A stretch of DNA of 33,832 nt from Promethearchaeota archaeon (GCA_016840165.1 JAEOSU010000091.1:1-33832), one strand, 5' to 3'; shown: positions 1 through 33,832, counted from the stretch's first letter. A program made the numbers and translations. Notes: a model not told the origin generated them from the letters alone.

Positions 1-35
1 AAAAAAAAGAAAAATAAATTTTTACATTAATTTTA

Positions 36-779
36 TTACTCTCTTCCAGGTCTTATATATCCAAAATATGCTCCTAAAATACCAAGAAATACAAATATCC
101 ACGCTAAAAAGTAAAATAGTGTAAATCCTTGGCCACCCGCTAATATCGTTAATCTATCGATTAAAAAATTAAAAGGTACCAGTATAAAAAATAGTGACAT
201 AAGACTCAATGAAAGAAATGCCTTTTTAAACAAATCCTGTTCAGTTATTCTATAGGATTGATAAGAACGAACCATAAAAGGGAAATATATCATCGCCATG
301 AATATAAAAATTAAAAGAAAAGTAATAGCATCTAATAAAACATTGCCAGGTTCATATAGAAATAAGGAACAGAGAAAAGTAGCAAGAAACGTCGCTATCA
401 CAATAATCCTTTCGATAGTTATGTAACCTTTTTCAAATATTTTTACCTTTAGAACATAAGAAAGATAAATTGCAATCGAAAGTAAAACGAAGCTAATTCG
501 AAAATCGATAATTCTATAAATAATCCAGGAGATTAGTGTTCCAGGGTCTGGAAGATTTCGGTCCATGATAAAATCAATTCCAGAATATAATATCAGCACC
601 TTAGATAACCAAGAAAAAATAATTGCAATCGTGTAAAATAGGAAAATGATCAGTAGATATAATGTCAGTTCATGTCTTTTTTCTCTATATTTCAATAGAA
701 TTAAGACTAAAATAATAGCGGCACATATTATAATAACAGATTCAAAGACCATTCCAATGAATTGAGGGTCCATATCCAT
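36..779 (-). CDS. Hypothetical integral membrane protein, about 7 TM helices
   Basis: 247 aa with seven hydrophobic stretches separated by short charged loops; no catalytic motif; no Lys in the last helix, so not a rhodopsin. Confidence 0.75.
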   Translation of the reverse strand: MDMDPQFIGMVFESVIIICAAIILVLILLKYREKRHELTLYLLIIFLFYTIAIIFSWLSKVLILYSGIDFIMDRNLPDPGTLISWIIYRIIDFRISFVLLSIAIYLSYVLKVKIFEKGYITIERIIVIATFLATFLCSLFLYEPGNVLLDAITFLLIFIFMAMIYFPFMVRSYQSYRITEQDLFKKAFLSLSLMSLFFILVPFNFLIDRLTILAGGQGFTLFYFLAWIFVFLGILGAYFGYIRPGRE

Positions 780-869
780 TTTAACTATGAATTTGTATTT
801 ATATGTTCAGATTCCAAAATATAAATTAACAATCATAAATTTAGTTTAAAAAAATATTTTATAGAAAAA

Positions 870-1799
870 ATGAAAATTATTGAAAAAGAAATTCAAACGA
901 TTGTAAAAATCATTAGGAATGCAATCCGCATTACTGAATGGTTTAAAGAAGAAGGTTTTAAAACATACATAAAACAAGATCAATCTCCTGTCACCCTTGC
1001 AGATTATGCTTCACAAATTTATATCATTAGTAAATTGAAAGAATTATATCCTAAAGATTCGATTATTGCAGAAGAAACTTTTTCTTCTGAACTTAATAAT
1101 TATACTGAAAAAGTGATTCAATCGTGTTATAATAAATTGAACCTCTCCCTAAAGCCCAATATTAAAGAAATTCTAAATTATCGTGGTCCTAATTCTAAAA
1201 CAAGATGGTCAATTGATCCTATCGATGGAACTAAAGGATATCAAAAGGGTTTATCTTATGCAATAGGTGTAGGTTTGATCAATAATCAAGAAAAAAAGCT
1301 TAGTATAATTGGAGTGCCTAATTATAATACAGACGGAGTGGCCGTATTCGTTGCAAACAAGGGTAAGGGTGCTTTGACATCTTATGGCGAGAAAGATTTC
1401 GTTCCGATAAAAGTAAGCGAAACGAGAGACGTCAAAAAATCTGTACTCTGCCATTCATTACATTATGATGAGCCCTGGGTCATGAAATTAGCTAATAAAT
1501 TGGGTATAGAGAATTATATACAAATAGATAGTATGGCAAAATTTTGTATGGTAGCGGATGGTTCTGCAGATCTGTATATAAAACCAATGTATGTAGATCG
1601 CTCTTTCATTTGGGATTTTTTACCGGGAGACTTATTAGTAACGGAAGCTGGAGGTAAAGTGACTGACCTCAAGGGGGTGTCTCCAAATTACATTGATAAT
1701 AAATGTATGATATCAGCACCAGGTTTAGTGGTCTCAAATGGAATGTTCCATCAAGATATACTTGATACTATAAAAAATACTCCTAATATTATTGATTAA
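870..1799 (+). CDS. 3'(2'),5'-bisphosphate nucleotidase / inositol monophosphatase family (HAL2/SAL1-like)
   Basis: KQDQSPVTLADYASQ, IIAEE, WSIDPIDGTKG, IDSMAK and IWD motifs of the FIG/IMPase superfamily. Confidence 0.85.
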   Translation: MKIIEKEIQTIVKIIRNAIRITEWFKEEGFKTYIKQDQSPVTLADYASQIYIISKLKELYPKDSIIAEETFSSELNNYTEKVIQSCYNKLNLSLKPNIKEILNYRGPNSKTRWSIDPIDGTKGYQKGLSYAIGVGLINNQEKKLSIIGVPNYNTDGVAVFVANKGKGALTSYGEKDFVPIKVSETRDVKKSVLCHSLHYDEPWVMKLANKLGIENYIQIDSMAKFCMVADGSADLYIKPMYVDRSFIWDFLPGDLLVTEAGGKVTDLKGVSPNYIDNKCMISAPGLVVSNGMFHQDILDTIKNTPNIID

Positions 1800-1820
1800 A
1801 ATCGAAAGTGGCTAATTACA

Positions 1821-2906
1821 CTATACTTGAATATACTGGAGTAAATTAGTTTGATTATGATCTATGTTTATTTTTAGATTTGATAATTTTATGCCAACTA
1901 ACCTAACTTTCTTATTCTTATTTCTGAATTCCTTTAATAAGAGTATTATCACTTCAATCACTTTTCTTTTATTTCTAATATAGCTTTTCATACTAAATGA
2001 TCTTGTAAAGGTTTCAAAACCCTCAAACCTAATTTTTAATGTTATAGTACGATAAAAAACATTTTTCTTCTTTAATTTATTATGTATTTTATCATTAATT
2101 TCTTCAAGTTTTGATATTATTTCAGAATAATCATCGGTATCTTGATAAAATGTTCTTTCTTTACTGATAGACTTTCTTTCGTCATGAAATTCTTTCACTG
2201 CTCTCATGTCTAAACCATTAACAACATTCCATACCCATTCTCCATTTTTACCAAATTTTTCTGCCATTTGATGAAATGGCATTTCTATGATATCTCCGAT
2301 TTTATTGATACCATTCTTGTTATAATATACTTTCGACTTTTTCCCTATTCCTGGAATCCTCGTTATATCCATATCTTTTAAAAATTCTGCTCTATCCTCA
2401 TCTTTTACAATAGTGATTCCGTTAGGTTTATTATAATCTGAAGCAATTTTGGCTATGGATTTACTTGATGCACAGCCGATTGATAATGTTATACCAACTT
2501 TATTATAAATTTCTTGTTGAATCTTTTTTGCTATTTTTTCTGCTTGGTCAAATGAATTACAGATTTCTGACATATCAAGATATGCCTCATCTATACCCAT
2601 TTGCTGAAACACTGAAGAGAAAGAGTTTATTATCTTCATGACTTCTCTTGAAGTTTGGTAATATTTATCGTGGTTTGGATTTAAGAATACACCATGAGGA
2701 CATAATCTAAAGGCTTTCGAAATTGGCATCGCAGAATGCAATCCAAATTTCCTTGCTTCATAAGAACACGTAGCTACCACACCCCTACCTTTACCTCCTT
2801 TTGGATCAGCTCCAATAATAACGGGCTTATTTTTATAATCAGGATTATCTCGGATCTCAACGGCTGCAAAAAAACAATCTAAATCACAATGAAAGATTAT
2901 TCTCAA
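1821..2906 (-). CDS. dinB: DNA polymerase IV (Y-family, DinB/Dbh)
   Basis: HCDLDCFFAAVE, TCSYEARKFG, GIDEAYLD, AKIASDYNKPNG, IPGIGKK and a little-finger domain; TTG start. Confidence 0.95.
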   Translation of the reverse strand: MRIIFHCDLDCFFAAVEIRDNPDYKNKPVIIGADPKGGKGRGVVATCSYEARKFGLHSAMPISKAFRLCPHGVFLNPNHDKYYQTSREVMKIINSFSSVFQQMGIDEAYLDMSEICNSFDQAEKIAKKIQQEIYNKVGITLSIGCASSKSIAKIASDYNKPNGITIVKDEDRAEFLKDMDITRIPGIGKKSKVYYNKNGINKIGDIIEMPFHQMAEKFGKNGEWVWNVVNGLDMRAVKEFHDERKSISKERTFYQDTDDYSEIISKLEEINDKIHNKLKKKNVFYRTITLKIRFEGFETFTRSFSMKSYIRNKRKVIEVIILLLKEFRNKNKKVRLVGIKLSNLKINIDHNQTNLLQYIQV

Positions 2907-3120
2907 TATCTTTTCATCTTGTTGACAAATAATATCTAAAATATCACTAAAATAATGATAAGAGATCTTTTAAAAAATATGACTAGGTAGAATTATTAAT
3001 TCCTACAAGATAAACCCTATAGAATTAGCTTTCAAATCATCTAAAAGATAATATCGAATATTTTATTTTAATTAAAACTTTATAAGCCTTAATGATTAAA
3101 CATTTTTGAGATGAATATCT

Positions 3121-3801
3121 ATGGAAGATGATAATATTAATGATTTAAAAGAAGAAATTGTTAATGCAGGTAGAGATCTATTTAATAAAGGGGTTTTAGA
3201 GAATAATGAGGGCAACATTAGCCTAAGGATACCTAAAAAAGATGAACTGTTAATAACTCCTACCGGAAATAATTATCAAACATGTTCAGCTGATCAAGTA
3301 GTACATATGAAATTTGATGGTACTGCTATAAGTACGGGCAAATTACCCTCAACAGAGGTTAAATTGCATATAGCAATTTATAAATCCCGTCCTAAAGCTA
3401 AATGCATAATTCATACTCATTCCACTTATGCCTCAATGCTTTCGATTTTGAGAAAAGAGATTCCTATAATTATGGAAGAGCAAGTTGTATATCTTGGAGG
3501 AACTATAAATGTTTCGTCTTACGGGGAAGCTCATACTGATGAAATAAGTAAATCAGCATTAATTGCCTTGTCCTATAAAAATGGGGCTCTATTAGCCAAT
3601 CATGGAGTGATTGTATGTGGAAAGTCAATTCAAAATGCTGTTAAAAATGCAGAGTTGGTAGAAAAGCTGGCGAAAGTATATTGGGGAGCGTTACAGGTTG
3701 GCAATCCTCATATTCTGGATAAAATATCGTTAGAAAAATTTCAGAATATGTTTAAAAGATTGTTTTCAAATTGTCCCCGAAGTATGTTAAAAGATTTATA
3801 A
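3121..3801 (+). CDS. Class II aldolase/adducin family protein (FucA-like)
   Basis: EGNIS, LITPTG, PSTEVKLH, IIHTHSTYA and LLANHG Zn-binding motifs. Confidence 0.9.
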   Translation: MEDDNINDLKEEIVNAGRDLFNKGVLENNEGNISLRIPKKDELLITPTGNNYQTCSADQVVHMKFDGTAISTGKLPSTEVKLHIAIYKSRPKAKCIIHTHSTYASMLSILRKEIPIIMEEQVVYLGGTINVSSYGEAHTDEISKSALIALSYKNGALLANHGVIVCGKSIQNAVKNAELVEKLAKVYWGALQVGNPHILDKISLEKFQNMFKRLFSNCPRSMLKDL

Positions 3802-3818
3802 AAATATAGGACTTTATA

Positions 3819-4649
3819 ATGCTATTAGGAATTAGTACGTTAGGACATCTTAATGATTATACGGTAAATAATAAATCAAATGATCTATCAAAAAGTCTAC
3901 TTGAAGCCACGGAAGCATGTTTAAACTATGCAGAGGAAAAAGATATTAGGGTGGTAGAATTTGTTATCGAACCTCAGAGTTTTCTGAGAGGCGATTTAAA
4001 ACAAAAATTTATTGATCTCACTATGTCATATTCATTAAAAAAGCAAGTTCATGCTCCATATATCGATATAAACCTCTGTTCTCATAACTCAACGATTTCT
4101 CGAGCTTCAATAGACGCATATCTTGAAACTTATAATCTTTGCCAAGACTTAGAGATTAATTTGATGACTATTCACCCTGGATTAGCCAATTCTATGATAA
4201 AATCTCTTCAGGAATATAATAAACAGCAACTCTTATCAGCATTACATATTTTAATCGATTCAATTGATGATAAAGACTTTATTCTTTGTTTGGAAAATAT
4301 GCCAAAAAATACCAACATAATGCTTGATGATGTCAATATTTCAGAGATTTTTAATAATCTAAATAGGAAGGAGCTCTTTTTAACATATGATACTAGTCAT
4401 TATTACACAAATTCGGGAAATATTAGACTTCTCTGGAAAAAAATGCATAATAAAATAAGAAATGTCCATATTGTTGATAACTTTACAAAAGAGGAAGATC
4501 CCCATCCTCCTCTTGGAACTGGAACTATTAATTTTGAAAGAATACTTGATATTATTAAAAGCTATAATTACCAAGGATCTCTAATTATTGAATTATCTTC
4601 TCCCAAAGGATTGAACCAAAGCATCGAATATATCTCTAACTATTTATGA
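3819..4649 (+). CDS. Sugar phosphate isomerase/epimerase (xylose isomerase-like/AP-endonuclease-2 TIM barrel)
   Basis: VHAPYIDINL, TIHPG, LENMP, DTSH, VHIVDN, HPPLGTG and IIE motifs. Confidence 0.85.
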   Translation: MLLGISTLGHLNDYTVNNKSNDLSKSLLEATEACLNYAEEKDIRVVEFVIEPQSFLRGDLKQKFIDLTMSYSLKKQVHAPYIDINLCSHNSTISRASIDAYLETYNLCQDLEINLMTIHPGLANSMIKSLQEYNKQQLLSALHILIDSIDDKDFILCLENMPKNTNIMLDDVNISEIFNNLNRKELFLTYDTSHYYTNSGNIRLLWKKMHNKIRNVHIVDNFTKEEDPHPPLGTGTINFERILDIIKSYNYQGSLIIELSSPKGLNQSIEYISNYL

Positions 4650-4726
4650 TGAGGTTTAATTCTCCCTTTGTCTGTTTATAAAGATTCTTAAAAATTATTA
4701 ATCAATAATCTTTAATAGAACTTATA

Positions 4727-5119
4727 ATGAAGATCATTTCTTTACAAGTTACTGATGATCTATACGATAGATTTGAAAAAGTTAGAAATAATAGTGGATT
4801 CAATTCTAAAAGTGAAGCCTTAAGAGATGCTATAAACAAATTTATTGAGACTCATGAAAAGTTTGAGAATCTAGAGGGATACAAAATTATGGCTATTAAT
4901 TTGGTATATCCCTTCAAAGAACAAATTGCGGATGAAATTTCTGAATTATATCACAACTTTCATTCAATAATTAAAGCAGCAACCGATTGGCGGATTGCTG
5001 AAAAGAAAATTGAAAATATTTTGGTTGTTGGAGAATTTGGATTGATAAAAGATTTCTATCAAAGTTTAGCAAGAATTCGGGAGGTCATTTCTAGTATAAA
5101 TGAAATTTTAATCGATTAG
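4727..5119 (+). CDS. CopG/NikR-like ribbon-helix-helix transcriptional regulator
   Basis: N-terminal RHH (IISLQVTDDLYDRFE...SKSEALRDAI) plus a NikR-like C-terminal domain. Confidence 0.8.
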   Translation: MKIISLQVTDDLYDRFEKVRNNSGFNSKSEALRDAINKFIETHEKFENLEGYKIMAINLVYPFKEQIADEISELYHNFHSIIKAATDWRIAEKKIENILVVGEFGLIKDFYQSLARIREVISSINEILID

Positions 5120-5127
5120 CTTTCAAT

Positions 5128-5985
5128 TTAGAATCTCAAAGTTAAATCTATATGTTCAGATGGTCTTTGCGTTATTTCACTGGTACTAATAATATCTGGA
5201 CCTAACCGTGCATAATTAAGGATATTTTCCTGGGTTATATTACCTGATACCTCAATTAATACCTTGTCGCGTAATTTATTTTGTTTCAACAGATTTATTG
5301 CTTCTTCGACCATATCCGGTGTAAAGTTGTCAAACATAATGATATCAGCTCCACATCTTGCTGCTTCTAATGAATCTTCAACTTTTTCAACTTCAATTTC
5401 GATCTTTTTCGAGAAACTCGCGATTTTCTTGATCTCTGATAAAATTTTTGAAATATCACCATTGTAAAACTTAAGATGAGTATCTTTCAGAAGGATCATA
5501 TCGTCCAATGAGAATCGATGTGGATCTCCCCCTCCTATTATTGTAGCTTTTTTTTCAAATATTCTTAAACCCGGGGTAGTTTTTCGAGTACACGCTATTT
5601 TAACAGCCTTATTTGATTGGTTTATTATTGATACATACTTAAATGTCGTTGAGGTAATAGCACTCATATGAGCTACTAGATTGAGACCAACTCTTTCCCC
5701 TAATAAAATATTCCGTGTATTTCCATTCAATTCGGCTATAATATCATCTTTTTTAATGGAATCCCCATCTTTTTTCTTAAGAATAATTTTCACATCTAAT
5801 AAATTATAGAGAATTGTTAATTCTTCTAAGCCAGATATATAACCAATGCTTTTAGAAATAATTTTTGCTGAAGATACAGCATCTATAGGTATAGTAGAAG
5901 AACTTAAATCCAAGTAGCTGGAATCTTCCTCAAGAAATTCCCTAATTTTTCTTTCAATTAAAATTCTATTATAGCTCATTAGCAT
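5128..5985 (-). CDS. nadC: Nicotinate-nucleotide pyrophosphorylase (quinolinate phosphoribosyltransferase)
   Basis: ERVGLN, CTRKTTPGLR, HRFSLDDMILLKDTH, EIEVE, IMFDN and EVSGNI motifs. Confidence 0.95.
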   Translation of the reverse strand: MLMSYNRILIERKIREFLEEDSSYLDLSSSTIPIDAVSSAKIISKSIGYISGLEELTILYNLLDVKIILKKKDGDSIKKDDIIAELNGNTRNILLGERVGLNLVAHMSAITSTTFKYVSIINQSNKAVKIACTRKTTPGLRIFEKKATIIGGGDPHRFSLDDMILLKDTHLKFYNGDISKILSEIKKIASFSKKIEIEVEKVEDSLEAARCGADIIMFDNFTPDMVEEAINLLKQNKLRDKVLIEVSGNITQENILNYARLGPDIISTSEITQRPSEHIDLTLRF

Positions 5986-6041
5986 TAATCATTGAATTTA
6001 ATTTGAGTATTATTATTATAGAGTGGTAATTAATTAAAATT

Positions 6042-6680
6042 ATGCCAGATATACAACACTTATTTATTCCTAATAATGGGATTAAACTCGAAGCAGAGTT
6101 CTTTCCATCTAAAAATAAGTCTAATAAGTCCTGTGTATTAATTTGCCATCCACATCCTCAATTTGGAGGGGATATGTATAATAATGTTGTATCAAGTGTC
6201 TTTAAATCCTTGATAGATAATAATATTGCTGTTTTACGTTTTAACTTTAGGGGAGTCGGCAAATCTACGGGGCATCATACTAATGGAGAAGGTGAGGTAA
6301 GTGACGTGAAAGCATGCGTAGACTTTTTGATACATAACCTTAATATGGCGGTTATTTTCATATGTGGCTACTCTTATGGTGCGGCTATTGGATGTAGTAC
6401 TATTAATTATTCACAAAAAATTATTGGTTTTATCGCAATATCATTTCCATGGGATTTTATGGGTATTAAATATAAAAATAAATCCCAAACTAATAAACCT
6501 AAACTATTCATTCAAGGAAATAAGGATAATATAGCTCGTTTTGATGATTTTTTTCACTATTACAATGATTATGATGAACCCAAAAAATATGAAATCATAG
6601 ATGGTGCTGATCACTTCTATTGGGGCTATGAAAAACAAGTTTCTAAACTCGTTTATCAATTTTATAGATCTTTAAACTAA
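6042..6680 (+). CDS. Alpha/beta hydrolase
   Basis: CHPHPQFGGDM, RFNFRGVG, nucleophile elbow GYSYG, QGNKD and GADHF. Confidence 0.9.
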   Translation: MPDIQHLFIPNNGIKLEAEFFPSKNKSNKSCVLICHPHPQFGGDMYNNVVSSVFKSLIDNNIAVLRFNFRGVGKSTGHHTNGEGEVSDVKACVDFLIHNLNMAVIFICGYSYGAAIGCSTINYSQKIIGFIAISFPWDFMGIKYKNKSQTNKPKLFIQGNKDNIARFDDFFHYYNDYDEPKKYEIIDGADHFYWGYEKQVSKLVYQFYRSLN

Positions 6681-6684
6681 TTAC

Positions 6685-7719
6685 TTAAATTTTTAAAATA
6701 ACTTTCCCAAATTGTTCATGTTCGCTTAAATATTGTTCCGCTTCTATAATATTCTCTAAAGGAAATATTCTATCAATAATTGGCTTCAATTTACCTAGAA
6801 ATATTAAATTCATAACTTCTTGAAATTCTTTCTGATTACTCATAGTGGAACCAATAATTTTGACTTGTTTCCAAAAGATTTGTCTAAGATCAATTTCTGA
6901 TATTGGCCCGGTTGTAGCTCCGGGGATAACTAAGCGTCCACCTGGTTTTAATAGTCGAAGGCTACTATGAAAAGTCGCTTTTCCAACACTATCAATAATC
7001 ACATCAACACCTTGTTTCTTCGTTATTTCAGTATAAATATATTTATTATATTCGGGATCTTCAACATAATTTACAACATAATCTGCCCCTAATTCTAATG
7101 CTTTTTTCATTTTTTCTTTAGTACTAGTTGAAGTAATTACATTTGCTCCTAGATATTTAGCAATCTGGATGGTTGCGGATGAAACTCCTCCACCCGCTCC
7201 GTGTATAAATATAAATTCTTCTTCTTTTAACTCTGCTTGAGTAGTGAGCATTCTCCAAGCAGTTAAAAATGTTAAAGGCACGGCAGCAGCATCATCTAAC
7301 TGATAATTATCAGGAATTTTTATTGCATTAATCTCGGGTACTTTAAAATACTCTGCGAAGGTACCCCATTGATGTTCACCTAAAATAGAAAACTCTTTAC
7401 AAAAATTTTGTTTTCCAGACAAGCAAAATATGCATTTTCCACAGCTTAATCCGGGATTCACAGTAACCTTATCACCCACGTTTAATTGAGTAACTTCTGT
7501 TCCAATTTCTTTAATAATCCCACTTCCATCGCTTCCGATCACATGTGGGAGTGGAAGACTCAAACCCGGCCAACCTTTTATGATAAATATATCAATATGA
7601 TTTAGAGCACTGAATTTTGTTTCAATTAAAACTTCATTTGATTTGAGTTTAGGCGTAGGTAACTGTCCGATTTTCAATTGTTTTAAATTGCCATGTTCCT
7701 CTATAAATGCAGCTTTCAT
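6685..7719 (-). CDS. Zinc-binding MDR family dehydrogenase/quinone oxidoreductase-like
   Basis: Structural Zn motif CGKCIFC-x7-C and nucleotide-binding HGAGGGVS; catalytic Zn ligands absent (ALNHID, GSDGSG). Confidence 0.9.
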   Translation of the reverse strand: MKAAFIEEHGNLKQLKIGQLPTPKLKSNEVLIETKFSALNHIDIFIIKGWPGLSLPLPHVIGSDGSGIIKEIGTEVTQLNVGDKVTVNPGLSCGKCIFCLSGKQNFCKEFSILGEHQWGTFAEYFKVPEINAIKIPDNYQLDDAAAVPLTFLTAWRMLTTQAELKEEEFIFIHGAGGGVSSATIQIAKYLGANVITSTSTKEKMKKALELGADYVVNYVEDPEYNKYIYTEITKKQGVDVIIDSVGKATFHSSLRLLKPGGRLVIPGATTGPISEIDLRQIFWKQVKIIGSTMSNQKEFQEVMNLIFLGKLKPIIDRIFPLENIIEAEQYLSEHEQFGKVILKI

Positions 7720-7833
7720 AAATTATTGATTACTATTAATCCTTTTAAATATTCTAATTCTAAGTTATAAAAACAAATTTAAATTGAATTATAAAAACTA
7801 AATATCAATAATTAGGGTAAAACTTCAGTTTAT

Positions 7834-8232
7834 TTATATAGATGATAACTTTCGTAGATCCTCTGCTGAATTATCAACTGCCCAGTCCAATAATTGATCA
7901 AAATATTTTTCTACATCATCTGAATCTGGCGCTTTCGCTAATACGGCTAGTAAAAATTGTGTTTTTTCATCTGGCATGATTATATTTCGACAAACAATAA
8001 AATCATCTAGATATTTAATCTTAAGGCTACTCAACTGTGATAAATCTAATTCTTCAGAAGCCTTGTAAGCAGAGTCGCTTAGTAAGGATCCCATAGCTGC
8101 AACAACCCTTTCATCTATTTCATCAGATTTTTGCGATGCTAAAACCAATCCTGTGGAAGTTGCGAATAATGAAGCTCTGAAATTCCCATTTTCATTGAGT
8201 TCTTTAAGAACCATCTCGAGTCTGCTAACCAT
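7834..8232 (-). CDS. Roadblock/LC7 (LAMTOR-like) domain protein
   Basis: 132 aa with the roadblock pattern ASLFATSTGLVLAS...ERVVAAMGSLL...ASEEL. Confidence 0.8.
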   Translation of the reverse strand: MVSRLEMVLKELNENGNFRASLFATSTGLVLASQKSDEIDERVVAAMGSLLSDSAYKASEELDLSQLSSLKIKYLDDFIVCRNIIMPDEKTQFLLAVLAKAPDSDDVEKYFDQLLDWAVDNSAEDLRKLSSI

Positions 8233-8311
8233 AGAAATAATACAACTCTATAATATGATTAAATAATAAATAATATGAACTACTTAATATTTAATTTTAA
8301 CTTAATTCTTT

Positions 8312-8833
8312 TTATAGTTTTAAATTTATTAAATAAGTTGATAATATATCATTCTCATCAATACTCATCGTAATAACACTCGGTCTAGCTATCGGTTTAT
8401 TAAAACCCCGTTTCTCTGGAGGGGCTTTAGGATTTGTGGGGCTCCCAGGATTGATTAATAATGTGTTAAATGGCGTTCCTTCAATTAATGGTTGGTGAGT
8501 ATGACCAAATATTAATATGTGTATTTTTTTTTCTTGAAAAAATGCCTTTAGATTGGTCGGTTTCTCATGAATAACTCCGATCTTATATTTTCCAGCTGAA
8601 AGATCCAAGAATTTAGGCAAATCTTTAATTAGATCGCATTCCCCAGCGACTACACTCGTAGGAGCAATTTCATTTAATTTGATTAAAAAAGACTTAAGAC
8701 AGATATCTCCCGCATGGATAATTTTATCTACATTTCGAAAAATGTGCATTAATTGGCTAATTAGTAGATCTCTGCTTTTGGAATCGTTATTTGAAGTAAT
8801 ATGAGTATCAGAAATTATTCCATATTTAATCAT
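8312..8833 (-). CDS. YfcE/Vps29-family metallophosphoesterase
   Basis: ISDTH, IHAGD, VAGECD, IGVIH, FGHTH and INPGS motifs. Confidence 0.85.
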   Translation of the reverse strand: MIKYGIISDTHITSNNDSKSRDLLISQLMHIFRNVDKIIHAGDICLKSFLIKLNEIAPTSVVAGECDLIKDLPKFLDLSAGKYKIGVIHEKPTNLKAFFQEKKIHILIFGHTHQPLIEGTPFNTLLINPGSPTNPKAPPEKRGFNKPIARPSVITMSIDENDILSTYLINLKL

Positions 8834-8848
8834 TAGTTATAATTACCT

Positions 8849-9919
8849 TCAAATTAAAATTATCCCGACTGCATAGATAATCAGACCAAACAACAAATCT
8901 AATAATATTCGAATAATTTTATCCGTAGTCGTTTCATTGATTTTGGGATCATTCTTAAAATATGTCATAAATTCCTTTATACCAGTCGATAATCCTTCCT
9001 TTACTCTTCGATATTGCCAGATAAATAAACAGATACTTACTACTAACAATGGGATATATAAATAAACGGTAACAATACTAAAATCATTCCCTTGCAAGTA
9101 ACTCCATATCGCATGAACCGTTATAATATTATTTAGGGCATGGGCAAAAATTCCCGGAAAAATCCATCTTTTCCTTATTATTAACATTCCTAAAATTATT
9201 CCAACAAAAAGGGTTTGAAAAAACCATATTAATGGAAAAACAATTGAGACCGGTGTCAACGTGGGAGTTAATATATATGCAAAATGCCCTAGTCCAAAAA
9301 ATAATGCTGAAATTATCACAGCAGACATTTTATTAAAATATTCACTTCCTCTATTAGTTAAAAAGCCTCTACTCAAAGCCTCCTCGTAAAATGCTACAGA
9401 AAATTGTATTATTATCGCTGAAACTAAGAAAATTATATAACTTTCCAATAAATAGGAATTAATAGATGCTTCATTGAATACGCCTAAACTAACCGATACA
9501 TAATCCAGCATTTCTGGAATTAATAAATATCCAAAAAAATCTAAGGGAATAAAAACTAAGAATAAAATCAAGATTCCGTATAAAAGTTGGTATTTAAAAT
9601 TATGCTTGGAAATCTTGAAGAGGTTTAAAAAATTAACAGAAGGACTAATATCTTCTTTAAGAATTATCTTTCTTTTCTGCGATTGTAAAAGAAAGTTGCT
9701 AAAAATTAATGCTAATACAATAGCAATGATAATAATTAATGCTCTTAATATATAATAAATTGATGGGATGAAGATTTTTGTTGTTTCATTAATTAGAGAA
9801 ATGAAGTAGCTTGGATATAACAATAGCAAAAAGATCACTAAAAATATGATTAAAGATTCCAACAAAAAGTAGAGTCTTTGCTTTAAGATTTTGTTCCTCG
9901 GACTTATATCTCTGCTCAT
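8849..9919 (-). CDS. CPBP family (Abi/type II CAAX, Rce1-like) intramembrane protease
   Basis: Multi-pass protein with EEALSRG, FFGLGH and HALNN catalytic motifs. Confidence 0.9.
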   Translation of the reverse strand: MSRDISPRNKILKQRLYFLLESLIIFLVIFLLLLYPSYFISLINETTKIFIPSIYYILRALIIIIAIVLALIFSNFLLQSQKRKIILKEDISPSVNFLNLFKISKHNFKYQLLYGILILFLVFIPLDFFGYLLIPEMLDYVSVSLGVFNEASINSYLLESYIIFLVSAIIIQFSVAFYEEALSRGFLTNRGSEYFNKMSAVIISALFFGLGHFAYILTPTLTPVSIVFPLIWFFQTLFVGIILGMLIIRKRWIFPGIFAHALNNIITVHAIWSYLQGNDFSIVTVYLYIPLLVVSICLFIWQYRRVKEGLSTGIKEFMTYFKNDPKINETTTDKIIRILLDLLFGLIIYAVGIILI

Positions 9920-9975
9920 TATTTATCTCCATACAATGAATACTATAAATAAAAGTTGATAATATAAAAAACCAT

Positions 9976-11166
9976 TTAAATGTGTTTAAAATAATTGAAA
10001 GAACCGAATTCACTATTTATTAGTAATTGATTTTCTGAACTAGAGGGAGATTTCTCACAAAAACCGATAATCTTTGCATCTATATTATAATTCTTTGAAA
10101 TATTAATTATTTCTTTGGCCGTCTCTTCGCTAGTAAAGAATTCCATTCTATGACCCATATTAAAAACTTGATACATCTCATTCCAACTGGTTTCAGAAGA
10201 CTTTTGAATTATCTCAAAAATTTTAGGAATCTTGAAGAAATTATTTTTAATATATTTAATCCCAAACCCAAAATTTAAAAGTTTGGTTTGGCCTCCACCT
10301 GTATTATGAATAATTGCATTAATAGAATCCCTAAATTTCTTTAATACCTCTAATACAATAGGTGTATATGTTCTAGTGGGAGATAATAGTGCCTTTCCTA
10401 TTGTTAAATTCACATCTTTAATTGAATCAGTTAATTTATAATTCCCAAAAAAAAGAAGCTCCTTATTAACATTTATATCATAACATTCAGGATATTTGTG
10501 ATAATATTCATGGCTGAGAACCCCATGACGGGCTAAAGTTAAACCATTGCTCCCTATTCCACTATTATACTCTTCTTCATAGCTAGCTTTCCCATAACTA
10601 GCTAAACCTACAATTACATCTCCTTTTTTTATATTCGCTGCATTAATAACCTTATCCCTTCTCATCGTAGTGAAAATCGATGCATCAACGAGAATTGTTT
10701 TAACAATATCTCCAACATCAGCGGTCTCCCCTCCACATAGGACTGTATTGAGTCCTAATCCTGTGAGTTTTTTACAATACTTATCATACTCATCAATAAT
10801 AACAGAAATGATATCTCCAGGTATTATTTTACCATTTCTCCCAATATTATTTGATATAAAGTAATTACCATCTGCACCAACGCATAACACATCATCAATA
10901 TTCATCACTATAGCGTCTCTAACAACTCCCCTAAAGATATCAATATCATTAGTCTCTTTGAAATACATATAAGCTAAACTTGATTTTGTTCCCGCACCAT
11001 CAGAATGAAATATTGAACAATGAGACTTACGATTCTCATTATCATCCACAATTTTACAAAAAGCCCCCGGAAACAGGCCTTTATCGAGAGATTTTATTGC
11101 CTTATGAATGTCTTCTTTTTTTGAAGAGACTCCTAATTGGGAATATATATCTCGATCATCAGTCAT
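9976..11166 (-). CDS. purM: Phosphoribosylformylglycinamidine cyclo-ligase (AIR synthase)
   Basis: DGAGTK, MNIDD, GGETAD, GIGSNGLT, HNTGGG and VFNMG motifs; 2 nt downstream of purB. Confidence 0.9.
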   Translation of the reverse strand: MTDDRDIYSQLGVSSKKEDIHKAIKSLDKGLFPGAFCKIVDDNENRKSHCSIFHSDGAGTKSSLAYMYFKETNDIDIFRGVVRDAIVMNIDDVLCVGADGNYFISNNIGRNGKIIPGDIISVIIDEYDKYCKKLTGLGLNTVLCGGETADVGDIVKTILVDASIFTTMRRDKVINAANIKKGDVIVGLASYGKASYEEEYNSGIGSNGLTLARHGVLSHEYYHKYPECYDINVNKELLFFGNYKLTDSIKDVNLTIGKALLSPTRTYTPIVLEVLKKFRDSINAIIHNTGGGQTKLLNFGFGIKYIKNNFFKIPKIFEIIQKSSETSWNEMYQVFNMGHRMEFFTSEETAKEIINISKNYNIDAKIIGFCEKSPSSSENQLLINSEFGSFNYFKHI

Positions 11167-11168
11167 GA

Positions 11169-12527
11169 TTAGAAATTATACTTTTTATTAATGTATTTTA
11201 TAAGATTCTTAGTTAAGTTGACTGCCTCTCCAATATAATTATGTGGGTTTAATAAATCATCCAATTCTTCATTGGTGAAATTATCCTTTATTAATTTATT
11301 TTGAGTTAATATATCTTTGATCGATATGTCCTCATTTTTTGCTTTAATGGCAGCCTTTCTAAGAATTTCATGGCTTTCCTGTCTTCCAAAACCTTTATTT
11401 ACCAAATTAACCATGATTTTTTCTGCTAAACATGCTCCCTTAGTGAGATTTAAATTCTTTTCAATTTGCAGTTTATCTATAACAACATTTTCCAGATTAT
11501 TGGTGAGCTGCTCGAGCATATAGTCCAAAAATGTGAAATTTTCTGCGAAAATGACTCGTTCATTAGCAGAATTTGTAAGATCTCTTTCATCTTCAAGTAT
11601 AATATTATCTAAAGCCGGAATTATATTTGATTTGACTATACGTGCTAAACTACATATTCTTTCGGACTTATGTGGGTTCCTCTTATGTGGCATTGTTGAA
11701 CTACCAACTTGACTTTGCTTAAACGGTTCAAACATTTCTCCAATTTCATTTCGCTGTAAAATTCGAAATTGTCGTGCAATTTTTGCTAGCGTTTGCCCAA
11801 TCATAACTGTTAAAAATATGACCTCTGCATGACGATCCCTTTGAATAATTTGATTTGAAATTAAGGCGGGATTTAAATCCAGCTCTTTCATTAAATTCTC
11901 TTGAATTTGGATTCCATTGTTAGAGAAACTGGCCATAGTGCCAACCGCTCCCGACATTTTACCATATGAGATACGTTCAAGTACTTGATCTAATCTATCC
12001 AAATGTCTATCAATTTCATAGGCCCAAACTCCAAATCGCATTCCATAGGTGGTTGGGATGGCATGCTGACCATGTGTTCGCCCGATACAAACTAAAGATT
12101 TTGTCTCTTCTATAATGTGAAGTAATGTTTTTAATAATTTTTTTAAAGAGCTTTTAATTACTAATAAAGCCTCTCTTAATTGTAATGCAAGAGTAGTATC
12201 TTCAATATCATAGCTGGTCGCACCAAGATGGATATATTTACCTGCATCTCCTTTACATTGTTCCGCTAAAGCTTTAACCATTGCCATTAAATCATGATGG
12301 ATTTCATTGTCTATCTCTTTCACACGTTCAAGTTTAACATAATCTAAATTCGCTTTTTTTTGAATCTCTGTCGCGGCATCTTGAGGAATATTTCCCAACT
12401 GAGCATGTACTTTCGCTAATAATGCTTCAACCTTTAACCAATTCTCTAATTTTTGTTCTTCCGTAAATAATTCCGTAATAGGAGTTCTATAACGAGTTTC
12501 TATTGGATTTACAAATTTATGGCTCAT
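11169..12527 (-). CDS. purB: Adenylosuccinate lyase
   Basis: HLGATSYD, GRTHGQHA, GKMSGAVG and fumarate-lyase signature GSSTMPHKRNP. Confidence 0.97.
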   Translation of the reverse strand: MSHKFVNPIETRYRTPITELFTEEQKLENWLKVEALLAKVHAQLGNIPQDAATEIQKKANLDYVKLERVKEIDNEIHHDLMAMVKALAEQCKGDAGKYIHLGATSYDIEDTTLALQLREALLVIKSSLKKLLKTLLHIIEETKSLVCIGRTHGQHAIPTTYGMRFGVWAYEIDRHLDRLDQVLERISYGKMSGAVGTMASFSNNGIQIQENLMKELDLNPALISNQIIQRDRHAEVIFLTVMIGQTLAKIARQFRILQRNEIGEMFEPFKQSQVGSSTMPHKRNPHKSERICSLARIVKSNIIPALDNIILEDERDLTNSANERVIFAENFTFLDYMLEQLTNNLENVVIDKLQIEKNLNLTKGACLAEKIMVNLVNKGFGRQESHEILRKAAIKAKNEDISIKDILTQNKLIKDNFTNEELDDLLNPHNYIGEAVNLTKNLIKYINKKYNF

Positions 12528-12699
12528 TGTAAATAAAGTATTTTAAATCTCTTGATTTAAATAAGTATTCATTCCCTATTATTATTTTCCTATATATATC
12601 AAAAAGCATTAGTAAATGTTTGTCATAGTTTAAATAAAAAATTAGAAAATTATACTGCCTATAATAGTTAAAAGAGATTGTGATTATAAAAGAAATATA

Positions 12700-12936
12700 A
12701 TGCCTTATTCACTGAAGTTCTTTTTTTTTAGATGTTATCATTGTGGCGCATGGCATTATTCTAACAAAAGAATAAAATCTAAAAAATGTTGGAGATGTAA
12801 ACGTTCTTTTCAGTTTAAAAATTCAGTTAAATTCTCAAAAAATTGTGCATATACAACAGCCATCTCAATTATGAAAGAATTGAAAGCAAGCTCCCAGAAG
12901 GAGAATATCTCTCATTTTCTAAAAAATAAAAATTAA
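12700..12936 (+). CDS. Small basic zinc-ribbon protein (DUF1922-like)
   Basis: Two CxxC pairs (CYHC, CWRC) in 78 aa; fills an otherwise empty intergenic gap. Confidence 0.7.
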   Translation: MPYSLKFFFFRCYHCGAWHYSNKRIKSKKCWRCKRSFQFKNSVKFSKNCAYTTAISIMKELKASSQKENISHFLKNKN

Positions 12937-13024
12937 TTAAGTTTACATCCTTGTCTTTTTTATAATTTCTAAATTTAACTTTCATAGCTTTTATTAGAAT
13001 TAATTTACTCTCTGGTAACTTTTC

Positions 13025-14476
13025 ATGAGAATAATTGAAGAATTAAAAATATTTGATGATAATCTCATTTCCCGGTTAAATAAGTTATCATATAATAAGA
13101 TCGATTACTGGGATATTAGAGCAGGATTAATTCTTGGAACGAGTATCGATTTTACTAATCAAAAAAGTAAAGAAGTCAGCTCTTATGAGATAATAAATTG
13201 TGGAATACGCACTTTTTTAAATGGAGGTTGGGGTTTTTATGTATTAAACGACTTTGATAAAACTTCGATACTTCAAGGTTTTTCAAAGGCTTTAAAATTA
13301 GCTAGACAATCAGAAAAGTTATCTAACAAAAAGTTTCAAATAAAAGAACGAAAGCCTTTCATTAAAGATTATAAAAATCTTAGTAAAACTTGCCTAAAAG
13401 ATATAGAAATTGAGAAAAAAATCGCGATTGTAAAGGAACATGAAAAAATTGCATCCAATTTTTCAGACCAAATTAAGAATACTCGTACTGTATATTTGGA
13501 TAATTATTTAAACTCTCTTCTTTTAGATTCCTTCGGTAGTTTTTTATCTCAAGAATTTGAACTTTTACGTTTATTTTCTTCTGTATATGCCAATGAAAGT
13601 GGTATTACTCAAAATGGGTTAAACTCTATAGGTGGGATCGGAGGTTTTGAGATATTAGAATGTGAAGAAGCCCAAAATTTAAGTTATAAATCCGCTAAAC
13701 AAGCAGTTGATCTACTAAAGGCAAAATCACCACTTGGCGGAAAATTTACGGTAATAATGGACCCTAAATTAACTGGAACTTTCATTCATGAAGCATTTGG
13801 TCATGCTTGCGAAGCTGATCATATACTGAATAAAGAAAGCATACTAGAAGATAAAATTGGGCATCAAGTCGCTATGGACCAGGTAACCATTATTGATGAT
13901 CCAAGAATGGAACAAGGAAAGAAATTTAATTTAGACTACGAACTATATGGAACTTATCCTTTCGATGATGAGGGAACAATCTCCCAAGAAACGAAACTAG
14001 TTGAGAATGGAATACTTAAAAACTTTTTACATAGCTTAGAAACCGCTTCTCGTATGAATCAAACACCTAATGGGCATGGTAGGGCAGATTCAAATAGTTC
14101 AATTCCTCAAGTTAGAATGGGTTTTACTTATTTAGAACCAAGGGGTTGGTCATTGGAGGAGATCATCCAAGATACAAAACAAGGGATATTATGTGAAGAT
14201 TTTCAATATGGATATACTGATCCTACTACAGGAAATTTCCAATTTAAATGTAGAATTTCTTATAATATAGAAAATGGGGAAAAGAAGGAAATTTTAAGAG
14301 ATGTATCGCTCTCAGGGATGACTTTAGAAGTCTTAAATAAGATTTCTGCTATTGGTAATTATAATACATTTAATTATTCTGATGGAGTTTGTGGAAAGGG
14401 AGGTCAAGGAGTAAGAGTTTGCGATGGAGGACCTTATATCAGAATTGAGAATTTAACACTTGGAGGCTTGAGTTGA
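13025..14476 (+). CDS. tldD: TldD metalloprotease
   Basis: HEAFGH Zn motif, FDDEG, NGHGRA and C-terminal CGKGGQ third ligand. Confidence 0.93.
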   Translation: MRIIEELKIFDDNLISRLNKLSYNKIDYWDIRAGLILGTSIDFTNQKSKEVSSYEIINCGIRTFLNGGWGFYVLNDFDKTSILQGFSKALKLARQSEKLSNKKFQIKERKPFIKDYKNLSKTCLKDIEIEKKIAIVKEHEKIASNFSDQIKNTRTVYLDNYLNSLLLDSFGSFLSQEFELLRLFSSVYANESGITQNGLNSIGGIGGFEILECEEAQNLSYKSAKQAVDLLKAKSPLGGKFTVIMDPKLTGTFIHEAFGHACEADHILNKESILEDKIGHQVAMDQVTIIDDPRMEQGKKFNLDYELYGTYPFDDEGTISQETKLVENGILKNFLHSLETASRMNQTPNGHGRADSNSSIPQVRMGFTYLEPRGWSLEEIIQDTKQGILCEDFQYGYTDPTTGNFQFKCRISYNIENGEKKEILRDVSLSGMTLEVLNKISAIGNYNTFNYSDGVCGKGGQGVRVCDGGPYIRIENLTLGGLS

Positions 14477-15853
14477 ATGCAGAGACCACCAGATATTTAT
14501 AGCTTAGCAAATAAGGGAATCAAGTATGCTCTTAGAACTAATCCCAATCTTAAAGGAATTGAACTTTATTTTTCATTGAATAAAGACATGAATGTTAAAA
14601 TAGAAGAGAATTCCATAAAAAATAATGAAGTGGGATATGATAATGGATTTTGCGTAAGAACTCTTGATAGTCGCGGAGCTTTAGGATTTTCATTCGCTAA
14701 TAGAATCGGGGAGAAGAAACTTCTAAGTATCATTAATAAGGCTTTAAGTATGATGAAGTCTGGAACACCAGATCCAGATTTTAAAGAACTTCCACCAGCA
14801 TTTAATAATTATCCAAATGTAAAATCTCTTTATGATGAATCTATAAATAATCTTTCAATAGAAGAATCTGCGAGATATATAGAAAATATCATTAAAATAT
14901 GTGCTAACGATGATATGGCTATTTCACAATCGGGTAATTTTTCAACAAGTATCGCACATACATATATTTTCAATTCTAATGGATTAGAAGTATATTCCAA
15001 AGACTCTATGTGTTCTATTTCCTCTCATATGATTGTAAGGGATAAAATTACAAATGATACTTCCTTTGGATTTGAATATCAGATAAGTAGACATTTGGAT
15101 CAAATTGATGCGAATAATGTGGCGAATATAGCGCTTAAAAAAGCAAAATTAAACTTAAATCGTAAGAAAATAAAAAAGATGAACGTGCCTTTGATTTTAT
15201 CTCCTCAAGGAACGATTAGTTTAATTTTAAAACCCTTAGCTGCTGCCATTAATGCTGAATCTTACCAATATAATCGAAGTTTTCTAGTTGGTTTACGTGG
15301 AGAGATAATTGGATCCGAACAACTGAACGTAGAAGATAATGCTCTTTATGACCGAGCTGTGGGATCATCGTCATTTGACGGAGAAGGCGTTCCATGTCAA
15401 AATAAAAAGATAATCACCAAGGGTTTTTTTCACAAAAATGGTTTATTGCATAATTACTATACCGCAAGTAAAGAAGGAGTTAAAAGTACTGGTAATGCCG
15501 CTCGTTCTTCATACACTTCAGTACCTAAAATTGGAATTTCTAACTTTGAACTAAAATCAGGTATTTTAAGCAAAGATGACCTTTTTGATGGAATCAAATA
15601 CGGTATCCTTCTAAATTATACTGGAGATCGACCAAATTTAACTACAGGAGATTTTTCCGGATTAATACTGCAAGGTAATATTATAGAAAATGGAGAGATT
15701 AAAGAACCACTAAATGAAACTATGTTGGCAATTAATCTATTAGATCTATTTAAAAAAATAGAAGCTATTTCAAAAGATTCAATGACTTATGGTTCCCTTC
15801 AAGCACCCTATGTAAAAATTAATGAGGTTCAGATTATTGGGAGTGTTAAATAA
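14477..15853 (+). CDS. pmbA: PmbA/TldE non-catalytic partner of TldD
   Basis: FDGEG, STGNA and TGDFSG motifs; lacks HExxxH; abuts tldD. Confidence 0.9.
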   Translation: MQRPPDIYSLANKGIKYALRTNPNLKGIELYFSLNKDMNVKIEENSIKNNEVGYDNGFCVRTLDSRGALGFSFANRIGEKKLLSIINKALSMMKSGTPDPDFKELPPAFNNYPNVKSLYDESINNLSIEESARYIENIIKICANDDMAISQSGNFSTSIAHTYIFNSNGLEVYSKDSMCSISSHMIVRDKITNDTSFGFEYQISRHLDQIDANNVANIALKKAKLNLNRKKIKKMNVPLILSPQGTISLILKPLAAAINAESYQYNRSFLVGLRGEIIGSEQLNVEDNALYDRAVGSSSFDGEGVPCQNKKIITKGFFHKNGLLHNYYTASKEGVKSTGNAARSSYTSVPKIGISNFELKSGILSKDDLFDGIKYGILLNYTGDRPNLTTGDFSGLILQGNIIENGEIKEPLNETMLAINLLDLFKKIEAISKDSMTYGSLQAPYVKINEVQIIGSVK

Positions 15854-16373
15854 GCGTTATATCTAATCGGAGCAAAAGTATATTAAAAAAATGTTCTATC
15901 TCTGATTTAATTTCCCATAATTCAATGATTATTAGCTGATTTGAACCAGGTTGAGTAAAATTGACGTTTATCACATCTGAAACCCAAACACTTTCATGAG
16001 CTAATGTCTTATTATCAAAAGTATAATACAATGTACCATTCGAGGGACCAGGATATAATATTGTGTTATTATTACCTTTCAATATTTTAACGCGAAATTG
16101 ATAGTCTCTTTTCATATAATTACCTACAATAACCGAAAAATTGATAGGTTCACTAACTTTAGATTGTATTGTGTAATTTTCTAATTCCTCTCCATCCTTT
16201 AATACTGCAAAGTAGAGATATCCTGGTTCGGGAGTTAATACATAATAAATAATAAAACCAGAAACTACACAAATACCTATCAATAAGGAGATTTTTACGA
16301 GTTTTTCAAACTGATATTTTGTGTTATCATCCCGATTTCCATTATTATCTGATATCTTATTAAATACCTTCAT
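15846..16373 (-). CDS. Single-TM membrane-anchored protein, DUF1616-like
   Basis: One TM helix followed by a beta-rich extracellular domain (YFAVL...VIVGN...LLLRLDI); overlaps the upstream gene by 14 nt. Confidence 0.6.
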   Translation of the reverse strand: MKVFNKISDNNGNRDDNTKYQFEKLVKISLLIGICVVSGFIIYYVLTPEPGYLYFAVLKDGEELENYTIQSKVSEPINFSVIVGNYMKRDYQFRVKILKGNNNTILYPGPSNGTLYYTFDNKTLAHESVWVSDVINVNFTQPGSNQLIIIELWEIKSEIEHFFNILLLRLDITLI

Positions 16374-17427
16374 GTGTTTTAAACCAAGCGATAGTTTTTC
16401 TTAGTCCGTCCTCTAAGGAAGTTAATGGCTCCCAATTCAACAATTTTTTCGCTATTGAAATATCTGGACATCTTCTTACAGGATCATCAACAGGTAATGG
16501 CTTAAAGACAATCTTTGAGTTTGAATTAGTTAATTTTTTTATGGTTTGTGCTAGCTCAAGAATAGTATATTCTTTATCATTTCCTATATTTATTACCTCT
16601 CCAAGCGCTTCATCTTTATCCAGCATTTTTAAAATACCTTCTACCTCATCAATAACATAAATAAAGGATCGTGTTTGCTTACCATCACCAAAAACAGTTA
16701 TATCCTCATCATGTAATGCTTGATGAATGAAATTAGGTACTACTCTTCCAAATTCAGGACCATATCTAATTCTTGGACCTGAGGTATTAAATATTCTTAC
16801 AATTTTGGTTCTAATTTTGTGCTGTAACTCATATGCTTTTACAAAGGCTTCTCCTGCTCTTTTTGACTCATCATAGCAACTTCGGGGTCCAACGGGATTT
16901 ACATTGCCAAAGTATGTTTCTGAAGTAGGAATAGCACTATCTGGTGGGTTTCCATAAACTTCTGATGTGCTAGTATAAAAAAACAATGCATTATGTGCTT
17001 TTGCGATTCCCAAAGCATTCATAGTGCCAAGAGTATTACTTTTAAGTATCGAAATTGGATGATCTTTAAATTCAAAGGGGGAAGCTCTGCTTGCCATATG
17101 CATAACTATGTCTATTTTCTTAATATCACCAACACATACATTATCTGGATAATTACTAAATCCAAAATAAATAGGATTAGCGATATCATGATAAATAAAT
17201 CTAAAATTATCTTTATCCATTAATTGCGAGATATTACTTCCCGAACCCGAGCTAAAATTATCTATACAGATACAATTTGCTCCTTGCTTAATTAATAAAT
17301 CACATACCCATGAACCTAAAAATCCAGCTCCCCCAGAAATTAAAATGGTTTTATCTTCAAAACTGATTCTGTCTTTAGATAAACGATTCAGTAGTTCTTT
17401 TATATCTTCGCTAATATCATAATTCAA
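16360..17427 (-). CDS. UDP-glucuronate decarboxylase (UDP-xylose synthase-like extended SDR)
   Basis: SGGAGFLGS, ASRASP, TSTSEVYG, GNVNPVGPRSCYDESKR, RIFNT and LPVDDPVRRCPDI motifs; TTG start. Confidence 0.9.
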   Translation of the reverse strand: MNYDISEDIKELLNRLSKDRISFEDKTILISGGAGFLGSWVCDLLIKQGANCICIDNFSSGSGSNISQLMDKDNFRFIYHDIANPIYFGFSNYPDNVCVGDIKKIDIVMHMASRASPFEFKDHPISILKSNTLGTMNALGIAKAHNALFFYTSTSEVYGNPPDSAIPTSETYFGNVNPVGPRSCYDESKRAGEAFVKAYELQHKIRTKIVRIFNTSGPRIRYGPEFGRVVPNFIHQALHDEDITVFGDGKQTRSFIYVIDEVEGILKMLDKDEALGEVINIGNDKEYTILELAQTIKKLTNSNSKIVFKPLPVDDPVRRCPDISIAKKLLNWEPLTSLEDGLRKTIAWFKTHEGI

Positions 17428-17572
17428 TATAAAAACCCATGCTTAAGTATAATATTTAAATATAATTTATCAGTAATATTATATTTTCTTTAAGATTTTT
17501 GTATTAAATAGAAATCCATCAAAATATAAAAACAAATGCTACACCGAGATTAAAAAAGAAAACAGATTAGAG

Positions 17573-18175
17573 CTATTTGGTAGGATTTCCACAAAATTGG
17601 CAGAATTTTAATTCAAGCGGATAATGCTTTCCACAATTAGTGCATTTTTTTAAAGAATTATTAAGAATTTCCCTTCCAAGCATCTCAAATACCTTTTCAA
17701 CATTTTTTCCCGTCTTTGAAGAAGTGCCTATTATCTCCCCCTTAAAGTCATATTTATCAAAAATTTGATTAGCTTGAACAGCGGTTATTTGCCTTTGATC
17801 TTCCAAATCAATTTTTGCTTCTATTAAAATCTTGGTTTTAGGGTTGTTAGGAACTGAAGAAATAACATTCATCCAATCATGGAGATCCTCTAAGGAATCT
17901 TTGTTTGTTATATCATATAATATTAATGCTCCCGAGGCTCCAGAGACATAGGATGGTAAGAGCAGACGGAACTTTTTTTCCCCCGCAAAATCCCAGATGT
18001 TTAGAAGTACTTCTGTGTCATCAACTATAACTTTTTTTGTCTCGAAATCTACTCCTATAGTAGAAAGAGTGGACTTATCAAACTTTCCCGTAGCATAACG
18101 TCTAATTAAGGACGTTTTACCTACATTTTTAGCGCCGGCTACAACCACTTTGAATTTGATTATCTTAACCACCAA
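17573..18175 (-). CDS. Rab-like small GTPase with C-terminal zinc ribbon
   Basis: G1 GAKNVGKTS, G2/RabF1 STIGVDF, G3 WDFAGE, LYDIT, G5 SSKTG; C-terminal CTNC-x10-CQFC; TTG (or adjacent GTG) start. Confidence 0.9.
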   Translation of the reverse strand: MVVKIIKFKVVVAGAKNVGKTSLIRRYATGKFDKSTLSTIGVDFETKKVIVDDTEVLLNIWDFAGEKKFRLLLPSYVSGASGALILYDITNKDSLEDLHDWMNVISSVPNNPKTKILIEAKIDLEDQRQITAVQANQIFDKYDFKGEIIGTSSKTGKNVEKVFEMLGREILNNSLKKCTNCGKHYPLELKFCQFCGNPTK

Positions 18176-18281
18176 TAATGATAAAATTGTTAATTTTCAA
18201 ATATATTGTAAAAATTATTACTATTATATATTATCAGATTTAACAATAAAAATATAATTTTTGATTCTTCTTGATTAATAA

Positions 18282-20630
18282 TTATGAATTGTCCTTATAA
18301 TTGTATCTACTAAGTTTATATATTTCTTGAGCAATCTTTTTTCCAATACCATCAATCTTTATTAAATCGCCGATATCGGAATTGAAGATCTCTTGAAGTG
18401 TCTTCAGTTCTTTAAGCAGGTTTTTAGCACGAAGAGAATTTATTCCTGGAATCCCAGCTACAATATATTCTAAAAGGTGGGATGTTTCGATTGGTTTTTT
18501 ATCAAATCTTAACTTTGGCTCTCCTTGAGAAAATGTATGCTCTTTCTTTGCTAAATTGTATATAAATTTAGCAGATTCATCAGGATCCTGGGTCTTGTAG
18601 ATGATAATTCCCAGATTCAAAATAATTGATGTGAGTGCTCCATAAAGAGCATTCTCATTGAAGCTTGAATTAAGAAAGGGATCTCCTTCTAAAATTAAGA
18701 TTGGTCTTTCAAAATTGTTTTTTAATTCAAATAATTCTTTAAATAATCGGCCATCCTTGATCGAATCGTTAAAATCTTGTGCTGATTTTCGCTCTATTCC
18801 AACTCTATTAGAGATTATATAATCACCAAGCTCGAGTTGCTCTAACTTGAGTTGGACACCTAATAAAGACAGATTTCTAACCACAGCTGAAGCTGTTTCC
18901 CTATGATCACATATAATACTGAATGTCTCAGATTCTTCTACACCTCGCTCTTCAATATCACTAACAGTTTGAGGAACTTCGCTGGGTTTTGAATTATTTT
19001 TCTCCTTTTCTTTTATAAAATCGAATATATTAGCTTGCCCCTTCTTTTGAGAGCCTTCTTGACTTTTCATAGATTTAAGAGATTCTCTCATTTTAGTTTC
19101 TTTCCTTTTTTCTGCCCAATAATATCCTTCATCTCTTGTACCTTCAGCCATTAAAATGTAAACTTTTCCTTCCTTTTTCCTACCTGTACGACCTCGTCGC
19201 TGTATAGATCTTATTGCGCTCGGAACTACGTCGTAAAATACTACTAAATCACATTCAGCAATATCCAAACCCTCTTCCGCCACACTTGTGCCAATCAAGG
19301 TGTTATAAACCCCATCTTTAAAATCTTGTAATAATTGAATTTGTTCTTTTTGGGTCAATCCTTTATCAGCAGATTTAGACTGTTGCCCCACAAAGCGATG
19401 CACCTTTATTAACTCATCTTTTTTGAGATGTTTTACAATATTCTTAACCGAATCTCTAAAGTGGCAAAAAACTAGAATCCTTGATTCGCTATTTTCATTA
19501 ATCTGTGTATTTAATATTGATTTTAATTTTTCAATTTTTGGATGAATAATTCCTTTCTCTTTAATCGTTTCAGTAAGCTCAATCAGACGCTTAAAGTCCC
19601 GATCACTAAACAACTCTTTTAAAGACTTATTTGCTGTATTTTTTTTAATTTTTTCTTGATTTTTTTGGATATAATCATATAATGCATTAATACCTTGAGT
19701 CTCGATTAATTCACCCATATGAGAGAGTCTAATCGCATTTGAGACTAATTTTTTAGCTTTAAAATATTGAAATTTTTCATTTTCCTCTCTAGTGGATGAG
19801 ATTTTACTGTTTATTTTTCTATTGAGGGAGAGTAGATCCTTTCTGGTAACCTTATTGACGTCTGAAGTTCCTAAGAGATCAATTTCTTTTAACCATTTAT
19901 AGATGGAACGTAATTTTTCCATCAATACAGTGTTTATCTCTATGAATTCTTTAGGAAGTTTGATTTTAATCCATTCATTATCCACTCTATGAATATATGG
20001 CTTTACGTCTTTATCTTGATCTGTTCGAATCTCTAGATGATCGATATATAAATTATTTTTAATCTCGTTAATTTTACCTTCTGTGGAACCAGGACTCGCG
20101 GTTAAACCTAATATTTGAGCGTTTTTTACAGATTCTATATATTTTTGAGCAATGAAACCGTATGCATAATCTCCCACAGCTCTATGGCATTCATCAAAAA
20201 TTATTAAACTTACATCATTAATTGGATATAATTGTGATATTATATCATTTTGTAGCACTTGGGGTGTCATAAAGGCAACTTTAACCTCACTCCATATTTC
20301 TTTTCGCTTATCGGGAGAAATTGTTCCTGTTATCGGTTGTAAAAACTCGATTGGAATTTTCGTTAAGTCAACAAAGGATCGATAATGTTGTTCTACAAGT
20401 GGTTTTGTGGGTGCTAAAAATATAATTCTCGAATTAGGATATTCTGTTAACTTATGAACTGCCAACATTAGAGCTATGATAGTTTTTCCCAACCCTGTCG
20501 GAATTACTACCAGGCAATTATGTTTTAAACAATTAATAAAGATTTTTTCTTGATAAGTTCTTCTTAAAACTAAATTCTCTTTAATTAGTGGATGAGATAC
20601 ATAATCGTCTTCCTGAGCTTCCATAAGCAT
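18282..20630 (-). CDS. hef: Hef helicase/nuclease (FANCM-like SF2 helicase + ERCC4 nuclease + HhH)
   Basis: PTGLGKT, DECH, LTASPG, TSVAEEGLD, QRRGRTGR; GDY-x7-ERKSAQD nuclease motif; two C-terminal HhH motifs. Confidence 0.95.
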   Translation of the reverse strand: MLMEAQEDDYVSHPLIKENLVLRRTYQEKIFINCLKHNCLVVIPTGLGKTIIALMLAVHKLTEYPNSRIIFLAPTKPLVEQHYRSFVDLTKIPIEFLQPITGTISPDKRKEIWSEVKVAFMTPQVLQNDIISQLYPINDVSLIIFDECHRAVGDYAYGFIAQKYIESVKNAQILGLTASPGSTEGKINEIKNNLYIDHLEIRTDQDKDVKPYIHRVDNEWIKIKLPKEFIEINTVLMEKLRSIYKWLKEIDLLGTSDVNKVTRKDLLSLNRKINSKISSTREENEKFQYFKAKKLVSNAIRLSHMGELIETQGINALYDYIQKNQEKIKKNTANKSLKELFSDRDFKRLIELTETIKEKGIIHPKIEKLKSILNTQINENSESRILVFCHFRDSVKNIVKHLKKDELIKVHRFVGQQSKSADKGLTQKEQIQLLQDFKDGVYNTLIGTSVAEEGLDIAECDLVVFYDVVPSAIRSIQRRGRTGRKKEGKVYILMAEGTRDEGYYWAEKRKETKMRESLKSMKSQEGSQKKGQANIFDFIKEKEKNNSKPSEVPQTVSDIEERGVEESETFSIICDHRETASAVVRNLSLLGVQLKLEQLELGDYIISNRVGIERKSAQDFNDSIKDGRLFKELFELKNNFERPILILEGDPFLNSSFNENALYGALTSIILNLGIIIYKTQDPDESAKFIYNLAKKEHTFSQGEPKLRFDKKPIETSHLLEYIVAGIPGINSLRAKNLLKELKTLQEIFNSDIGDLIKIDGIGKKIAQEIYKLSRYNYKDNS

Positions 20631-20782
20631 TAAACAGTAATCTGAATCATTTTATATGAATTTCAAAATTTTAGACGTTATAAAGTTAATGAGTCAATCA
20701 AATCTCTTAAATTGTATTAATACCTTTTTAATAATATATTTTTAAATTTTAGTAGATATTAATCAATTTCCTACTAAGATAT

Positions 20783-20855
20783 GCGCGAGTGGTTTAGTGG
20801 CTATAACGACACGCTCACACCGTGTAGGTCGGGGGTTCGAATCCCCCCTTGCGCA
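20783..20855 (+). tRNA. tRNA-Val(CAC), intron-less, CCA not encoded
   Basis: Acceptor GCGCGAG/CTTGCGC, D-loop AGTGG, anticodon arm ACACG-CTCACAC-CGTGT, T-arm GGGGG-TTCGAAT-CCCCC, discriminator A. Confidence 0.95.
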
Positions 20856-20962
20856 TTTCTTATATTAATTTTATTCTTAATCCTCAAAAGAATGGTAAGA
20901 ATCATAAAAGTTTTATTTTATTGTACATTTCACACAATAATTACTAATTTTTGGAACTTGTT

Positions 20963-21265
20963 ATGTCTTCTTTTTTAGAGTCTCGTGAGCTAAGAGAAAA
21001 ATATAAAGAAGTTAGAGAATATATTAAAATTGGTTCTATCTTTCTAACTCGATATGAAAAAGCAAGAATTACGGGAGCAAGAGCATTACAGTTGAGTTAC
21101 GGAGCTCCTTTATTGATTGAGAAACCTAGAGATATGATTGATCCTATTAAAATAGCCCTATTGGAATTAAGAGCGGGTATCTTACCATTAACAATTAGAA
21201 GAGAACTACCATCGGGTGAGTATCAGGATATCCCTATCAGTAAATTGATATTAAAAAAAGATTAA
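20963..21265 (+). CDS. rpoK: DNA-directed RNA polymerase subunit Rpo6 (K)
   Basis: [22 protein letters not shown]...DPIKIA..EL....[11 protein letters not shown]; ATG at 20963 preferred over TTG at 20951. Confidence 0.95.
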
Positions 21266-21277
21266 CCCTCCCTTTTT

Positions 21278-21739
21278 TTATTGTAGACGATATTTTCCTC
21301 TTTCTGTAAGAAAATAAACAAACTGGTCTCCCACTTTTTCTGATTCAATATAACCTTTCTGGTTTAAACTTTTTAAAATTTTCTCCAAATCTGCCTTTCT
21401 ATAAGGTTCGATTCCTAAAGGAATTCTACTCTGATTTGCCACAATTGCAATTCGAGATAGGAACATTCTTCCACTGATAAAAGATTCTAGTATCGTTAAT
21501 TCATCATTTGATAGCCTTTCGAACTGATCATGTTTTAAATATTGTTCTTTTAGAGTCTTTGCTAAATCCAAAGTTTCTTGGCTAACTTCTTGTTTTTGTA
21601 CATCAACATGCTTTAACTGCACAAGATCTTTTGCCACCGGTGCTTTTTTCTCTTTCGCCATTTCTTCTATATAATTCCGTATTTTATCTTGTTCGCTGGG
21701 CTCTTGTTTTGAAGGGTGTTCATCTTTTTTCTCTTCCAT
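21278..21739 (-). CDS. Hypothetical protein with C-terminal winged helix
   Basis: LEKILKSLNQKGYIES...VYFLTERGK wing motif; charged low-complexity N-terminus. Confidence 0.65.
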   Translation of the reverse strand: MEEKKDEHPSKQEPSEQDKIRNYIEEMAKEKKAPVAKDLVQLKHVDVQKQEVSQETLDLAKTLKEQYLKHDQFERLSNDELTILESFISGRMFLSRIAIVANQSRIPLGIEPYRKADLEKILKSLNQKGYIESEKVGDQFVYFLTERGKYRLQ

Positions 21740-21784
21740 AATAATACCATAAGGAATTTAATTATAAAAATTTATATTTAAATA

Positions 21785-22354
21785 ATGAAAAAAATCATTG
21801 AGATTAAAAATGGGGAACAAGTTATCATAAGACATATTGATGAATCGGATATTGATGGTGTCTGGGATAATTTTAATGAAGTTATCGATGAAGGAATTTA
21901 CTTGCCCGTTTTATTCCCTGTAAAATCTCAATATGAAAAACATTCATGGTTTAATTCATTAAAGAAAGAAAACGAGATTTGTATTGTCGCTATTCATCCT
22001 GAAAAAAAAGCTCCAAAGAATATTTTAGGGCAATGTGAAATATCTAATTCAGAATGGGATGCAGCTATTCATATTGGTAAATTAGGAGTAATTGTAAAGT
22101 CAGATTTTCGAGACATAGGGATTGGATACCATCTAATTGATTTTGCTATACGAGAATCAAAAAGATTAAATAAAAAAGAAAAAATTACGCTTAGTACATT
22201 TACTGAAAATCAAAGAGCACTCCATTTGTATAAAAAGATGGGGTTTAACACCGTTGGTATTAGGAAAAAGCAATTTTTTATGAATTCGAGATATTATGAT
22301 GAGATATTAATGGAATTATGGATTAATGATTACTTAGAAAAGAACAGCGATTAA
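21785..22354 (+). CDS. GNAT family N-acetyltransferase
   Basis: VKSDFRDIGIG acetyl-CoA motif and NQRALHLYKKMGF. Confidence 0.9.
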   Translation: MKKIIEIKNGEQVIIRHIDESDIDGVWDNFNEVIDEGIYLPVLFPVKSQYEKHSWFNSLKKENEICIVAIHPEKKAPKNILGQCEISNSEWDAAIHIGKLGVIVKSDFRDIGIGYHLIDFAIRESKRLNKKEKITLSTFTENQRALHLYKKMGFNTVGIRKKQFFMNSRYYDEILMELWINDYLEKNSD

Positions 22355-22378
22355 TGTAAGAGCTAATATGGATAGTTA

Positions 22379-23818
22379 TTATGGAAAACGAGTTCGCTTT
22401 TCATAATTCTCTTTACTTTTAACATCAAGAGGATTTTCATTTAGGAAGATAAAATTTAAGTTCTTTAAGTCTTCAATATCATTTAAATCAAAATTATTGA
22501 TTTGATTGCGCTCCAAAAATAATATTATAAGACTTTTAAGATTCTTCAAGCCCTCTATCTTAGTTATTTGATTTTTATCTAAGAAAAGTTCTTGAAGATT
22601 AATCAAATTATCTAACCCTTCGATTTTAGTAATATTATTTTTAGAGATTTCTAAGTGGGTAAGATTATAAACATTTTCAAGATTTTCTAATTTGGTAATA
22701 TTGTTATTTGAAAGGTTAAGGACTTTAAGCTTCATCAGCTGATCTAACCCTTCAATCTTTGAGATGTTATTTTGATTTAAATTCAAAGAAATTAGATTTA
22801 TTAAATTTTTGAGTCCAGAAATTTTCTCTATATGGTTATTCGATAAGTTTAATGTTTTTAGATTTTTAAGCTTTCCAAGATTCTTAATTGTTTTGATTTG
22901 ATTTGAACTCAAATTAAGTTGTTCTAACTCTATAGCCCCACTTAAATTACCTATTTCCTTAATTTGATTTTTATTAATAAATAGCTTTTTAAGATTTTTT
23001 AAAGATAAATTTTCAACCTTACTGATTTTATTACCACTTAGAATCAGTTCCTCTAAATTATTTAAATGATCTAAATTTGAGATTTTTTCAATCTGATTAT
23101 CAGCTAAATTGAGATACTTTAGATTACTTAGCAAATGTAATCCATTTATTTTCGATATTCGGTTTCTTTTCAATATAAGATGCTCTAATTGATATAATTT
23201 TTCAATTCCTGGTATCTCGGATATAGATGTTAAACTTGCTCCCTCACAATTTAATAAAATTATTATACCCTCTTTTAAAGTAACATTATATCCACATTCT
23301 TCTTTATAATAATTAAAAAGGATAAGGTTGCAGCATAATTTTATTAACTGATCACTTTTAATCGATTTCTGCTCCAAAACATATGAATAATTCGAATAGT
23401 CCCTCCGATCACTTTTAATAATGTTTTTAACCATTTTTTCGAAGTAATCATAGATTATGTTATCAGATTTTTTCAGATTGAATTTAGCTAATAGTTCCAA
23501 CGCGAAAAATTTAAGATATATGTTCTCTCCAGAATTTAAAACATATTCGAGAAGATTTATTACTTTTTTGTTTTGAAAATAATTATTCTCCAGAATCTGC
23601 CCCGATAATAACCTTAAGGTAATATCTTCATCTGATAAGAATATTTCTTCCAAAAATTTATAATTCTTTCCTTGCTCTAGCTCACCATATAATTGCAAAG
23701 CTTCTCTCCTCAAATTTGAATCATTCGAATTGCTAATCCATTTTTTCAAGTGAGCTTTTGCTTCTTTCACACCAATTTGAGAAATATTTTCCCTAAGATA
23801 TTGCGGATTGAAACCCAT
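22379..23818 (-). CDS. SDS22-like leucine-rich repeat protein with N-terminal helical (HEAT-like) region
   Basis: About 12 repeats of LxxLxLxxNxIxxIxxL, mostly 22 aa long. Confidence 0.9.
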   Translation of the reverse strand: MGFNPQYLRENISQIGVKEAKAHLKKWISNSNDSNLRREALQLYGELEQGKNYKFLEEIFLSDEDITLRLLSGQILENNYFQNKKVINLLEYVLNSGENIYLKFFALELLAKFNLKKSDNIIYDYFEKMVKNIIKSDRRDYSNYSYVLEQKSIKSDQLIKLCCNLILFNYYKEECGYNVTLKEGIIILLNCEGASLTSISEIPGIEKLYQLEHLILKRNRISKINGLHLLSNLKYLNLADNQIEKISNLDHLNNLEELILSGNKISKVENLSLKNLKKLFINKNQIKEIGNLSGAIELEQLNLSSNQIKTIKNLGKLKNLKTLNLSNNHIEKISGLKNLINLISLNLNQNNISKIEGLDQLMKLKVLNLSNNNITKLENLENVYNLTHLEISKNNITKIEGLDNLINLQELFLDKNQITKIEGLKNLKSLIILFLERNQINNFDLNDIEDLKNLNFIFLNENPLDVKSKENYEKRTRFP

Positions 23819-24090
23819 TTCTAAATCTAATAAAATTAAAGGCTGTAGATTTATTATATTATTATAATTCGTAGTGGCATTTGAATCTTATAATTGTAAA
23901 AACAATATTCGAAAAATCAATTCAATTGTAGTTCAAAATTTTATTTTTTTTTTATAACAAATTTTGCTCAAAAATTATATAGCATACATTGGAACATTAA
24001 ATTAAATGTCAATACTTAATTAGAAAGATTGTATTTTTAAAGAAATTGATAGATTTCTTTTTGTAATGCCTTATTTTAGTTTTTGTATTA

Positions 24091-24104
24091 AAAAAATTTA
24101 TAAA
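24091..24104 (+). promoter_or_regulatory. Putative BRE/TATA box for lokiactin
   Basis: AAAAAA followed by TTTATAAA about 160 nt upstream of the ATG; the AT-rich context makes this uncertain. Confidence 0.35.
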
Positions 24105-24265
24105 TGCGAAATATATTATATTTGTAATTTTAATTTGTTATAATTTATCGATATTATTATACATATAAAAAAAATTATTATTGATAAAAATATAAAAATT
24201 AAAAAAACCATTTGGAATATAAATCATAAAATCAATTAAAATTAAAAATTATAAGGCAGAAAAAT

Positions 24266-25411
24266 ATGGCAGAAGAAGAAAGTTTTTTAAACGCTAAGGC
24301 TTTAGTCGTAGACAATGGTACTGGTATTTCCAAGAATGGTTTCGCAGGTGAAGATCAACCTCGATCTGTTTTTCCTACGCTAATTGGGTATCCAAAATAT
24401 GAATCTATAATGACTGATGTAGAGCATTATACTCGAGAATATTACATCGGTGAAGAAGCCATGCAATTGAAAGGCGTCCTCAAATTAATGTTCCCTGTCG
24501 AGCATGGTATTATAGAAGATTGGACTGCGATGGAAAAAATTTGGCATTATACCTTTTATACAGATTTGAGAATTGATCCAAGTGAGCATCCCGTTCTTTT
24601 AACAGAAGCACCCTTAAATCCAAGACCTAATAGAGAAAAAATGGCCGAAATAATGTTTGAAACATTTAATGTGCCTGCTCTCTATGTCGCAATGCAAGCA
24701 GTATTATCTTTATATGCTTCTGGTCGTACTACTGGATGTGTTATAGATATTGGAGATGGAGTATCTCACGTTGTCCCAATATTTGAAGGATTTGCTTTAA
24801 GTCATGCAATCCAGAGAATAGATCTTGCTGGACGTGATATCACCACCTATTTACAAAGATTATTACGTCAAAAGGGTTATTCATTCACTACTTCCGCTGA
24901 AAAGGAAATTGTGCGAGATATTAAAGAGAAATTATGTTATGTCGCCATTGATCCAGAGAAAGAAATGATGCTCTCCAAAAAAGTTGCCGGAATGGAAAAA
25001 AGTTATATGCTTCCAGACGGTGAAACCATTAATGTTGGTGTAGAGCGCTTTTTAGCCCCCGAATGTTTCTTTAATCCATCCGTAATTGGAAAAGAATTAG
25101 AACCATTAGACGATGTGATTGTGGGTTCAATTTCAGAATGTGATGTCGACCTTCGTCGAGATCTCTATAGCAATATTGTACTTTCTGGCGGTTCTACAAT
25201 GTTCCCAGGAATTAAGGAACGATTAACCAAAGAAATCAAAGAACAAATCCCAGAATCCGTTGATGTTAAGATTATTGCCCCACCCGAACGTATGTATTCT
25301 GTATGGATTGGTGGCTCAATCTTGAGTTCATTAAAGACATTCCATAGAATGTGGGTAACAAGGCGAGAATATAAAGAGATGGGACCACAAGTCATCCATA
25401 GGTGCTTCTAA
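24266..25411 (+). CDS. Lokiactin (eukaryote-like actin)
   Basis: [80 protein letters not shown] and C-terminal HRCF. Confidence 0.98.
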
Positions 25412-25412
25412 A

Positions 25413-25481
25413 GGGCTAAATTTCAAAGCCCAATTCAAAAACCAACTTTTTATTTAAGCATTTTATTTTTTCTTATTTTTT
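25413..25481 (+). terminator. Short hairpin plus oligo-U tracts downstream of lokiactin
   Basis: GGGCT-9 nt-AGCCC (25413-25431) followed by several T4-T7 runs. Confidence 0.5.
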
Positions 25482-25635
25482 ACTCATAAAACTTGACTTA
25501 AACTTTTGTATTCATATTTTCAATAATTTTCTTCTCTTAAATTCTCAAGCATATATAGGTGTTGTTATACCTAGATACTTAAAGTCATATTACCTTAAGA
25601 TCATTAAGAAATAATAAAAAATTCGAGTCCATGTT

Positions 25636-26427
25636 ATGAAATTATATCTGAAACAAAGTCATTATAGGGATGAAACCCCATGTTGCGCAAATTTATTATA
25701 TGAGCGTGGTAAACTCTTAGAGGGAACTGCTCGAGATGATTATGCAAGTGATGACTGGGCTTATTTGGATTTTCCAATAAAATGGATGTATGCAAATGGA
25801 TTTGAGGCACCAATGGCTGAAATAAATTATCAAGAATTACATATTAAACATCCCAATGACGCTCAATGGGCTATAATTGATAGTCAAGGAGAATACTTTA
25901 AAGACAATCCCGTTCATTATCCTGCAAGTCCTTCAGGAGAAATTTTTGCAGCAATGTCACTTGTTCGAAATCTTAAAGATGAGAACAAGGATTATAATTA
26001 CTTTCTATGGGTTTTTACACATGAAAGGAATCAGTGGAAATTACAAAAAAAAATTGAAATAGATGAATGGTTTCGGATTATGGATTTCAGTTCCGATGAT
26101 AAAACATTATTTCTCTATAGTTATTGGAAGATAATTGCAATATCCATGTTAGATTATTCGAAAAAAAACATATTAGAGGAAAAACACAGCAAGGCATATT
26201 TTACAAATGCTCATTTATCAATGGATAGGAATTTTCTGATTGCAGTCTTTCTTACACAAAAAAAGAAACTCAGATATCATCTTATTGAGTTAACGAATTA
26301 TAAACATATAGTCCTCTCTCGAGGAGTGAATACCGTAAAAGACGACATTTTTGATGTTCCTGATGAGGTAATAATACCCCTTGCAGTGGAGAACGGTAGT
26401 GTATTACTTACCATCTCGAAAAAATAA
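25636..26427 (+). CDS. Hypothetical protein, possibly partial beta-propeller
   Basis: 263 aa ORF with recurring blade-like motifs SPSGEIFAA, FSSDDKTLF and LSMDRNFLIA. Confidence 0.6.
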   Translation: MKLYLKQSHYRDETPCCANLLYERGKLLEGTARDDYASDDWAYLDFPIKWMYANGFEAPMAEINYQELHIKHPNDAQWAIIDSQGEYFKDNPVHYPASPSGEIFAAMSLVRNLKDENKDYNYFLWVFTHERNQWKLQKKIEIDEWFRIMDFSSDDKTLFLYSYWKIIAISMLDYSKKNILEEKHSKAYFTNAHLSMDRNFLIAVFLTQKKKLRYHLIELTNYKHIVLSRGVNTVKDDIFDVPDEVIIPLAVENGSVLLTISKK

Positions 26428-26814
26428 TTATTTCTTCATAAGATACTAATTCTTGGGATCCAAGATTTCTGTCCCTAGTCATACCCTATTCTATAAAATC
26501 TTAAATCCATTTAGTAAAATTTCTATATTAAAAATAAAAAAAAAATATAAATTTAGGTTGAATTATTTCCATTCCATTCCTAAAAGCTTATAACTGTCAG
26601 AAACGCCCATTAATGGTTCTAAGTCATAGGTAAAACTCTCAATAGCCATAAAAGGCATGAAATATTTAGACACTTCTGCCATTGCCTCTTCTGCTTTACC
26701 TCGCTCAGTATAAATAAGATGATATTGCTTTACACCTTTTGTTCCTCCAGGAGTATTAAATACCCTCCATTTACTAACAAAAGGTAACTCTCTAGATTGT
26801 TTCAAATATAATTT
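25639..26814. repeat. Imperfect 18-bp inverted repeat pair (25639-25656 and 26797-26814)
   Basis: AAATTATATCTGAAACAA versus the reverse complement AAATTATATTTGAAACAA, 17/18 identical; both read KLYLKQ in their genes. Confidence 0.6.
26530..26545 (-). terminator. Oligo-U tract downstream of the 102-aa gene
   Basis: A-run on + strand (U-rich on the transcript) 17 nt after the stop; archaeal-type terminator. Confidence 0.4.
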
Positions 26815-26871
26815 TGCTATATCTGGCGCTTTATGAGGTGCATACCATACGGTAATCATGAATAAGCCCAT
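26563..26871 (-). CDS. Small hypothetical protein (alternating beta/alpha pattern)
   Basis: Clean 102-aa ATG ORF with globular composition, a 95-nt upstream gap and a U-tract downstream. Confidence 0.75.
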   Translation of the reverse strand: MGLFMITVWYAPHKAPDIAKLYLKQSRELPFVSKWRVFNTPGGTKGVKQYHLIYTERGKAEEAMAEVSKYFMPFMAIESFTYDLEPLMGVSDSYKLLGMEWK

Positions 26872-26966
26872 TTTTCAACACATTATTAAGTATTTTTTGG
26901 ATTAAAGGTAATATAAAAGTATATTGAGTTGCTATATAAATTTTGACATTTTTATCCAGAATTAGA

Positions 26967-29057
26967 CTAAAATTCTATTGGAGCACTTTTTTCAAAGTGG
27001 GCTCTGCTAATCCCTGTACTTGCATCTTTAGCGACAATGATTTGATGAACCTGAAGTTCTTTAGGGATTTCTGTATGGGTTATCAAGAAGATCTGAGGAA
27101 AATTCTTTGAATTTAAGAGATAGCTCAATATTCTTTTGCGACGATTCTCGTCTAAAGCTGCTAATGGTTCATCTAACAAGAGGAAATCCATTTTAGGATA
27201 CTTTATTGGCGAATTTTTAGTGGGGCGCGTCGTTTTCATTAATTCACTAATAGCTAGTCGTAGTGCAATCCCTAATGCCGTTCTATCCCCCCCTGAAATC
27301 ATCTCGACAGATTCATTTACCCCATTAAAATGATCCTTAATCTTAAGGGAAAGGCCAGTTTTTCTGGAGCCTTCTAGATCAATCATAAGTTTCCCATATT
27401 GTCCCAAAGTGAAATTTCGAATATATTTTTCGGTAACACGTGCAATATTTTTAACCAAGCGTTTGGTTACCATATATTCTGTAACAAATCGACGCACTAA
27501 TTCTCTTACTTTGCCAATATGGATTAAATCTACCTCTAAATCCCCTATTTGCTCGTGAAGTTGGCGCATTTTCATGAGTTCTTTCTCTTTTTCATCAACT
27601 TTATCACGATAGTCATTGATGTTTTGCTGGAGCTCAATAATTTTATTTTCAAGTCCATTGAGTTCCGTAGTCAAGCGTTCAACCTTTAAACTTTTCAAAC
27701 GGATTGCTTCTCTTTTCAGTTCTATATGCTTAAATCTCTTTTTATTTGCATCTAGGAAATTTGTTAATTGTGATTTGTTTTTTTCAAACTCTTTTTCATA
27801 TGCGATGATATGTTCTTTATCATTTTTTGCATTTTCTATTACATTTAATTCAGAAGTAAATTTTTTTATGTTAGTGTCATAATTATCTATATCTATTCTA
27901 AGTTTATCGAGAACCTTCGTTATATTTTGAACTTTCTGGTTATCTTTAACAATATTTCCATTAAGTTTAGCTAAAAGCTGCTCGTAATGATCATGTGTAA
28001 GTTCACTTTCACATAAAGGGCAAGTAATGGTCTCAGTAGAAGAGAATTTGAGCTCTGTTTGAATTCTTTGTAGTTGTTTTTGAGATACACTTATTCTTCC
28101 TTGAGGTTTACTGAGACCTCGATTTATGCGTTCGTATTTTTCTTTTAAAACTTTTTTTTCCTCTTCAAGCTTGCTTAAATCCTCATTCTTTTTATCAAAT
28201 TTGACTTGAATTTTATTTATAGAATCAAACTCTTCAGGATTTAATCCTTTTTCTAATAAGGTTACGTCATATCGTTTGATAAATGAGGTTAATTTATCTT
28301 GGCTAGATTCTACTTCATTATAAAATGTTTCTAATTGCCTAAAAAGTTCAGCTGAAGGGAGCTCTTGAAGTTTGGCTTTAAGATTATTTATATCTTTTTC
28401 ATTATTTTTGAATTTTTTTTGATCTTCTTCGACCTTTTCTTTCAGTTCTTTAATATCCTCTTCTATTCTTTCGATAGGGATTCTCTTTTTTAATAATAAA
28501 TCCTTTTTTACTTCTCTGTCTTTTCGTTCATCCTCAAGAGATTTTAATGCTTTATCGATTATATCCAATTGAAATAATTGGAGTATCATTTCCCTAATCT
28601 CTGCCCCCTTCATAGAGGAAAGTTTTTCTACTTCCCCTTGCTTAACAAAGATCGTACTTAACGCCTGATTGCGAGTGATTTCAAAAAAATCTTTTATGTC
28701 AAATTGGGGGATTTCTCGATACTTTTTAGAAGTTAAGTTATATTTGAATAATTGCTTGCTCTTCTTTTTGGAGCGATTCCACTTGCGATGTAGGTAGTAT
28801 TTCTCATTATCTAATTCGAAATAAAGGTAGATCTCTGCCTCATGTTCTCCATAATTGATGAAATCTTCTGTTTTTTTTCCGGGAAAAGCCCGTGAGCCAA
28901 AAAATGCATAAAGTATGCCTTCGACAATCGTTGATTTCCCATGAGAATTTGGGCCGCTAATGAGGATCAACCCTTCGGGAAAATTTTCTTTAATACCAGG
29001 GAGTTGCACTAACTTATAACCCATAAAATTGCGATATTGAAGTCTTAAGATTTTCAT
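26967..29057 (-). CDS. rad50: Rad50/SbcC SMC-like ATPase
   Basis: Walker A GPNSHGKST, Q-loop VKQGE, central zinc hook CPLC, signature ISGGD, Walker B/D-loop LLLDEPLAALD, H-loop ITH, coiled coils. Confidence 0.9.
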   Translation of the reverse strand: MKILRLQYRNFMGYKLVQLPGIKENFPEGLILISGPNSHGKSTIVEGILYAFFGSRAFPGKKTEDFINYGEHEAEIYLYFELDNEKYYLHRKWNRSKKKSKQLFKYNLTSKKYREIPQFDIKDFFEITRNQALSTIFVKQGEVEKLSSMKGAEIREMILQLFQLDIIDKALKSLEDERKDREVKKDLLLKKRIPIERIEEDIKELKEKVEEDQKKFKNNEKDINNLKAKLQELPSAELFRQLETFYNEVESSQDKLTSFIKRYDVTLLEKGLNPEEFDSINKIQVKFDKKNEDLSKLEEEKKVLKEKYERINRGLSKPQGRISVSQKQLQRIQTELKFSSTETITCPLCESELTHDHYEQLLAKLNGNIVKDNQKVQNITKVLDKLRIDIDNYDTNIKKFTSELNVIENAKNDKEHIIAYEKEFEKNKSQLTNFLDANKKRFKHIELKREAIRLKSLKVERLTTELNGLENKIIELQQNINDYRDKVDEKEKELMKMRQLHEQIGDLEVDLIHIGKVRELVRRFVTEYMVTKRLVKNIARVTEKYIRNFTLGQYGKLMIDLEGSRKTGLSLKIKDHFNGVNESVEMISGGDRTALGIALRLAISELMKTTRPTKNSPIKYPKMDFLLLDEPLAALDENRRKRILSYLLNSKNFPQIFLITHTEIPKELQVHQIIVAKDASTGISRAHFEKSAPIEF

Positions 29058-29064
29058 GATCTAT

Positions 29065-30378
29065 TTATCCCTCTTCATTTTTTTTAGTAGATTCCAATGC
29101 ATTATTTATTGCTTCAATACCAAATTTAGTGAGTTTATCCACATCATACTCTGTAGTCTCTTCTGTTAAGAGCTCTTTTATATAGTTTTTAAATTCAAGT
29201 TCAGGATTTTCCAAAATATATCCTTGGAGGGAACCTGCCGAGATGCTTTGTTCTTTCTCTTCAGAAATATCTGATGTTTTCCAAATCAATTGTAATATAT
29301 TATAAACTTCAGGCTTGGAAAAATATTCTCTTCTTAACTGTGTCATCACATTGGTGATGGTCCAAAGTAGTTCATAATTAAGCTCACCTTGAAAATCAAA
29401 TTTTATACGAGCAGCTGTTTTTGGATTAAATCCGTTCGAAGAGCTATATGGCTTTAATTCACTTTCTATAAGGGTTTGTATCCCTGACTTTGTACTTTGG
29501 GGCGAAACTTTAATGGGAATTATTTCAAAGTTTCTCTGTAAACGAGAAGTCAGATCCACAGATTTTACTAAGGGAGTTTGTCGTGACGCTGTTATATCTA
29601 CTACTAAGTAACCTTGAGAATGATAAATTTCTTTAAAATTAAGCGGTAAAAGCGCACCTGAGAAATAGCTTCGGGAATTTTCCTTTCTTTGAGCATGTTC
29701 GTGTCCTAAAGCAATATAATCATAATTAGCATTGTTAATAATTTGGGGATGGAGGGTATTATCTAATTTGGAACCGTGGACTACCGCAATGGCAATTGAA
29801 TCACGTGATTCTTTTGGTTGTTGAATATTTAGCCATTTTTTATAGGCATTTTCATAATCCCGATGAATACTATATTCAAAATATGGAAATAAGTAGAATT
29901 CTACCTTTTTACCATCAAAATTCAGATTCAACTGTAAAGGTTGATTAGTTTTAATCGCATCAAGCATATCTTTAGCAGTAAAATAATAGAGCTGAGGAAA
30001 AAGTTGTTTATTAACATGCGTTTCAAAAGGTGTATAGTCATATCCTCGAAAGATGCCATGATTTCCTTCTATATAAATAAAAGGAATAGAAGAATTTGTC
30101 TGTTCAAAAAAAAGTTCTAGACCCTTGATAAGGGTTCTTCGAGCTGGATCGGAAGGAGGATATGGATTATTTTGATGTGGTGTGTGAAACATATCTCCAG
30201 CATGGATTACAAAATCAATTCCATCGATTTGTGTGATTTCTTTGATTACCGAAAGGAAAGTATCATAAATTTCTTGCTCATAAGGTCGAGAGTAGTTTTC
30301 GCGAGCCCATTGATTTATTGCTCCTTTTCCAATTCGATATCCGAGATGTGTATCGGATAAATGGACGAATTTAACCAT
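29065..30378 (-). CDS. mre11: Mre11/SbcD nuclease
   Basis: HLSDTHLG, HAGDMFH, EGNHG, VVHG and ALGHEH phosphoesterase motifs; adjacent to rad50. Confidence 0.9.
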   Translation of the reverse strand: MVKFVHLSDTHLGYRIGKGAINQWARENYSRPYEQEIYDTFLSVIKEITQIDGIDFVIHAGDMFHTPHQNNPYPPSDPARRTLIKGLELFFEQTNSSIPFIYIEGNHGIFRGYDYTPFETHVNKQLFPQLYYFTAKDMLDAIKTNQPLQLNLNFDGKKVEFYLFPYFEYSIHRDYENAYKKWLNIQQPKESRDSIAIAVVHGSKLDNTLHPQIINNANYDYIALGHEHAQRKENSRSYFSGALLPLNFKEIYHSQGYLVVDITASRQTPLVKSVDLTSRLQRNFEIIPIKVSPQSTKSGIQTLIESELKPYSSSNGFNPKTAARIKFDFQGELNYELLWTITNVMTQLRREYFSKPEVYNILQLIWKTSDISEEKEQSISAGSLQGYILENPELEFKNYIKELLTEETTEYDVDKLTKFGIEAINNALESTKKNEEG

Positions 30379-31597
30379 TTAATCCCCCTCTTTTTTTAGT
30401 TGGTATAAGGATTTTATTTCTCCATTTTTGAATATACATTTGTGTGTTTTGATTTAATTGAAGATCAATAAAATTGCCTTCTAGTTTGTTATATTCAGAG
30501 ACTAGTAAAGTACTCGCGTTATGAGCCTCTTCAAGGCATAATGGATAACCAAATGGTGAATAAGGTATTAAATTTTGGAGAATAGTAAGGGTTTCAGTTA
30601 AGGAATAATAATCAGGCACGTCAAATCGCAATGCAGCAGCTTGCTCCTGTATCCTTACGATACATGCTTTACTCTTTGTGTATTTGGAAAGATCGGGTAA
30701 TTCCACTAAAAACTGCTTACCTTCGAGCATATTAGACCAAATGGGCAGAATAAAGTTTCCTTGGGCATCTCGCAATCTGCAAGTTTTTGAAAAACTAAAA
30801 TATTTAATATCATAGGTTTTTAAGAGCTGATAGAAAAATTTAATGAAAGCAGCAGGCGGGAAAATGTGCTGGCGGAACATTTGAATTCCATCTCCTAAAA
30901 AAATTATATCTTTCTCTTTTCCCCAGTCACTCACTTCGATAATACGGATAATACTTTTTAATATTTCATCTGCCGTTCGAATTCGGTCAACCACATGTCC
31001 CATGGATGGATAGTAAAAGTCATGGCCATCAATATGGGAATCAATTTTTTTACGATATTTCTCTTTAAACCATTTTTCTAACTCGGTAAGATTATTTTTT
31101 AATGGACCTTGCCCAAAATTCATTTTAAGCACCTCAATAAAATTCTTGATGACATCCCGATATATTATTAGTTTATGATCATTATCTTCGATATATGCAG
31201 TAATAGGGGGATACATTATCTTTTCTTTTTGATATTTTCCATCATTAAAGGTTAGTTGACACTCTCCAAATTTAAATGAAGCTAAGAGTGCATATGTTCC
31301 CGTCATCGTATTTGAGCTCTCATCGAATCCAATAATTCGATAACCTTTTTTAACATACGAATTTAGACTTTCTTCTAAGATATTATATTTGAGCTCACTA
31401 AAATGCACCTGAGTGTTGGAAAGAGTCTCATCAGTATCAAACTTGTCTGTTTCTAGCTCTAGTTTTTCCTCTTTTGTCCAGTTGACCTTCCGATCCTTAA
31501 TATGTTGCTTGAATAAGAGGACTTCTTGGTCCACTGAATGTTCTGGACGCTTTTCAAAAGATTTTTCAAGGGAAATCAGTTCAAAATTAAATGACAT
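30371..31597 (-). CDS. nurA: NurA-family nuclease (divergent)
   Basis: IIGFDES, FLGDG, FSKT and C-terminal GYPLCLEEAH motifs; lies between herA and mre11. Confidence 0.75.
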   Translation of the reverse strand: MSFNFELISLEKSFEKRPEHSVDQEVLLFKQHIKDRKVNWTKEEKLELETDKFDTDETLSNTQVHFSELKYNILEESLNSYVKKGYRIIGFDESSNTMTGTYALLASFKFGECQLTFNDGKYQKEKIMYPPITAYIEDNDHKLIIYRDVIKNFIEVLKMNFGQGPLKNNLTELEKWFKEKYRKKIDSHIDGHDFYYPSMGHVVDRIRTADEILKSIIRIIEVSDWGKEKDIIFLGDGIQMFRQHIFPPAAFIKFFYQLLKTYDIKYFSFSKTCRLRDAQGNFILPIWSNMLEGKQFLVELPDLSKYTKSKACIVRIQEQAAALRFDVPDYYSLTETLTILQNLIPYSPFGYPLCLEEAHNASTLLVSEYNKLEGNFIDLQLNQNTQMYIQKWRNKILIPTKKRGGLNG

Positions 31598-31633
31598 TGA
31601 TATTTTCCTCTTTATTTTTTTAATAGTTATTAA

Positions 31634-33382
31634 TTATGGTAATTCAGTATCAGGAGGTGACCTATTACTCATCTCTCGGGCAAAATTTTGAAAGATCGAC
31701 TTGGATACACCCTCAAAATAATTATCATAAAGTGGAATTTTAAGTTTTTGAAAATTGGTCAACCATATACCTGATACTAAAGCAATTCCTCGGGTACCAG
31801 TTAAAGATTCAACATCATTCATCGAGATTCCACCTCCAAGCATTTTAGCAGCGGTAGTTTTTTCTTTTTCTGAACGTAATGGAAGATTGATTACAGTATT
31901 CATATTCTGAATGATAGTATCATCAATAGGGCTATATTGCTGTGATATCACCTCCAAAGCTAAATTAAACTTTCTACCCATACGAGAGATATCAGAAAAA
32001 ACTGAACTTAAACGCATTACATCGGAAGAAAGTATGGTTGGTGCCTCCTCTATTGTAAAAATGATGATAGGTACCTCATCTGGGCGCTTCAATTGATCTG
32101 CTGTCTTCATATAATTGGCTTCTAGAAATTGGCGGTAATTGTGTAGAAAATAAGAAGGCAACGTGTCAACTAATCGGCTCTCAAAAGTGGCAAAATCATT
32201 AGATGATTTTAAAGCTTTACGAATTTCAAACAAAGTTCGAGCTAACACACTATTGAAAAGGAAATGCTCCTTACTTGAGAGTAATGATACATTCAATATA
32301 ATAATACTTCCATTTTCTAGACGATTTACTATTTCATGAAGCGTACTATTCCCTTCTAACTGATACATTCGCGAGTTCTCTAACCAAAAGAGTCTGCGCC
32401 GAATTGCATCATAAGTTCTTGTATCATGTCCTCCCGGAAGATCTTCGGTTTCCCCTTTGATTAATGCATCAATATAATTAGTATCTTTATCCCTAAAATG
32501 ATAGTAAGCGGAATATACAGCTCCTGCTTGAAGATCATTAAAAGTTCCCGTCGCAAATAAGTCTTGAGGTAAGATATCTTCATAGCTAATAATACAAGGT
32601 CGTGAAACCGCATTTAATTCAAGTGGGGCAACACTTCCGTTTGGATATAAATAAAACCAATCACCAAGTAATTCTTCATTGTTATCCGTAGCTTCAGCAA
32701 TATCAATTAACCCATAATTATTACATCCTAAGGCATATTCATCATGCATATCTATAGCGAGAATGGATATTTTGATTCCTTGATGATTCAATAATACATT
32801 TGCATTGTGTTGAAGGGCTCCATCAATAATAATTTGATTGAGATTCGATTTCCCTTGCCCTGTCGCCCCAGCAATCATAAAATGATAATTGAGATACCGA
32901 TATGGAAAATAGACCTTTACTTGATTTTCTGCTGCTAAAGTTCCCATAAAAACTCCATCTGGGTTGAATATCTGTTCTAAATAATGAGCTTTATCACTTT
33001 GATCCTCGGAAATCTTAAGTAAATGAGGCTTAATTATATTTTTTTCCATTAAATCCTCAACAATGAAGAAAACATTAAATGTATTATGTTCCACTTGATT
33101 TGATTTTTTATTAATGATAGTACAAATTATTGGCCTCCCTTGGACTACATATTGCAGCTCCGATTCTAACTCTGCCTTGATATAGTCAGTCATTTTGACA
33201 TTTTTTAATTTTTGTCGAGTCATGACATAATCTGAGATTGTTTGAATGGCGATAACTTGCACGATAATGACATAAACATTTTCATCGTTTTCCGCCTCCA
33301 ACTTGATAAATCCATGAACATGAACATAATTTTCATAGAAGATATCAATTGTGCTTTCTAATGGATTTATTTTTATTATCAT
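31634..33382 (-). CDS. herA: HerA/FtsK-family ATPase (divergent)
   Basis: N-terminal beta-rich (HAS-like) region, Walker A GATGQGKSN, DMHDEY, Walker B FTIEEA, GRKF arginine finger and ISQ motif. Confidence 0.88.
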   Translation of the reverse strand: MIIKINPLESTIDIFYENYVHVHGFIKLEAENDENVYVIIVQVIAIQTISDYVMTRQKLKNVKMTDYIKAELESELQYVVQGRPIICTIINKKSNQVEHNTFNVFFIVEDLMEKNIIKPHLLKISEDQSDKAHYLEQIFNPDGVFMGTLAAENQVKVYFPYRYLNYHFMIAGATGQGKSNLNQIIIDGALQHNANVLLNHQGIKISILAIDMHDEYALGCNNYGLIDIAEATDNNEELLGDWFYLYPNGSVAPLELNAVSRPCIISYEDILPQDLFATGTFNDLQAGAVYSAYYHFRDKDTNYIDALIKGETEDLPGGHDTRTYDAIRRRLFWLENSRMYQLEGNSTLHEIVNRLENGSIIILNVSLLSSKEHFLFNSVLARTLFEIRKALKSSNDFATFESRLVDTLPSYFLHNYRQFLEANYMKTADQLKRPDEVPIIIFTIEEAPTILSSDVMRLSSVFSDISRMGRKFNLALEVISQQYSPIDDTIIQNMNTVINLPLRSEKEKTTAAKMLGGGISMNDVESLTGTRGIALVSGIWLTNFQKLKIPLYDNYFEGVSKSIFQNFAREMSNRSPPDTELP

Positions 33383-33710
33383 GTTAAATCATATTTTCTC
33401 CTATTATTTATCATATATAAATAAGAATTTTTGGTTTTATTTTTGACCACTCAGGATAATTTAATATTAACTTAATTTGAAAAAACTTAAAAAAATATAG
33501 GCATACACAGTTTACTAATGAAGTTAATCGCTATTAAATGAACTTACTCATTGTTCTATTAATACTCAACCTAAAAGTTATGCAAATAATATTTAGGTAA
33601 AATTTTATTACATTATCTTTGATATTAAAAATTGATATTAAATAAATTTAAGATCCAATTCAATAAATTTTGAACATGAAAATTTGATCTATTAAATAAC
33701 TTGATTAATT

Positions 33711-33832
33711 ATGCCCGAAAGTAGTGTTATTCTAAACGATATCAACAAGGTATTTGTACCCTGTAGAACTGTTTTAGAAATGGAAGCTTTAACATCCTTA
33801 TTGTTAGAGCATTTTAATTATGATATGATCAA
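33711..33832 (+). CDS. Probable 5' end of a CDS truncated by the window edge, divergent from herA
   Basis: ATG at 33711, open for 40 codons to the end (MPESSVILNDINKVFVPCRTVLEMEALTSLLLEHFNYDMI); more GC-rich than the preceding spacer. Confidence 0.5.
   Translation, partial: MPESSVILNDINKVFVPCRTVLEMEALTSLLLEHFNYDMI

Follow-up and report, generated by a model that had tools for sequence, protein, structure and literature searches.

A divergent herA-nurA-mre11-rad50 cassette at a chromosomal site where the sister genome of a Lokiarchaeon carries a different Mre11-Rad50 cassette

The herA-mre11-rad50-nurA operon for the resection of DNA ends is known from Sulfolobus, Pyrococcus and Thermococcus (PMC3326311, PMC4351679, PMC13748450). 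For HerA, NurA, Mre11 and Rad50 of Asgard archaea there is neither biochemistry nor genetics for any of the four (PMC13748450), and the function of the Asgard cassette described here is therefore read from homology. The window, that is the whole stretch of 33,832 nucleotides from a Promethearchaeota archaeon (GCA_016840165.1, JAEOSU010000091.1; genome G000) that was analysed, carries herA, nurA, mre11 and rad50 on the minus strand as four intact, coupled open reading frames. The features of the locus are:

31634..33382, minus strand: herA, HerA/FtsK-superfamily hexameric DNA translocase of type W, 582 aa (Pfam DUF87, orthologues, motifs)
30371..31597, minus strand: nurA, predicted NurA-fold nuclease, 408 aa (orthologue profile, AF2, Foldseek)
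29065..30378, minus strand: mre11, Mre11 phosphoesterase nuclease, 437 aa (Pfam Metallophos, NCBIfam Mre11/SbcD, motifs)
26967..29057, minus strand: rad50, short Rad50 ABC-ATPase, 696 aa (NCBIfam PRK03918, Pfam AAA_23, SMC_N, Rad50_zn_hook)
33383..33459, minus strand: cassette-specific region upstream of herA, whose counterpart is missing from the sister genome G007
33460..33832, no strand: conserved flank on the herA side that aligns to G007, with the start of a divergent gene at 33711 and the contig end
26523..26956, no strand: conserved flank on the rad50 side that aligns to G007, with a 102-aa gene at 26563-26871

The layout is as a first-pass annotation of this DNA had described it: herA and nurA are 36 nt apart, nurA and mre11 overlap by 8 nt, mre11 and rad50 are 7 nt apart, every start has an SD-like purine run of the GGAG/GAGG type 6-19 nt on its 5' side, and the motifs quoted there are all present (IEEAP, RMGRKF and SQQY in HerA, GFDES in NurA, GNHG in Mre11, GPNSHGKS and SGGD in Rad50). 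Within 33383..33459, some 35 nt 5' of the first codon of herA, lies a TATA-like element, TTTATATA, and may serve as promoter. Like the archaeal end-resection operon, the locus combines the same four families in one translationally coupled operon, with intact ATPase and nuclease motifs, a CxxC hook in Rad50 and a NurA fold. It differs in the order of the genes, in a Rad50 that is shorter by about 200 residues, in the EEAP, GFDES, GNHG and SGGD variants found clade-wide and in being an exchangeable cassette rather than a stable core operon. The order herA-nurA-mre11-rad50 is real, but it is only a weak oddity because published operon orders already vary between archaea (PMC13748450) and the relatives of this lineage, termed type W, use three different ones.

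HerA is an ATPase of the HerA/FtsK type with a Walker A motif (GATGQGKS), a Walker B motif (IIIFTIEEAP) and an arginine-finger region (RMGRKF), and it matches Pfam DUF87 with 51.9 bits (cut-off 23.2). Orthologues with 59-65% identity are present in 49 of the 134 genomes of its Lokiarchaeial family (f1) and three more have about 41%; the motifs are kept throughout the W clade. The second protein matches Pfam NurA with 18.1 bits, below the cut-off of 21, and an NCBIfam search gave no match. Its AF2 model (pLDDT 71, pTM 0.74), taken as a prediction, confirms a NurA fold: NurA structures are among the top Foldseek matches (TdpAB chain G, 2ygk, 9x1l and 3tai), with a probability of 1.0 for 2ygk, 9x1l, 3tai and 8wfd at modest TM-scores of 0.28-0.54, and a profile of seven NurA orthologues matches Sulfolobus NurA (2ygk) with E=0.002. 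GFDES replaces the canonical DGS motif and the C-terminal GYP...AH motif is conserved; D92 in GFDES and GYP...AH359 are invariant across the seven orthologues and, by alignment, are the putative catalytic residues.

Mre11 matches Pfam Metallophos with 47.4 bits and has all motifs I-V (DTH, GDMF, GNHG, VVHG, GHEH), with a glycine at the usual D/E position of motif III that is conserved clade-wide. Both head halves of Rad50, N- and C-terminal, are recognised by models of the family (NCBIfam PRK03918 146 bits, Pfam AAA_23 59 bits, also SMC_N) and match solved Rad50 structures; Walker A is GPNSHGKS, the signature SGGD and Walker B LLLDEP. Compared with canonical Rad50, the coiled coil is short; in its middle, near residue 346, it bears the zinc hook CPLC, which the Pfam Rad50_zn_hook model scores with 18.7 bits, under its cut-off of 24.3. 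The nearest solved chains are Mre11 and Rad50 of P. furiosus and M. jannaschii. All four proteins miss the NCBIfam equivalog cut-offs widely; HerA scores 45 bits against 800-970, Mre11 (Mre11/SbcD) 45 against 500 and Rad50 146 against 700. They thus form a separate lineage within the end-resection system and are not orthologues of the studied proteins.

The unusual motifs had been taken as deviations from family consensus. They are not decay but the signature that an Asgard-wide lineage with short Rad50 has conserved, as EEAP, GFDES, GNHG and SGGD are invariant in the W clade even down to 40% identity. The copy in G000 nevertheless sits on a very long branch. It is 61/56-63/50/45% identical to every other W cassette, whereas the others are 59-84% identical among themselves, and its terminal branch is 0.69 compared to a median of 0.035, about 20 times longer. 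Among 5.8 billion proteins a single relative at 91% was found. Within genera, W cassettes evolve slowly and mostly follow genus boundaries; a species-proxy tree pairs G000 with a sister genome that has a cassette of another type, C. GC and GC3 of the cassette are the same as those of neighbouring genes. The W cassette of G000 is a divergent sub-lineage and was probably acquired horizontally.

The cassette was proposed to be a second, paralogous module. It is indeed a distinct paralogous lineage and not the canonical operon with long Rad50, but it does not stand beside a housekeeping set, since it holds the sole Mre11-Rad50 pair of the genome. G000 is 99.7% complete, and none of its genes matches Rad50 better than that of the window; tblastn and the models of Pfam and NCBIfam revealed no second canonical set, no second Rad50 and no second cluster, and no long Rad50, type C helicase or gene of the third type, T3, was found in G000. 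Solo genes exist elsewhere in the genome, coding for HerA (contigs C43, C9 and C49), NurA (C54) and an Mre11-like protein (C54), and there are genes for SMC-type ATPases. Solo HerA and solo NurA are conserved in 24/24 genomes of the genus; hence, the HerA and NurA of the cassette are not the only such pair in the genome. As a possible Rad50-like partner of the Mre11-like protein on C54 two conserved neighbours were considered and rejected; they have no Walker A and no Pfam or PADLOC match.

The closest relative of G000 is G007, and comparison of the two revealed a clean swap. Window positions 21307-25515, 26523-26956 and 33460-33832 align to contig C4 of G007 with 73-80% nucleotide identity, and the lokiactin beside the site is 100% identical in protein sequence. 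Between the shared flanks, in the same orientation, G007 has a helicase-Mre11-Rad50 cassette (type C) and G000 the W cassette, so that window ~26957-33459 is an exact replacement. The flank on the herA side is 73% identical in nucleotides to L079:3466-3866, just 5' of the gene for the 1490-aa helicase of G007, and the divergent gene at 33711 is the orthologue of a 321-aa gene there. On the rad50 side the identity is 77% (to L079:12815-13241); the 102-aa protein and its orthologue in G007 share 76% identity, and homology stops short of the rad50 stop codon by 11 nt. Next to lokiactin, where the sister retains its type C cassette, G000 has had that type exactly replaced by a divergent W cassette. 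The boundaries show only short, AT-rich chance repeats and no site-specific insertion signal, and no integrase or transposase is encoded near the cassette.

Three cassette types are found in the family:

Type W: herA-nurA-mre11-rad50, with a short Rad50 of ~700 aa
Type T3: nurA-herA-mre11-rad50, with a nurA-like gene (376 aa), herA (~520 aa), mre11 (~430 aa) and rad50 (~700 aa)
Type C: SF1 helicase (AAA_11/AAA_12, ~1490 aa), Mre11 (~520 aa) and long Rad50 (~900 aa)

Types C and W occupy the same two slots in the same orientation, provide the only Mre11-Rad50 of a genome and combine it with a motor protein. However, type C has one large helicase where W has HerA and NurA, and the two types are not orthologous, with identities of 24-32% for Mre11 and 24-30% for Rad50 in alignments that are only partial; Mre11 and Rad50 of type C are related to the canonical operon of another family (f2). 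Type T3 has the same four families as W, a short Rad50 and, in G018 and G019, the same slot A, but identity is only ~21-27% and nurA comes first. Slot A, which is flanked by genes for an aminotransferase and a peptidase-like protein, contains W in G008, G012, G015, G017 and G021, T3 in G018 and G019, and C in G016, G023 and G024, and it is empty in G000, G007 and G005; a conserved non-coding stretch there has no Rfam match at E<=0.01 and was rejected as an RNA gene. W, T3 and C are non-orthologous cassettes that displace one another at the same chromosomal slots, and the W module has moved between sites.

Patchiness of W had been named as something to look for, and it is evident: 8 of the 24 other genomes of the genus first searched have it, and 52/134 in the family. 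The gaps are filled by the alternative Mre11-Rad50 cassettes, T3 occurring in 45 and C in 28 of the family genomes. Of the 134 genomes, 104 have exactly one type, 10 have at least two and 20 lack all three; under independent assortment about 60, 30 and 43, respectively, would be expected by our own arithmetic. The genomes counted are related to one another, and many are incomplete MAGs. Exclusion is not strict, as seen from the ten genomes with two or three of them and from some other Asgard genomes in which long and short Rad50 occur together. Of the ways in which the operon could have been an ordinary inherited one, only its being the sole copy in G000 was borne out; it is not universal, its order is not the same throughout and, for G000, it is not congruent with the species tree.

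Taken together, we consider it likely, with a probability of roughly two in three, that the four genes encode a complete, functional machine of an Asgard-specific lineage for processing ends of double-strand breaks, which is the sole Mre11-Rad50 of G000 and is inherited as an exchangeable cassette. By homology, DNA ends would be bound and opened by an Mre11 dimer together with the ATPase Rad50, whose coiled coil carries the zinc hook. HerA, as a hexamer, would then feed the duplex to a NurA dimer for degradation of the 5' strand, and 3' tails would remain for RadA-mediated recombination. One point against this reading is how often the cassettes are replaced and move horizontally, which is uncommon for core repair genes and is similar to how defence loci behave.

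A conflict-driven repair machine would account for this resemblance. The resection machinery would also degrade linear viral or plasmid DNA, and both the polymorphism and the variant in G000 would be kept by an arms race with inhibitors from mobile elements. Repeated replacement in situ at the two slots, with at least 4-5 changes of type among 25 genomes of the genus, and the long branch of G000 are in line with this. So are the defence-like surroundings of spare T3 copies in G008, which include an Eco57I-type restriction-modification methylase and an OLD-like nuclease. The best structural match of NurA, TdpAB, which we take to be a HerA-NurA-like anti-phage complex, would fit as well. However, neither an inhibitor nor a link to viruses came to light, and a scan of viral contigs with HerA gave no relative; the contexts of the window and of slot A are housekeeping, and W evolves slowly within genera, mostly along their boundaries. 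Neutral sorting of redundant cassettes after a stage at which both were present, as in G017, fits equally well, and we regard the conflict-driven machine as rather unlikely. In its strongest form, the resection machinery would be an exchangeable allele, three ancient, non-orthologous cassettes would circulate through conflict with viruses or plasmids that attack the machine or are attacked by it, and W of G000 would be a horizontally acquired escape variant; this, too, is speculative, with the odds well against it.

The first-pass annotation had favoured a dedicated defence or anti-plasmid module, an accessory, repurposed SMC/Rad50-nuclease with HerA, leaving housekeeping repair to other genes. 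Patchiness, relocation between slots and the solo HerA, NurA and Mre11-like genes elsewhere in G000 could be read this way, and the cassette shares ATPase folds with Lamassu LmuB, Sir2-HerA, DUF4297-HerA and TdpAB. PADLOC, however, gave no convincing system but only generic ATPase matches, LmuB on Rad50 (98.5 bits, exceeded by the NCBIfam Rad50 model) and defence-type HerA models on HerA (~45 bits), and none on NurA or Mre11. PADLOC and Pfam searches revealed no effector or partner (LmuA/LmuC, JetABD, JetD, Sir2, DUF4297, TOPRIM) in or beside the cassette, which instead has Mre11 and a zinc-hook Rad50, in difference to the bacterial SMC and HerA defence systems. Nor is there a defence island; the neighbours are lokiactin, an LRR protein, GNAT, aminotransferase, peptidase and methyltransferase. 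G000 has no other Rad50 partner for repair, the cassette substitutes for the Mre11-Rad50 of the sister rather than adding to it, and most genomes of the family (104 of 134) have just one of the three types. Moreover, nearly all genomes of several other Asgard families have a W-like operon (84/89, 4/4, 3/3, 5/5 and 25/31 genomes), and in G319 and G368 it holds the only Rad50; T3 relatives are likewise fixed in others (f21 6/6, f27 4/4). The defence reading is mostly unsupported and appears improbable. Least probable is a redundant copy drifting under relaxed selection, with the long branch and the altered motifs as marks of coming loss. The long terminal branch and the 45-63% identity to other W cassettes could be cited for it, but the four full-length frames, the retained clade-invariant motifs and translational coupling, a sub-lineage maintained elsewhere as seen from the 91% relative, and the lack of an alternative Mre11-Rad50 in G000 all speak against it.

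Few genome-maintenance machines are as conserved as Mre11-Rad50, and no known group is closer to eukaryotes than the Asgard archaea. If a complete resection machine inherited as an exchangeable cassette is the correct reading, species of one Lokiarchaeial genus use three non-orthologous cassettes that are swapped cleanly at fixed sites, with Mre11-Rad50 paired to HerA-NurA in one and to a large SF1 helicase in another. Much of Asgard break repair would then be overlooked or wrongly named when genes are annotated from proteins of Sulfolobus or Pyrococcus, and arguments on resection in the ancestor of eukaryotes would have to reckon with several systems in circulation together. G000 and its sister G007 would be a natural swap experiment on the functional equivalence of the cassettes. 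Should the exchangeable allele be kept by conflict, a core repair complex would join the Asgard immune repertoire.

In other Asgard families, comparison of the W NurA with the upstream open reading frame by hhalign gave a probability of only 21%. These upstream frames carry VDGSG and GYP...AH motifs and have weak Pfam NurA matches.

The window takes up all of contig C77, which ends 450 bp upstream of herA; the neighbouring lokiactin gene and the source names of homologues mark the genome as Asgard (Lokiarchaeia/Promethearchaeota type). The four genes of interest in the window all lie on the minus strand and form a compact operon:

33382..31634, minus strand, herA
31597..30371, minus strand, nurA
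30378..29065, minus strand, mre11
29057..26967, minus strand, rad50

The successive spacings are 36, -8 and 7 nt, and a purine-rich site lies ahead of each of the four starts. This is what the first-pass annotation had described, and reading frames, spacing, purine-rich sites and every motif quoted were indeed found where it had placed them. HerA matches Pfam DUF87 (51.9 bits), Mre11 matches Metallophos (47.4 bits) and Rad50, with a CPLC hook, matches PRK03918 (146 bits) as well as AAA_23 and SMC_N. NurA stays under the Pfam threshold by sequence (18.1 vs 21 bits); when seven orthologues are combined into a profile, Sulfolobus NurA is the top match (E=0.002), and the AlphaFold model (pLDDT 71, pTM 0.74) is matched by Foldseek with a probability of 1.0 to NurA structures and to the NurA-like subunit of TdpAB. 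The operon is a real, intact resection operon and belongs to a distinct Asgard lineage that is inherited as an exchangeable cassette.

Three cassette types have to be distinguished. Type W is the arrangement of the window, herA-nurA-mre11-rad50 with a short Rad50; W HerA orthologues are found in only 8 of the 24 genomes of the genus and are absent from the sister species G007 (98% complete). Type T3 consists of a NurA-like gene (376 aa), herA, mre11 and a rad50 of ~700 aa, about 21-27% identical to W. Type C couples an SF1 helicase gene (~1490 aa; Pfam AAA_11/AAA_12) directly to mre11 (~520 aa) and rad50 (~900 aa), and these last two have relatives in the canonical operon of family f2. The SF1 part of this helicase (AAA_11/AAA_12/UvrD) is its C-terminal third, and Pfam finds nothing in the N-terminal ~960 residues. 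Type C cassettes (L079:3883-12668 on contig C4 of G007, L076:5539-14238 and L083:4281-13090) occupy the same chromosomal slots as the window cassette. All three types share slot A, where an aminotransferase gene forms one border and peptidase-like, DAG-kinase-like and methyltransferase genes form the opposite one.

Occupancy of slot A
Type W: G008, G012, G015, G017, G021
Type T3: G018, G019
Type C: G016, G023, G024
Empty: G000 (the genome of the window), G007, G005

Slot A also holds a stretch of 1.3-2.2 kb (L081:8626-10730 on contig C30 of G000) that is conserved throughout the genus (70-80% nucleotide identity), in empty and occupied slots alike, with homologues in L080, L082, L036, L038, L054, L076 and L077. 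It has no ORF of at least 90 aa and no Rfam match; in G005 part of it is duplicated internally in tandem (~360 bp).

In G000 and G007 the cassette lies at another site, slot B, whose flanks in the window align to contig C4 of G007:

21307-25515, 80% nucleotide identity, includes lokiactin (protein 100% identical)
26523-26956, 77% nucleotide identity, includes a 102-aa gene
33460-33832, 73% nucleotide identity, upstream flank

Between these flanks lie 8.9 kb of helicase-Mre11-Rad50 in G007 and 6.5 kb of herA-nurA-mre11-rad50 in G000, with the same orientation in both genomes. The breakpoints of the swap are 11 nt past the rad50 stop codon and 78 nt ahead of the herA start codon, and no trace of type C or T3 genes was found in G000. 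An integrase, boundary repeats and a compositional shift were looked for in the cassette and its surroundings, and none was found; the simplest replacement mechanism would be homologous recombination in the flanks. Adjoining the swapped cassette, and outside it, is a stretch of ~1.0 kb (25516-26522), bordered by lokiactin and by the conserved 102-aa gene, that has no counterpart in G007, where an unrelated 0.54 kb is present. It contains a 263-aa ORF (25636-26427), single copy in the genome and with no Pfam match.

The operon had been suspected to be a second, paralogous module besides a canonical set. Such a second herA/mre11/rad50/nurA set was searched for in the assembly of G000 (3.6 Mb, 99.7% complete) and none was found; the remaining family members are all solo genes. 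The Rad50 of the window is the best Rad50 match of the genome, further matches are SMC-type proteins, and a tblastn search with a canonical Rad50 (906 aa, taken from a related family) revealed nothing comparable. Three more DUF87/HerA-like genes (on contigs C43, C9 and C49) and one canonical-scoring NurA (C54) are each solo in unrelated contexts. The solo HerA on C43 (L020:5980-7548; 522 aa, DUF87 92 bits) and the solo NurA (L019:6128-7402; 424 aa, Pfam NurA 74 bits) are linked neither to one another nor to Mre11-Rad50. Solo HerA and NurA are present in 24/24 genomes of the genus and in almost every genome of the order, also in those with a canonical herA-mre11-rad50-nurA operon, and are therefore separate conserved paralogues and not leftovers of a housekeeping operon. 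A solo Mre11-like phosphoesterase (393 aa, canonical GNHD and GHFH) lies in a three-gene cluster (L018:5035-9297; C54:152034-156293) with syntenic counterparts in G007, G014 and G017; its 425-aa and 537-aa neighbours have no Pfam match, PADLOC match or P-loop. Of the 24 genus genomes, 19 have this phosphoesterase gene, with an identity of only 47-58%. Among the SMC-type matches is a 1487-aa SMC_N protein on contig C63 (L023:5389-9852; 158 bits) that differs from the ~1150-aa SMC; each of the five genus genomes checked has an orthologue (1482-1504 aa).

The cassette thus has no second copy in the genome and occupies a slot of repair cassettes, which makes repair the better reading: probably, with odds of about two in three, it is the working Mre11-Rad50/HerA-NurA machine of G000. 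The proposal of a repurposed defence module is mostly not borne out for the window cassette. With PADLOC, Rad50 matched LmuB at 98.5 bits, less than its score with the Rad50 model, and HerA matched defence-type models at about 45 bits; both are only generic ATPase matches, and NurA and Mre11 had none. The cassette lies among housekeeping genes, no effector gene accompanies it, and a search for viral relatives found none. The main alternative is a conflict-driven or dual role in repair and defence. It draws on G008, where two further T3 cassettes are located away from the usual slots (L056:10349-12178 on C38 and L057:11718-15212 on C12). In one, nurA and herA are separated by an OLD-like ATPase-TOPRIM gene, and a TPR-NucS/PD-(D/E)xK protein is encoded nearby; in the other, rad50 is followed by a 1164-aa Eco57I/MmeI-type methylase. 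The context of these spare copies is defence-like, and for the wider family the defence idea has some basis, but the window cassette differs from them in being the only copy and in its location.

We surveyed 400 genomes of the phylum, among them 134 genomes of family f1, the Lokiarchaeial family of G000, besides G000 itself. In f1, type W was found in 52/134 (three of them a ~41% sub-type), type C in 28/134 and T3 in 45/134.

Cassette types per f1 genome, observed and expected if independent (own arithmetic; descriptive and not a test, since these relatives are not independent samples)
Exactly one type: observed 104, expected about 60
Two or three types: observed 10, expected about 30
No type: observed 20, expected about 43

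Where several types were found, the genome is in most cases a large MAG, a MAG with 7-9% contamination or one with fragments only, such as the 186-aa type C fragment with a stop codon in G268. Two genomes of the "none" class, G011 (at a contig edge) and G260, have short Rad50s of 702 and 670 aa, and part of this class therefore represents assembly breaks or further variants. A species-proxy tree of 25 genomes (two universal solo genes, FastTree) has a basal clade that is all C except G003 (none found), a clade that is all T3 and a third in which W and C are mixed, with the sisters G007 (C) and G000 (W) and with G017, which has both. This tree needs at least 4-5 type changes among the 25 genomes.

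The W copy of G000 is itself divergent. Against every other W cassette of any genus its HerA is 61%, NurA 56-63%, Mre11 50% and Rad50 45% identical, whereas the others share 70-84, 59-81, 66-73 and 59-69%. In the W-HerA tree genera mostly cohere on short branches, but G000 does not join its own genus and has a terminal branch of 0.69 (median 0.035). A search of 5.8 billion proteins returned a single closer cluster (91%), all others being at most 65%. Together with the species-proxy tree, this points to a divergent sub-lineage that was probably acquired from an unsampled donor. The copy retains all invariant motifs and hence is not decaying. The deviations from family consensus reported earlier are present, but they are clade-conserved signatures and not marks of decay: EEAP, RxGRKF, SQQY, GFDES, GNHG, SGGD and the CxxC hook are kept in all W orthologues examined, also in relatives from another genus at only about 40% identity. 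They are the signature of a distinct, selected lineage.

W-like operons with a Rad50 of ~700 aa are found in other Asgard families (HerA 33-39%, Mre11 ~30%, Rad50 ~27-31% identity), with 84/89 for three families tallied jointly (all matches listed being from f31), 4/4 in f11, 3/3 in f26, 5/5 in f28 and 25/31 in f13. Given this broad distribution, type W is part of an old, widespread Asgard lineage and no rare add-on. The W-like Rad50 is the sole Rad50 in G319 and G368; G335 and G307 have an additional long one. T3-like modules are fixed in f21 and f27. In the literature searched, Asgard NurA homologues are uncharacterised and have multiple paralogues, and there is no description of short-Rad50 lineages or of cassette replacement. 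The unusual gene order noted in the first-pass annotation is real; order varies within the lineage: most of f1 has herA-nurA-mre11-rad50, genus g12 and G027 have mre11-rad50-herA-nurA, and outside f1 a weak NurA usually comes first, followed by herA-mre11-rad50. Characterised archaea differ in gene order, too (PMC13748450), and order alone thus carries little weight. In genus g22, a nucleotidyltransferase (DUF4037) and a 711-aa bacterial-type UvrD helicase precede the W cassette on the same strand (L108:6028-9246 in G217), so that here, too, Mre11-Rad50 is paired with an SF1 helicase. In the distant Asgard genome G307, the W-like operon is interrupted by an RRXRR/HNH endonuclease gene (L106:6263-7465) that separates mre11 from rad50, and the Rad50 there is longer (853 aa).
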